IMG/VR virus record: IMGVR_UViG_3300038555_000005
Span: 1 to 52,926 of that record
Source of the DNA: a virus
Lineage: Duplodnaviria > Caudoviricetes
Strand: one strand, 5' to 3'
DNA length: 52,926 nt
Positions 1 through 52,926 of this stretch are shown piece after piece. The translations under genes were made by a program, and so were the position numbers. Numbering within the stretch: the first letter of the stretch is position 1; each line of letters opens with the position of its first letter. The notes under the pieces are model-generated. The model had not been told where the DNA came from and did not search any database. It was given only the letters and a program-made list of their open reading frames with translations.

Positions 1-38
1 GCACGACGTACGCGGCGTGGACCGTCGCATCAGAACGA

Positions 39-75
39 GAGAACGCGCCTCCCCGGAAAGGGGAGACGCGTTCTC
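39..75. terminator. Hairpin, probable intrinsic terminator (host side)
   Basis: GAGAACGCGCCTCCCC / GGGGAGACGCGTTCTC inverted repeat with one mismatch; second palindrome TCACGCCTC-G-GAGGCGTGA at 82-100. Confidence 0.6.
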
Positions 76-225
76 CGTCTGTCACGCCTCGGAGGCGTGA
101 GTCGACCTACTTCACCTGGGCCGAGATGATGCTCGTGATTACCCTCTGTTCGCAATGCAGAATCACGGGGAGAGAGTCACCATTCCAATCTCCGCTTGTA
201 CGCCCGAAATCGATATGGTCGGATC

Positions 226-786
226 ATGCCGAGCTACGAGGACATCATTGCCACTGCCCCGTGGCTGCCCCCGTCTGTCTTCTCCCTCGTCGGTGTCCTC
301 GTAGGTGCGACACTGACGTGGTTCGTTCAGCGGTCGCTCGCGAAGCGCGCACGGCGCAGCGATTTGGCGATGTCGACGCTCGAAGAGCTGACGACCGCAC
401 GAAGCCTGGTCACCCAACGACAGGCACAACACGGATCGCCGGGCTACGTTCAACCGCTGTACGCGGCCGAAGCGGCGACGGCGATCTGGGTGCGCTTCGA
501 GATGCTCGCCGCACTCGAACGTCGGGCGGACGATAGGAACGCCCTGGCGGCCAACGGCATGCTCGCTCACGAAGCGTTGATGGGCGGCTCGCAGACGGAG
601 AGCGACCTCGGGTCGCTGAGGGTAGACCTGCAGAGGCTGACCGTGTTGCTGCTCGCTTGGGAACGTGGCCGCGCACGAGGCCGCGACTTCCGGCTCTCCT
701 CAGACGAGGCATTCAAGCGGTTCGGCCCGAGGTTCACGGACGCTGATCTCCCGCCGCTGCGTGGCGAAGTCGGCGATCCGACGTAG
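226..786 (+). CDS. Hypothetical membrane-anchored protein (moron)
   Basis: ORF with N-terminal hydrophobic helix (VFSLVGVLVGATLTWFV) then a helical soluble domain; start 226 or 196. Confidence 0.65.
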   Translation: MPSYEDIIATAPWLPPSVFSLVGVLVGATLTWFVQRSLAKRARRSDLAMSTLEELTTARSLVTQRQAQHGSPGYVQPLYAAEAATAIWVRFEMLAALERRADDRNALAANGMLAHEALMGGSQTESDLGSLRVDLQRLTVLLLAWERGRARGRDFRLSSDEAFKRFGPRFTDADLPPLRGEVGDPT

Positions 787-824
787 ACTCATGTCCTCTC
801 GGCCGGAGGAAGGAAGCACCGGCT

Positions 825-1145
825 ATGGGGAACCCTGGATCGACGCTCTCCGCGTACCGGGATAAGCAGTCACAGGAACGATCGATCCTGGAGGCGGCGA
901 AGCACGGCCCGCTGCAGTCGCTCACCGATCGTGAGATGGACGTGCGCGAGCAACCGATGACGATCTACCCGCGCCCCAAGCGCGTCCGCGCGTGGGTGCG
1001 GTTCGGGCCCGAGGCGGTGCGCGTCGACGCGAAGCTCTTACGCTCCACGCCCCTTGCCGCCGGCATCGAGTTCCGCGCCGGCGAGCAGACGTTCCGCTGT
1101 TGGGTGTGGGGGAACGCGGTCAGCCTCGATGATGACCGGACCTAG
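825..1145 (+). CDS. Hypothetical protein
   Basis: 106 aa ORF with GGAGGAAGGAAG RBS; protein-like composition. Confidence 0.7.
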   Translation: MGNPGSTLSAYRDKQSQERSILEAAKHGPLQSLTDREMDVREQPMTIYPRPKRVRAWVRFGPEAVRVDAKLLRSTPLAAGIEFRAGEQTFRCWVWGNAVSLDDDRT

Positions 1146-1175
1146 GAGCGCGGGGCGGCCGGTAGGCTCGGCGTC

Positions 1176-1985
1176 ATGGCGATGGAATGGCTCTTCGGTC
1201 GGGAGCGAAAGGACGGCGATACCTGGGCGCTGAGCCCTCGCGTATTCGATATCGATGTCGTCGGCGCGGTGTACCGAGAGATGGAAGCAACGAGCGTGAG
1301 ACACCGCGACGCTCATCTTGCGAATGCCCAAAATGACGCGGAGCGGGAGTCGATTGCTGCACGCTGGGCCGCTCTAGAACCTCGTGTACTTCTCAACGCT
1401 GAGAATCCCGCAGCAGACGCGCCCCAGCAGATCCCGCTCGATGATGTTCGCGGCCTAGTTGCCTACGATCGTGGGCGGCTTCGCGTCGAAGGCGCTGGTG
1501 TTGTCGTGGGATTCGATCGACGAATCACGCCCGTGGTTTCGATGGTCACCGACGGCGTGAGCACAGTGATTGTCGACGACATTGCACGTCTTCTCCGAAG
1601 CTCCGGCCGACGACGATTTCAGCCCTACGGGCTCGCTGCGATCGCGATAGTTCTGGGGGCGTCGGTTCTGACCGCGCTTGGAGTGTGGGCGCTCCTGGAG
1701 TCCAAGCCGCATGCGTCAGTGACGCTGTTCGTGACCGCATTGCTCGCTCTGGCATGGGGCGTGGCTGCGTGGGCGGCGGCAAAGGTAGTGCGGCTTGGGC
1801 CGACTCGCACGAAGGACACTCCGCCTGCATCGGCTCTTCGACCGGTTGGACACCGATTCCGGGAAGGTAGCCTCAGCGGCGTGCGTGATCGGATCGTGAA
1901 CGTCCGAGCAACGGCCATGGTGTCTCTCGTCACTGTTCCGGTCGGCGCGGCGATCGGTGCGGCCGTGACCGCGTGGCTCAGTTAG
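1176..1985 (+). CDS. Hypothetical membrane protein (about 3 C-terminal TM helices)
   Basis: 269 aa ORF; hydrophobic segments GLAAIAIVLGASVLTALGVWALL, VTLFVTALLALAWGVAAWAA, MVSLVTVPVGAAIGAAVTAWL. Confidence 0.7.
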   Translation: MAMEWLFGRERKDGDTWALSPRVFDIDVVGAVYREMEATSVRHRDAHLANAQNDAERESIAARWAALEPRVLLNAENPAADAPQQIPLDDVRGLVAYDRGRLRVEGAGVVVGFDRRITPVVSMVTDGVSTVIVDDIARLLRSSGRRRFQPYGLAAIAIVLGASVLTALGVWALLESKPHASVTLFVTALLALAWGVAAWAAAKVVRLGPTRTKDTPPASALRPVGHRFREGSLSGVRDRIVNVRATAMVSLVTVPVGAAIGAAVTAWLS

Positions 1986-1998
1986 CCGGACGACGCCG

Positions 1999-2042
1999 AA
2001 ACAAAAAGAGAACCCCCACCCGGCCGTAGCCAGGTGGGGGTT
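1999..2042 (-). terminator. Intrinsic terminator ending the late/lysis operon (possibly bidirectional)
   Basis: AACCCCCACC...GGTGGGGGTT stem followed on the minus strand by CTCTTTTTGTTT, between convergent genes. Confidence 0.8.
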
Positions 2043-2061
2043 GTGTCGGTACTGGTCGAGG

Positions 2062-2355
2062 TCAGCTGTCAGCTCGGATCTGGAGCGTCTGGCCGTCCTC
2101 AGTGACCTTGACGCGCTTGAAGTAGTCCGGCTGCTTCGCGATGCCGAGGAGCCACCCGAACTTCGGTGACACGTAGATCTCGAACAGGCGCACGGCCAGG
2201 TAGTAGAGGCCGGCGAACAGTCCGCTCACAGCAAGAGTGAGGGCACCTTCGAATTCCGAGTCGAGGGTGACTCCGGCGGTCGTGAACCATGCCAGAACGC
2301 CACCGACGATGATCGGCGTGAACGTTCGCACAAGAGAATCGAACAGGGTCTTCAT
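2062..2355 (-). CDS. Holin
   Basis: 97 aa, two TM helices, VRTFTPIIVG and WLLG motifs typical of actinophage holins, charged C-terminus, in lysis cluster. Confidence 0.75.
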   Translation of the reverse strand: MKTLFDSLVRTFTPIIVGGVLAWFTTAGVTLDSEFEGALTLAVSGLFAGLYYLAVRLFEIYVSPKFGWLLGIAKQPDYFKRVKVTEDGQTLQIRADS

Positions 2356-2359
2356 GGGG

Positions 2360-2626
2360 TTACTCCTTGTAGTTCGGATATGGCGGGATGTCGTTGTTGT
2401 CTACGCACGGGGCTTCGATCAGAAGGCGGCGCACCTGCGAGGTGTGCTCCTCGGAGATACGCCTTTTGCGCGCTTCCTCGTCGGCGTGATCCCACGCCCG
2501 GTTCACCTCGTCGCGGCGCTTGCGACCGCGACCAGACAGGGCGTCCACGAGCCGCTTGATGAGCTCGAGGAGGATGCCGCCGGCGCCGAGGGCGATGAGA
2601 AGGGAGACGACCTGTGCACCGTCCAT
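2360..2626 (-). CDS. Small membrane protein of lysis cassette
   Basis: MDGAQVVSLLIALGAGGILLELIK...; single TM plus coiled-coil tail; true start is internal to the listed ORF. Confidence 0.65.
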   Translation of the reverse strand: MDGAQVVSLLIALGAGGILLELIKRLVDALSGRGRKRRDEVNRAWDHADEEARKRRISEEHTSQVRRLLIEAPCVDNNDIPPYPNYKE

Positions 2627-2628
2627 CG

Positions 2629-3075
2629 TCACCCCCGAGTGCGTGGTTCGTAGCTGTACTCCTTGATGAAGAAGAACCTCAGAATGAACGGGGACGCAGC
2701 GAGCAGGATGATGCCGATCTGTGTGGCCCTCGACCCTCCCGTCTCGATCGCCTGCCAGTGCAGCACGGTGACCACAGACAGATAGATCGCGAGACCGATC
2801 ATGATCGGCGCGATCCCGAGCAGTCGTTCGACCCACCACCATCCAGGGAGGACAGTGACGACTCCGACGAAACCCCCCAGGATGAACAGGCCAGCCCATA
2901 CGTTGGTGAGCACTGGCCCCACTTCCCCCGCGATCGTCTGCGGAGGGTTCAACAGGGTGACCACCCCGATGAGCGATGAAAGTGCATAGATCACCGAGTA
3001 GATGACCTTCACGTGCCGTGGTCGTGTCACGCGATCCCACGCCTTTCGCAGTCCGCGGATCGCCCTCCAGGTCAT
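2629..3075 (-). CDS. 4-TM membrane protein (holin-like) of lysis cassette
   Basis: MTWRAIRGLRK... with four hydrophobic segments; ATGA overlap with the endolysin stop. Confidence 0.7.
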   Translation of the reverse strand: MTWRAIRGLRKAWDRVTRPRHVKVIYSVIYALSSLIGVVTLLNPPQTIAGEVGPVLTNVWAGLFILGGFVGVVTVLPGWWWVERLLGIAPIMIGLAIYLSVVTVLHWQAIETGGSRATQIGIILLAASPFILRFFFIKEYSYEPRTRG

Positions 3076-3926
3076 CGCGCGAGTCGCTTGCTGAGCTCGT
3101 CGGCGACCTCGGACGCCGTCGCACCTGTCCCGCCACCACCGGGCACGCCACCCTTGCGGAGCGCGGCCAGGATGTCGTGTTGCAGCGACCAGATCGTGCC
3201 GTTGCCGAGGTTGCCGTCGAGGTCGTAGCCTCGGCCCTCGCGGACCATCTCGACCTTCTCCCACGGGATGCCGTAGGAGCGGCAGATCGCGTCGGGCTTG
3301 TTCACTCCGCCGGGCTGTGCGTTCGCGTCGACGGGGTCCGGCTGGCCGATCACCGCGCGGGTGATGGACGCGGCCGCACCTTCGGTCTCGGCCTTGATGT
3401 ATCCGGGGGCGATCGAGTAGATCGTCGCCCCGATCTGAATCTGACGCATATCGTCCTCCTGGATCGTGCGACGGGTGGTCTGCGGGTTGACGGGCGGGAT
3501 GGTGGCGGCACCGGCCGGGACGACCCAGCCGTCGTTGAAGTCCCCGATGTGCCAGAGCTCCTGCGGCTTGACGAAGTCGACGGTGAAGCCCGCGAGGCGG
3601 CAAAGCGCCGCGAAGCGCGCCCAACCGAGCAACGCCCAGTTGGCGACATCGACGGCGAACACGACGCGCCCGTTGACGATGCCCCCGTGTGTGGAGAATC
3701 CCGGGAGCGCGGCCATGATGCCGAGTTCGCGACGGTAGATGACCTGAATGTCGAAAGGTCGGTATCCGTTCCACCCGGCGGTGATGACCAGCCAGATCCC
3801 GTACTTCTCCCAGCAGAGCCGCTGCAACCACCGCCATCTCGCGGCCGTCCCCGGAGGCAGGTAATGATCGCCGCCGAGGTGCACGAGCTGGTCGAGAGCG
3901 ATCCGACCGTTCGCGTGGTTGGTCAT
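3072..3926 (-). CDS. Endolysin with N-terminal M15-type zinc peptidase domain
   Basis: GYR..IQ, PGFSTHG...AVD and ELWH motifs of VanY/M15 peptidases; upstream of holin-like genes; alternative start 3950. Confidence 0.8.
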   Translation of the reverse strand: MTNHANGRIALDQLVHLGGDHYLPPGTAARWRWLQRLCWEKYGIWLVITAGWNGYRPFDIQVIYRRELGIMAALPGFSTHGGIVNGRVVFAVDVANWALLGWARFAALCRLAGFTVDFVKPQELWHIGDFNDGWVVPAGAATIPPVNPQTTRRTIQEDDMRQIQIGATIYSIAPGYIKAETEGAAASITRAVIGQPDPVDANAQPGGVNKPDAICRSYGIPWEKVEMVREGRGYDLDGNLGNGTIWSLQHDILAALRKGGVPGGGGTGATASEVADELSKRLAR

Positions 3927-3984
3927 GGTGCGGCCCACCTCGTTACCCAATGCATCGGCGCGCCGGCCGTGCGCGCACCAGAGG

Positions 3985-4167
3985 TCATGAAGATCCCCCG
4001 GCGAGTGCGGCTTCTAGCTCGACGATCTGCGAGTCGAGTACGACTATCGAGGCGTCTTGGGAGGCCAGGTCAATCGCCATCTCGTGGCGGCGTTGAGCAG
4101 CCTGAGCGCGGGCCGCAACCGTGTTGGCAAGAACGGTCTCGAGGGCGTTTCGTGCTGTTTCGTTCAT
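3985..4167 (-). CDS. Small hypothetical coiled-coil protein
   Basis: MNETARNALETVLAN..., AGGAGA RBS. Confidence 0.6.
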   Translation of the reverse strand: MNETARNALETVLANTVAARAQAAQRRHEMAIDLASQDASIVVLDSQIVELEAALAGGSS

Positions 4168-4180
4168 CTTCGGTTCTCTC

Positions 4181-6124
4181 CTATGTGAGGGGGTACTGGA
4201 CGACCGTGGATGCCCAGGCACGTGGGGCTCCTGTGGCGTTCTGCAGACCGATCTGGCCCGCGTTGGGGTGCCCGACCGGGTAGATGCTCAGCCACCCCGT
4301 GAAGTCGTTCGTCAACGCGACCGGTACGCGGACGATGCCGAGCCCCGCGTCCGGACGCATCGCGGCGGGAAGAGCGGATGTGATGAAGCTCAGCCCGGTC
4401 GGGATGGACGCCCCGACGGACACCCGCAGCCACGCCGTCTTGCCGACGACCTTCACCGCAGTGGTGATGCCGTCGAGCGCCGTCGCGTATGCGGCCGACA
4501 TGGTGAGGTTCGTCCATGTGCCATCGAGAGCCGCGAGCTTCTTCGGTGTGACGAAGGTGGCGTCGTCCGTGCCAGTGTTCACCTGTGCTTGGGTGGCGAT
4601 CGCCGCCAGCCCTGTCCGTGTCTCTGTCGCCACACGCGCGGCGAGAGAGGCCGGCGTGACCGCGCGGGTGCGGATCAGGCCAAGCGCCGTCTCCGCATCG
4701 GTCGCCCCGGCGAGTAGCTGGAGGCCTTCGGCGTAGACGGTGCCAAGGACGTCGAGCCCGCCGCGCTCCCAGTACTTGCCGATGCCGACGCCCTGCGCCG
4801 CCCAGTGCATGTACACCTCGGATGTGGCGACGTCGGCGAGCGCGATCGCGGTGACGAACTTGTCTGCGACCTCGACGCGCACCTCGAAGGATGCGTTGAC
4901 GGGGTAGTTCGCGCCACCGGAGATCACGAAGGAGCTGCCGTAGGTGAGCGACCCGTGGTTGATGACGTTGCGTGCTGTCCACGCCGTCCCGCCACGAGGA
5001 CGGGTGAATGCACGGATCGTCATCGTGTTGCGTTGGGTGCCGTTGATGAGTGACTGCACCGCGGCGGCCAGGTCGACGCGCAGGCTGGTGCCGTTCTCAT
5101 CGAGCACGCCCGCTGCGGTGCAGCGCTTCACGGTCGCCGTGGTCACCAGGGGTGGCGCGTAGGCGAGGACGTTGATGTTCGCAGAGAACACACCCTTGCG
5201 GCCGCGCGAGTCGGTCGCCTCAGCGGTGACCTGTCGTGCACCCGCTGCGTTCAGTGCGATTGAGCCGCCGCTCGGAGAGGTCATGCCGTCGACGGAAAAC
5301 GAGCGCTGCGTGATCGTCGAACCATGCACGCCCTGAGCGTTCACGGTCGCGCGGATCGACGACAGCCCCTGCACGTACGCACCGACAACGCTCGAAACGG
5401 TGGCATTGTCGTCGGCCGCGGTGATGTTCGGGATCGTCGGAACAACTTCTGCGCCCGCGTGCAATGTGAACGCGGTGTCCCTGGTTCCGATGACGGTTGA
5501 GCCGTTTTTCGTCACCACGCGGATGAACCCGCTGCCGGAGGTGCCGTTCGGGATCTGTTCGAGCATCGACAGGGGCGGCGTCCATGAGACCGACGCGCCG
5601 ACAGCCGCGCCGATGGTGCCCGTGGCGGAGCCGAACTGCCAGGTGATGTCGTGCGTCCACGTATCGACTGCGCGGTTCGTCTGGACGGTAACGGCGGCTC
5701 CAGCGGTGAGGCTGGAGCCGCCTGTGAACGTCGCGACAGATGCGCGGGCGATCGATGGCAGTGCCATCACTGCATCGCCTTGCGTGTTCCCCAGGATCAA
5801 GTACCTGCCGACGACCGCCAAACCGATGCTCTTCGAGCCGTCTGCGTCGTGATCGATCTCGTAGTATCCCTGGCCGAGCAGCCACGGTCCCGCCCCGGTG
5901 AAGTCGAACTTCAGCCCAGTGGCACCGCCGCGCTTCGTACCGCCCGCCCAAAACTCCCATTCCGACGACGCGTCGTTGGAGAAGGACGGGGAGGTGCCGA
6001 GCTTGTCCACCCAAACCTGAAAGATCAGACCGGACTTGTTCGTGACCGTGTTCTGTGAATCGACCCACGTCTCCGCACGGAGCCGGAATGGCCGATTCGG
6101 GAAGCTGCTGCTGACGTTAGCCAA
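4181..6124 (-). CDS. Minor tail / receptor-binding protein (DUF859-like N-terminus, tail-fibre repeats)
   Basis: 647 aa beta-rich Thr/Gly/Ser protein; ATETRTGLAAIATQAQVNTGTDDATFVTPKKL fibre repeat; last tail gene. Confidence 0.8.
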   Translation of the reverse strand: MANVSSSFPNRPFRLRAETWVDSQNTVTNKSGLIFQVWVDKLGTSPSFSNDASSEWEFWAGGTKRGGATGLKFDFTGAGPWLLGQGYYEIDHDADGSKSIGLAVVGRYLILGNTQGDAVMALPSIARASVATFTGGSSLTAGAAVTVQTNRAVDTWTHDITWQFGSATGTIGAAVGASVSWTPPLSMLEQIPNGTSGSGFIRVVTKNGSTVIGTRDTAFTLHAGAEVVPTIPNITAADDNATVSSVVGAYVQGLSSIRATVNAQGVHGSTITQRSFSVDGMTSPSGGSIALNAAGARQVTAEATDSRGRKGVFSANINVLAYAPPLVTTATVKRCTAAGVLDENGTSLRVDLAAAVQSLINGTQRNTMTIRAFTRPRGGTAWTARNVINHGSLTYGSSFVISGGANYPVNASFEVRVEVADKFVTAIALADVATSEVYMHWAAQGVGIGKYWERGGLDVLGTVYAEGLQLLAGATDAETALGLIRTRAVTPASLAARVATETRTGLAAIATQAQVNTGTDDATFVTPKKLAALDGTWTNLTMSAAYATALDGITTAVKVVGKTAWLRVSVGASIPTGLSFITSALPAAMRPDAGLGIVRVPVALTNDFTGWLSIYPVGHPNAGQIGLQNATGAPRAWASTVVQYPLT

Positions 6125-8798
6125 GTCGCCTCACCACCGTTCCAGTTCCGAATTGCTCGAGCTTGTGATTGGAGAGGACGACGGTTAGGCCGACGAACTC
6201 CGGCGCGACGAGACGATTCGCTTCAAGCCACGCGCGCGGAACACCGTCTTGAGTGATCTCGAAACGATCAGGCTTGATGTGCGACTGGAACGCGGAATCA
6301 GACCGCCCCATGTGGCCACCCTCGGCGTCCACGCGGAACCATGTCTGGATCATCGCGACCTCACCCGCTGTAGCGGCGTGCTGGCCTTGCAGTGTGCCGA
6401 CCTGGCCCTGCACGGTGCTGACGCCTGCGTTCGCGGTCGCCGCATCCTGCGCGGCCTGTTGCGCCGTCTGCCCCGCGAGGCTCGCCGCATCCTGCGCCGC
6501 GGTGATCTGGGAGCCCTGCGCGCTCTGCGTGTTGATGATCGTCTGCACATACCCGTTCGACGCAAGCTCAAGGCCCGCGGCGAAGTTCGGTTCCACCCGA
6601 TCAACGGAGAGAGTGCCTGCCCGGATCACGTTGCCTTCGAGCGAGTTCACTTCCACGTCGGGGCCGCTGATACCGGCCACGACGATCGAGGCGAGCTCGG
6701 ACGGATCGCCGATGCGGCCGAGTGTGTCGACGGCGCGCAGCCGGACCCAAACCTGTGTGCCTTTCGGAGCTCGCAGCAGGAATCCGCCAGCCTCGCGAGT
6801 AATCGGCGGTCCCTTGCGTTCCCACACAGCCGAGCCTGTCGGTGTCGTCTCCGACTCAACAGACTCGACGATCACATGCTGGAACCCCGCACCAGGTGCC
6901 CCGGTAGTCAGCGTTCCCGACCACGCGCCGATGACGTTTCCTCCACCCGTGGTCAGCATCGCTGCTGTGGGAATCATCGTCGGCGCTGCAGGCGTCGCTG
7001 GTGTCACCAGGAGCTCGTCCGAGAAGTCCGACCACACGCCCAAGTCCGATTGAGCACGCACTCGCAGATGTCGCACAGCACCGGAATCCCATTGCTGCGA
7101 CGCACCCGGCGTGCCCGTGACGAGCAACGTGACACCAGGATCAGCGTCGGTACCCTCCCACACCTCGTAGGCGACGATCGACACCAGCACGTCTTCGATG
7201 GACTGGGTGACTGCAACCCATGTGAACGCGACCGTCGCGATCGCTGACCCATCAGCCCGGAATGCCGCAACGTTGGACGTCACGGCTAGTCCCGTGGGGG
7301 ACTTTGGGACGATGGACGCTGGAGAACCGGGGGTGACGGAGATCTCGTCGGAGAACTCCGACCAGGCACCGCCTCGGGACTGGGCGCGTACCTTCACCCG
7401 GCGGGTCTTTCCCGGCTCCCACAGGTCTGTGGTCGTGGTGAGTGCGTCCGTCTGAACGAAAGCACTCGACTGATCGGCCTCTGAGCGTGCCCACACCTCG
7501 TAGATCGAGACGTCCGCAAGAGTCCCATCCGTGGACTGGGCAACAGCATTCCATCCGAGCGTGACTACGGACGCTGCCGAGCCGTCTTCGCGCCAGTACG
7601 GCGCATCCGACGCATGAAGACCGGTCGGGGCACTAGGACGAGCGCCCTCCGGTGCCGGCGTGGCAGGAAACGCATCCCCACTACCGGAGATGATCTGCCC
7701 CATCGATGCTGCTGCCGTGCGCTGAGCGATCTTCGCGCTCAAGGAGAGGAGTTTGTCGCCGACGACCGCAGTGGCCGTGACCTTGCCCTTGTCATCTTTC
7801 GAGATGTCGAGCTTGATCACTCGGAGGGACAGCTTCGCGCTCCGCGAGCGAACAGTCACGGTGTCACCGACGTTGAAATCCGACCAAGGCACGGGCAGGC
7901 CCGGACGTGGCGACCAGGAGTACGACTGTTCGCGCTTCTTCGCCCGGCCCGCGATCATCGCGGGCTGTGCGTTGCGGGTCGCTTCGGCAACAGTTTCCAC
8001 GCCTGACTGCGTCATCGTGGACCACAGGCGGCCGAACCGCATGTCCGCGCCCTCGTTGACCAGCCAAGCCCATTCGCCTGGAGAGTCGATCCGGATGGTG
8101 AGGTTAGTGAATACGTCATCGAACGTGGTCTTCGACGGCGCGCGATCGTAGCCGGGCCCGCCGAGCACGACACTCTCCGATAGGTCTGCGCCCGTTCCCG
8201 CGACGACTGCGCGGAGCTCTCCACCCTGCGTCCACCACTCGACGAACCCGGTCTGCGCCATGCCCTGCAGCACCCGAGTCATCGGGGTCAGCAGCTGATA
8301 GGCCCAGTCCTTCGCTTCCGGCCAAGCCTGCCCGTTCGAATCATGCGTGGACGTGAATGTGCTGGTGACCTGCGGTCCCCAGCCGTTGTTCTTCGCTTCG
8401 CTGATGAGAACGTTCAGGACATGGCCGGGAGACTTCGCTACCCACCGCCGCTGACCTTCAATCGTCTCGAACGACGACTGCACGTGCATGCGCGCCATGA
8501 GCCACGGGACGAACAGCTCACCCGTGAACGAGAAGATCTTCGCCGCGTCAGCATCATCGGCGTCGTCTTCCGCCGCGATGAACAGATCGTTTCGGGGAGC
8601 GACCCACTCGGCCCCGTCGACCGTGTACTGCACCTGTACCAGGAACGGAGACTCCGGCACCTCACCCGCCGCGATCTGGAACCGCAGAGCGGCGGTCCCA
8701 GACTCCGGGCCGGTCCAAGAGAGCGTCTTCGTTGGCAGGACGCGGCCGAGAACAAGGGCGTCGGACATCAGGCGGATACGCACGTCGAACACGGGCAT
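6117..8798 (-). CDS. Minor tail protein with fibronectin type III repeats (central fibre / Tal-like)
   Basis: 893 aa; repeated PTGL...W...YEVW...VRAQS..G.WS.FSDE FN3 units; coiled coil near the C-terminus. Confidence 0.82.
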   Translation of the reverse strand: MPVFDVRIRLMSDALVLGRVLPTKTLSWTGPESGTAALRFQIAAGEVPESPFLVQVQYTVDGAEWVAPRNDLFIAAEDDADDADAAKIFSFTGELFVPWLMARMHVQSSFETIEGQRRWVAKSPGHVLNVLISEAKNNGWGPQVTSTFTSTHDSNGQAWPEAKDWAYQLLTPMTRVLQGMAQTGFVEWWTQGGELRAVVAGTGADLSESVVLGGPGYDRAPSKTTFDDVFTNLTIRIDSPGEWAWLVNEGADMRFGRLWSTMTQSGVETVAEATRNAQPAMIAGRAKKREQSYSWSPRPGLPVPWSDFNVGDTVTVRSRSAKLSLRVIKLDISKDDKGKVTATAVVGDKLLSLSAKIAQRTAAASMGQIISGSGDAFPATPAPEGARPSAPTGLHASDAPYWREDGSAASVVTLGWNAVAQSTDGTLADVSIYEVWARSEADQSSAFVQTDALTTTTDLWEPGKTRRVKVRAQSRGGAWSEFSDEISVTPGSPASIVPKSPTGLAVTSNVAAFRADGSAIATVAFTWVAVTQSIEDVLVSIVAYEVWEGTDADPGVTLLVTGTPGASQQWDSGAVRHLRVRAQSDLGVWSDFSDELLVTPATPAAPTMIPTAAMLTTGGGNVIGAWSGTLTTGAPGAGFQHVIVESVESETTPTGSAVWERKGPPITREAGGFLLRAPKGTQVWVRLRAVDTLGRIGDPSELASIVVAGISGPDVEVNSLEGNVIRAGTLSVDRVEPNFAAGLELASNGYVQTIINTQSAQGSQITAAQDAASLAGQTAQQAAQDAATANAGVSTVQGQVGTLQGQHAATAGEVAMIQTWFRVDAEGGHMGRSDSAFQSHIKPDRFEITQDGVPRAWLEANRLVAPEFVGLTVVLSNHKLEQFGTGTVVRRLG

Positions 8799-8846
8799 TC
8801 CTCACTTTCGGATAGGGCGGGCACTGCCCGCGGAACGAAAGACGGG

Positions 8847-9635
8847 TCAGAGAAGTCGGCGCGCGCGTCCTCGAATTTCGATGGCGCCGCCCAAGCGTGT
8901 TCCGGTGGACACCGTCACCCTTGCTCCCCAGGTCGACGGATCGCCGACCGCCATGCGCGGCGTAATCTCAAATCGACCTCGGGGGCCACCGAAGTCGCAC
9001 AGCCCGGAGCGCTCGACTCCGCCCTCCCAAACGTCGTCAGTAGAGACGAAGCACCGCCCACTGGCGGAGTCGAACCGAACCCACTCGGACGGCGATACAT
9101 CGGGGAGACGCAACCAAGCCCCTGAGGAATCACTGACCTGGATGCCTGTGGCGCCCTTCACTCGAACGATTGCGTCCTGGACAGCTGCCGTCATCCCCGG
9201 GAACACCGGCATGACCACAGAAGCCGATGCGAGCGGCGCAGAGAAAGTGAGAATCTCCTTGGTCTGCCATGCTCCCTCCAGCACCCGCACGACAACAGAA
9301 ACGTCGACGAGTTGCTCCGAGTTTCCGTAGCCCTCGACCGAGGATGACAGGAACCGAAAGGGTGCCTGCATCCCCGGCTCGAGCGGGGACTCGATCGTGC
9401 CTCCCGAGGCGAACAGCGCGACGATGGCCTCTCGTTGAGACCGTGCTGCCTGCACTACAAGAAGCATCGTGTTCGAGCCGCGGTCGCCGGGCGATCCGGC
9501 AGATACTCCGTCTCTGCCGGCTTCGGAAGATCCAGTGAACGAGACCTCAAAGCCGCTGAGCGGCTTCGATTTCCCCCGAAACGACCACCCCAGCGCAGGG
9601 TTATCGAGCGGTACGCCGTTCACTACGTAGCTCAT
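8847..9635 (-). CDS. Minor tail protein (distal-tail-like)
   Basis: 262 aa immediately after tape measure, with overlapping stop/start. Confidence 0.7.
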   Translation of the reverse strand: MSYVVNGVPLDNPALGWSFRGKSKPLSGFEVSFTGSSEAGRDGVSAGSPGDRGSNTMLLVVQAARSQREAIVALFASGGTIESPLEPGMQAPFRFLSSSVEGYGNSEQLVDVSVVVRVLEGAWQTKEILTFSAPLASASVVMPVFPGMTAAVQDAIVRVKGATGIQVSDSSGAWLRLPDVSPSEWVRFDSASGRCFVSTDDVWEGGVERSGLCDFGGPRGRFEITPRMAVGDPSTWGARVTVSTGTRLGGAIEIRGRARRLL

Positions 9636-12600
9636 AGGCCAGCCCCTCTCATTTCACTGTCCTCGAACCGAGTTCGCACTGGGTCGGTGTGGATCGGATT
9701 GATCTCCGTGAAGGAATAGTTCGGCCGACCGAGCTCCTCCCGGAGGAACCGGATCTCAGCGATGAGCGCCTCGAAACCGGCGGCGCTCTGACCGCTAGGG
9801 CCCGCAGTCCCGGAGGCCACACGCACTAGAGGATCGCCGCCGTCCCGGATGGGGTAGATTGGCCCACCCTCAGCGCGGCCAGGGAACATCCCCGCCAGGC
9901 CGCCTATCCCTCCGTTGAGGAGAGCCTGACGGATCCGGAAGATGCCCTCGTGGCCACCGGCTGCGGCGACTTCGCGGGCCGTGAGCACATGCTCGTCGTT
10001 GGACAGCCGGAACAGACCAGCGGTGTCAGACGTGCCCGTTCCTGGGCCCTTGACCGGCCCACCCGTCGCCATGCCCGGAGTGAGCGTCCTGTTCCCCACC
10101 TTCACCTCACCGGAGGTGGTGACACGGATTGTCGCCGACCGGTCGCGCGCAAGGCGCGTCAGGGCGGCTTCAACCGACTCGACGCCAGAGGCCGAGACCT
10201 TCACACGCCCGTCGGGCAGCGTCGTGATCGTGAATCCCATGGCTTCGAGCTGCTGGCGTAGCGTCGCGATCGTCGATGCGTCGTCCACGATGAACGAACC
10301 ATCCGGGGTTTCCAAGACCTGCTGAGCGAGCAGGATCAGCTGCTGCTTCTGCGTGTCGATCGTGCCATCGTCCGTCATCAAGAAGGAGACGACCGAGGGC
10401 GTGTCCATCATGGTCCGCACGAGACCGTTGACCTGCTCGTCGGACAGCCCGGACTGGGTCGCGATTTCGCGGAGCTTGTCGATGTACGGCTGAGCCGCAG
10501 CGACTCCCGCATCCATCGCGCCCGCTGCGTCGCCGTTCTTCTTGGCGAAGTCGACGGCCTGGGTGATCGCGGTGAGCATCTCGTCGTTCAGGCTCGACAC
10601 CTGGTCGTGCAGGTTGACGCCTGCACGGGTGGTGGTGTCGATTTGACCGGCCGAGTTGATGAGCGTGCTGGCGAGCTTGTTGCCGTTCTCGTCGGTCTGC
10701 GCGAAGGCGTCCGCGAGGTTGAGAGCCTGCTCGTTCAGATCCCGAGTGAGCTCGGCCTGGGTTTTCGTCCCGCCGTTGAGCTCGTCGAGAGCCTGCTTGA
10801 GAGCGTTCAGCCGCTCCGTGGCGTCACGGGTGACGTCGCGCGCGATCGTGAGAGCCTCGTTCAGACGCCCGTTCGAGCGCTCAGCGTCGGTCATCGCGGC
10901 GGCGGCCGCCTGCATTCGCTCGTTGTACTCGGCCTGGATCTGAGCGGCCATCTCGACCGCTTCGCGCTGCTCCACGATCGATCCCTTGAGCAGGCTCGCG
11001 GCCTCCGCTTCGGAGGTCATGCGCTCCTTGAGGCCCGTCGTGCCGCTCGTCTCTTCCGTCTTCGCCCGGTACTTGTCGAGCGAGTCCAGGAGAGCCTGGT
11101 ACGCGGGACCACCGTCGCGGATTGCGTCAGACACGGTGCCGGAGGTCTCGCCGAACCGCAGCATCGCCTTCTCAGCGCCGCCGACCTTGTCGATCCAGTC
11201 CTTCGCTCGCTGGTCACCGCTCGACGAAAACAGGTTGATCTCGATGTCGCTGAATCCGTCGATGGCCTCACGGATCTTGTCGGTCGTCGCCGCAGTGGTC
11301 TCGCCAGCCTCGGTGAGCGTCTCGCGGTAGGCCTGGATGCGATCCTTGGTCTTCTGCGCCGCAGCCGCCTGTGCCGTCAGCGTCGCCGTGAGGATGGCGG
11401 CGGCTGTCGAGACACCCAGGATGATCAGGCCCACTGGGTTCGAGATGAACGCGGCCTTGAGGCTGTTCCCGAGACCCGTCGCTGCGACACCGGCAACGCC
11501 GAACGTGCCCGCCATCCGGGATGTGTTCCCCTCCATGCCAGCGAGGGCGGCTTGCACGGCTGCCTGCTCGCCGATGCGGCGGACGCCGTCGACGAAGCTC
11601 TGGATCGCGGGCGCACCGCTCCGAAGTGCGGTGAAGACGGCGATGCCGGCCGCCGCGGTGGCGAGCATCGGAGCAGGGATCTCGCTGATGATGTCAACGA
11701 GAGGCGCCGCGACCGACGTGACCGCGCGGATGCCCGTCGCGACGACAGGGAGCGCGATGCTCAGCGTGCCAGACAGCGTCGAGGCGAGCTGCGTCCCGAC
11801 TGGGATGAGCGGCTTGAGCTCGCCCAGCAGGTTGCCGAGCTCGGCGCGCAGCTGAGGCGATGCCAGCGCGGCGGCCGCGATGGCACCACCCAGCGGACCG
11901 AACGCAGGAACGAACCGACCGACCACAGGGATCGAGGCGAGCAGCTGCGAGTTCACACCCAGCACAGCGCCCGCGAGAGCCGCCAGGCCGGGGGCATGGT
12001 TCGCCATGGAATCGAGACCACGCTCGAGGCGAGACGAGTCCCACGCCTTCACCTGCACGCCCGCGGCGTCGAGCATCTCGGTGATACCGGCGAAGGCCGG
12101 CATCGCGCGGGAAACGAGCATCGACACCACGGGGGCCGTGTGCTTCTCGACCGCACGCATGACGTCGGCGACCTGGTTTCCCCAGGTGACCGCGAGGCCC
12201 CCGCCGTTCTTCGACACGAACGGCTCAGCCAGTGCGGCGCCGATGTCGCGGGAGGCAGCGGCGATCCGGTCCTTCGTCCCAGCGAACGTCTCCTTGACGT
12301 TGCTCGCGGCTCCAGCGAACTTCGTGTTCATCTGCGCCACGAGCACGTCGACAGCCTCGCCGGCGTCGAGCGTGCCCTTCGTCACGGCTTCGCGGATCTC
12401 GGCGGCGCTCTTGCCGAAGCCAGCGCCGAGGAGAGTGGCGGCATCGAGGCCACGCTCGCCGAGCATGTTGAAGTCCTCTGCCGTGAGCTTCCCGGAGGAT
12501 CGGATCTTCGCGAGAATGGACACGATCGCGCTGATCTGGTCGTTGTTGCCGCCGACGGCCGCGACGGAGTTCTGCACCGCGTCGAGAATCGGGATGACTT

Positions 12601-13003
12601 TCTCGGCCTCGAACCCGAATCCGATCAGCTGCTGCTGCGCGGAGATGAAGACGGACTTCGAGAACGGGCTATTCCGCGCGAACGCGTCGAGCTTGTCCAT
12701 CTGCGCGTTCGCAGCCTCTGCGCCGCCCATGAGGGTGCGCATCGCCGCGCGGGACGTCTGCTGCAGCTGGTTGTACGCGACACCGGTGGAGAACAGCTTC
12801 GTGACGAACACCGCGGCCGCGGCGGACGCGACGCCGATACCGACAGCGGTGCCACGGAACGCGGCCTCGGCAGTCTTCCCCAGCTTCGATGCGACGGAGT
12901 CCGTGTCGTTCAGCTTCCCGCGGACCCGATCGAGGTCGCGGGAGACGGAGTCCACACCGCCGAGCTGGATCGTGGCGACGAGATCAGCTGCGCTGAACGA
13001 CAT
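9632..13003 (-). CDS. Tape measure protein
   Basis: 1123 aa Ala/Gly-rich helical protein, FARNSPF tape-measure domain, TM region, ATGGPV.GPGTGTSD C-terminal motif. Confidence 0.95.
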   Translation of the reverse strand: MSFSAADLVATIQLGGVDSVSRDLDRVRGKLNDTDSVASKLGKTAEAAFRGTAVGIGVASAAAAVFVTKLFSTGVAYNQLQQTSRAAMRTLMGGAEAANAQMDKLDAFARNSPFSKSVFISAQQQLIGFGFEAEKVIPILDAVQNSVAAVGGNNDQISAIVSILAKIRSSGKLTAEDFNMLGERGLDAATLLGAGFGKSAAEIREAVTKGTLDAGEAVDVLVAQMNTKFAGAASNVKETFAGTKDRIAAASRDIGAALAEPFVSKNGGGLAVTWGNQVADVMRAVEKHTAPVVSMLVSRAMPAFAGITEMLDAAGVQVKAWDSSRLERGLDSMANHAPGLAALAGAVLGVNSQLLASIPVVGRFVPAFGPLGGAIAAAALASPQLRAELGNLLGELKPLIPVGTQLASTLSGTLSIALPVVATGIRAVTSVAAPLVDIISEIPAPMLATAAAGIAVFTALRSGAPAIQSFVDGVRRIGEQAAVQAALAGMEGNTSRMAGTFGVAGVAATGLGNSLKAAFISNPVGLIILGVSTAAAILTATLTAQAAAAQKTKDRIQAYRETLTEAGETTAATTDKIREAIDGFSDIEINLFSSSGDQRAKDWIDKVGGAEKAMLRFGETSGTVSDAIRDGGPAYQALLDSLDKYRAKTEETSGTTGLKERMTSEAEAASLLKGSIVEQREAVEMAAQIQAEYNERMQAAAAAMTDAERSNGRLNEALTIARDVTRDATERLNALKQALDELNGGTKTQAELTRDLNEQALNLADAFAQTDENGNKLASTLINSAGQIDTTTRAGVNLHDQVSSLNDEMLTAITQAVDFAKKNGDAAGAMDAGVAAAQPYIDKLREIATQSGLSDEQVNGLVRTMMDTPSVVSFLMTDDGTIDTQKQQLILLAQQVLETPDGSFIVDDASTIATLRQQLEAMGFTITTLPDGRVKVSASGVESVEAALTRLARDRSATIRVTTSGEVKVGNRTLTPGMATGGPVKGPGTGTSDTAGLFRLSNDEHVLTAREVAAAGGHEGIFRIRQALLNGGIGGLAGMFPGRAEGGPIYPIRDGGDPLVRVASGTAGPSGQSAAGFEALIAEIRFLREELGRPNYSFTEINPIHTDPVRTRFEDSEMRGAGL

Positions 13004-13011
13004 CTGTCACC

Positions 13012-13395
13012 TCACTTCTGCAGGGCTCTCGCGAGCCGTGTGTCTGGGTTGTCGAGGAGCGCGATGATGTGCGCCCTCAGCCACCGCCATGGGCGGTCGA
13101 TGGCGTCGAGGTCATAGGCGTCGATGTCGAAGTACTCGCGCAGGTCAGGAAGCGTCCACCGGTCCCACTCGGTGAAGACCGTCCGCCAGACCTTCGACTG
13201 TGGGATGCCCTTCGCCGCGGCGGCCTCGGGCTTCGCGCTGGCAGCCTGAATCAGCTCTTGGAACCATCCGGGGTACTCGTATCGCTCGTAGCGACCGGTG
13301 CGGGGGTCTCGTCGGCCGCGTCCGAACTGAGCAATGTCGTCAACTGTGCGAAAGCTGTCGAGAGCCCGTTGCGCTGCATCAGCGTCGAGAGCGCT
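13012..13395 (-). CDS. Tail assembly chaperone, -1 frameshift extension (gpGT-like C-terminal part)
   Basis: Open -1 frame from slippery C CCA AAA (13401-13395) to TGA at 13014-13012: SALDADAAQRALDSFR...RLARALQK; absent from the ORF track. Confidence 0.8.
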   Translation of the reverse strand, partial: SALDADAAQRALDSFRTVDDIAQFGRGRRDPRTGRYERYEYPGWFQELIQAASAKPEAAAAKGIPQSKVWRTVFTEWDRWTLPDLREYFDIDAYDLDAIDRPWRWLRAHIIALLDNPDTRLARALQK

Positions 13396-13748
13396 TTTGG
13401 GTAGCCACCGAGCGCTTCGTTCAGCACGGTGTTGACGAGGTCGATGCCGCCGCCCTGGACGTTCCAGAAGAAGGCGGCGTTGATCACAGCCTCGGACTCC
13501 GACCAGCGGAGGTCTCCGTCGATGATGGGCCAGTTCTCCTCGCCGACAGCGAGCTTGCCCATGAACGTGACGTCACGCTCGGGATCCTCGGACTGGCCGA
13601 AGGCGACTCCAGCGTGCAGCGCCTGCAACGCGGCTCCCTGCGTGGCGGGGATCGGCTTGACGATGATGCGGATCAGGTCGTCGGTGTCGGCTTCGTCGCC
13701 GAGGTCGATGAAGAGCTTGCGGCCGCGCTCGTACGCCTTGATGGTCAT
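13251..13748 (-). CDS. Tail assembly chaperone (gpG-like)
   Basis: 165 aa between major tail and tape measure; contains slippery heptamer. Confidence 0.85.
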   Translation of the reverse strand: MTIKAYERGRKLFIDLGDEADTDDLIRIIVKPIPATQGAALQALHAGVAFGQSEDPERDVTFMGKLAVGEENWPIIDGDLRWSESEAVINAAFFWNVQGGGIDLVNTVLNEALGGYPKALSTLMQRNGLSTAFAQLTTLLSSDAADETPAPVATSDTSTPDGSKS

Positions 13749-13792
13749 GGGGTCTCCTTGAGTGAGTGGTTCGAGAGTGAGTGAGCGGGGGA

Positions 13793-13824
13793 GCGCGGGG
13801 CCGCCGTCGGAGGCGGCCCCGCGC
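13793..13824 (-). terminator. Stem-loop after major tail gene (terminator or mRNA stabiliser)
   Basis: GCGCGGGGCCGCC-GTCGGA-GGCGGCCCCGCGC perfect 13 bp stem. Confidence 0.55.
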
Positions 13825-13830
13825 GAGGGA

Positions 13831-14343
13831 TCAGCCGTTGCCGGCGGGCACGTTGACCGGGTTGGTGATCGGGAGGATCTGGCCAGCGGCGGAGAACGTG
13901 AACGCGTCCCAGCCGGGGCCCTGCGCGCCGTTCTCGGGGCGAGCGTCGCGCGAGACGAGGAACAGGCCCTCGTAGGCGTCGGACGCGCCGAGAGCGTCGT
14001 ACCAGCGGAGGTAGACGAGGTTGTCCTGACCGGTCTTGTCGGAGGCGTTCTTGAGGATCAGCCACTCCGGCTGGAACTCGCCGGTGTTGTCGCGGATCTT
14101 CAGGATGTTGAACGCGGCCGTCGGTGCGGACCCGACCTTCGTCTGGGCCTGCTGGCCCTTGTTGGCGTAGGTCGTGATGTCCTGCAGCTGCGCGGGGAAC
14201 TGCGGGTTGAACTGGTTGATGTCCGGGATGTTGACGAACTGCTTCTCGGCGGGGCCGACCGGGACGGTGGCGACGTCGACGATGTACTCGTAGGACTGGG
14301 CGACGGAGCCAACGGTGGGCACCACGTCATCGAATGCGGTCAT
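13831..14343 (-). CDS. Major tail protein
   Basis: 170 aa, strong RBS (GAAAGGA), high GC3 codon bias, position before chaperones. Confidence 0.85.
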   Translation of the reverse strand: MTAFDDVVPTVGSVAQSYEYIVDVATVPVGPAEKQFVNIPDINQFNPQFPAQLQDITTYANKGQQAQTKVGSAPTAAFNILKIRDNTGEFQPEWLILKNASDKTGQDNLVYLRWYDALGASDAYEGLFLVSRDARPENGAQGPGWDAFTFSAAGQILPITNPVNVPAGNG

Positions 14344-14417
14344 GGGATTTCCTTTCCAGGAATGACGAGAGCCCCCGCGGGGTGCGGAGGCTCGAGGGGT
14401 GGTGCCGCGCCTGGCGG

Positions 14418-14873
14418 CTATCCCGCGGGCGGGACGAGGGGGAGGCCTGCGAGACCGGTCAGCTTCCAGTTCGTGGTGAACTCGTAGCCCGATCGCGCTT
14501 GCCGAGACGGGCCGAGCTCGCCGAACGAGACGTACTCGCCGGTGGCTCGGATGTCGCCGAGGCCGAGGGTCTTCCGGTCGATCAGATCGTGGAGACGGTC
14601 GAAGTACTCCACCCCGGCGAGCGGGTGCCCGGTCAGGCGGTACTTGATCTGCACGCGCGTCTCTGCGAGCCTCCGCGTCGCTGTCGGGGATAGCCCGACA
14701 CCGCCGGGGAGGTAGAGGAACAGTCCGACGATCTCGACCGGCTGTTCCGGGAAGCGGCCGACGACAATGCCGCGGTCTGTGGCGGCGTACACACCGTCGT
14801 CGCGGTAGACGCCCATGCTTTGGGAGGCCAGCAGTCGGGCGATGCCTTCGAGAAGGCCAGCGTGAAAGCTCAT
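14418..14873 (-). CDS. Tail terminator / minor capsid-type protein
   Basis: 151 aa, position just before major tail. Confidence 0.65.
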   Translation of the reverse strand: MSFHAGLLEGIARLLASQSMGVYRDDGVYAATDRGIVVGRFPEQPVEIVGLFLYLPGGVGLSPTATRRLAETRVQIKYRLTGHPLAGVEYFDRLHDLIDRKTLGLGDIRATGEYVSFGELGPSRQARSGYEFTTNWKLTGLAGLPLVPPAG

Positions 14874-15241
14874 CCGACCTCCCGCTTGATCTCCATGGCG
14901 ACGACGCCCATGAGCTGCGCCTTCATCTCCTCGGCGGGCCGTTCGAGGAACTTCGCCTGCGCGCCGGGATTGTGATCGGTGCGGAAGTCCATGTCGAGGC
15001 CTTCATGCGCGGCCACGCCGTAGTTGAAGCCGTCCTCGGACGTTGCGCTGAAGCTCACCGCGGACTCCAGCTCCTGCGGGGTCGCGTCGTGGGCGGTGCC
15101 GGACTGGGACAGGTCGCCGCTGTCGAACGGGACGCGCGTCTGCGACTCGGCGAGTAGCGCGCGGGCCGCTCGGTTTAGCCCGCGCGCTCCGCCGACACGG
15201 ACTCGCTGGAGGGCTTCGTCTCCGTGCCAGTTGACGACCAT
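14870..15241 (-). CDS. Head-tail region protein (HK97 gp10-like)
   Basis: VPFDSGDLSQS, HE, QAKFLERP motifs. Confidence 0.7.
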   Translation of the reverse strand: MVVNWHGDEALQRVRVGGARGLNRAARALLAESQTRVPFDSGDLSQSGTAHDATPQELESAVSFSATSEDGFNYGVAAHEGLDMDFRTDHNPGAQAKFLERPAEEMKAQLMGVVAMEIKREVG

Positions 15242-15247
15242 TTGCGA

Positions 15248-15580
15248 TCACTCCAATGCGATCTCGACGAACTGGGGAAGGCCCGGCCACTCGGCGAGAG
15301 CGACGACGACGGCCGTCGCCTCGCGTTCGTTCGACCGTCCGCGCCAGATCGTGACGATGGAGCCGAGAGGCATGAGGTGCTCGCGGTCGAGCGCGATCCG
15401 CGCCGTCGACATGAATTGCCGACCATCCGCGGTGCGGATGAGCTTCTGCTTGTCGTCGATCGCAGCGCGAGTCGGCACGACCTCGGGGCCGTGCTTCTCC
15501 TCGTAGACGCTCTCGCCGAGCTTCGGTCGGTACGCGACGAGCCCGCCATGCGGGAGCATCCGCTTCGGCAGGCGTCTCAT
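15248..15580 (-). CDS. Head-to-tail stopper
   Basis: 110 aa beta-rich, syntenic position. Confidence 0.65.
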   Translation of the reverse strand: MRRLPKRMLPHGGLVAYRPKLGESVYEEKHGPEVVPTRAAIDDKQKLIRTADGRQFMSTARIALDREHLMPLGSIVTIWRGRSNEREATAVVVALAEWPGLPQFVEIALE

Positions 15581-15978
15581 CGGTAGCCCACTCCCCAGGC
15601 GATGCCGGGGCAGCCGCGCAGGATCATCTCGACGGTCGGAGCGTCGAGGGCATCCTGCTTTGCGCGGGCGTCACTCGTGCCACCGCCGCCGGGCAGACTG
15701 ACAGACAGGATTGATCCGCCACCGTTCTGCGCGCCGGCGCCGGTGGTGTCACCGGTCTCGGCCCAGAACGCGAGCTGCGCGAGCGTCGCGTCCTTGATCG
15801 CGGTAGCGACACCGTCGTCGGTGGGGCGGCCGTCCTCGTTGACAGCGAAGCGCGCCGTGCGGAGGGCATCGCGGATCCGATAGGACGCGTTGCGGATCGA
15901 GAACGCCACGTCCTCCAGCTCGGCGGCCACCGACTCGGGCACGTCGGAGGCTTCAGCGTACGGGAACCACACGGTCAC
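15577..15978 (-). CDS. Head-to-tail adaptor
   Basis: AIKDATLAQLAFW motif of actinophage adaptors; syntenic position. Confidence 0.75.
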   Translation of the reverse strand: MTVWFPYAEASDVPESVAAELEDVAFSIRNASYRIRDALRTARFAVNEDGRPTDDGVATAIKDATLAQLAFWAETGDTTGAGAQNGGGSILSVSLPGGGGTSDARAKQDALDAPTVEMILRGCPGIAWGVGYR

Positions 15979-16313
15979 TCCTCGCGGGTGAACGCCTGCA
16001 GGAAGGCGTTGAGGATCTCGGGCTTGCGCGCCTTTGACGGAAGGTCGATGCCCTCGGTCTCCGCGAGATCACGCAGCTCCTCGACGGTCAGGTCGGTGAG
16101 CAGCCTGTCGCCGACCTGCATGGTCTCGATGGTCAGATCGCGATGGCTGGGGGAGGCGGACTCGGCGTCACCGAAGATGGCGCCGGTGATCTCCAGAAAG
16201 CGGCGGGTGTTGCTGCCAATGCTCTCGACCGTGGCGATGCCGTCGGTGAACTCGATACCGGCGAGGATGCGCTGCGAAGCGAGGTGCTCGGGCAGGCGGA
16301 TGATGAGGCTCAT
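15975..16313 (-). CDS. Hypothetical protein with C-terminal Rho-N/HeH-like helix pair
   Basis: LTDLTVEELRDLAETEGIDLPSKARKPEIL. Confidence 0.65.
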   Translation of the reverse strand: MSLIIRLPEHLASQRILAGIEFTDGIATVESIGSNTRRFLEITGAIFGDAESASPSHRDLTIETMQVGDRLLTDLTVEELRDLAETEGIDLPSKARKPEILNAFLQAFTREE

Positions 16314-16338
16314 GGTGTGCTGATCTCCTTCGAGTCGT

Positions 16339-16376
16339 GAGCGGGGAGCCGCACCGGATGATGCGTCTCCCCGCTC
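16339..16376 (-). terminator. Stem-loop
   Basis: GAGCGGGGAG...CTCCCCGCTC inverted repeat between genes. Confidence 0.5.
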
Positions 16377-16382
16377 GTGCGG

Positions 16383-17036
16383 TCAGGCCTTCGCCCAGCC
16401 CGCGTTGATGACGGCGGTGCGGATCTTCTCGCGGCCCGCGCCGTCCTCGACCTTCACGCCGTGCTTCTCGGCGTAGTCGGCCCAGTCCTCGCCGCGGGCG
16501 TTCCCTGCGGGCGCGAACTTCTCGATGTACGCGGCGACGATGTCGTCACGTCCGGCGTCGTCGGCGACGTCGAGGCCGATCGAGTCGTGCTTCGCGTACG
16601 CGAGCCACTCCTCGTTGGAGCCGTTGAGGCCGGGGCGCTCGGGCTGGTCGTCGCCGTCGTTGCTCCCGACGGCGTTGCCTTCGGCGGAACCATCGCTGGA
16701 CCCGCCGCCGCCCGCTCCGGTGTCGCCGGTGGGCTCACCGTTCGCATTCGCGGCGGCATCCTCGGCGGCCTTGCGCTGCGCCTCTTCGGCGCTGAGCGTG
16801 TCGGCCGGGTTCGCGATGCCGGCGGTCGCCGATGTGAGCGGCGGGGTGCCATCGGTGACGGTGTCCGTGTTGACCTCGCCAGCGACGGGGCCCGGGCTCT
16901 GCGGGACGAGGCCCTGCGGCTCGGTGCTGACCGGACTGTCGTCGCGCTCCCAGCGGGAGAGCGCGTCCAGGTCGGCGCGGGGCTCGTCGCTGACGATGAC
17001 CTGGCCGTCCTCGAGGGACGTGTACTTGGGGGACAT
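16383..17036 (-). CDS. Acidic hypothetical protein with two C-terminal HeH-like repeats
   Basis: NEEWLAYAKH..GLDV..DAGRDDI and GEDWADYAEKHGVKV.DGAGREKI repeats; GGAG RBS. Confidence 0.7.
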   Translation of the reverse strand: MSPKYTSLEDGQVIVSDEPRADLDALSRWERDDSPVSTEPQGLVPQSPGPVAGEVNTDTVTDGTPPLTSATAGIANPADTLSAEEAQRKAAEDAAANANGEPTGDTGAGGGGSSDGSAEGNAVGSNDGDDQPERPGLNGSNEEWLAYAKHDSIGLDVADDAGRDDIVAAYIEKFAPAGNARGEDWADYAEKHGVKVEDGAGREKIRTAVINAGWAKA

Positions 17037-17066
17037 GCTGATCTCCGTTTCTCTCGGGCGACCGAA

Positions 17067-17094
17067 GGGTGGACGGCCCGGAGGCCGTCCACCC
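17067..17094 (-). terminator. Stem-loop after major capsid gene
   Basis: GGGTGGACGGCC-CGGA-GGCCGTCCACCC perfect 12 bp stem. Confidence 0.6.
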
Positions 17095-17100
17095 GATCGG

Positions 17101-18036
17101 TCAGGCCTTGTTCGGGCCCTTGAGCAGGACGGCGCGGTTCGCGTCGAGCAGCTTCACTCCGTAGAGGAAGTCGACCGACACGACCGTCTGCTTGTACTTG
17201 ATGTCCCAGCCGTACGCGACGCGCACGGACAGACCGCGGTAGCTCTGCACAGCGACCTGGCCCTGGTTGGCACCCGAGGGCACCTCCAGCGGCGCGGACG
17301 CGAGCGCCAGAGCCGAGCGGTGGAACGCCAAGCCGACCTCGGTGGTCGGCTGGCCGACCGCGGGGTTGCTGGCCGGCTGGCCGACCAGGCCCGTCTGGAA
17401 GGCGTCGAAGCCGAACAGGTTGCGGCCGATCGAGCCCTCGCGGAGCGCTTCGGTCGAACCGGACTTGTTCGCCGTCTTCAGCAGCTCGGTGTTGAGCCAC
17501 TTCGACGCCATGGTGGGGCCGACGACCGCGTAACGGTCGCGCTGCGGGACGCTCCGGAGGTCGAGCTGACGCTTGGCCTCGATGAGCACCTCCGGCTTGT
17601 CCCACGTCTGACCGTCGGCGACTGCGTCGGCGTGGGTGCCCGCGACCTGGGTGACCTGGTCACGCAGGCTGAGGACCGCGAGGTCGACGTGCTGAGCGAT
17701 GGCCTCCAACGCCGGCGAGAGGAGCTGCTGATCGAAGTCCTCGATCTTCAGGCTCATGTCCTCGTCGGTGACCGCGAAGGACACGTCGGCGATGTTGTCG
17801 AGCTTCACGGGGACGGAGCCCTCGGTCGCGTCCTGGAGCTGGATGCCCTGGGCGCGGTCGAACTTCTGCGCCGTGAACGTCGCAGGCTTGCGGATGTTGA
17901 TGGTGTCACCCTGCTTGCGGGTCGCGAGCTCGGTGCCGTAGTCCGTGTAGACCAGCGGCCCGAGGAACGTCGACTCGTAGAGGGTGGCGAGCGCCTGCTG
18001 AGCGATCGCGGTGGTGCTGAGGAGGGTGTTTGCCAT
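17101..18036 (-). CDS. Major capsid protein (P22 coat-like family)
   Basis: MANTLL..., GDTINIRKPA, VSVDFLYGVKLLD motifs; follows scaffold. Confidence 0.92.
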   Translation of the reverse strand: MANTLLSTTAIAQQALATLYESTFLGPLVYTDYGTELATRKQGDTINIRKPATFTAQKFDRAQGIQLQDATEGSVPVKLDNIADVSFAVTDEDMSLKIEDFDQQLLSPALEAIAQHVDLAVLSLRDQVTQVAGTHADAVADGQTWDKPEVLIEAKRQLDLRSVPQRDRYAVVGPTMASKWLNTELLKTANKSGSTEALREGSIGRNLFGFDAFQTGLVGQPASNPAVGQPTTEVGLAFHRSALALASAPLEVPSGANQGQVAVQSYRGLSVRVAYGWDIKYKQTVVSVDFLYGVKLLDANRAVLLKGPNKA

Positions 18037-18054
18037 GGTGGTGGCCCTTTCTGC

Positions 18055-18753
18055 CTACGACTCGACGCCGCGGCGGTTCTGACGCTCCTTGCGGATGTCG
18101 TCGATGGACTTCTCGCCGGCGGGTGCGCCGCCAGCGGGTGCAGGGTCTCCGTCACTGGACTTGGGGGCCACCTGGGCCTTCCGGTAACGGGCATGCGACT
18201 CGACGGTCGACTTGACCAGCGCCTCCACCTGGGCGGCGTGGTCATCTGCAGTCGGGTCGAGTTCCTTGAGCTTCTTCTTGAAGCTCTCGGAGTCTGTGAG
18301 GGCGTCGACGTCGCCGCCGAAGCGGTCGGCGTGACGCAGGATCGCGTTCTCGATGCGCAGCGCCTGGGTCTCAGCCTGCGACGCCGTGAGCGACTGGTCC
18401 TTGTCCTGGAGAGCCTGCGTGAGGCCGTCCACCGTCGGCGGCTCGTCGTCGGTCACGAGACCGAGCGCCTTGCCGACCTTCTGGACGAAGTCCTTCTGCG
18501 CCTGCTCGGCGGCAGCGCGCGCCTTCTGCGCTTCGCTGCGATAGCCCGCGGCTTCCTTGTTCGCCTTCGTCAGCGAGTTGCGCGCCCACTCGGGGAGCTC
18601 GTCGATGTTCTCGTTCGGGTCCGCGGGGTCGGCAGCGGGCGCAGTCGGCGCAGCGGGCGGACCCGGCACGGGCGGCGCTGGAGTCGGGGCGGGTGCGGCC
18701 GGCGCGGGAGTGGGCGTCGGCTCTGCGGGCTCGGGTGCGGGTGCATCGGGCAT
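18055..18753 (-). CDS. Capsid scaffolding protein
   Basis: Pro/Ala-rich N-terminus, LPEWA...ANKEAAGYR coiled coil; AAGGAG RBS. Confidence 0.88.
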   Translation of the reverse strand: MPDAPAPEPAEPTPTPAPAAPAPTPAPPVPGPPAAPTAPAADPADPNENIDELPEWARNSLTKANKEAAGYRSEAQKARAAAEQAQKDFVQKVGKALGLVTDDEPPTVDGLTQALQDKDQSLTASQAETQALRIENAILRHADRFGGDVDALTDSESFKKKLKELDPTADDHAAQVEALVKSTVESHARYRKAQVAPKSSDGDPAPAGGAPAGEKSIDDIRKERQNRRGVES

Positions 18754-18850
18754 TGTGGATCTCCTTCCCGGCGCCTGGCCGGATTCGGTGGACCGCGCCG
18801 ACATGACGCGGGGTCTGGATGTGCGCAGCGGGGCGCGGTAGAATGGCGGG

Positions 18851-18897
18851 TAGAAGGCGGCAGGCAGTTCACTTTTCGGACAGCCCAGCCGCCTTCT
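18851..18897 (+). ncRNA. Candidate small hairpin RNA convergent with the MuF-toxin gene
   Basis: AGAAGGCGGC/GCCGCCTTCT 10 bp stem with inner GGC/GCC and GUUC/GGAC pairs; TAGAAT -10 at 18839-18844. Confidence 0.35.
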
Positions 18898-18910
18898 CTG
18901 TTGCCCGGGA

Positions 18911-20491
18911 TCAGCGCATGAGCCGGGTCACGGTGCCGTCCTTCGCGATGTGGATCATCGACGTGAACCACGGGAAAGACGCGAATCGTCGGCGCATCTC
19001 ATCGAGCACCATGGCGTCGTCCAGTCGAGTGCGGGCCGTGTCGATGACCACGCGACGAGCGCCCTGCTCCTTCGCACGGTGTAGCTGGTTCGAGATCGTG
19101 CTCTTCCCGATGCCCTGGGGGCTCTTGAACTCCCACAGCTGGCTGTCGACAGTCGCGTCGATGTTCTTGACGCCCTGCCCGGTCTGGATCGTGCGGAACC
19201 GGACCCTGAGACCGACGTCGGCGAGCCTGTTCGCCGTGGCGAGCTCGTGACCCTGCAGGGCCAGGCCCTCGGGGATATGCGGGGCGACCCTCGACGCGGC
19301 AGATACCGGTCGGAGGATGCGCTCCGCAGAGCTCGCCGAGCCGTGGCGGCCGTCAGCGAATCGGACCTGAGCGCGCTCGTAGCGGCGGCGCTGACCAGTC
19401 GCGGAGACATGCGCACGGGTCTCCGCCTGGATAGTGAGGACCCGGCTCTGCTGCCGCTTCGCCTTCGCGGTGTCGCCGGCGGCCGTCGCAATCTCCAGCT
19501 TCCGCTTCGCGTCGCGCTCGCGGACCTCCAGCTCGCGGAGGCGGTCGCGCGCGGCGTGCGCGGCCGGGTCGTACGCGGGGGCCGACACGGAAACCGAGAA
19601 TCCGGGCAGGTACTCGACCAGCACACAGGTGCAGTTCGGGTGCTTCGCCCCAGACGCACGCCAGTCGGCGAGCGTGCCCGCAACGTCGACGGTGATGGTC
19701 CGGTCCTCGTACGAGTGGAGTACTTCGCGTGGCCCTGCCGTGCCGGTGCTCGCGATGATCTTCCCGAACCACGGTGCGCAGTGGTCGCACGCGTTCCGAC
19801 CGCCGAGCACCGTGAACAGGTCGATGCCAACCTGCGCGGCGCGGAATACCTTCGCGTCGTCGTACGCACGGGTGACGGCCGTCCGGGTCGCCATCTCCGA
19901 GTACGTGCCGATGCGCCAGTTACGGCCGGCGATGTCGGTGAACCCAGTGACGCCCCGCTCGAGGAACTCCTGCAGCGCTGCCTTCCGCGCCACGGCCGTC
20001 GGTATGCCGAGCGGCACCTGGCCGGCGTGGTTCGCGATGACCTGCTGGAAGACGTCGCCGCCGACCACGAACTGGCCCATCGCGTCTCGCGGGTAGCGCA
20101 GGATCCTCGCGCGCATGTCCTCGAAGGCGTTGCCGAGATCGTAGGCGACGAGCGCCGCGGCGAGGGCCTGCTGCGTGGAAACGCCAGCGAGCGGCGGTAT
20201 CGACGGCAGCTGCACGACGGATGCCGCGCCCTCGCGCGCCGCGCGAGCGACGATGTCCCCGGCGAGGTCGCGAGTGATTCCCTCCGTCAGCGCGGCGGCG
20301 ATGCCTTCGAGCTCGCGCACGATGGCCAGGCGCTCAGCCAGGTCGGGCATGTCCGGGAGGTCGCGGATCAGGCGGCGGGCGATTGCTGCGAGTAGCCGAG
20401 TCTCGGCGTCCGCGAAGGTGCCCGCCACCTGAGCAGCGATCCGGTACACGAGCTGCTGATAGTCGTCATGCTCGGGGGCGAACCCAGCCAT
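18911..20491 (-). CDS. MuF-like / phage minor capsid protein with C-terminal PD-(D/E)xK nuclease (CdiA-CT tRNase-like) domain
   Basis: GRNWRIGTYSEMATRT, C..C.PW.G, HPNC.C minor-capsid motifs; tip HELATA...KNIDAT...WEFKSPQG...RAKEQGARRVVID. Confidence 0.82.
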   Translation of the reverse strand: MAGFAPEHDDYQQLVYRIAAQVAGTFADAETRLLAAIARRLIRDLPDMPDLAERLAIVRELEGIAAALTEGITRDLAGDIVARAAREGAASVVQLPSIPPLAGVSTQQALAAALVAYDLGNAFEDMRARILRYPRDAMGQFVVGGDVFQQVIANHAGQVPLGIPTAVARKAALQEFLERGVTGFTDIAGRNWRIGTYSEMATRTAVTRAYDDAKVFRAAQVGIDLFTVLGGRNACDHCAPWFGKIIASTGTAGPREVLHSYEDRTITVDVAGTLADWRASGAKHPNCTCVLVEYLPGFSVSVSAPAYDPAAHAARDRLRELEVRERDAKRKLEIATAAGDTAKAKRQQSRVLTIQAETRAHVSATGQRRRYERAQVRFADGRHGSASSAERILRPVSAASRVAPHIPEGLALQGHELATANRLADVGLRVRFRTIQTGQGVKNIDATVDSQLWEFKSPQGIGKSTISNQLHRAKEQGARRVVIDTARTRLDDAMVLDEMRRRFASFPWFTSMIHIAKDGTVTRLMR

Positions 20492-20595
20492 CACGCACCT
20501 CCCGCGTAGTTGACGGGTGGTTGACGCGAGGCGCTGACGTGCCGCGGTTCCCGCGTGATCTCGGGCTTCTGGTTGTTGATCGGTATCTGATTCAC
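20491..20595 (-). CDS. Small 34 aa ORF coupled to MuF start
   Basis: GTG-started MNQIPINNQKPEITREPRHVSASRQPPVNYAGGA; TGATG overlap with MuF ATG; fills the portal-MuF gap. Confidence 0.45.
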   Translation of the reverse strand: MNQIPINNQKPEITREPRHVSASRQPPVNYAGGA

Positions 20596-20602
20596 ACGGC
20601 CT

Positions 20603-22258
20603 CTATGCGCCGTCGTCGGGAGTCTCGCCCGCCGCCTCCCGCGCCATCCGGTCCCGCAACTTCTCGATGTCCTCGGGCGTCGGCTGCGTGTCGTCGTCCA
20701 CCGTCCCGACCTTCGTCGGATCGGCGGCCTCTCCGATACCGAACTCCTCGCGGATCCGCTTCACCTCGCCGTTGACGGTCTCGCCGTCCCACTCCGGGTG
20801 CTGCATGCGGACTCGCGTCTCGACGGACGCGGACTGTGCGGCGTAGAGCATCTGGTTCGTGCGGGCCATCGACTCCTGATCGGCCTGCGCTTCCGCGGGG
20901 AAGCGGAACTCCGGCTCCTCCTGGGGGCTCTGGCCGTCATACACGATCGAGTCCAGCTGAAGCCACGTGAGGAAGAACGGCGAGAGCGTCTTCCAGTAGT
21001 TGATCTTCTTGTCTCGGGTGCGCTCGGAGAGGCGGTCGTCGGACTTGATCTCCGTAGCGGTGCGCATGCCGGCGTCGGAGCCGCCGATGCTGCCCGGGGT
21101 CCACCCTGCGGAGCGCATCGCCTGGTCACGCAGCTCCTTGACGGTGGCGGCGTGCTCCTCGACACGGATCTCGAACTGGTGGGCGTGGAAACCGAAGTCC
21201 TGCCCGCCGGGGCCCGTGAGCGCGTTCATGCCCTCGTATACCTCGCGGTCGAAGTCGAACGACGCGCCGCCGCCGAACCCGCCGCCTTCGAGGTATTGCT
21301 TCGCGACGACGATGCGGGCCTTCGCGATGCGGATGTCCCGCATCCACGACGACCAGACCTCGTCGACGGCGTCGAACAGCTGGACGATGTCGGCGTAGTC
21401 GGAGATCCCGAGCTGCGAGAGGCGCGGCTCCTTCCGGAACAGCTTGTTCGGGCGCATGTTCGGGACGTAGGCGGCGGTGAGGCCCTTGACCTGCGTGAGG
21501 ATCTGACTGTTCGCGTTGACCACGGCCGGGATGCCGTTGGCGGGGTCGCCGGCGAGCCACGCGGTCTCGGGGCGCTCGGACAGCGGCTGGCGGGTGCCGA
21601 GCTTGTCCTCGGTGCCCTCGTACAGGCCGTGCTCGATCGAACCGGCGGCGTGGTGTTCCAGGTGACGCCAGACATTGCCCTTCTCCCGGGACAGCTCGGT
21701 CCAGAACGTGACCTCGTGCAGCTGACCGAACCGGAAGGTCGGGATCGCCGCGTCGGCGTAGACCGCCTCGGCTCGCACGGTGGTCAGGCGCTCTTTGTTC
21801 CATACGAGGCGGAGGAACGTGCCGCCGAGAGCCGACGCGATCTCGCCGGACTCCAGCAGCAGCGAATGAAACGAGGACGTGTTGATGACCTTCTCGGCGC
21901 GGTCCTGCATCGTGTCGCGGGGCGTGTTCCCGTCCTTCGACCGTTCGCCGGGAAGTACCACGCGCGGCGCCTCGGAGAATAGGTAGTCGGCGGAGAGCGT
22001 CGCGATGTCGGCGGCGAGAGGGATGTGCAGCCGCGAGCGTGTCTCGGCGGTCGCCTGTGGCTTGCCGAGCCATGCGCGCGCGCCGGCGCCGAGGATGCCG
22101 CCGTTGTACTGCGCCGGGTGCGAGATCGGGCGGTCGCGGTAGATGGACGCGAGTGCGGCGATGTTGCCGGTGTACCAGCCGTCGAACACTTCGAGGAGGT
22201 CGAAGTAGGGAGAGAACTCCTTCGGCGGCCAGGTCACGTTCCCAGTGGGCAGCGGCAT
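20603..22258 (-). CDS. Portal protein (SPP1/A118-like)
   Basis: LHIPLAADIATLSADYLFSE, YVPNMRP, LGISDY, IRVEEH, TATEI motifs. Confidence 0.93.
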   Translation of the reverse strand: MPLPTGNVTWPPKEFSPYFDLLEVFDGWYTGNIAALASIYRDRPISHPAQYNGGILGAGARAWLGKPQATAETRSRLHIPLAADIATLSADYLFSEAPRVVLPGERSKDGNTPRDTMQDRAEKVINTSSFHSLLLESGEIASALGGTFLRLVWNKERLTTVRAEAVYADAAIPTFRFGQLHEVTFWTELSREKGNVWRHLEHHAAGSIEHGLYEGTEDKLGTRQPLSERPETAWLAGDPANGIPAVVNANSQILTQVKGLTAAYVPNMRPNKLFRKEPRLSQLGISDYADIVQLFDAVDEVWSSWMRDIRIAKARIVVAKQYLEGGGFGGGASFDFDREVYEGMNALTGPGGQDFGFHAHQFEIRVEEHAATVKELRDQAMRSAGWTPGSIGGSDAGMRTATEIKSDDRLSERTRDKKINYWKTLSPFFLTWLQLDSIVYDGQSPQEEPEFRFPAEAQADQESMARTNQMLYAAQSASVETRVRMQHPEWDGETVNGEVKRIREEFGIGEAADPTKVGTVDDDTQPTPEDIEKLRDRMAREAAGETPDDGA

Positions 22259-22295
22259 GGTGGCTCCCTTCCGGGGATGCTGTGGCGTGAGGGTG

Positions 22296-22425
22296 TGGAG
22301 GGGCGCAGGTCATCCACGCCCGGTTGGGACGGGCGCTGCGGTAGCGGGAGCCTTCGCGGTTCTCGATGCGCGTTGACGCCCCTCCAGGCATGGGGGAGGG
22401 CGCGAGGTCTGGGCCTCGCGCCCTC
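22296..22425 (-). ncRNA. Candidate structured RNA in portal leader
   Basis: TGGAGGGGCG/CGCCCCTCCA 10 bp stem enclosing two hairpins (91 nt), plus adjacent 12 bp hairpin 22396-22425. Confidence 0.3.
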
Positions 22426-22494
22426 GGGTGCGCTCTTCTCGTCTTCTCGGGCGACGCGTGCCCTCAACTCAGGGACGGAGGACCCCCTGGACGT

Positions 22495-22761
22495 CTATGC
22501 GAAGCGGTGCAGCAGGTACGCGCCGAGACCGGCCGTCGCACTGACGGGCTGCTCGGACGGAGAGACGACAGCGCGGCCAGCTTCCCCCGACTGCTCGAGC
22601 TCGGCGTTCGTCCACTCCACACCGACCGCCCACGCGACCACGAACGGGTCCTCATCGGGGCGGATCAGGCGGAGGTACTCGGAGATCGCCCGGCCGACGG
22701 CGTCGCGAGCGGCGACGACATCGGGCGCGAGGTACTCGTACGGCCGTTCACCGTCGCTCAC
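22495..22761 (-). CDS. Hypothetical protein
   Basis: GTG-started MSDGERPYEYLAPDVVAARDAVGRAISEY...; overlaps HIT stop. Confidence 0.65.
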   Translation of the reverse strand: MSDGERPYEYLAPDVVAARDAVGRAISEYLRLIRPDEDPFVVAWAVGVEWTNAELEQSGEAGRAVVSPSEQPVSATAGLGAYLLHRFA

Positions 22762-23138
22762 GAGCGCTGTTCTGTCCACGGCAGCCGGAGGCCGTCGCCT
22801 GCGCGGCGGGGCACGTAGTGCACGTGCAGGTGGCGGACGGTCTGCGATGCCTCCGGCCCGGCGTTCACGATGAGGTTGAAGTCCTCGCCCTGCTGCGCCG
22901 CCCACCAGGCGGCCCACTCGAAGACAGCGCCGGTCGCCGCGGGAGCTTCCGCTGCGTCCTCGTAGTGGAAGGCGGGGATGAACAGACGGTGGCGGGGCGT
23001 GACGGGGTTGAGGGGTTCGAAGTGGTAGACCCCGGACGAACCGAGCTGCTCGATGCCCGTCCCCTTGGTGACGTGCTCCATGACCAGCACGCAGAACGGG
23101 CATCCCGCCTCGGCGGCGACAGCGGTCGCGGCGCTCAC
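22758..23138 (-). CDS. HIT (histidine triad) family nucleotide hydrolase
   Basis: CPFC N-terminus, PLNPVTPRH.LFIP, NAGPEASQTVRHLHVHYVPR. Confidence 0.92.
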   Translation of the reverse strand: MSAATAVAAEAGCPFCVLVMEHVTKGTGIEQLGSSGVYHFEPLNPVTPRHRLFIPAFHYEDAAEAPAATGAVFEWAAWWAAQQGEDFNLIVNAGPEASQTVRHLHVHYVPRRAGDGLRLPWTEQRS

Positions 23139-23737
23139 GGCCGGCCCCCGTAGTCGATGCCTGTCACCGCGAGCGGGGCATCGCGCAGCGCACCTTGGAG
23201 CGCGCGCACCCAGGCTTCGGCGGTGGTGCTCGCCCAGTCGACGCCGGACGGCTGATCCTTCACGTAGGCGAGGGTCACATGCGCCCGGTAGCCGGGGAAC
23301 GTGTTGATGTGCGGGAGGTACGACAGGCGAGCGTGCGCCTTGGCGAGCTCGGGCGTGATCACCAGGTGCGCAACGATGCACTTGTACGGCTCATCGGGGT
23401 AGGGCGAGTCGAAGATGCCGACGTGGTCGACCTTCACCGATGCGAGTTCGACGTCGGCGAGGAGCGCGTCGACGTGCTCGCGCCACACGGGCCCGGGCTG
23501 CATGAGCCCGTAGAGCAGGGTCGCGTGCGCGCCGGTCTCGGCGACTGCGCCGTCGATCCAGAAGCGCTCCGCCAGGTTCGGCGAGGTGTAGAGGTCACGT
23601 TCTGGGGCCAGGCCCGCGTCACGCGCGTAGTCGGTGACCGCGATGTGCTCGACCTCGGCCATGATGCAGCCGAGGTCGCTGATCTTGATGCCGAGCGCGG
23701 CGTGCACGTCGGGGAACAGGTGGACGGACTCGCTCAT
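23135..23737 (-). CDS. 2H phosphoesterase, Acb1 / T4 gp57B-like (putative anti-CBASS nuclease)
   Basis: Two HxT motifs HATLLYG and HVTLAYV about 80 aa apart; LGCIMA N-terminal motif. Confidence 0.78.
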   Translation of the reverse strand: MSESVHLFPDVHAALGIKISDLGCIMAEVEHIAVTDYARDAGLAPERDLYTSPNLAERFWIDGAVAETGAHATLLYGLMQPGPVWREHVDALLADVELASVKVDHVGIFDSPYPDEPYKCIVAHLVITPELAKAHARLSYLPHINTFPGYRAHVTLAYVKDQPSGVDWASTTAEAWVRALQGALRDAPLAVTGIDYGGRP

Positions 23738-23916
23738 CGGCCGACTCCCTTCAGCGCGATGCAAAGCGCCGGATCCTGCGCGAATGCGCACCCGACGTCG
23801 CCACCGGTGATCACGAGGCGGATGCCGAACACGACAGCGCAGATCGCGAGGAAGATGAAGGCGACGATCACCCAGGCGAACACGGTGGCAACGGCGTCGA
23901 ACTTCCGGCTGGCCAT
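23734..23916 (-). CDS. Small membrane protein
   Basis: 60 aa, one long TM helix, coupled stops and starts. Confidence 0.6.
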   Translation of the reverse strand: MASRKFDAVATVFAWVIVAFIFLAICAVVFGIRLVITGGDVGCAFAQDPALCIALKGVGR

Positions 23917-24326
23917 CACGCGTCCTTCCCGTATGCGACGTCGCGCGCGCGGCGCAGCGCGGAGATGGCGAGGTTCGTCTCTCGGCGGTCGAGCACGTCG
24001 GAGGTGACGCGGAAGGTGCACGCCTCGGTGTCGAGCGCGCCGATGTCGGCGTACTTGCGAGCCTCAGCCTGCGCCTGAGCTTCCGCGGAGGCGAGCATCG
24101 ACCGGAGGTCAGCGACGGACACCTCGATGCCGAGCTGTACCCAGCCGATGTCGTGCTGGACGCCAAGCGCGCCGGATCCGCCGGTGCGGTTCCACTCGAT
24201 GTGGAGGTTCTTCCGGGCGATCTCCTGGTGGACGATCGCCTCGGGGGCGTCGTCGGAGTCGCTGATCGTCGGCGCCGCGACGGATTGCGCCACGATGCGG
24301 TTGTGGGTGATCTGTTCTCTGGGCAT
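23916..24326 (-). CDS. Hypothetical protein
   Basis: 136 aa, AGGAAGGG RBS, ends LRRARDVAYGKDA. Confidence 0.75.
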   Translation of the reverse strand: MPREQITHNRIVAQSVAAPTISDSDDAPEAIVHQEIARKNLHIEWNRTGGSGALGVQHDIGWVQLGIEVSVADLRSMLASAEAQAQAEARKYADIGALDTEACTFRVTSDVLDRRETNLAISALRRARDVAYGKDA

Positions 24327-24429
24327 GGTCGCCCTTCCTATGAGAGCCCCGTCACGGGGCCTACCCGGCGTCGCGCCGGGAAGTCGTGAGTAGCCGGTAC
24401 CTTTGGGGCACTAGTGAAAGGGGGGCGCC

Positions 24430-24969
24430 ATGCAGCCCACTAAGCAGCACCGAGAGACGGCCTCTGACCTGGATCGGAAGTTCCGCAGGGGTGCGTACGT
24501 CGGGATACTCGTCAGCGAGAGCGATAAGGACGCGCACGCACTCTGGTATGGGCGTGTGCTCACCGCACTGACCATCACGGCCGCCGGCGAAGAGATCATC
24601 TGGGCGCAGATGCAGGTTCGGGATGAGGGCGGGGGCGAAGTGTTCTTCACTGTCCTCACCGCCCAGGCGGTGCTCCTTGGGCACGCCACCGGCGTCAAGG
24701 AGGGCACTCCGAAGATCGACGACGTACGAGCGATCGGTCGAAACGCCCTTGCCCTGGTCGAAGTGAAGGCCGATGTCGAGATCGACGGGAATGGCGCGTC
24801 CGCGCACGCTTGGCCCGGCAACGTCCAGGTCGTCGCCGAGTACCGCGTGCCGAAACCGCAGGGCAAGCAACTCGTCTTCTTCGGGGCCTACGAGACGCAG
24901 AGCGACCAGGAGAACGAATCTCCGGTGCTCGGCCTGCTGGCCGAGTTGCAGAAGGACCTGAACTCCTGA
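24430..24969 (+). CDS. Hypothetical protein (opposite-strand moron)
   Basis: 179 aa, AAAGGGGGG RBS, good codon bias. Confidence 0.7.
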   Translation: MQPTKQHRETASDLDRKFRRGAYVGILVSESDKDAHALWYGRVLTALTITAAGEEIIWAQMQVRDEGGGEVFFTVLTAQAVLLGHATGVKEGTPKIDDVRAIGRNALALVEVKADVEIDGNGASAHAWPGNVQVVAEYRVPKPQGKQLVFFGAYETQSDQENESPVLGLLAELQKDLNS

Positions 24970-24998
24970 GGCGGGTGGGACGGCGCTATTCTGAGCGC

Positions 24999-25403
24999 AT
25001 GCGCCGTCTCATCGTCCCCGCTGCTCTGATCGCTGTCCTCGCCGTTACCGGATGCTCGGCATCCTCGGACCCGGAGCCGACGCCGACGGAGAGCACCACG
25101 GCCACCGTCGAGATGGACACGCCCTCCCCGACGCCGACGATCGACGCCGCAGCGCTCGAGCAGGGCTTCCTCGACACGCTCCGTCAGGAGACGGGCCCGG
25201 ACCTGATCAGCTACACCGATGAGGGGCTGCTCGAAGTCGGGAAGTCCGTGTGCCAGTCGCTCAAGTCGGACATCGGTCCGGCGAGCATCGAGACGGCGCT
25301 CACTGACAGCGGCTTCACGAAGGACGCCGCCGTGAACGTCATCTCCGGCGCCGGCGTGCTGCTCTGCAGCGACCAGGCATCGAAGGTGCTCACGGGCTGG
25401 TAG
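24999..25403 (+). CDS. Lipoprotein (DUF732-like)
   Basis: MRRLIVPAALIAVLAVTG-C lipobox, Pro/Thr linker, GKSVCQSL...LLC Cys pair. Confidence 0.8.
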   Translation: MRRLIVPAALIAVLAVTGCSASSDPEPTPTESTTATVEMDTPSPTPTIDAAALEQGFLDTLRQETGPDLISYTDEGLLEVGKSVCQSLKSDIGPASIETALTDSGFTKDAAVNVISGAGVLLCSDQASKVLTGW

Positions 25404-25406
25404 CCA

Positions 25407-26741
25407 TCACGCGGCCAGGCTCCAGTTCAGCGCCGGCCGCCACATCGACTCGGTCGTCGCGATGACGTACCTGCCGCCGTCGAGCGAGTGGTCGTTGACC
25501 TTCACCGGCTCGTCGTGGCCCTTGAGTGCGGATTTTGTGTCCCAGCTGTAGCCGGGCGTCTCCGCGATCCATCCAGGGCACCGATCGGTTACGACGAGTT
25601 GCCGTTCGGCCATGAGCGACGCGACGGTGCTGATGCCGTACGAGACGTTGTTCAGACCGCCCGACGTCGGGATGTCGAGGAGGTTGAGCTCGCGCTGGAA
25701 GTGCAGTGCAGCGGGGTCCACGATGACGAACTCGGGGCGGAGCGCGGACTCGTACGGCAGGTGGTCCTTGTTCAGCCAATCGCGGAACAGCCCCGCCTGC
25801 TGCGACGGTGACAGGAACGCCGCCTCGCTCTTGCGAGAGTCGTGACGCCACTCGTCGATGAGCCACAGCCGGGAGCCGTAGCGGCCGTTGACCTGCTTCT
25901 CCTTCGAGAGGCCGAGGAGGAGACCGGTCGACGGGTTGTTCGTGCCGAAGTCGACGCCCACACCCAGGAGACGGTGCATCGACGGCAGCGACTCCCACGG
26001 CTTCACGTGCACGGCCGGATCCCACATGCCGTAGATCGCGCCGTCAGCGGACACCCACTCGCCGAGGATCTGCCGACGGAACCAGAGACCCGTGTACTGG
26101 GAACGGAGTCGCGCCTTCACCGCGTCCGACAGCGACGGGTTGTCGTCCATCATGAAGTGGTAGCGACGCCAGTCGGGCAGGTCGCGCATCCGGTCGATGA
26201 AGTCCGTCTTGAGCCAGTGCGCCGGCGAGTCCGGGTTCGTGGTCGCGAACAGCTTCGACTCGTCGAGCGACATGCGGTTCAGGACCTGCTTGAACGCGGT
26301 CTCCTCGATGACCGTGGCCTCGTCGACGTAGACGAGCAGCACCGTCATGCCTCGGATCTTGCCCTCAGCACGAGAGTCGTTGATACCGATGACCTGGACC
26401 TCGCGGCCGAAGATGTGAGCCGTCGGCGCGTTCTGCGTGTACTTCACGACGCCACGGAACGCGCGGAGGCCCTTCGACGTCTCGATGGTCTGGAAGAAGT
26501 TGCGGTAGATCGAGCCGAGGTTCTTCCCCACGATGAGGAGCTGGCCGTCGAGCTGCTGGTCACCGAGCGACGCGACCGCCATGAGGAACGCGAGCACCGA
26601 GACGTACGTCTTCCCGGCGCGGATCGAGCCCTCCCAGAGGTTGAACGTTGCGCCCTCCTGCAGGCACGCGTTCAGCGATCGGGCCTGGTTACGCCCCAGG
26701 CTCGCTGTCGCCTGGAACGTCGGCGGTGCCGGAGGAGTCAT
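25407..26741 (-). CDS. terL: Terminase large subunit (PBSX-like)
   Basis: Walker A EGSIRAGKT, Walker B VYVDEA, TTNPDSP, GVDFGTNN, NDHSLDGGRY nuclease motifs. Confidence 0.95.
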   Translation of the reverse strand: MTPPAPPTFQATASLGRNQARSLNACLQEGATFNLWEGSIRAGKTYVSVLAFLMAVASLGDQQLDGQLLIVGKNLGSIYRNFFQTIETSKGLRAFRGVVKYTQNAPTAHIFGREVQVIGINDSRAEGKIRGMTVLLVYVDEATVIEETAFKQVLNRMSLDESKLFATTNPDSPAHWLKTDFIDRMRDLPDWRRYHFMMDDNPSLSDAVKARLRSQYTGLWFRRQILGEWVSADGAIYGMWDPAVHVKPWESLPSMHRLLGVGVDFGTNNPSTGLLLGLSKEKQVNGRYGSRLWLIDEWRHDSRKSEAAFLSPSQQAGLFRDWLNKDHLPYESALRPEFVIVDPAALHFQRELNLLDIPTSGGLNNVSYGISTVASLMAERQLVVTDRCPGWIAETPGYSWDTKSALKGHDEPVKVNDHSLDGGRYVIATTESMWRPALNWSLAA

Positions 26742-27168
26742 CGGTCACCTGCCCGTACGAGTCATCAGTGCCGAACAGGCCCTTCAGGCCCGCGGCGAAG
26801 TCGAGCAGAGCACCCTTGACGTCGGCGGTCGGATCCTCCGGCTTGTGGTCGTACAGGCCGAGGAGGCGTGCGCGCTGGTCCATGATCTTCAGCGCACGGT
26901 CGACAGAGAAGTTGTCGCCGTTGCGGGCTGCTTCATAGAGGCCGGAGAACAGGTCGTCGAGTCGGGACAGTTCGAGTTCGAGGAGCTCGGAGGCGGACTC
27001 ACGGGTGATGTCGGCGATGCCCTGCTTCACGGCACGGTGTGCGCTGCCCTTGTTCGCGTAGCCGACCTCGGCGGCGATCTCGTCGAAGGACCATCCGGCT
27101 CGGCGGAGGTCGAGGGCTTGCTTGCGCTTCTCGGCGGCGGTTGCTCGGGAGTTGGTATCCGATGCCAT
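26689..27168 (-). CDS. terS: Terminase small subunit (HTH)
   Basis: ALDLRRAGWSFDEIAAEVGY HTH; RARLLGL motif; directly upstream of terL. Confidence 0.8.
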   Translation of the reverse strand: MASDTNSRATAAEKRKQALDLRRAGWSFDEIAAEVGYANKGSAHRAVKQGIADITRESASELLELELSRLDDLFSGLYEAARNGDNFSVDRALKIMDQRARLLGLYDHKPEDPTADVKGALLDFAAGLKGLFGTDDSYGQVTDDSSGTADVPGDSEPGA

Positions 27169-27240
27169 GTGGTTGCCTCTTTCGCTGCGCCCGCGCCTGG
27201 CGGGTCAGTGGGGGTGCCTGGCGCCTGGCCGGCATGACGG

Positions 27241-27275
27241 ACCCCCGGGGAGGCTGGTGCCGGTCCCCGGGGGTT
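27241..27275 (-). terminator. Stem-loop closing the PP-loop/peptide operon
   Basis: ACCCCCGGGGA...TCCCCGGGGGT 11 bp stem about 20 nt after the last peptide stop. Confidence 0.55.
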
Positions 27276-27293
27276 CGGTGTTGCAGTGCGGAA

Positions 27294-27449
27294 TTAGCTG
27301 CCGCTGGTTCGGCCTGCGCGCGAGGATGCTGCGCGGCGTGCGCCAGTGGTGCGGCGTCCGGAGAATCCGGTGCCGCCCATGATGTTGGCGAAGCCTTCAG
27401 CGCTGTTGATGCCGCCTCGGATGTAGGTGGCGATGGAGCGGTTGCGCAT
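27294..27449 (-). CDS. Arg-rich 51 aa peptide ending GRTSGS
   Basis: Hand translation MRNRSIATYIRGGINSAEGFANIMGGTGFSGRRTTGARRAASSRAGRTSGS; GAAGAGGAAA RBS; not in ORF track. Confidence 0.75.
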   Translation of the reverse strand: MRNRSIATYIRGGINSAEGFANIMGGTGFSGRRTTGARRAASSRAGRTSGS

Positions 27450-27467
27450 GGGGTTTCCTCTTCTGGG

Positions 27468-27575
27468 TCAGGAGCCGGACGTGCGTCCGCCGGAGGCGGA
27501 TGCGGCGCGTCGGGCCTGGGAGCGGCGGAACGCGGTGCGGATGCCTCGGGCGATGGAGCGGAAGCGGTCACGCAT
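27468..27575 (-). CDS. Arg-rich 35 aa peptide ending GRTSGS
   Basis: MRDRFRSIARGIRTAFRRSQARRAASASGGRTSGS; strong GAGGAGGTGA RBS. Confidence 0.75.
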   Translation of the reverse strand: MRDRFRSIARGIRTAFRRSQARRAASASGGRTSGS

Positions 27576-27598
27576 GGTGTCACCTCCTCTCGTCGGTC

Positions 27599-27973
27599 TC
27601 AGGTGAGGTCGACTCCGAGGGCGTCTGCGACGCTTCGGCCGTCGAGGTACTTGTCGCCGAGAGGGGCGAGGCCTGAGCGCTCGAGGAAGGCTTCCTTCTC
27701 CTCGCGGGTGGTGAAGCAGACGGCGACCCAGAATTCGGAGTCGGTAGCGCGCTTGAACCGGGCGCGCTCGGCGGTTGCGCGGTCGCGGTAGCCCTGCTCG
27801 AGTGCGGTGAACTCGGCGGCGGCGTCTTCGGCGAGGTTGTCGGTGTACTGGACCTCGGCGAGAGGGTCGGGCTCGGGGATGTGCTTGGGCCGACGACCGG
27901 AGAGGCCGCCGGAGGATCGGCCGGCACCGGGGCGCTTGCGGGGCCCGGTGAGGCCGGAGCTGTCGCGGGTCAT
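27599..27973 (-). CDS. Partner protein of PP-loop enzyme
   Basis: 124 aa, ATGA overlap with PP-loop gene; basic Gly/Ser N-tail, acidic helix, DSEFWVAVCF..REEKEAFL C-domain. Confidence 0.8.
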   Translation of the reverse strand: MTRDSSGLTGPRKRPGAGRSSGGLSGRRPKHIPEPDPLAEVQYTDNLAEDAAAEFTALEQGYRDRATAERARFKRATDSEFWVAVCFTTREEKEAFLERSGLAPLGDKYLDGRSVADALGVDLT

Positions 27974-28701
27974 GAGCGGTTCTCCATGCTGTCGCGGAAC
28001 AGTTCGAGGTCGGCGAGCGGGAACCAGTCGAGGATCCGCGCGAAGTCCTCGGGGAAGTGCTCGCTGATGGGCTTGAGGAAGCGGTAGTCGATGCCGTCGA
28101 AGGATCGGCCGAAGTGGTCGTAGTCGACTGGGAGGGCGATCCCGGCATCCGCGATGCGGTCGAGTACTTCACTCTTGAGCCAGTCGGCGACGGGGGACAC
28201 CTTGCGGTCTTTCGGCTTCATGATGCCGTGGCGGGTGAACGACGCGCGACGGACGATGCTGTCCGCTGCGCGGACGCCATCGGCCACCCAGGTGTCGGCG
28301 GGGAGGTCGAGATCCTTGCGGATGAGCGCCCACATGGTCGCGTAGTCGGGGAGGGGAAGGTTCGCCGCCTCGATGACCTCGCACCGCTCGGGAGGCTGGA
28401 ACACGAAGTTGTTGAGCCACCGGTAGAACGATGGGTGCGGGTATCGATGGATCGGCTTGCCGAGTGCCTGCTCGAGGTCGGTCAGGCCGCGCTCCACGAA
28501 GTCGAGGGTGCGGCCGGGCTCGCGGCCGGGGATGTAGTACAGGTGCGCGAGGACGGTTTCGATGCCCGCGTCCTGCAGCGCGAGTTCCGCGGCGATCGCA
28601 TCCTTCCCGCCGGAGAACGCGACGAGCACGGTGCGGTTCTCAGCGGCGAGGCGGTCGCGGATCTCGGCTGAGGTCGGCTGGCCCTTGATGATGGTCGGCA
28701 T
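27970..28701 (-). CDS. PP-loop adenine nucleotide alpha hydrolase (PAPS-reductase-like fold)
   Basis: VAFSGGKDA PP-loop, DGVRAADSIVR, SPVADW motifs. Confidence 0.85.
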   Translation of the reverse strand: MPTIIKGQPTSAEIRDRLAAENRTVLVAFSGGKDAIAAELALQDAGIETVLAHLYYIPGREPGRTLDFVERGLTDLEQALGKPIHRYPHPSFYRWLNNFVFQPPERCEVIEAANLPLPDYATMWALIRKDLDLPADTWVADGVRAADSIVRRASFTRHGIMKPKDRKVSPVADWLKSEVLDRIADAGIALPVDYDHFGRSFDGIDYRFLKPISEHFPEDFARILDWFPLADLELFRDSMENRS

Positions 28702-28908
28702 TCAGTACACGGCCTCTCGGGGATCGAGTGTCTCGACGTCGGTCATGCTGGGCCAAAGCGGGCCGCCGCCGGCGGCGGCCTTGCGATCGATCTCGGCTGC
28801 CTCGGCCTCCGCTTCAGCATTCGACCAGTATCGGTGAAGCTCGGTCGGCTCATGAGGTCCACCGCCACAGATGAAGCACGCGGTCGGCGCGCGGTGCGCG
28901 GCGGTCAT
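28702..28908 (-). CDS. Small hypothetical protein (CxxC...H...H)
   Basis: 68 aa, abuts PP-loop start. Confidence 0.6.
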   Translation of the reverse strand: MTAAHRAPTACFICGGGPHEPTELHRYWSNAEAEAEAAEIDRKAAAGGGPLWPSMTDVETLDPREAVY

Positions 28909-29126
28909 CGGACGACCCCGGCCAGGCGCTGCACGACGACCTGCGCCCGCTTGTACTCGGCGCGGGTGATACCGGCATGCCGGGTGGGGCTGTACGCCTT
29001 GGTGGTGACGCCGGCGCGAATCCAGTCGGCGGCGACGACGCTCTGCGGCTTGCGCAGGATATCGGATGCTTCGCGCAGCTGGTTGAGGACGGTGTTCGCC
29101 CGGCTGTTGGTCTGTTCGGTGCTCAT
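28905..29126 (-). CDS. Small hypothetical protein
   Basis: MSTEQTNSRANTVLNQLREAS...; first gene left of the divergent promoter. Confidence 0.65.
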   Translation of the reverse strand: MSTEQTNSRANTVLNQLREASDILRKPQSVVAADWIRAGVTTKAYSPTRHAGITRAEYKRAQVVVQRLAGVVR

Positions 29127-29134
29127 GTTTTGAT

Positions 29135-29172
29135 GGTAACTGAGTTTCCTATTCAAGCGCAACTGAGTTACC
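29135..29172. promoter_or_regulatory. Two operator-like palindromes in divergent promoter region
   Basis: GGTAACTGAGTTTCC (29135-29149) and CGCAACTGAGTTACC (29158-29172); consensus palindrome GGTAACTnAGTTACC. Confidence 0.7.
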
Positions 29173-29180
29173 ATCACTGC

Positions 29181-29588
29181 ATGACCGACTCGAACCTGAT
29201 CTACGCCTACACGGCATCCGACGCCGAGCGCGACGGCCTGCTGCTCCGATTCAGCCCCGCGACGACGCTGGAGGCCGGCTACGCGCTCCCTGTGCTGCTC
29301 ACGCAGAAGGCATACGCCGAAGCGGTCGAGTGGACCCGAGGCGGTTCCTGGCAGACGGAGGACGCGCGCTGGTGGGATGTGCTCATGGTCGCGAGGCGCG
29401 CGGCGGCTGCCGCCCTCAAGACGGGGCGCACGCAGCTGACGCGAGTGGCGCGGGTGCCGAACCTCACCGAGAGCGGAAAGCCAAGCCGCGCCGAACAGCC
29501 GAAGGGCGTCTCGCTGGAGGTTCACGCCGAGGGGTTCGACCTCACCGGTACGCCTTGCATCATCATCTCGATCCCCGGAGAGGACTAA
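29181..29588 (+). CDS. DUF6573-like protein
   Basis: LIYAYT...A.RDG.L N-terminus, QTEDARWWDVL, IIISIPGED C-terminus; probably leaderless. Confidence 0.7.
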   Translation: MTDSNLIYAYTASDAERDGLLLRFSPATTLEAGYALPVLLTQKAYAEAVEWTRGGSWQTEDARWWDVLMVARRAAAAALKTGRTQLTRVARVPNLTESGKPSRAEQPKGVSLEVHAEGFDLTGTPCIIISIPGED

Positions 29589-29597
29589 GCCGTGAAT

Positions 29598-29612
29598 GGC
29601 AACTCAGATACC
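29598..29612. promoter_or_regulatory. Third operator-like site upstream of HTH gene
   Basis: GGCAACTCAGATACC matches GGTAACTnAGTTACC with two mismatches. Confidence 0.6.
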
Positions 29613-29621
29613 CTTGGAGAC

Positions 29622-30023
29622 ATGTCCGCACTGTCAAGGCTCCGCCGTCTCGGGAACGAGTGGCAGAAGCGACCCCAGATCATCGCCGAAGCACGTACCG
29701 AGAACGCGACGTGGCAGGAGATCGCCGACGCGCTGCACATGACGCCCCACGGCGTGCGCAAGCTACACGCGACCGGGGTCCGACCCGAGATCATGTGGGT
29801 CGAGCACGGAGGCGACGACGTCTGGTATCTGCGAGCCGCGGCGACGTCGGAGCACCCGGATGGGGAAGTGCGCGAGCTGCATCGCTTCGTGGATCTGCAC
29901 GACGACGGGTCGATCGCGGAGATCGGCGAGATCGCGAAGTCGTGGGGCTGGATCCTTGACGGCGTTCTGTGGGTGGATCAGTTGGGCCGTTACCAGGTCC
30001 CAGTCGCTCCAGCTGGGCGATGA
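29622..30023 (+). CDS. HTH DNA-binding protein
   Basis: EARTENATWQEIADALHMTPHGVRK helix-turn-helix. Confidence 0.75.
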   Translation: MSALSRLRRLGNEWQKRPQIIAEARTENATWQEIADALHMTPHGVRKLHATGVRPEIMWVEHGGDDVWYLRAAATSEHPDGEVRELHRFVDLHDDGSIAEIGEIAKSWGWILDGVLWVDQLGRYQVPVAPAGR

Positions 30024-30679
30024 CCATGTTCGAACTTACCGCCGCAGTGATCCGCGACACCTTCGACTGGTGGGCGGGAATCATTATCCCGAGTATCATC
30101 GGCGCCGGCTCGGTCATCGTTTCTGTCGTGGCCGTGGGCGTATCCATGAACGCGAGCCGTCTGGCGCGGGAGGTGGAAAAGCAACGAGAGGCCGCATCGA
30201 AGGAGCGTGCCGCGGACGCCGCCCGTGACCGCGTGCGTGATATGTCGGTCAGGGAAGCGAAGCTGCTGAGACGCTGGGTGGTCGAATCACGTAAGCCGCG
30301 CTTTGGGTTGCGCGGAGTTCCCGTTGGGGCGCCACCACCTCCACCCTCAGCCCTGGAGGTGGCAGAGACCGAAGCGCGGGTGGAACTGGAGCACAGCGTC
30401 GTGCCGGGTGCTGCGCTGATTCTCAGGCTGACTGAGTTCGACATCGAGAATCGCAGGCGATACGTCGAGGCTGACACGGACGGTGGAGCGTGGAGACTCG
30501 CCGTCTTCGACAGGATCATCGAACGACGCGACGATCGGACTGACAGCCGCATCCGAGCCTGGGCCGTGAACGCTGAGGGTCAGCGAGCGTTGCTGCAGAG
30601 CGAGATGCACTCCACTGAGGACGACCCGATGGGCTATCTGTTCTTCGGAGAGTCGATCGAGGACGCTCTCGCGGAATGA
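30020..30679 (+). CDS. Membrane-anchored hypothetical protein (moron)
   Basis: N-terminal TM (IIIPSIIGAGSVIVSVVAVGV) then coiled coil; start 30020 or 30026. Confidence 0.7.
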   Translation: MTMFELTAAVIRDTFDWWAGIIIPSIIGAGSVIVSVVAVGVSMNASRLAREVEKQREAASKERAADAARDRVRDMSVREAKLLRRWVVESRKPRFGLRGVPVGAPPPPPSALEVAETEARVELEHSVVPGAALILRLTEFDIENRRRYVEADTDGGAWRLAVFDRIIERRDDRTDSRIRAWAVNAEGQRALLQSEMHSTEDDPMGYLFFGESIEDALAE

Positions 30680-30681
30680 AC

Positions 30682-30714
30682 GAAGCCCCGGACCTCCCGA
30701 GAGGCCGGGGCTTT
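30682..30714 (+). terminator. Intrinsic terminator between convergent units
   Basis: GAAGCCCCGG...CCGGGGCTTT stem just after the stop at 30679. Confidence 0.75.
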
Positions 30715-30796
30715 CGCTTAGGCGGACTGGTCCACCATCTACGTTCTATCGTGCACCAATTGCGGCTTTTGCGTATTTATGTTCGACGGTTTCCGA

Positions 30797-31006
30797 TCAC
30801 CGGCGTGTCGGCTTCCCCCTGGGTCGTCCTCGGCGGATCGTCGGCTCGATTCGCTGCAACGCCTTTGCGAGAACCGTCATGCGTCCTTCAGCGTCGAGAC
30901 GGGTCGCGAGACGGTCGTTCTCAATCCACTCGTAGATCGCTCGGGTGCTCTTGCCGATCAGCACCGCGCCCTCCTTGACGGTGACCCACTCCTTGGGCTC
31001 AGGCAT
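30797..31006 (-). CDS. Small excisionase/MerR-like HTH protein
   Basis: WVTVKEGAVLIGKSTRAIYEWI; RRGRPRG tail. Confidence 0.75.
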   Translation of the reverse strand: MPEPKEWVTVKEGAVLIGKSTRAIYEWIENDRLATRLDAEGRMTVLAKALQRIEPTIRRGRPRGKPTRR

Positions 31007-31313
31007 CGGAGCCTCCCGTCGTCGCCTCGCGCTCGGCGCGCCACTTCTTCCGCATCCGCGAGAGGTCCAGCATGCCGACCTCGACAGCGCCGGCCGCTAC
31101 GGCACGCGCCCGCATCGGCCGCGTCACGTCGTAGTGCCGCTTCATGTCGTTGTCGGGGTACTGAATCCACGAGCGGCGAAGCCCGATGCGGTCCGCCATC
31201 GCGTCGAGCTCCTCGCGGGTGTCGGCCTGCATGTGGCACCACTCGCCCGTGACGCTCCGGTTCCCGTTCGGGACGGTCGCCTTCTTGAACATGTCGTCGA
31301 CGTAGACGGTCAC
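30999..31313 (-). CDS. DUF4031-like protein
   Basis: MTVYVDD...WCHM.ADT.EEL.AMA.RIGL.RSW.Q...HYDV...RA.AV.AGA. Confidence 0.85.
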   Translation of the reverse strand: MTVYVDDMFKKATVPNGNRSVTGEWCHMQADTREELDAMADRIGLRRSWIQYPDNDMKRHYDVTRPMRARAVAAGAVEVGMLDLSRMRKKWRAEREATTGGSDA

Positions 31314-31936
31314 TGCTCTGCCCCTTCCTTCGCCGCTGGCATCCAAGCCGCGAGAGTGCCTCGGTCTCGGGGCTCCGGCACGACGTAGGCACGGCCGCCG
31401 ATGTCGTAGCCGATGACGACACCCGTGGTCAGGTGCGGGTTGCCCTCGGAGATCCCGCCCGGCACGAACGTGTCGTGGTCGCCCTGGTGTCGGCCGGTCG
31501 CGTTGCGGTCGAGGTCGGCGAGCATGCGTCGATAGCCCTGCAGCGCGACGTGCTGCGCGTGCTCGAGCTCGTATAGCTGCTGCCACGTCTGTCGCACACC
31601 GTTGATGGTGACGTTGCTCAGGTGCTCGTCGGACGGTTCCGGGGTCCGAAGTGTGCGAATGAGAAGAGCGGCGAAGGCGTCGAGTTTGTCGTTCGTCTGC
31701 TGCCGAACGGGCACCCATTCAGGGGACGGGATGTGCTCGGCATAGACGTCGCCGATCTGGTTCACGATGTTACGCGCGATCGCCAGCTCGTCTTCGTTCG
31801 GTACCCACGCCTGCAGCGCCTCGGCGAGCTTGCGGATCACGACGAGATCCTTGTCGGTCTCTCGCATGATCGAGCTGCCGATGCGGCGCGCCGTCAATCG
31901 AGCGCGGGCGTCGGCGATCAGCTGCTTAGTGCTCAT
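31310..31936 (-). CDS. Hypothetical protein
   Basis: 208 aa, coupled with neighbours. Confidence 0.7.
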   Translation of the reverse strand: MSTKQLIADARARLTARRIGSSIMRETDKDLVVIRKLAEALQAWVPNEDELAIARNIVNQIGDVYAEHIPSPEWVPVRQQTNDKLDAFAALLIRTLRTPEPSDEHLSNVTINGVRQTWQQLYELEHAQHVALQGYRRMLADLDRNATGRHQGDHDTFVPGGISEGNPHLTTGVVIGYDIGGRAYVVPEPRDRGTLAAWMPAAKEGAEQ

Positions 31937-32168
31937 CGGAGTCTCCGTTCGTCTGCGCCAGGCGGTGGGCCAGGTCCTCGGCTTCGACGACGTTCAAGAC
32001 GGAATCGAACTGCACGCGCGGGATGATCGCGGCACCAGTCCAGAGCACGGCGACCTGTCCGTCGGGCTGTTCTCTCGCGGCGACGCTGCCCGCGACGACG
32101 TTCCCGAGGGGTGGGGCGCCGATGGTCTCGATCAGCGCGGCTTGCTGGGTGGTGGTGAGGTCTCTCAT
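31926..32168 (-). CDS. Hypothetical protein
   Basis: MRDLTTTQQAALIETIG...; GAAAGGA RBS. Confidence 0.6.
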   Translation of the reverse strand: MRDLTTTQQAALIETIGAPPLGNVVAGSVAAREQPDGQVAVLWTGAAIIPRVQFDSVLNVVEAEDLAHRLAQTNGDSDEH

Positions 32169-33028
32169 GCTGCTGCGGTCCTTTCGGAGGTGGGGTGGAT
32201 GGTGAGGGCGTCCTGGATGAGCCAGAGCGACCGGTATGGCGGGTCGGCGGGATGCGACGGCCGTCGACGGAGGTCGCCGCGGGCGTCGCGTCGCCAGGTC
32301 TGGGTGCGGTGCTGGTCGGCGTCCCAGAGCGCTTCGATGCCGCCGGTGCGGGACTGTGCGCCCATGACGTGGCAGCTGCAGCGGCAGTCGAGTGCTTCGC
32401 AGTCGGCGTGCATGAGTTCCGCGCACGTCGCTTCGCGCGCCCAGCGTGCGGCGCCGACGCGGACGCGGGACAGCTCGTGGCCGCAGAAGTCGCACGAGAC
32501 GACGGTGACGCCGCGCTCTTCGCGGGTGACGTGCCCGTAGGTGGTGAGGCGGCTGCAGTTTGGGCATCGCTCGCGTACGAGCTCGCGTTCGCGTTCCTCG
32601 ACCTCGAGCGACTGGTAGGCCTGTTCGGCTGCGACGGCGAAGCGGATCGCGTCGCGGGCACCGTCCTCGTCGTGCACCCACAGATCGACTGTGCGACCGT
32701 CGCGCGACGCGAGCAGGCGTTCGCACTCGTCGAGGGAGAGGAAGGAGAGCGTGAGGTTCGAGTAGCCGCTCGGAGAGGATCCCGCGCCACCCTCCGGGGA
32801 CACCAGGCGGCCGCCGGCGGCTCGCAAGTGCGCGGTGAAGTCGGCCCACGCGATGACCGCGTTCACTACGCGCTCGTAGCAGGCAGTGCAGAGGAAGCCG
32901 CGCTCGGCGGCGCGGGGTAGGCAGCCGCGGCACAGTCCGGGGCGCTGCGCTTCGACCCAGCCGGGGTGGTCGGGACAGGTGACGCGGTGCTCGCCGGGGG
33001 CGGGGTGGTTGCGGACGCAGGTGATCAT
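32165..33028 (-). CDS. Cys-rich zinc-finger protein (possible late-gene regulator)
   Basis: Several CxxC pairs (CRGC, CTAC, CPNC, CDFC); near end of early operon. Confidence 0.65.
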   Translation of the reverse strand: MITCVRNHPAPGEHRVTCPDHPGWVEAQRPGLCRGCLPRAAERGFLCTACYERVVNAVIAWADFTAHLRAAGGRLVSPEGGAGSSPSGYSNLTLSFLSLDECERLLASRDGRTVDLWVHDEDGARDAIRFAVAAEQAYQSLEVEERERELVRERCPNCSRLTTYGHVTREERGVTVVSCDFCGHELSRVRVGAARWAREATCAELMHADCEALDCRCSCHVMGAQSRTGGIEALWDADQHRTQTWRRDARGDLRRRPSHPADPPYRSLWLIQDALTIHPTSERTAAA

Positions 33029-33498
33029 GCTGGGGCTCCGTTCTTCGCGGCGCGGTACGCAAGCCGCTGGATGACGGTCTGAGGGAGCGGGTCGGGCGTC
33101 TTGCTGACGATCGCCTTCTTCGCGATGGTGATGCGGCCGCTCTCGCTGACCTTCCATAGGCCGATGCCGTGCGGCGTCATGACGTCGAGGTCTTCGGGTA
33201 CGGCGTAGACGAACCGATGTGTGACGTTCTGCCAGGCGCGGCGCTTCCAGTACGTGTCGCGCATGAAGTCGGCGCGGGTGACCTTGATCTCGATCGCTGT
33301 GCGCACGAGCGAGTCGAACATCAGCGCGTCGATACGACGGGAGTACTTGTGGCCCTCAGGAGGCGCGGTGTGTGCATGCAGGTGCTCGACGGTCTCGCCG
33401 CTGTCGGCGATGTCGAGATCCTCGATCGTCAGCTCGGGGACGACGGCCGTCGACGGGTACGCCGCCCGAATGGCATCGAGGATGAATGCGGCGTTCAC
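33025..33498 (-). CDS. PD-(D/E)xK nuclease, MmcB-like
   Basis: E...RRIDAL...AIEIKVTRADF.RD...FVYAVP. Confidence 0.75.
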   Translation of the reverse strand: MNAAFILDAIRAAYPSTAVVPELTIEDLDIADSGETVEHLHAHTAPPEGHKYSRRIDALMFDSLVRTAIEIKVTRADFMRDTYWKRRAWQNVTHRFVYAVPEDLDVMTPHGIGLWKVSESGRITIAKKAIVSKTPDPLPQTVIQRLAYRAAKNGAPA

Positions 33499-33959
33499 GC
33501 GGCTTCTCCGATTCGCGCGAGGATCTGCGCCGTGGTTGCGGCGTCGAGGTGGCGAAGGCCGAGCGCCCCGGTGTACGGGATGGGTTCGGGGAGGGGGCGG
33601 GCGTTCGCGATCACGAGATGCTGCACCTCGGGTTCGGCCCACGGACTGCACCATTCCTCGTGCGTCTCCCCGGCGCGGTCCTCGTAGCCGGTCCAGCACT
33701 GGTCGTGTACATCGGTGAGATCGACGACGCCGATGATGGCCGCGGGCGTGAACTCGATCTCATCGCCCTGACGGAGCGCCTCGTCGAGCATGGGGCCGAG
33801 AACGGGGTGATCCCATCCGGCGTCGTCGAACGCCTTCCCGGCATGGATAGCGACCGGGCCGCGGTACTCACCGGCGAGGTTGCGGACGCGGTTCTCGACG
33901 TTCTTGCCAGCGTGAAGGATGGCCCAGGCCCACGGCTGCTTGACGGTCAGAATCCTCAC
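33495..33959 (-). CDS. ASCH domain protein
   Basis: LTVKQPWAWAI..GKNVENR...YRGPVAIHAG, GALGL. Confidence 0.9.
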   Translation of the reverse strand: MRILTVKQPWAWAILHAGKNVENRVRNLAGEYRGPVAIHAGKAFDDAGWDHPVLGPMLDEALRQGDEIEFTPAAIIGVVDLTDVHDQCWTGYEDRAGETHEEWCSPWAEPEVQHLVIANARPLPEPIPYTGALGLRHLDAATTAQILARIGEAA

Positions 33960-34270
33960 GTGTCGCTCCTCTCTTTGAACGCGGCGCATGCGGGCCAGCG
34001 TTTGGTCATGTCGCGGCCGTCGCCGCGGTGGTTTCGTGAGTTCGGATCTGCGGTGCCGCACTTCCACCCGGACCACCCGCCGGCGGTCTTGCGGCGGAGC
34101 CACTCGCAGTCGCCGCAGGTCTTGCCGTTGTCGGCGAGCCGGAGGCGGGTCGCGGGGTGAATGCCGGCGTCGATCGCGAGCTGGTCGCGTTCACGCTGAG
34201 GTAGGCGCTCTGCGCGAGGCGCGTGCTTGGGTGGGGGCGGTGGATCGAATCCGGGGAGCAGATCGGTCAT
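33956..34270 (-). CDS. Hypothetical Cys-containing protein
   Basis: MTDLLPGFDPPP..., TCGDC, KC, WPAC. Confidence 0.7.
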   Translation of the reverse strand: MTDLLPGFDPPPPPKHAPRAERLPQRERDQLAIDAGIHPATRLRLADNGKTCGDCEWLRRKTAGGWSGWKCGTADPNSRNHRGDGRDMTKRWPACAAFKERSDT

Positions 34271-34569
34271 CGGAGGATGCACCCCCGGTGAGGATCGACG
34301 TGGACGGCATGCTCGCGACAGCATCGGCTCTCGTGGTCGTGGGCCGGAGTGACGGTCCATGCCTCCACCACTTCGAAATCGACGACTTCATGCTCGCGAG
34401 AATCCGCGTGCGACATCGTCGCGCCTTCCATCGCGTCCGGCGTGCTGCCGTCGTTCACGGCATGCATCCACGCCTCGGCATCCGCGGCCTGGCCGTGATC
34501 GATGTCGTTGAGTGCGCTGAACGGGACCCGCACCGTGACGTCGACGTAACCCTGGATCGTCGTCAGCAT
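34267..34569 (-). CDS. Hypothetical protein
   Basis: MLTTIQGYVDVTVRVPF..., CC..H...PH.GC tail. Confidence 0.6.
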   Translation of the reverse strand: MLTTIQGYVDVTVRVPFSALNDIDHGQAADAEAWMHAVNDGSTPDAMEGATMSHADSREHEVVDFEVVEAWTVTPAHDHESRCCREHAVHVDPHRGCILR

Positions 34570-34787
34570 GAGCAGGCTCCATTCAGTGCGAACTCCATGT
34601 GGCAGGTCGGGCAGACAGGGCGGGGCGCGGGCTCGGGCTGCTCCTCGGGGATGCAGCCGTGGTGGACGAGCTGTCCCTCGACGTACTGCGCCACGTCGCC
34701 CGGGTGGATCCGGTTTCCGCAGTCGGCGGCGCACACACCGTCGCGGCGTGCGTGGAACGGCCGTGAAGGTCCGTCGTAGTTGGTCAT
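34563..34787 (-). CDS. Small Cys-rich protein
   Basis: MTNYDGPSRPFHARRDGVCAADCG...CPTCH; AAAGGAG RBS. Confidence 0.7.
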   Translation of the reverse strand: MTNYDGPSRPFHARRDGVCAADCGNRIHPGDVAQYVEGQLVHHGCIPEEQPEPAPRPVCPTCHMEFALNGACSC

Positions 34788-34845
34788 GCGGTCTCCTTTG
34801 GTGAGCAGTGCCGGGGCGCTGTGGCGCAGCACCCCGGCGTGGTGT

Positions 34846-35361
34846 TCAGAACGGGGTGTCGTCGCCGAAGCTGCCGGGAGTGCTCCAGGCATCCGCGCTG
34901 GTCGACGAACCGGGCGTGGACCACGGCTCCTCCGACACCTGCTGCTGCGCGGGACGGGACTGTCCACCGCCACCGGCACCGCCGGCACCGCCGGTCGAGG
35001 CCGCACGGGTGACCTGCGCGGTCGCGTACCGGAGCGAGGGGCCGATCTCGTCGACCTCCAGCTCGATCGCGGTGCGCTGGTTGCCCTCGCGGTCCTGGTA
35101 GGAGCGCTGACGCAGACGGCCCTGCGCGATGACGCGCATGCCCTTCGTCAGCGAACCCGCCACGTGCTCGGCGAACTCGCGCCAGACGGATGCGCGGAGG
35201 AACAGCGCGTCGCCGTCCTTCCACTCGTTCGCGGCACGGTCGAAGTTCCGAGGCGTCGATGCGATGGTGAAGTTCGCCACCGGCAGCCCGTTCTGCGTGT
35301 AGCGCAGCTCGGGGTCGGCCGTGAGGTTTCCCACCACGGTGATCACGGTTTCGCCGGCCAT
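34846..35361 (-). CDS. ssb: Single-stranded DNA-binding protein
   Basis: [20 protein letters not shown]...[13 protein letters not shown]...DDTPF. Confidence 0.97.
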
Positions 35362-35660
35362 CAGAGGCTCTCGACGATCGTGCCAGAGGGGACCTCGATG
35401 ACGATCGCGGGGTCGCCCTCGCGGTCGGGACGCTCTGCGAAGTGGATAGGCCACGCGGGCCAGGTCCCGCTGTTCTCGACTCCGAGCGTCCACTCGGCGT
35501 CCGAGTCGCTCTTGCCGAACTCGGCAGTGACGATCAGGGACTCGCCGTCGGGAGCAACGACGCGGCCACGCCATGCACCGAGCGCGTCGAACTCCTCACT
35601 GAAAGCTCCCTCGATCTCAACGAGGTCATCGGACGCTCCATAGATGGTGATTGTGTTCAT
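35361..35660 (-). CDS. Hypothetical protein
   Basis: [15 protein letters not shown] conserved phage motif. Confidence 0.75.
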
Positions 35661-36148
35661 GCCGCTTCCTTCCATTCGGCCGGACGGGCGTCCGGGTTGT
35701 CGATGTCGTCGTCGTCCCAGGCGAGCGGCGGCGCCCACCCTTCGCGGAAGGCGCGGGCCTTCGTCTTGGCGACGACGATCCGTTCCTCGCGCGTGGCCGG
35801 TCGGGGCGGGGTCGCCCACATCTCCTCGTACGCCGCTGCGACTGCGTCCGCCGTTGCTCGCGTGACCGTGGCGCGAGCGGCGATGTCCCGGCCCCGCCCG
35901 AGGCCCGCACGCTTTGCCGTCGTCTGGAACGACCAGCCCATGCACGCGAGCGCCTGCATGCGTCGGACCATGCCCGTCGCGTCGACGTGACCGAACGGCA
36001 TCGGGCGGCCCGCAGCGTGCTGGTGGCGACGCCAGTACTGGTAGTCCGTGTTCGCCTGTCGGCAGTCAGCGCACCGGCAGCGGTGGCCCATGTAGCAGGT
36101 GAGGTTCTCGCCATGGCGGTGCTCCGATGGGCAGACATGCTCATGCAT
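35657..36148 (-). CDS. Hypothetical DNA-binding protein
   Basis: HG..CY..CRC.DC zinc motif, RRMQAL..MGW, PPLAWDD..IDNP. Confidence 0.75.
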   Translation of the reverse strand: MHEHVCPSEHRHGENLTCYMGHRCRCADCRQANTDYQYWRRHQHAAGRPMPFGHVDATGMVRRMQALACMGWSFQTTAKRAGLGRGRDIAARATVTRATADAVAAAYEEMWATPPRPATREERIVVAKTKARAFREGWAPPLAWDDDDIDNPDARPAEWKEAA

Positions 36149-36344
36149 GGAGCACCTCCCGTCCGAGTGAGCGATCCAGGAGATCGAGCTGGCGATCGGT
36201 CTCTGCGTCGTACGCCTTCGCCGCGAGGACAGGACCAGGAAGCGGTCGGTAGAGCTCGGAGATCGCGCGGCGCACCCGCAGCGGATCCGACTCGAGCCTC
36301 TCGATGAACGAGTCGAACCACTCGTCAGCCGTTGTGGCGTGCAT
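36141..36344 (-). CDS. Hypothetical protein
   Basis: 67 aa, coupled with neighbours. Confidence 0.55.
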   Translation of the reverse strand: MHATTADEWFDSFIERLESDPLRVRRAISELYRPLPGPVLAAKAYDAETDRQLDLLDRSLGREVLHA

Positions 36345-36982
36345 CAGCGCGTCTCCTCTGCTTCGAGCGCGCAGCGGTCACACGGTAGGGGGTAGCCGGG
36401 GTGGATCTCGCACTCTGGGTCTCGTGTGGGGGTCGGGGTGGGCTTCGACTTGGCGGCTGCCTGCGCTGCGAGGAGCGCGAACTTCGCATCGCCGCAGGCG
36501 CGACAGGCGCGTCCCCCGGGACCCGTGGGCATGTGCTTTGGGCAGAACGGAGGGAGGCTCGAGGGGTCTGGGAGTTCTGCGCGTGCGTCGGCCACCGTTC
36601 CACCGATCACGGCGTCAGCACCGCGTGAGTCACGGCGTGACGCCGGGCGTGACGCCCGATGCGACGCCTCCCGTGACTTCCGCTTGCGCTCTGTTGCCTT
36701 CGCGCGCTCCGAGATGACGTGCTCGCGGGTCGGCTGGTACTCCGCCCAGTCGTGGAAGCGGAATCCGCCCGTCGGCTCAACCTCCCAGAGACCCGCGTTC
36801 GTCAGCTCTACGGCGGCGTCGCGGTCAGCGAGCATCCGCAGGGCCTGGAGGGACACGATCCCGTCCGTGAGCTGCTGCGCGCAGTACGCACCGGCACGGA
36901 CCCACAGAGCGAGGGCATCGCCCGACAGTGGCAGCACCTTCGGGTGCGACCAGAACGAGTCATCGACCTTGAACCACACCAT
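36344..36982 (-). CDS. Replication initiator-like protein
   Basis: WFKVDDSFWSHPKV, L..AGLW, FHDWAEYQP motifs; internal CGTGAC repeats; C-terminal Cys clusters. Confidence 0.78.
   Translation of the reverse strand: MVWFKVDDSFWSHPKVLPLSGDALALWVRAGAYCAQQLTDGIVSLQALRMLADRDAAVELTNAGLWEVEPTGGFRFHDWAEYQPTREHVISERAKATERKRKSREASHRASRPASRRDSRGADAVIGGTVADARAELPDPSSLPPFCPKHMPTGPGGRACRACGDAKFALLAAQAAAKSKPTPTPTRDPECEIHPGYPLPCDRCALEAEETR
36622..36680. repeat. Iteron-like CGTGAC repeats within rep gene (putative origin)
   Basis: CGTGAG, CGTGAC, CGTGAC, TGCGAC, CGTGAC at 12 bp spacing. Confidence 0.55.
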
Positions 36983-37590
36983 CAGCCGACCGCCCTCGTG
37001 CTGAGGAGGCGTGCGCGGGCGGTGTCGTCAGCGATGGCCTTGAGGCGGAAGTACTCGACCTCGCCATAGACCTCGATCATCATGACCATGGCCGTCGCGT
37101 AGCCGATCTCCTGTCGGCTTTCGCCTTCGAGGCGATACCAGCGGCCCTCGTTGGCGAAGTACACCGGCACGCGTCGTTCGTCGTCCACCCAGACGGGCAC
37201 CTTCACGCCCCACGCCTGTGCCTGAGCAGCCCACTCGGCGTTGGACTCGATCCAGCCATTGAGGATGGAGTCGAGCCAGAGCACGTTCGTCAGGCGGTGC
37301 TTGTTCTTGCGTCCGCCCATGCCGCCCTGACGGTGCTGCGGGACGATGCGGTCGCTCTGTGATCCACTCATGACGCAGGCGCGGCCGCGCAGCGCGTCAC
37401 GGCGGTCGAGGGCGAGGATGGTCATCGCGGGTACGCGGTCTGCCACGAGGGCTCCTTGGTGACATGCGCACCGATAGGTGGTGCGGCAGAAGTACGGGGT
37501 CTTGCAGCACGACGGGCGGCAGCGGCCGCGGGGATCGTCGTGCGGGAGGGTGTCGGGGGATGGGCGCGGGTGCGCGAACGCCACAGTCAC
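36982..37590 (-). CDS. Degenerate HNH-like protein (start may be 37425)
   Basis: RRD...CV..G...QHR..GMGG...L.N..WL...NG.IE pattern. Confidence 0.6.
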   Translation of the reverse strand: MTVAFAHPRPSPDTLPHDDPRGRCRPSCCKTPYFCRTTYRCACHQGALVADRVPAMTILALDRRDALRGRACVMSGSQSDRIVPQHRQGGMGGRKNKHRLTNVLWLDSILNGWIESNAEWAAQAQAWGVKVPVWVDDERRVPVYFANEGRWYRLEGESRQEIGYATAMVMMIEVYGEVEYFRLKAIADDTARARLLSTRAVG

Positions 37591-39320
37591 GCGACGACTC
37601 CGAGAGCCTCGTTGACGTCGTCGCCGATCCAGTGGGCTACGTTCACCGCGACGGCGTTGCCAGCGCCCTGCGTCGTCTCGCTCTTGTTCGCCGCCGACGT
37701 GTCGTACTCGTCCCAGAACCGCTGCGCGCGCAGGTGCTCCTTGGGGCCGAGCATCCGGAATCGGACGTCGTCGAGATCGAACGGCAGGTCCCCCTCGTAC
37801 ATCGACTTCGGTCGCGTCCGCTCGGGCACGACGAGGGAGACGTTCGGGCGCGCGACCATGCTGGGCAACGGGTCGCCGACGCTCTTGTTCATGTGCTCGA
37901 TGCGCGCGTAGTCCAGCCCGCCATGATGCTTCGACACGAAGGCGCCCGGCGGAACGGTCAGCCCGTGGTGGCTTCCGCCGGCAGTGACGGCCGACAGGGC
38001 GGTGTCATCGAGGCCCCGGACGGATCCAGTACCGTACAGCTCGGCGATGTACGGCGGCACGACGAGGTTGTGGTGCGCGCCTCCCGCGGTGATCGCGCCC
38101 AGGGCCGTCGCAGCGGGGTCGCTGTTCCGACGCTCAGACCCGGCTTGCTCGCCGTACTGATGCGAGACGAATGGCGGGAACGCCAGCCCATCACCGATCT
38201 TCGTGGAGCGCGTGGGTAGCGGCCCGGCGGCGAGCTCACGAGCGCGAGCGTCGCCGTCGTGATTCACGGCGAGCATGTACGGCGGGACCGCGACGGCGTC
38301 GCCAGTTCCGCCCGCCTGGCGCGCCATGAGCGGTGCGAGGGAGTCCCACGCTCGGTAGTACGAGTCCGGCTCGCCGAAGCGCGGGTGCCTCGGGTTCGCG
38401 GCATCCCAGGTCTGGCCGGAGTTCGCGACCACCGCAGGACGGGCGAACATCCTCAGCCCCACCTCGATGCGACGGAGCGTCGCCGCGCTCAGCTTCCGCA
38501 TTCCCAGCGACGGACGGTCGCCGAGTCGAATGCCGAGGTCGGACCAGTCGATGACGGCCGCCGCCGGGAGGACGAATGGCTCGACGACCTGCAGCGCGTG
38601 CGTGCCTGAGTCGCAGACGTACACGTACTGCGATCCGTACTTCCCGAATCGGGGCGCGCCTTCCGGTGCCGGCTTCTTCCAGTGCTGGCGTGTCAACACG
38701 ACGGAGTCGCACTGCGCGCACCAGCCCGGCGGCGACGGTTCGAGGCGCGGCTGCGGCACCCCCTTCCGCGTGAGCGCGATGTAGATCCGGTCCCGCCACT
38801 GACCTGCTGGCGCGTTCGTATCCGAGTAGATGTGCGCCGCGTTGACGTTGACGATCTTCCACCGGTAACCGAGCGACTCCCACATGCGCAGCCACGGCTC
38901 GAACAGGGGCCAGGATGCGACCTCGACGACGTTCTCGATCAGGATCACGTCGAAGTTGCGGGCTTCCGCGGCACGCAGCGGGTCGTACATCGTCGCCCGT
39001 GACCGCACACCCGCCTCCGCGGGGAGAGGATCGTCGCCGAAGAGCGTCGGGCCCGTCACCGTCACCCGCTTGCGGCCGCCGGCAGGGGAATGCCACGTGC
39101 ATTCAGGGGACGCCCACAGCACCGGCGCATAGGGCAGGCGGCGCATGTCGTACCCGGACAGGTCGCCCTGGACATGATCGGCGTCACGGTGGTTCGCCGA
39201 GTGCACCTGGATCGCCTTGTCCCAGTGGTTGTACGCCGAGACGAGCGTGAACCCCGCCTCCACGAGGCCGCTGCTGGCACCGCCGAATCCGGCGAAGAAG
39301 TCGAGAAATGGCAGGCTCAC
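37587..39320 (-). CDS. DNA (cytosine-5) methyltransferase
   Basis: FAGFGG motif I, SPEC motif IV, ENV motif VI, Q.R.R motif VIII, GNAV motif X. Confidence 0.93.
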   Translation of the reverse strand: MSLPFLDFFAGFGGASSGLVEAGFTLVSAYNHWDKAIQVHSANHRDADHVQGDLSGYDMRRLPYAPVLWASPECTWHSPAGGRKRVTVTGPTLFGDDPLPAEAGVRSRATMYDPLRAAEARNFDVILIENVVEVASWPLFEPWLRMWESLGYRWKIVNVNAAHIYSDTNAPAGQWRDRIYIALTRKGVPQPRLEPSPPGWCAQCDSVVLTRQHWKKPAPEGAPRFGKYGSQYVYVCDSGTHALQVVEPFVLPAAAVIDWSDLGIRLGDRPSLGMRKLSAATLRRIEVGLRMFARPAVVANSGQTWDAANPRHPRFGEPDSYYRAWDSLAPLMARQAGGTGDAVAVPPYMLAVNHDGDARARELAAGPLPTRSTKIGDGLAFPPFVSHQYGEQAGSERRNSDPAATALGAITAGGAHHNLVVPPYIAELYGTGSVRGLDDTALSAVTAGGSHHGLTVPPGAFVSKHHGGLDYARIEHMNKSVGDPLPSMVARPNVSLVVPERTRPKSMYEGDLPFDLDDVRFRMLGPKEHLRAQRFWDEYDTSAANKSETTQGAGNAVAVNVAHWIGDDVNEALGVVA

Positions 39321-41959
39321 GCTGCGCTCCCTTCGAGGTCGAGGAGGTCGAACAGCGTGGGTGCGTTCGCCTGGTTGTCATGGCGGGTGAGGTAGACGAC
39401 CGAGTCGGCCGTGCTCACGGGGTTGAGTTCGGATCCGAAGCCGCGGCGGCCCTGGCGCACCGCTTCGAGGACCGTGGAGCCGAGACCGCTGAACGGGTCC
39501 CCGACCAGCTCGCCGGGGTTCGAGTACATCCGGATCAGGCGGCGTGGGATGTCGAGCGGGAACGGGCAGATGTGCGCCTCGACCTCGCGCTTGCGCTGCT
39601 CGCTGTTGAGGGTGTCGATGCGCAGCACATCGGTCCAGACGTCGTCGCGCCAAGAGCCGGGCACGAGCGACGCGAACGTACCGGGGAGCGCGTTGGCCGC
39701 GGCGAGGCGGTCAGCGAGCGCGACGTGCGCGTCGTAGTCGTATACCGAGCGCTCCGACTGCGCGGTGAACAGCTTCGACCGGACGCCGACCTCCAGAGCG
39801 GCGAGCTCGTCGCCGGACAGCAGCCGGTTCCCGCCCGTGCGCCACTCGGCGGCGGCGTCGATCTGCCACTGGCCGACGGAGTACTGCGCCTTCTCCTTCT
39901 GCACGGGAAGGTCCGCGTACCCGCGGGAGCGGTTCGTCTGCGGCTTGTGGAACAGCAGCACGTACTCGGGCGAGCCGACGCCCATCTTCGAGTGATCCTT
40001 CGCCATCTCCGAGTACGAGAGCCGGTACGTCTGGTTGTTCTCGCGCACGACGTCGGTCGTGACGGTGATCATCCCGAAGTAGTCGAACCCGTGGCCGGTG
40101 TAGTGTGCGATCGCCTCGGCGTGCATGGTGTCGAACGTGTAGACGCCCGTGCCGGTGACGGATCCGTAGAGCGGGAAGTCTTTCACGTGCACGGCGAGGA
40201 TCCGGCCGGGCATCAGGGCCCTATACAGCGATGGCGTCAGATAGTCCATCTGCCACCAGAACTGGCCGTTGTCGTCGACGTGGCCGAAGTCGGCGTAGTT
40301 GGGGGAGTACTCGTACTTGCCGCCGAAGGGGATCGACGTGACGATCAGCCCCATCGAGTCGGCGGCGACGTGGTCGCGCCACTCGACGACCGAGTCGTTC
40401 AGCACGATCTCCCACTGCTGGCCTGACCATGCCTCGCGCTCGACGCCCATGGCGCGGGCGAGCTCGGTGGAGACGGCGGTCGCGTCGAGGCCGAACTCGC
40501 GGAGGATGTCGCTCATCGTGTCGGTGAGCGCGTCGTCCTCCTGCCACTTCGTGAGCAGGTTGTCGCGGACGTCGGACTCGGTCTCGCCGTAGAGCAGGTA
40601 CACGGTGCACGCGCTGGTCTGGCCGAATCGGTGGATGCGGTGGATGGCCTGCACGGTCTGCTCGTACTTGTGCGTGACGCCGACGAACACAGCCGTGGAG
40701 CATTGCTGCAGGTTCAGACCTCGACCGAGCATCATCGGCTTCCCGATCAGCGCGTACGTCTCGCCGGCGAGCCAGGCGCGCAGTTGCTCCTCGACCTCGT
40801 CGTCGGACTGCGCGCCGCGGATCGAGGAGAAGGTCACGCCGAACTCGCGGAGCCCGGCTTCGAGAACGTCCTGCTCGTCGTTCAGGTCACACCAGAGGAT
40901 GATCTGCTTGAGCTTCGATCCGGCGCGCTGCAGGTCGAAGTGCGGCTTGACGATCTGCATGGCGCGTTCGATGCGCGCGGCGAGCGTGTGCCGCTTCTCG
41001 CGTGAGGACTCGACGGCGGACTTCGCGCCGCCGCGCACGAGCACGCCCTGGCCGTCCTTCTCGATCTGGTCGGAGAGGATGCCGACCTCGACTTCGTCCC
41101 AGACGACCTCGAGCGGAGGCAGTGCGTAGCCGTCGTCGGAGTAGCCGAGGTCGGAGGGCCGCTGGATGAAGCACGCCCAGGTGTTGAGCCACAGCATGAA
41201 CTCGCGCTTCTTGTGCGGGTGGATCTTGAGGTTGCCCGCCTTCGAGGAGTCGCGCTTGAAGAACCGCGTGAGCGCCTGGCCGGTGTCCATGATGCCGAGG
41301 AACCCGGCGTAGTGGATGAGCTCCTTGTGCCGGTTCGGCGCCGGCGTCGCGGTCGCCACGAACCGGTATGGCACGTCGTTGAACAGCGGGAGGAACCTCT
41401 GGTACGTCTCCGAGCCGAACGAGCGCAGCACGGCGGCCTCGTCGAGCGACGCGGCGACGAACAGGGATAGGTCGAGCTTGCCGTCCCGCACCGACTCGTA
41501 GTTCGTGACATAGAGACCGGACCACGCCGGGTCGACGTCGGCCGTCGATCGGACGAACCGCACCTCAGTGTCGAGGAGGTCGCGTCCGTCGGCGATGATG
41601 TCGAAGCGCACGCCAAGAGGGGCGACGATGAGCCCGCGGCGGGTTTCGGTACCGAACGCGTCGCGGGTGCCGCCGATCGCGGGGCCGTGCTCGACGATCA
41701 GGCGCAGGATCTCCAACTGCATGACGGACTTGCCGAGGCCGTAGCGGGCGAAAATCGCGCGGCGACCGCCCTTCACCGCCCACTTCACGATGTCGGCCTG
41801 GTGGGGCTTGAAGTGCTCGTGACCGGGGCGCATGATCGGCGACAGCCATTCGTCGCGAACGTCGAACCCGAAGGACCGGTCGAACGCGACCTTCTCGCGG
41901 AGGAAGGACGTGTAGTCGCGGCCGTCGTTGCCCGTTCTCAAAGTCAGAAGAGTGTTCAT
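39317..41959 (-). CDS. SNF2-like helicase / N4C-N6A DNA methyltransferase fusion
   Basis: GLGKS, LDEA, TATP, GLNLQ, QAIHRIHRFGQ helicase motifs; TSIPF and DPFSGLGST beta-class MTase motifs. Confidence 0.9.
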   Translation of the reverse strand: MNTLLTLRTGNDGRDYTSFLREKVAFDRSFGFDVRDEWLSPIMRPGHEHFKPHQADIVKWAVKGGRRAIFARYGLGKSVMQLEILRLIVEHGPAIGGTRDAFGTETRRGLIVAPLGVRFDIIADGRDLLDTEVRFVRSTADVDPAWSGLYVTNYESVRDGKLDLSLFVAASLDEAAVLRSFGSETYQRFLPLFNDVPYRFVATATPAPNRHKELIHYAGFLGIMDTGQALTRFFKRDSSKAGNLKIHPHKKREFMLWLNTWACFIQRPSDLGYSDDGYALPPLEVVWDEVEVGILSDQIEKDGQGVLVRGGAKSAVESSREKRHTLAARIERAMQIVKPHFDLQRAGSKLKQIILWCDLNDEQDVLEAGLREFGVTFSSIRGAQSDDEVEEQLRAWLAGETYALIGKPMMLGRGLNLQQCSTAVFVGVTHKYEQTVQAIHRIHRFGQTSACTVYLLYGETESDVRDNLLTKWQEDDALTDTMSDILREFGLDATAVSTELARAMGVEREAWSGQQWEIVLNDSVVEWRDHVAADSMGLIVTSIPFGGKYEYSPNYADFGHVDDNGQFWWQMDYLTPSLYRALMPGRILAVHVKDFPLYGSVTGTGVYTFDTMHAEAIAHYTGHGFDYFGMITVTTDVVRENNQTYRLSYSEMAKDHSKMGVGSPEYVLLFHKPQTNRSRGYADLPVQKEKAQYSVGQWQIDAAAEWRTGGNRLLSGDELAALEVGVRSKLFTAQSERSVYDYDAHVALADRLAAANALPGTFASLVPGSWRDDVWTDVLRIDTLNSEQRKREVEAHICPFPLDIPRRLIRMYSNPGELVGDPFSGLGSTVLEAVRQGRRGFGSELNPVSTADSVVYLTRHDNQANAPTLFDLLDLEGSAA

Positions 41960-42540
41960 GCGGCGTCCTTCTTGGCGTTGGTGCGGATCGCGACGCAGGC
42001 GCGGCAGCGTTGTGCGCCTGTCGACGGGACGACGTAGAGGTTCGGCCCCTCGAGGCGGTGGCCGCGCTGACAGATCCCGGTGCGGTGAGTGACGATGTTG
42101 GGTGCCGCACTGCGGAGGTTGTTCACCTTCTGCGTCACGGGTTCGAGGTGTGATGGGTTCACGCAGAGTCGATGCGGGCAGTCGTCGTGTCCGAGGCACT
42201 CGCCTGCGAGAGCGGCCTTGCTGTGGCACGTGTGATCGATGTGCCGACCGTCTGGGATCGGGCCGACTGCGAGCTCGTAGGCTCGTCGGTGGGCGAGCTC
42301 CTGGCCAGTCCAGCCGTAGCCGGTTCTTCCGGATGAGTGACGCGTTCCGGTCCACGGCCAGCATGACTCGGGGCCGCGCGAGCGGTCGACTCGCGCCCAG
42401 AACCGCTCTTCGGCGGTTGGGAAGGGGAACACCGGGTCGCCGTACTTGTACCAGCGCTGGTAGTGAGAGCTGCAGAATCCGCGGGCCTCGTGCTCGCCAT
42501 CACATCCGGCGATCGAGCAGGTGCGGGTGACGGCATTCAT
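41956..42540 (-). CDS. HNH endonuclease
   Basis: ERFW.RVD, CWPWTG, AHR..YE, IDHTC, CVNPSHLEPVT...N. Confidence 0.9.
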   Translation of the reverse strand: MNAVTRTCSIAGCDGEHEARGFCSSHYQRWYKYGDPVFPFPTAEERFWARVDRSRGPESCWPWTGTRHSSGRTGYGWTGQELAHRRAYELAVGPIPDGRHIDHTCHSKAALAGECLGHDDCPHRLCVNPSHLEPVTQKVNNLRSAAPNIVTHRTGICQRGHRLEGPNLYVVPSTGAQRCRACVAIRTNAKKDAA

Positions 42541-42830
42541 GCCTCACCGTCCGGATCCGTTGCCTCGACCTCGACCGGGATCGGTGTTGTCAGCGACTCG
42601 GGGATCACCACGACGGCCTCAGGGCGCAGCGGGATGAACGCGGCTTTCGGGAGCCGCAGCATCACCTTCACGATGACCACACCTGGCCGCGGCTGTTGCG
42701 GCCGCTTCTGAGTCATCCCGACCACGCGCGCGCCGCGTACGGCATCGGCGGTGTCGGCAGGGCGGTAGCTGAAGAAGTCGGGCTCGACCTGCAGAAAGAC
42801 TGGCGCGTCGACGTAGCCCCGGGCGTTCAT
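42537..42830 (-). CDS. Hypothetical protein
   Basis: 97 aa, coupled with neighbours. Confidence 0.7.
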   Translation of the reverse strand: MNARGYVDAPVFLQVEPDFFSYRPADTADAVRGARVVGMTQKRPQQPRPGVVIVKVMLRLPKAAFIPLRPEAVVVIPESLTTPIPVEVEATDPDGEA

Positions 42831-43396
42831 CGGCCGACTCCGCTCAGGGCAGCGATGTGCGCGGCGGGGACGGCGTCGATGGGGTGGCCCTCGATCCGCG
42901 CGCGCATAGCGGCGAGCCAGAGGGCGTCGGCTTCGTCGTTCCCGGTGACGTCGACGTCAGGGAACCGGCGGACGGCGGCGGCGAGCACGGCGTCTTTCGG
43001 CGCGTTGCCCTTGCCTGTCGCGTACTTCTTGAGGGTGGTCGGCGGGATCACGACCGTGTCGATGCCCTCTGCGTCGAGCATGTCGCGGACCATCCACCAC
43101 AGCCCGCCGCGTACGTGGGCGCCGGAGTCGTTCGCGCCAAAGGCGGGACCTTCGACCGCAGCGACCGTATGATCTGACGCCGGGAGCTCGGCCCGGATCT
43201 CGGTGACGATCCGCCGAAGCCTCGCGAGCTGATCCGCCGTGCTCTTGCCGTTCGGCTTGCTCGTGACGCGGGTTACGCGGGTGAGTCCGGCGACCGTGAT
43301 CGCGATGCCTGTGGAAGCGACGGACAGGTCGAGGCCGACGAAGATAGGTGTCGGTGGCGTCTGTGTTGCGGGTGCGCCAGAGTAGAGGGTGCTCAT
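42827..43396 (-). CDS. RuvC-like Holliday junction resolvase
   Basis: GLDLSVASTG, AVEG, LKKYATGKGNA.K, DEADA. Confidence 0.88.
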   Translation of the reverse strand: MSTLYSGAPATQTPPTPIFVGLDLSVASTGIAITVAGLTRVTRVTSKPNGKSTADQLARLRRIVTEIRAELPASDHTVAAVEGPAFGANDSGAHVRGGLWWMVRDMLDAEGIDTVVIPPTTLKKYATGKGNAPKDAVLAAAVRRFPDVDVTGNDEADALWLAAMRARIEGHPIDAVPAAHIAALSGVGR

Positions 43397-43520
43397 GATG
43401 AGGCTCCTGCCAGGGAGAGAATTCGGTGAGTAGAGGGGCCGAGCTGCTGCAATCAGCTCGGCCCCCGTTTCGTCCGGGACCGGCACCGGGGGGTGATGCC
43501 GTGGGGAGTCCCGGACGGGT

Positions 43521-44420
43521 CTATGCGGCCGGGCGGCCGTAGAAGATCGGCACGTTCCCGATGCCGTCGTGGACGCGGGTCTCGACGAGCTCCGACGAGT
43601 CCGCGTTCGCGCGCTTCTCGGTCTTCCCGTCGCGGATCTCGGTGACGATGTCCGCGAACGCAGCCTCGAGGATCAGCTCGGGACGTTCGAGCTTGAAGCC
43701 CAGCGACACGCTCCCGCCGCGGAGGCGGTAGCGGAAGTTCGCCCAGATGGAGTAGATCGGGCCGCCGATGTACGGACGCAGCGCGAGCTGAATCCTGGCG
43801 GGGATCTCGATGTCGCCCTTCTGCCCGGCCTTCGCGGCCGTGTCCTCGATGTACGAGAGCTTCACGTCGCCGGAGGTGTCCCGGATCACCGATTCGAAGT
43901 TCACCTTCGTGTGTGCCTGGAACGTGCGGGCGATGTCGATCATCCGCGCGGGCTCGGGGTCGATGACGTCGTTCCACTGGTCGTCGATGAAGTCGGCGAA
44001 CTCGTCCTGAGCGAGCAGCTTGCCGTCGGCGTTCTTCCACGCGAGCCACTGCTTGGAGTGCTCCAGGTCGAGGCTCACACGGTGCTTCTGCCAGCCGGGA
44101 TCGCCGGTCGATTCATCGTGGGAGTCGATCACGGCGATGACCTTGGAGGTGTTCGTGTGTGCGTAGACCTCGGTGTGGTCGTCGGCGTGGCGGTTGACGT
44201 AGGCGACGAAGGATGCGGCGTCGGTGACGCTGCGCTTCGCCTCCTTGTGTCGCGGGTGCTGCGCGTAGTCGTCGGTGTCGACGACGCGAAGCTGGCCTTC
44301 GTCGCCGCGGACGAGGTAGACCTCGCCGACGGAGATGGCTACGCGCTGGTTCTCAGCGGCCTGGTCGGCGAGCTCCGCGACGACTGCCGCCTCTGTCTTG
44401 GTGTCCTCGATGGTGGTCAT
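43521..44420 (-). CDS. YfdQ / DUF2303 family protein
   Basis: SFVAYVNRH, AVID.H, Q.EFA.FI.D, FRYRL. Confidence 0.85.
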   Translation of the reverse strand: MTTIEDTKTEAAVVAELADQAAENQRVAISVGEVYLVRGDEGQLRVVDTDDYAQHPRHKEAKRSVTDAASFVAYVNRHADDHTEVYAHTNTSKVIAVIDSHDESTGDPGWQKHRVSLDLEHSKQWLAWKNADGKLLAQDEFADFIDDQWNDVIDPEPARMIDIARTFQAHTKVNFESVIRDTSGDVKLSYIEDTAAKAGQKGDIEIPARIQLALRPYIGGPIYSIWANFRYRLRGGSVSLGFKLERPELILEAAFADIVTEIRDGKTEKRANADSSELVETRVHDGIGNVPIFYGRPAA

Positions 44421-44800
44421 GCCCCGGGGGCCTCCTTGATCTCGCCGGTGTTGAGATCGACATTCACGCCGGCGTCGCGGATGTCTTCGTCGGTGAACAG
44501 GGGAGCGGTCGCCGGGTCCGTGCGGGACAGGTCCCCGTCGGCGGTGACGAACGCGAGGGCCCCGATGCGGGTTTTCTCCGGGATCTTCTGCGTGATCTTG
44601 TCGGTGACGATCACCGCGTCGAGTCCGCCGTCGGCGGGCTTCACATCCAGTCGGAGCACGAGGGAACCGACCTTCCCGGTGTCCTTGACCGCGGCGACGA
44701 CCTTCCGCAGCGTCTCCGCTGCTTCGATGTCGGTGCCGGGGCGTACTCCCGCGAGCATCACGCTGAAGCTCGGCGGGGCTTCGTTCTCTTTCTCGGCCAC
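44417..44800 (-). CDS. Hypothetical protein (YfdP-like partner)
   Basis: VKDTGKVGSLVLRL...F.TADGDLSRTDP; upstream of DUF2303 gene. Confidence 0.75.
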   Translation of the reverse strand: MAEKENEAPPSFSVMLAGVRPGTDIEAAETLRKVVAAVKDTGKVGSLVLRLDVKPADGGLDAVIVTDKITQKIPEKTRIGALAFVTADGDLSRTDPATAPLFTDEDIRDAGVNVDLNTGEIKEAPGA

Positions 44801-44825
44801 TGATTTCTTCTTTCTATTGGGTGGT

Positions 44826-44957
44826 CTATGCGATCTGGTGGGCGTGCTCGTTGGCCTCAGCCCACGTGGGGAAGAACTCGACGCTGGTGATCGTGATGAC
44901 CATCCAGGGGCGCTCGTAGTCCAGCCAGGTCGGGAGGCGGTGCACGTAGGGCTTCAT
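44826..44957 (-). CDS. Small 43 aa hypothetical protein
   Basis: MKPYVHRLPTWLDYERPWMV...FPTWAEANEHAHQIA; ATGA overlap with upstream stop. Confidence 0.55.
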   Translation of the reverse strand: MKPYVHRLPTWLDYERPWMVITITSVEFFPTWAEANEHAHQIA

Positions 44958-45394
44958 CGCTGCCCCATCCCGAACGAGGCCGTGATCCGCTTGCCGATGT
45001 TCATCAGCCCGAAGCTGCGGTTCTGGATCGCCTTGTGCATCTCCTCGGCGTATCGAAGCTTCTCCTTCGCGAGGTTCAGCTGGTGGCGCTCCTCCTTGGT
45101 CTTGGAGATCGCGTACTGCCGTGCGAGCACCGCACCCGACTTCTCGTGCATCACCATGAGTTCGGAGAACCGGCCCTCGTAGGCCTCCTCCGCGCGGTGG
45201 CGGTCTTCGTAGAGCACGACGATCACCTGTGCGACGTGCTCGATCAGGTCGGCGATGTCGAGGATCATCTGATCGATCTGCCCGAGCATCGGGGCGCCGT
45301 AGATCCCAGACGGGATCGCCAGCATCTCGCGCACGGCGACCTCGGCGGGGGAGAGGCGCAGCTCTCCGGTGCGGCCGTCCACGATGTCCGTCAT
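44954..45394 (-). CDS. Hypothetical coiled-coil protein
   Basis: 146 aa, coupled. Confidence 0.7.
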   Translation of the reverse strand: MTDIVDGRTGELRLSPAEVAVREMLAIPSGIYGAPMLGQIDQMILDIADLIEHVAQVIVVLYEDRHRAEEAYEGRFSELMVMHEKSGAVLARQYAISKTKEERHQLNLAKEKLRYAEEMHKAIQNRSFGLMNIGKRITASFGMGQR

Positions 45395-45687
45395 AGTCCG
45401 AGCCCCTCTCGGATCTCAGGAAGAAGCTCGGTCATGCTGAACTCGTGCTCGGGCGTGAACAGCACCCCGCCGATATAGCCCTGCGCGGCCGTGTCGGAGA
45501 GGACTGTGCCGAGCGTGATGCGGTTGGCAATGCGCTGCTGCTCGACGAGCGCGAGCACGGCCTCCGCGACGGCGAGTGTCGCGTTGTGCTGAACGCTCTC
45601 CTCGAACTCGCCATACGATGCCTGCTGCGCATGAGCCCACTCGACGTGCTTGCGGGCCTCGGCGGCGTGGTCGATGCGATCAGTCAC
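45391..45687 (-). CDS. Hypothetical protein
   Basis: RIDHAAEA...LALVEQQRIAN motif. Confidence 0.7.
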   Translation of the reverse strand: MTDRIDHAAEARKHVEWAHAQQASYGEFEESVQHNATLAVAEAVLALVEQQRIANRITLGTVLSDTAAQGYIGGVLFTPEHEFSMTELLPEIREGLGL

Positions 45688-46678
45688 GGTCGACCTCCCC
45701 GGCGGTGTGCTCGGCGTCGAAGCGTGCGGCCTCGGCGGCCTCGTACTCCTCAGGCGTCATCTCAGGACCGGGGGCGGCTGTGGCCGGCACTCCTGTTGCT
45801 TCGGGGTGGTCTCCGTCAGCGGCCTCACCGCCCCCGGTGGTCTCGTCATCGACCACATCGGCGTCGATCGTCTGTTCCTCGCGGGCGAGCATTCCCGCGC
45901 GAGCCAGGAACGCGGCGCGGAGCTTGTCGTTGCCCTCGCCTGTCGCTTTGAGGCGGTCACCGATCGCGTCCAGCTCGGTACGCGTGGTGGCAGCAGCGAA
46001 CAACGCCTGCCAGTCCTCTGACGGCTCGACCACCGGCTCCGGCTCAGCGATTGGGATACCGCCATCGCTCATCTCCTCGGTGCTGTAGAGACCGAACAGC
46101 ACGTCGGCGAACCCTTCGCGGCCGACCTCGGACATAGCGCGCCAGACCGGCAGGAGCTCTGCGTACGACTCCCACGGCTTCGCGTGGCCCCTATCTGACC
46201 GCGCGCGCACCTCCCAGACGCCGGATGCGTTCGGCTGGTAGCTCTGCACGAGGCCCGCGCGGATCGCTCGGGGGATGTCCCACGTCGAGGTGAATACGGA
46301 TCCGTCGTCGGCGCGGGTGCCCGTGACGGTGACCGCGTAGTCCCCGCCAGGGATCGTGCCGCTCTTGAGGATCTCGAGCTTGTGTCCGGCCTTTCGGATC
46401 AGCGCCCCCATGAGGCGCGCCGAGAGAGTGGCCTTGCCCTCCACCACATCGATGGACTGGAGCGCTGCAGCGGGCATCAGGCCGAGCATCGCGCCCGTCT
46501 CCATGACGAGCAGAACCTTGCCGGGGGACGGTGCCGCCGGGATGACGTTCCCGTTCAGGTTCGTGGCGGAGTTCCAGAGCCCTTTCGGGATCAGGTCGCC
46601 GGCGGCAGCGAGGGTCTGGGCGTACTTCATCCGGTCGTTGAGGGATGCGGCTTCGTAGGCGACGACAGCGGTGGACAT
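45680..46678 (-). CDS. RecT-like single-strand annealing protein
   Basis: GAMLGL.P..ALQSI.VVEGK..LSA.LM.AL, W.SY, F.DVL.GLY..EEM; downstream of exonuclease. Confidence 0.8.
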   Translation of the reverse strand: MSTAVVAYEAASLNDRMKYAQTLAAAGDLIPKGLWNSATNLNGNVIPAAPSPGKVLLVMETGAMLGLMPAAALQSIDVVEGKATLSARLMGALIRKAGHKLEILKSGTIPGGDYAVTVTGTRADDGSVFTSTWDIPRAIRAGLVQSYQPNASGVWEVRARSDRGHAKPWESYAELLPVWRAMSEVGREGFADVLFGLYSTEEMSDGGIPIAEPEPVVEPSEDWQALFAAATTRTELDAIGDRLKATGEGNDKLRAAFLARAGMLAREEQTIDADVVDDETTGGGEAADGDHPEATGVPATAAPGPEMTPEEYEAAEAARFDAEHTAGEVDRD

Positions 46679-47283
46679 CAGAACGGGGTCCTTTCGAGGC
46701 GGGCGGCGTTCACGCCGGCGAGTACTTCGTGCGCGATCGGCACGATGAGGTTGAGAGCGGCCACGATCTGTGGGTGGTCACGGGGGAAGGTGATGGTTTC
46801 GGGGTCGCGGCGGAGTCGCCACGGCTCAGGACCGAACGCGCGGACGAGCTCGCCCCAGGTGAAGTCGACGGCGTCGTACTCGGGCAGTACATGGAGCTGC
46901 CATGCCATCTGCCGGATCTCGCGCGGGGTCGGGCCCGTCACGACCTTCATGAGCTTCGCTTTCGTCTCGACGATGCGGGAGCCGCGGATGCCGTCGACCG
47001 TGGCGCCGAACTGCTTCTCGTCCGGGTGATGAATCAGGAGGCTGTTCGGCTCCGCGCCAGCCCATGCCAGCAGCAGCGGCTCCCACTGGTTGCCGGTCCT
47101 GGTCGCCTCGTTGCCCTTGAAGTCGCGCGGGGCGCGCATTTGCCGGACATACGTCTCAACGCTCTGGGGCTTCGCGAACGCCCCGGCCTGGTAGGAACCG
47201 ATCACGCGACCATGTGCCTGGTCCCATGAGGATGGATCCGCACTGTCGGCGAGAGTCCTGTCCAGGATCGCGAGCGCGCTCAC
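46678..47283 (-). CDS. RecE/YqaJ-like exonuclease
   Basis: IGS, G...EP, ATVDG...VETK, QMAWQL.V. Confidence 0.78.
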   Translation of the reverse strand: MSALAILDRTLADSADPSSWDQAHGRVIGSYQAGAFAKPQSVETYVRQMRAPRDFKGNEATRTGNQWEPLLLAWAGAEPNSLLIHHPDEKQFGATVDGIRGSRIVETKAKLMKVVTGPTPREIRQMAWQLHVLPEYDAVDFTWGELVRAFGPEPWRLRRDPETITFPRDHPQIVAALNLIVPIAHEVLAGVNAARLERTPF

Positions 47284-47552
47284 TCGGCACCGCCGAAATA
47301 GTCGATGAGACGCTGCGCCTGGGCGCCCTCCACGAGTAGCCCCTCCCACACGAAATCCGGGCACGAGATCCAGATGAGCGAAGCGCGACCGTCAGGGTCG
47401 AGACCGACCTTCCAGACGGCGCGGTTGCGGAGCGTCGCGGCGAGGACGATCACATTCACGTGGGATGCGAGGGCCTCCTCTGTAACGGACTCGTGCCCGG
47501 CGCAGTGACGCGCCACGAACTCGATGACGGTGGACCCTGTCTGCTCGCCCAT
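47280..47552 (-). CDS. Hypothetical protein
   Basis: 90 aa, coupled. Confidence 0.6.
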   Translation of the reverse strand: MGEQTGSTVIEFVARHCAGHESVTEEALASHVNVIVLAATLRNRAVWKVGLDPDGRASLIWISCPDFVWEGLLVEGAQAQRLIDYFGGAE

Positions 47553-48805
47553 CACGCCGCCTCCTCGTCTGCGAGCGCACCGTCGCGGACGGTGAAACCG
47601 ATGCTGCGGGACTCGTCGCGGTCGCGCTCGACCAGCACCGTGTAGCCGCGCTCGTCGGCGACCTCACGGATCGCGGCGAGGGAGTCCGCATCGAGCAGGT
47701 CACCGTCCTTGACGATGACGAGCTTGAGCTTCGGGTCCCCGGCAGTGGCGATCGCGAACGCGACACGACGGCGCATCGCGGAATTCACCTGCGAGAACGG
47801 GACGCCATTGAGCGTCACGCCGTCGTCATCGACCGAGAGCCCGTCCACGGGGAACGTCGCGGCGGCGAGCCCTTCGGCCTTCACCTTCGAGATCCGGTCC
47901 AGCTCGCCCTGCGCGGTCTGATGCGCGGCATCCGCGACCTGCAACTCGCCGGAGACGGTGAGGTACTGGCGACCGGCGCGAATCGCCGCGTTCGTGTCCT
48001 CCACGGCGGCGAGACGCTCCCGGAGCGGAGCGATATCGACAGGCGAGGGAAGCGTGTTCAGCTCCGCCGCGGCGACCTCCTGCAGTCGCTGCGCCTCGTC
48101 GCGCTGACGGGTCAGGTCCGCGATCTGCTGATCCAGCGCCTCCCATCGCGCACCGTGCGCGTCGTAGGAGGCATTGGCGAGCGACCGACGCTGCTCGATC
48201 TCCTGCGCGGCCTGAATCTCGTCGAGGAGGTCCTGCGCGGAGACCTCGGCGTCGGGGAGACCCGGAGAGGGCTTCGGCAAGGACGCGAGCGCACCCTCCA
48301 GCCGCTTCACCTCACGGCCGGCTTCGAGGCGGCGGTCCTCCGCGGCCTTCTTATCGCGAGTGAGCTCATCGAGGTCGAACGGCAGCGTCACCTTCTGGAG
48401 GAGCGCCTCGCGCTGGTCCTTCGCTGGCAGGTTGAGGAAGGCGACGGGGTCGAAGATCGCGCCGCCCAGCAGTGAGGCGACGACGTCGGCGGGGCGGGAG
48501 TACTTCGCACCGTCGAGCGTCTCGACGGCAAGCGTCCCCGCGGTGCCGTTCTTCGTCCAGCGGCGCGTGATCTTGAGGTCGAGGTCCTGGTCAACGTACT
48601 CGGCGCGCGCCTCGTCCGCGCCCTCGCGGATCGGCATGGGGGTGAGCTTGGTGCCCTTCGGGTCGAACAGCTCGGTGATCGCGTCGATGAAGGATGACTT
48701 GCCCGCGCCGTTCGACCCGGCGATGACGACGAGTCGGCCGCTCGGCTGCAGGGTGATCTCGCGCACGCCCTTGTAGTCGCTGACGCTGAAGGTCGGGGAG
48801 GTCAT
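47552..48805 (-). CDS. AAA ATPase, SMC/RecF-like with coiled coil
   Basis: Walker A GSNGAGKSS, long coiled coil, IVKDGDLLD. Confidence 0.88.
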   Translation of the reverse strand: MTSPTFSVSDYKGVREITLQPSGRLVVIAGSNGAGKSSFIDAITELFDPKGTKLTPMPIREGADEARAEYVDQDLDLKITRRWTKNGTAGTLAVETLDGAKYSRPADVVASLLGGAIFDPVAFLNLPAKDQREALLQKVTLPFDLDELTRDKKAAEDRRLEAGREVKRLEGALASLPKPSPGLPDAEVSAQDLLDEIQAAQEIEQRRSLANASYDAHGARWEALDQQIADLTRQRDEAQRLQEVAAAELNTLPSPVDIAPLRERLAAVEDTNAAIRAGRQYLTVSGELQVADAAHQTAQGELDRISKVKAEGLAAATFPVDGLSVDDDGVTLNGVPFSQVNSAMRRRVAFAIATAGDPKLKLVIVKDGDLLDADSLAAIREVADERGYTVLVERDRDESRSIGFTVRDGALADEEAA

Positions 48806-49038
48806 GCGGACACCGCCTCGTACTTGGCGCGGAGGTCTTCGACGCGGATCGACGCGATCTTGCCCTTGCGGTGCGGGTGGGTGTCGTTGCGGAGGACGCG
48901 ATACCCGACCGGGTTCGACAGGGTCGGCGCGCTGATCACCTCGATCTCGCGGATGCGCTTGCCGCCGCGGGGACCGGCAGGCAGGGTCTGCCGCCAACGT
49001 GAGCCGACGGTGATGGAGGTGACGGAGAGATCGTTCAT
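48802..49038 (-). CDS. Hypothetical protein
   Basis: 78 aa, GAAAGG RBS. Confidence 0.65.
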   Translation of the reverse strand: MNDLSVTSITVGSRWRQTLPAGPRGGKRIREIEVISAPTLSNPVGYRVLRNDTHPHRKGKIASIRVEDLRAKYEAVSA

Positions 49039-49217
49039 GGCTTATGCGCCTTTCGAGAATCGGTAGTTGAGAAGGCTCCGAACGTCCAGCAGACGGTGAC
49101 GAAGCAGAGAGAGAAGATGACGACGACGACGGTGGACCAGAGTCCGTATGGGGCGAAGAACAGGCAGGCTAGGCACTCGACGCCAAGAAGGATGGCGAGC
49201 CAGCGGACGGCGGCCAT
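49035..49217 (-). CDS. Small 2-TM membrane protein
   Basis: MAAVRWLAILLGVECLACLFF... Confidence 0.6.
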   Translation of the reverse strand: MAAVRWLAILLGVECLACLFFAPYGLWSTVVVVIFSLCFVTVCWTFGAFSTTDSRKAHKP

Positions 49218-49639
49218 CAGAAGCACGCCGAGCATGTGCAGTGGGCAACAACGCGCGGCCGGTAGTGGCAGCGACGAGACGGCTCGTGGGCGGGCGCACC
49301 AGGCTGCTTGCACATCTCGCACGGCTCCGCGAGGGCACCCACATACACCTCCGGGTACACGCCTCGCTCGAACGCGGAGAACGCGCCCTCGTCATCCGCG
49401 AGGGAGTGTCCCGCGAGCTCTTCGGCGAGGGTGAGCCACTTTCCCCACAGAGTGGGGTCGAGCGTCGCGGCAGCCGCCATGCGAGCGGCCGACTCGACCG
49501 GGGCAGCGCTCCCCACCGTGCCCCGGTCGGTCGTGCCGGAAACCCCAGCCGGCGAGCCGACCCCCAGAGTCGGCTGATTCAGAATGTGGCTCGTCGCCAG
49601 GCGCGGAGACAGGACCACGGGTACAATCGGAGTGAGCAT
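49217..49639 (-). CDS. Hypothetical protein with C-terminal Cys/His motif
   Basis: GAAAGGAG RBS; HEPS.RC...HCTCSACF. Confidence 0.65.
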   Translation of the reverse strand: MLTPIVPVVLSPRLATSHILNQPTLGVGSPAGVSGTTDRGTVGSAAPVESAARMAAAATLDPTLWGKWLTLAEELAGHSLADDEGAFSAFERGVYPEVYVGALAEPCEMCKQPGAPAHEPSRRCHYRPRVVAHCTCSACF

Positions 49640-49698
49640 CTCGAGTGCTCCTTTCTGCGATTCGCCCCCGTGCCAGCGGGGGCGTTTCTCTTTGTGGA

Positions 49699-49848
49699 TC
49701 AGGCGGCGTGGGCCGCGAGGCGTTCTGCCTCAGCGCGTGCCTCGCGCTCCGCGAGGTTCCGCATGATGCGTGCGCCAATCTCGCCGGACCGTCGCCACGC
49801 CTCATCGGAGGGAGCTCTCCGGATCTCGGGGAGCGGCGTGACAGTCAT
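49699..49848 (-). CDS. Small 49 aa protein after Cro
   Basis: MTVTPLPEIRRAPSDEAWRRSGEIGARIMRNLAEREARAEAERLAAHAA; ATGA overlap with cro stop. Confidence 0.55.
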   Translation of the reverse strand: MTVTPLPEIRRAPSDEAWRRSGEIGARIMRNLAEREARAEAERLAAHAA

Positions 49849-50108
49849 GCTGCGGCCGGGACGGTGATGGTCTGCGTCTGCGTCGGAGCAGCGACGTCGA
49901 CGATGGTGAAGACGTCCTCGAACTTCACCGGGAACGTGAGAAGCACGGACGAGATGAACTTTGGTCCAGGGGCCGTTTCACCGTTGAGAGCCCGTGACAC
50001 CGTGCCCTTGTCGAGGCTGAGTGCGGCCGCGAGGGCCTGCACCGTGTCGAGACCCTGGGACGCTCGCACCGCGGCGAATGCCTCCGTGTCGATGCTGAGA
50101 GTGGCCAT
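49845..50108 (-). CDS. Cro-like HTH regulator
   Basis: LAAALSLDKGTVSRALNG...PGPKFI; divergent from repressor. Confidence 0.85.
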   Translation of the reverse strand: MATLSIDTEAFAAVRASQGLDTVQALAAALSLDKGTVSRALNGETAPGPKFISSVLLTFPVKFEDVFTIVDVAAPTQTQTITVPAAA

Positions 50109-50128
50109 CCGCGGCACCCTTTCGCTCA

Positions 50129-50238
50129 GTTGTGCAACCAGCGATTGCTGGCCTGCAACCGAAGCTAACACCACTCTCACAGTTGTGCAACTCCGAATTG
50201 GATTGCTGCACTCCCTTGCGCTGTTGTTGTTGTGCAAC
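50129..50238. promoter_or_regulatory. Lysis-lysogeny switch with three operators
   Basis: GTTGTGCAAC at 50129-50138, 50182-50191, 50229-50238. Confidence 0.8.
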
Positions 50239-50242
50239 TACG

Positions 50243-50719
50243 ATGACAGGCATGACAGACACCCGCTGGTGGAGCTATGTGCAGACGGTTTCGGCCGGCG
50301 CGCCCAACAACGAGATCGCAGACCGCGTCGGCATCGACAAGTCGAATGTGACCCGCTGGAAGCAGGGGAGCCGGCCTGCAGTCGACTTCGTCCTGAAGTT
50401 CGCGCGCAGCTATGGCCGCCCTGTGGTCGAGGCGCTGGCCGAAGGCGAATACATCACGGACGACGAGGCGGAGATCCGCGAGGTGAAGATCGGAGTCAGC
50501 GACCTCGCCACGGTCGAGCTTGCTCGCGAGCTCTTGACGCGCGTGGAAGCCGCGGAGACGCCCGCCGCTCCGCTGCGCGCGCTGAATGTCCCCACCTCCA
50601 CAGAGGATCTTGAGATGCGCCCTCCGCGAACCATGGATCGCAGCAAGATCGCGGCCAAGGATCGGACGCCTCGCGAAACAGATCAGGCCGCCCCCGGCGA
50701 GCACCCCGCTGACCACTGA
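50243..50719 (+). CDS. Immunity repressor (XRE HTH)
   Basis: EIADRVGIDKSNVTRWKQG...FARSYGRPVVEAL; start 50243 or 50252. Confidence 0.88.
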   Translation: MTGMTDTRWWSYVQTVSAGAPNNEIADRVGIDKSNVTRWKQGSRPAVDFVLKFARSYGRPVVEALAEGEYITDDEAEIREVKIGVSDLATVELARELLTRVEAAETPAAPLRALNVPTSTEDLEMRPPRTMDRSKIAAKDRTPRETDQAAPGEHPADH

Positions 50720-50729
50720 GGAACAACGG

Positions 50730-51173
50730 TTGAGACAGCTTCTACGCCACGCCGCGCAGCTCGGCTACAGTGTGCGTGTCTGGGACCTCGGCGATTCGAT
50801 GGCCGGCCAGACCGACACCGTGGACCGAGTAATCACCCTGAATCTCGGGCTGACGCTCCCTGAGCATCGATCGACTCTCGCTCATGAGTGTGGTCATGCC
50901 TACTACGGCCACGACTGCACCGACCCTGTGACGGAGCGACGTGCTCGGAAGTATGCAGCAACGCTGCTGATTGATCCCAGCGAGTACGCGCGCCTGGAGC
51001 GCATCAACCCTGACCAGCACTGGCTCGCTGAGGAGTTTTCTGTGACGGTCGACATCATCGAGGACTACGAGGAGCTCTGTCTCACACCCTTGCGCGGCGT
51101 GACCTACGCCAACGCTCGCGACGGCGTAGGTCAGTGGTCGTTCATGTCGCAACGGGTGGGAGCGCTGGCATGA
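50730..51173 (+). CDS. ImmA/IrrE family metallopeptidase
   Basis: RSTLAHECGHAYYGH (HExxH), E.RA..YAA.LLI; TTG start after GAGGAA. Confidence 0.9.
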   Translation: MRQLLRHAAQLGYSVRVWDLGDSMAGQTDTVDRVITLNLGLTLPEHRSTLAHECGHAYYGHDCTDPVTERRARKYAATLLIDPSEYARLERINPDQHWLAEEFSVTVDIIEDYEELCLTPLRGVTYANARDGVGQWSFMSQRVGALA

Positions 51174-51461
51174 AGCAGTTATCCACAGGGGGAGCGCGCC
51201 TCGCGCGCACGCGATCCCCTCTCGTAAGAGAGGGGATAAGGGTCGGGTCGGGTCGGGGAAGCCGGACTCACAGAGAGACTCACGCGAGGAGTCACGGCGT
51301 GACCGTGACGCCGATCCCCGGAAAATCAGCATTTCCTGCGGTTTGCGACGACTCCGTCGAAGGTGGCTACTCAACGCGCGAGTCCTCGCGACGGGACCGA
51401 AACAGAGACGACCCGCGGCCTCTCGATGTGAGGGACACCGAGAGTCACAGTGTGACGACAA
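51170..51461 (-). pseudogene. Possible remnant of a rep-gene C-terminal/iteron region
   Basis: Minus frame reads SRRDSSRES...FPDPTRP; shares GAGTCACGGCGTGAC with the rep gene. Confidence 0.35.
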
Positions 51462-51471
51462 GGGGGACGGA

Positions 51472-52926
51472 ATGATGAACGTTCAGGGCGCCCGCGAGGG
51501 CACACAGCCCGCACAGCGACGGCGCGGTCTCGGCATGATCCGAGTGTCGAAGGAGCGCGACGGAATGACGTCGCCTGACATCCAGCGCAACGCCATCGAG
51601 TCCTTCGCCGCCGCGAACGCCATCGACATCGTCGATTGGGTCGAAGGCATCGACGAGTCGGGGTCGCGGGTTCGTTCGGCATGGTGGCCGAGACTCGACC
51701 AGTCAGTCGAACGCCTCAAGCGCGGGGAGATCGACGTCATCGTGGTGTGGAAGTTCTCCCGCACCGGTCGCAACCGGCTCAAGTGGGCCATCGCGATCGA
51801 CAGCGTTGATACCGCCGGCGGTGCGATCCTCTCCGCCACTGAGCCGATCGAGACCGCTACCGCCTCGGGCAGGTTCGCGCGGGGGATGCTCGGCGAGCTC
51901 AACGCCTACCAAGCCGACCTCATCGGGGAGGGCTGGAAGGACTCGCACGCCCGCCGATTCCGCGAAGGTAAGCCGATCAACGGCCGCCCGCGGTTCGGCT
52001 ACGTCTACGACACAGCGTCGAAGTCGTTCGCGCCGGATCCGGTGAGCGGTCCGATCCTCGCCGCGGCCTATCGGCGATACATCGCGGGGGAGAGCTTCTA
52101 CTCGCTCATCGAGTGGCTGAACAGGGGGCCGACCCGGCCTGTCGCCGGATACGGGCCGAGAGGCGGCGACGGTCTATGGACTCAGGAGACGCTGCGCCGC
52201 GTTCTGGACGCCGGATTCGGTGCCGGGGTCATCACGTACCGCGGGGAGACGAAAACGGGCGCACACGAGCCTGTGATCACCGCGGATGAGTGGGAGGCCT
52301 ACCTGGAGACGCGCAATCGCCGCCGCGTCTACCGCAGGACCGAGCGATCTGAGTACACCTACTCCGGAATCCTCTGGTGCACGTGCGGGTCCAAGATGCA
52401 CGGCAGCACCTCTGGTGGCGACCCATCGCGGGCCTATCGGTGTCGATACGGCATCGAGAAGCGCGCTCACGCGGGCGGCTACATCCTGGAGAAGCAGATC
52501 GACAAGGCCGTGCTGGCATGGCTGGGCGAGAGTCGGGACCGTGCGCACAGCGAGATCGCGGAGAGCATCAGCCGCCTCCCGGAAGTCGCACCGGTGGACG
52601 CTACTGCCGAACTCGAGCGACGTCTCGCAGAGCTCGCCAACAAGCAGGTCGTGCTCGCTGAACAGCGCCTCATCATGGGGCTCCCGCAGGCCTCCTACGA
52701 GACCCTCCGCGACAGGTGGGCGGCGGAGGCTGCCGGGCTGGAACAGGAGCTCCGAACGATGAAGAAGCGACGGGTAGCACCCCTGACGGTGCTACCCGTG
52801 CTCCTCGACCGCTGGGATGATCTGGAAGTGGCCGAGAGGCGCGAATACATCCGGTCTCTCGTGGCGCGGATCGAGATTACGCCCGGCACCCGCGCCTCTC
52901 AGCGCATCGCCATCACGCCGCACTAG
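51472..52926 (+). CDS. int: Large serine integrase
   Basis: IRVS catalytic Ser, D..SG, SRTGRN, recombinase domain RFGY, zinc ribbon CTCGSKM...YRC, coiled coil. Confidence 0.95.
   Translation: MMNVQGAREGTQPAQRRRGLGMIRVSKERDGMTSPDIQRNAIESFAAANAIDIVDWVEGIDESGSRVRSAWWPRLDQSVERLKRGEIDVIVVWKFSRTGRNRLKWAIAIDSVDTAGGAILSATEPIETATASGRFARGMLGELNAYQADLIGEGWKDSHARRFREGKPINGRPRFGYVYDTASKSFAPDPVSGPILAAAYRRYIAGESFYSLIEWLNRGPTRPVAGYGPRGGDGLWTQETLRRVLDAGFGAGVITYRGETKTGAHEPVITADEWEAYLETRNRRRVYRRTERSEYTYSGILWCTCGSKMHGSTSGGDPSRAYRCRYGIEKRAHAGGYILEKQIDKAVLAWLGESRDRAHSEIAESISRLPEVAPVDATAELERRLAELANKQVVLAEQRLIMGLPQASYETLRDRWAAEAAGLEQELRTMKKRRVAPLTVLPVLLDRWDDLEVAERREYIRSLVARIEITPGTRASQRIAITPH

Follow-up and report, generated by a model that had tools for sequence, protein, structure and literature searches.

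What function is served by a PP-loop enzyme that a phage encodes just upstream of its DNA-packaging genes, together with a small partner protein and two arginine-rich peptides that end in the same six residues? The prophage IMGVR_UViG_3300038555_000005 raises this question; the whole stretch of it that we analysed, 52,926 nucleotides, is called the window below. The module is encoded on the minus strand throughout. It comprises a 243 aa PAPS-reductase-like ATP pyrophosphatase (27970-28701); a 124 aa partner (27599-27973) whose start overlaps the enzyme stop by ATGA; and two peptides, pep1 (27468-27575; 35 aa, 10 Arg, charge about +8.5) and pep2 (27294-27449; 51 aa, 9 Arg, charge about +7.5), both ending in GRTSGS. 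A GGAGG with a 7-nt spacer precedes pep1, and a GAGGA with a 6-nt spacer precedes pep2. The last peptide gene is followed by a GC-rich stem-loop that has no U-tract (~27238-27277), within a 136-nt spacer of predicted folding energy -60.1 kcal/mol (z = -2.0); a promoter and terminator consensus scan gave no match. Next come terS (26689-27168; phrog_645, E 1.7e-29) and terL (25407-26741; Terminase_6N, E 4e-17; phrog_2, E 5e-44), the former being read as the small terminase subunit from its N-terminal HTH-like match and its place directly before terL. In PHROGs, phrog_645 carries the label 'Rnase E'. On the other side, a 68 aa ORF (28702-28908) has no relative in any of 118 related loci and is therefore placed outside the module. 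All the features that the initial annotation had listed are present at these positions on the minus strand, and its remark that the operon sits directly upstream of terS holds here as well as in 108 of the 118 related loci, where terS belongs to differing families.

The enzyme matches the PHROG 'PAPS reductase' family phrog_2302 (E 3.5e-29) and another PHROG family of that name (E 3.9e-11), and PADLOC reports a weak similarity to SspD (E 6.7e-5). Pfam gave nothing for the window protein at E<0.1, QueC families included; PF01507 was matched by 2 of 11 relatives (best E 3e-4), and NCBIfam returned PP-loop matches below threshold only. Its AF2 model (pLDDT 84) displays a Rossmann-like α/β nucleotide-binding fold. 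Foldseek found 86 matches in the PDB at E<=1e-3, PP-loop enzymes throughout among the matches listed, and the VIA structure comparison found 26 chains with Z>=8. The best nine VIA matches (Z 10.4-11.7; 156-183 aligned residues) are the PAPS domain of human FAD synthase, PAPS/APS reductases, CysD, and Fad1; Cap9 scored Z 8.7, QueC Z 8.1, and AsnB and its relatives Z 5.2-6.9. At the level of the predicted structure, the fold class is shown to be the PAPS-reductase branch of the PP-loop superfamily, with the PP-loop intact. In an alignment of 11 relatives (52-92% identity), S30, G32, K33, and D34 of the motif S-G-G-K-D-A (residues 30-35, 28597-28614; codons of F-S-G-G-K-D-A at 28597-28617) are invariant, while position 31 is G, C, T, L, or R.

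The same alignment contains no invariant cysteine along the whole enzyme: the window protein has a single, internal one, and the enzyme of locus L012 has none. For this reason the enzyme is neither a PAPS reductase of sulphate assimilation nor a DndC-like protein. CysH carries its catalytic cysteine in a C-terminal motif; an assimilatory PAPS/APS reductase of the CysH kind was considered as an identity for the enzyme and rejected for want of that residue. Characterised members of the PAPS-reductase branch (CysD, FMN adenylyltransferase, CysH) adenylate acceptors of the sulphate or phosphate type or bind sulphonucleotides, and are not known to act on peptide carboxylates, which speaks against a peptide as the substrate.

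The partner gene lies directly 3' of the enzyme gene in 38 of 38 viral loci and in 79 of 80 genome loci, and two metagenomic proteins (P0026 and P0027) are enzyme-partner fusions. The partner family numbers at least 1397 representatives (clusters at 50% identity; E<=1e-3), and in the Atlas it falls in unnamed, virus-dominated clusters only. Pfam has no family for it and detected no ParB domain; its structure found no Foldseek match in the PDB or BFVD, and its best VIA match (Z 4.4) is restricted to a long helix. Its core weakly resembles the last ~60 residues of the ParB-like family phrog_9353 (E 0.014), and hhalign of this core against the C-terminus of phrog_9353 proteins gave E 5e-4 to 7e-4 at a probability of 27-31%. 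From these alignments, the partner may be what has survived, as a C-terminal domain, of the ParB-like protein that stands beside such enzymes in other phages. Across the loci the partner is mostly acidic, as is the enzyme (pI 5.2-7.0).

Are the peptides genuine gene products? Besides the GRTSGS-stop, pep1 and pep2 have MRxR, SIA, and ARRAAS in common. Their tails (codons at 27471-27488 in pep1 and 27297-27314 in pep2) are identical in residues and differ in codons at 4 of 6 positions, which the initial annotation had taken as a sign of selection at the protein level. Both the codon difference and the selection are borne out by the relatives: RTSGS is preserved in 20 of 22 peptides with serine codons alternating between TCN and AGC, synonymous changes also occur in the tail, and dN/dS is 0.08-0.27 for close pairs (0.08-0.26 for the pep1 orthologues of L003 and L007, at 91-94% identity; 0.23-0.27 for the closest pairs among the pep2 orthologues of L001-L008). 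A Shine-Dalgarno-like motif precedes 60 of 62 distinct peptide ORFs, compared to 15.7% for any start-like triplet, and in six frames of the window pep1 and pep2 are the only ORFs with a [TSAMN]SG[ST]-stop end. A GC3 frame plot was uninformative for these ORFs because peptides so rich in Arg, Gly, and Ala have a high GC content at codon position 2. On this sequence evidence, the peptides are real genes.

Small basic tail-bearing ORFs were sought in the neighbourhoods of homologous enzymes; at least 107 of 118 loci, from phages and prophages of Actinomycetota, β- and γ-Proteobacteria, and Verrucomicrobiota, have them next to the enzyme. An automated census assigned the strict tail to 44 loci, the variant RSSY to 52 (near-identical Collinsella prophages, and thus not independent observations), and other variants to 11; in most of the remaining 11, a candidate peptide could be picked out by eye. 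Over these 118 loci, 900,692 nt in all, the gene strand carries 64 copies of the tail motif and the opposite strand two, and all but six of the 64 are found 300-2200 nt downstream of the enzyme gene (58 copies); in three loci, a peptide is encoded 0.7-4 kb upstream of the enzyme, away from terS. Against whole genomes the peptide profile gave a single match each, at the locus, in three of three genomes. Among 151 genomes of one order it gave two matches, both adjoining a partner gene, and none in the 147 genomes that have no partner; the other two partner-positive genomes carry divergent peptides. In the low-GC Pasteurella phage Pm86, two unannotated peptides end in ARSSGS and SRSSGS. Peptide-based scans of viral contigs, of limited sensitivity, recovered only contigs already known through their enzyme. 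A scan for the codon pattern gave nine matches in viral contigs, three of them known enzyme loci; the six new stretches encode Thr or Cys instead of Ser and were rejected as chance matches. Among 5.8 billion proteins the peptide profile had 23 matches, each of them either unnamed or labelled 'hypothetical'.

The peptides are 27-51 aa long with charges of +3.5 to +9.5, and 23 of 27 contain neither Asp nor Glu. Their heads vary; the tail follows the consensus ...RRAAS-xxx-G-R-T/S-S-G-S/T, and in the window clade the last residue is Ser, Thr, or Tyr. These comparisons support the view that the peptides are a constant companion of enzyme and partner across phyla, and that their conserved element is the C-terminal tail. 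In several loci the SG motif is followed by 1-9 extra residues (V, A, PVN, PQQR, QVKR), and in two cultured phages by IHR and SKRRK. Since a minority of loci have such extensions, the carboxylate of the last serine cannot serve as the reaction site in every locus without prior trimming of the tail. The proposal that the enzyme recognises the peptide C-terminus is partly supported, through the conservation of the tail; the 11 of 118 loci in the variant-tail class and the extended tails speak against its strict form, a reaction at the C-terminal carboxylate.

A second clade, in Lactobacillus phages, has enzymes with 27-29% identity to that of the window clade. Here the enzyme gene is followed by a ParB-like phrog_9353 protein (E 1.5e-84) and by one to five unrelated proteins of 100-170 aa, all of which end in GSTGSxGG-stop; ends of this type occur 21 times on the gene strand and never on the other. 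A counter-instance comes from three loci, L156-L158, where enzyme and ParB-like gene are present and no tail-bearing ORF lies within 3 kb. The arrangement supports a common logic with another tail: differing proteins, bearing one tail, beside the enzyme. The type of tail tracks the enzyme clade and not the terS family.

We tentatively propose, with somewhat less than even confidence, that the tail is both handle and substrate of an ATP-dependent adenylating complex of enzyme and partner, and that the basic head acts on phage DNA. The module would be a self-contained unit at the head of the packaging operon that combines enzyme and partner with one to three strongly basic micro-proteins. The enzyme-partner complex would bind the flexible tail and adenylate it at the expense of ATP; once activated, the tail would undergo amidation or be ligated to an acceptor. 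As most of these peptides have no carboxyl group besides the terminal one, this would be the simplest target. At about the packaging stage, the Arg-rich head would act on the phage DNA, either neutralising its charge or protecting it against nucleases of the host. A co-fold of the enzyme, the partner core, and pep1, made without control runs, scored 0.03 and speaks neither for nor against binding.

Several known systems resemble parts of this scheme. In TtuA-TtuB and ThiS-MoaD, a PP-loop enzyme is likewise paired with a small protein whose flexible C-terminus of small residues enters the active site, and the tails of the Lactobacillus clade also end in GG. The peptides of 27-51 aa differ from the ThiS-MoaD carriers in being too short for a β-grasp fold and in ending in Ser, Thr, or Tyr, and no E1-like gene was noticed in the module. 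In MccB-MccA and the lasso-peptide cyclases, a small ribosomal peptide is encoded beside an ATP-dependent adenylating enzyme and the conserved end of the peptide is the site of the chemistry. The RiPP-like analogy drawn in the initial annotation is nevertheless a loose one: MccB is E1-like and the lasso cyclases belong to the asparagine-synthetase-like branch, whereas the modelled enzyme reaches Z 11.7 for the PAPS branch against 5.2-6.9 for AsnB-like proteins. The context also differs, being that of phage packaging, and neither the module nor its annotated neighbours showed a protease, exporter, or immunity gene. A precedent for the proposal is offered by Cap9 of type IV CBASS and QatC of QatABCD, QueC-family PP-loop enzymes whose reported targets are flexible, Gly-containing ends of partner proteins; there, too, the enzyme has a dedicated small partner whose flexible Gly-containing tail is essential. 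These systems differ in belonging to the QueC branch, in having N-terminal tails to which a 7-deazaguanine carboxylate is conjugated, and in serving host defence rather than being phage genes.

A more far-reaching version of our proposal, which we regard as highly doubtful, is that phage DNA is covalently linked by the enzyme to the tail, whose last residue (Ser, Thr, or Tyr) bears a hydroxyl. The terminase-made ends could serve as the point of attachment, or else backbone phosphates activated in the presumed manner of DndC/SspD; in a sister version, the tail carboxylate could carry sulphur, as in TtuB, for a cysteine-free phosphorothioation. If the joining to DNA were true, the phage genomes would be capped with peptide or peptidylated, would have their charge neutralised, and would withstand the exonucleases and restriction of the host.

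Among the alternatives, the likeliest, though itself unlikely, is that the enzyme modifies DNA with the peptide as a DNA-targeting adaptor, the modification protecting phage DNA from host restriction. The Arg-rich head would hold the acidic complex on DNA and the tail would dock into the complex, while the enzyme would use ATP to activate a position on DNA in the presumed manner of DndC/SspD. These proteins lie in the same PAPS-reductase-like branch, have an S-G-G-K-D-S-type PP-loop, and are likewise involved in the phage-host conflict over DNA; the weak SspD similarity of the enzyme, the acidity of enzyme and partner beside strongly basic peptides, the adjoining packaging genes, and the possible descent of the partner from a ParB-like DNA-binding or nuclease protein all fit this alternative. 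In a Vibrio phage, a PAPS-domain-Dam fusion with an adjacent gene has an experimentally supported anti-Dnd role, allowing escape from Dnd, according to the accessible part of that study (10.1101/2021.05.05.442762). As far as that part goes, the Vibrio system resembles the module in combining a phage PAPS-reductase-like domain with a small neighbour of unassigned function and differs from it by the methylase fusion, no tail-bearing peptide being reported there; a tblastn search of the phage collection with the window enzyme returned no Vibrio phage. DndC and SspD have cysteines for a 4Fe-4S cluster and a sulphur relay, as given in the available text of the source (PMC10853773), whereas the module enzyme has no Fe-S or persulfide cysteines. 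Against a DNA modification, moreover, stand the lack of an invariant cysteine and the fact that no cysteine desulfurase or other nucleophile donor was seen in the module. Among its annotated neighbours there is no desulfurase, DndD/E, or SspB/C, and tail-bearing peptides are found instead. The link to ParB is weak, at the hhalign values given above, and an adaptor role leaves one tail on up to five unrelated Lactobacillus-clade proteins unexplained. The pairs of ParB-like and PAPS-reductase proteins (IbrB/IbrA type; phrog_424 fusions; phrog_9353) have a like enzyme just upstream of terS, but the partner of the module has no ParB/Srx N-terminal domain; the literature searched contains no description of tail-bearing proteins beside such pairs.

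It is decidedly unlikely that the peptides do their work without the enzyme, being packaged as counter-ions or internal proteins whose tail docks to the capsid interior, the portal, or the terminase, with enzyme and partner as mere neighbours. Their protamine-like composition, mostly devoid of acidic residues (23 of 27), would suit such a role, as would their constant place directly before terS across terS families, and one unchanging tail on differing heads is what targeting tags typically show (cf. a cargo-loading peptide). The tail, however, follows the enzyme clade and not the terS family; the peptide profile matched none of the 147 partner-less genomes; the viral-contig scans, within their limited sensitivity, gave enzyme-bearing contigs only; and the three loci with a peptide 0.7-4 kb upstream of the enzyme do not have it beside terS.

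A very improbable role is that of Arg-rich RNA-binding regulators of late transcription or translation, acting on the hairpin before terS. Of 15 related loci examined, 11 do have a strong hairpin of differing stem sequence in this same place, 3' of the last peptide gene, and the N-terminal Arg-rich amphipathic segment of the peptides resembles an arginine-rich motif. No strong hairpin was found in the low-GC Pasteurella and Eikenella loci, however, tail-bearing proteins of 91-170 aa do not fit, and neither the cross-phylum invariance of a non-basic Gly/Ser tail nor its constant link to enzyme and partner is explained. Hardly credible at all is the reading of the enzyme as an auxiliary metabolic PAPS reductase in the service of the host's sulphur assimilation, with the small ORFs irrelevant, as the 'PAPS reductase' annotation of public records would have it and as a Bifidobacterium prophage preprint, in its available part, reads such genes (10.64898/2026.02.18.706556): the family has no invariant cysteine and the window protein only its internal one, the PP-loop is of the ATP-pyrophosphatase type (S-x-G-K-D), and the genes that constantly accompany it are those for a partner and for tail-bearing peptides rather than genes of sulphur metabolism.

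Neither the triad of enzyme, partner, and peptide nor the tail is described in the main texts of the literature searched, and the recurring set suggests an undescribed system of peptide tagging or DNA protection. Phage 'PAPS reductase' genes are common and are routinely read as auxiliary genes of sulphur metabolism or left hypothetical; one large branch of them proves to be devoid of the reductase cysteine and to be accompanied by a partner and by mostly unannotated micro-proteins that share a tail. Dozens of missed small genes are thereby flagged for phage annotation, and an opaque annotation becomes a testable three-component system with substrates that can be synthesised and with cultured, non-pathogenic models, the Gordonia phages, among them Aleemily with gp162/gp163 as enzyme and partner. 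If the tail is the substrate of the enzyme, the module would represent a phage-encoded chemistry in which a PP-loop enzyme tags proteins or peptides; should the acceptor be DNA, the module would stand for a new class of DNA modification, with a bearing on anti-restriction and on DNA packaging.

The module lies entirely on the minus strand of the window, a provirus with a GC content of 67%. The PP-loop enzyme (243 aa; 27970-28701) contains F-S-G-G-K-D-A, and the start of its 124 aa partner (27599-27973) overlaps the enzyme stop by ATGA. Two small basic peptides follow, pep1 (35 aa, 10 Arg; 27468-27575; GGAGG 7 nt upstream) and pep2 (51 aa, 9 Arg; 27294-27449; GAGGA 6 nt upstream), both ending GRTSGS in differing codons. 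Next come a GC-rich stem-loop without U-tract 3' of the last peptide gene (about 27238-27277), terS (26689-27168) and terL (25407-26741). Rechecking of coordinates and codons and a six-frame scan upheld this layout as described in the initial annotation; in all six frames of the whole window no ORF besides pep1 and pep2 ends in [TSAMN]SG[ST] before the stop. A 68 aa ORF with a C-x-x-C-like stretch (28702-28908, minus strand) is coupled to the enzyme start by TGAATG and has no relatives in 118 related loci. As in the window (27238-27277, minus strand), a strong GC-rich hairpin lacking a U-tract lies 3' of the final peptide gene in 11 of the 15 related loci inspected (L001-L009, L050 and L100). 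Its stem sequences are not alike between loci, which suggests that a structure is conserved ahead of terS, e.g. a regulatory element, a processing site or a terminator.

Related loci were gathered by the enzyme alone, 38 of them from viral contigs (52-92% identity) and 80 from genomes, the latter being the best 80 among 101 relatives. The genome loci belong on the actinobacterial side to Micrococcales, Coriobacteriia, Pseudonocardiales and Actinomadura, and further to Kingella, Eikenella, Burkholderiaceae, Rhodoferax, a Myxococcota MAG and Pedosphaera. Small basic ORFs with a conserved Gly/Ser C-terminus, which the initial annotation had proposed to look for near homologues, are present in nearly all loci, 3' of the partner gene and with the same type of ending. 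An automated census sorted the 118 loci into 44 that carry the strict tail, 52 that end in GRSSY (near-identical Collinsella prophages, hence not independent), 11 that show other SG-rich variants and 11 left unclassified. By eye, eight of these 11 hold a candidate (L010, L011, L013, L014, L053, L058, L098, L129); L030 is truncated, and L057 and L096 are without a convincing one. Over 900 kb the strict motif occurs 64 times on the gene strand versus twice on the opposite strand. RTSGS is retained in 20 of 22 peptides despite Ser codon switches between TCN and AGC, and dN/dS is 0.08-0.27 in the closest peptide pairs, in agreement with the protein-level selection on the tail first read from the two GRTSGS codings. 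The middle of the peptide is fast-evolving, since dN/dS reaches 0.6-1.3 in more distant pep2 pairs. An SD-like motif precedes an in-frame start in 60 of 62 distinct ORFs; for start-like triplets in general the rate is 15.7%, and the chance expectation is inflated because an ORF offers several candidate starts. Random open frames of GC-rich DNA are no explanation, because the low-GC Pasteurella phage Pm86 encodes in its partner-terS gap two peptides that lack annotation, one with the end ARSSGS and one with SRSSGS. The close relatives L002 (5485-5760) and L007 (5913-6206) have after pep2 a third tail-bearing ORF of 91-97 aa (MAIGD...) ending ASRTSGS, which is without counterpart in the window.

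The partner lies directly after the enzyme in 38/38 viral and 79/80 genome loci. A profile of 27 peptides, run against three whole genomes (2-12.8 Mb), finds one match in each, at the module locus. Among 151 genomes sampled from one order, it matches two, both times adjoining the partner gene, and the partner profile matches four; the other two partner-positive genomes carry directly after the partner a divergent Lys/Arg-rich peptide (MPPRKRQ...) ending SSGSS or SASGALDH, and none of the 147 partner-negative genomes of this sample gives a peptide match. Scans of viral contigs from the peptide or the tail codon pattern, of limited sensitivity, returned no contig without the enzyme. Gene order varies: L013 and L014 have the peptide between enzyme and partner, and L119, L123 and L129 have it upstream of the enzyme.

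A second, distant clade is represented by the Lactobacillus phages LR1 and JNU_P7, whose enzymes have only 27-29% identity to that of the window. Here the proteins encoded after the enzyme are about 100-170 aa long and unrelated to one another, yet all end K/L-G-S-T-G-S-x-G-G. Across 14 loci of this clade (80 kb) such ends number 21 on the gene strand, two of them short fragments, and 0 on the opposite strand; in L153, which has four or more, the Gly and Ser codons vary synonymously. Four of the 14 are without tail ends: L155 is cut just past the enzyme, and L156-L158 continue directly to a ParB-like gene. PHROG families gave no match to any of the eight tail-bearing proteins tested. At a distance of 1.5-2.8 kb past the enzyme, the L153 provirus has three more ORFs of ~100-115 aa (ORF ends 5738, 6090, 6413), whose last residues are STGHSGG or SSGHSGG; they indicate that the family of tail-bearing proteins is an expanded one. 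Unlike heads that share one tail beside an enzyme of one kind, together with a tail type that follows the enzyme clade, are the strongest argument for the tail as the element recognised by the enzyme.

In the enzyme family alignment S30, G32, K33 and D34 are invariant, and no cysteine is. The AF2 model (pLDDT 84) has a PP-loop fold, with the human FAD synthase PAPS domain, PAPS/APS reductases, CysD and Fad1 as nearest structures (Z 10.4-11.7); as modelled, the enzyme is closest to the PAPS-reductase branch. It has no Pfam match at E<0.1, PHROG 'PAPS reductase' families match it, and PADLOC SspD does so weakly. A sulphate-assimilation reductase, as public records and a recent preprint (10.64898/2026.02.18.706556) interpret such genes, is rejected, the catalytic cysteine being absent. 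A DndC-type sulphur inserter is likewise rejected: the cluster and relay cysteines described for DndC (PMC10853773) are absent from the window enzyme family. Judging from the family, an enzyme whose S-x-G-K-D loop is intact would act as an ATP pyrophosphatase or transfer adenylyl groups.

The first ~23 residues of the partner are predicted to be disordered, and the rest is modelled as a long helix and a short helical region; the conserved core reads ATDSEYWFAVCF..R..KEAFL...GDKYLDG. In several lineages (L015, L031, L058, L104, L105, L112, L117) the core is tandemly duplicated within one protein, which suggests that the partner works as a dimer or pseudo-dimer. Physical enzyme-partner association is supported by the metagenomic proteins P0026 and P0027, in which the enzyme is fused to two partner-core copies; their Arg-rich, loosely peptide-like ends (...RRSTERTSRG, ...RRSIERTSRA...) may represent a fused peptide or a read-through artefact. 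Among clusters at 50% identity, 1397 representatives fall into the family at E<=1e-3, and 953 do so at E<=1e-10; its Atlas clusters are virus-dominated and unnamed, with no Pfam family or structural match for the partner. The partner weakly matches phrog_9353 (E 0.014, profile positions 182-238), of which the ParB-like protein beside Lactobacillus-clade enzymes is a full-length member (E 1.5e-84); in profile comparisons the core aligns with the last ~60 residues of this protein at E 5e-4 / 6.6e-4 (probability 31% / 27%). We regard the partner as the probable C-terminal domain of the ParB-like protein that pairs with PAPS-reductase-like enzymes in phages, a link that is not secure.

The position upstream of terS, remarked on initially for the window, recurs widely: 108/118 loci have a same-strand terminase gene in the fetched flank. 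Since the adjacent terS varies in kind (window type, Terminase_4, Terminase_7; phrog_1889, phrog_57 and phrog_4102 in non-actinobacterial loci and Pm86), the module is portable and tied to the start of the packaging operon, not to a single terminase. Only 11 cultured phage records have an enzyme relative; Gordonia phage Aleemily and Cutibacterium phage CA1NRNZ have a small basic ORF listed as a hypothetical gene, and the small ORFs are unannotated in Pm86 and Bifidobacterium phage BigBern1. Elsewhere in the window, two plus-strand ORFs (24430-25403) between terL and the portal gene, antisense to the structural genes and one with a lipoprotein-like signal (MRRLIVPAALIAVLAVTGCSAS...), are a possible moron. 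A 577 aa ORF (37587-39320, minus strand; start ...FLDFFAGFGGASSGL) may be a separate DNA-modification gene of the prophage, as FLDFFAGFGGASSGL resembles motif I of cytosine-5 DNA methyltransferases.

The module consists of three co-inherited parts, with a tail under strong protein-level constraint and an intact ATP-binding loop. The enzyme is acidic, the partner mostly so, and the peptides carry +3.5 to +9.5; acidic residues are absent from 23 of 27 peptides, so that most have no carboxyl group other than the terminal carboxylate. They end in Ser, Thr or Tyr, and the tails of the second clade in GG. The enzyme-partner complex would bind and adenylate the tail, and the basic protein, once processed, would act on DNA at packaging. 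A precedent for such tail-directed chemistry is offered by Cap9 and QatC, PP-loop enzymes that each have a dedicated partner protein and work on its flexible, Gly-containing terminus; Cap9 is among the structural matches of the window enzyme (Z 8.7). Some tails have 1-9 extra residues beyond the SG motif, which counts against a strict carboxylate model. The main rival takes DNA as the enzyme substrate and the peptide as adaptor, and is favoured by a phage PAPS-domain-methylase fusion that, together with an unknown gene next to it, enabled escape from Dnd restriction, according to a preprint (10.1101/2021.05.05.442762).

As annotations, PAPS-reductase-like genes of phages are already known, and so is their pairing with ParB-like genes. 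A literature search of main texts found no account of the partner family, the tail-bearing micro-proteins or the connection of either with the enzyme. The system would be categorically new should the tail turn out to be a substrate of the enzyme or to form a DNA adduct.
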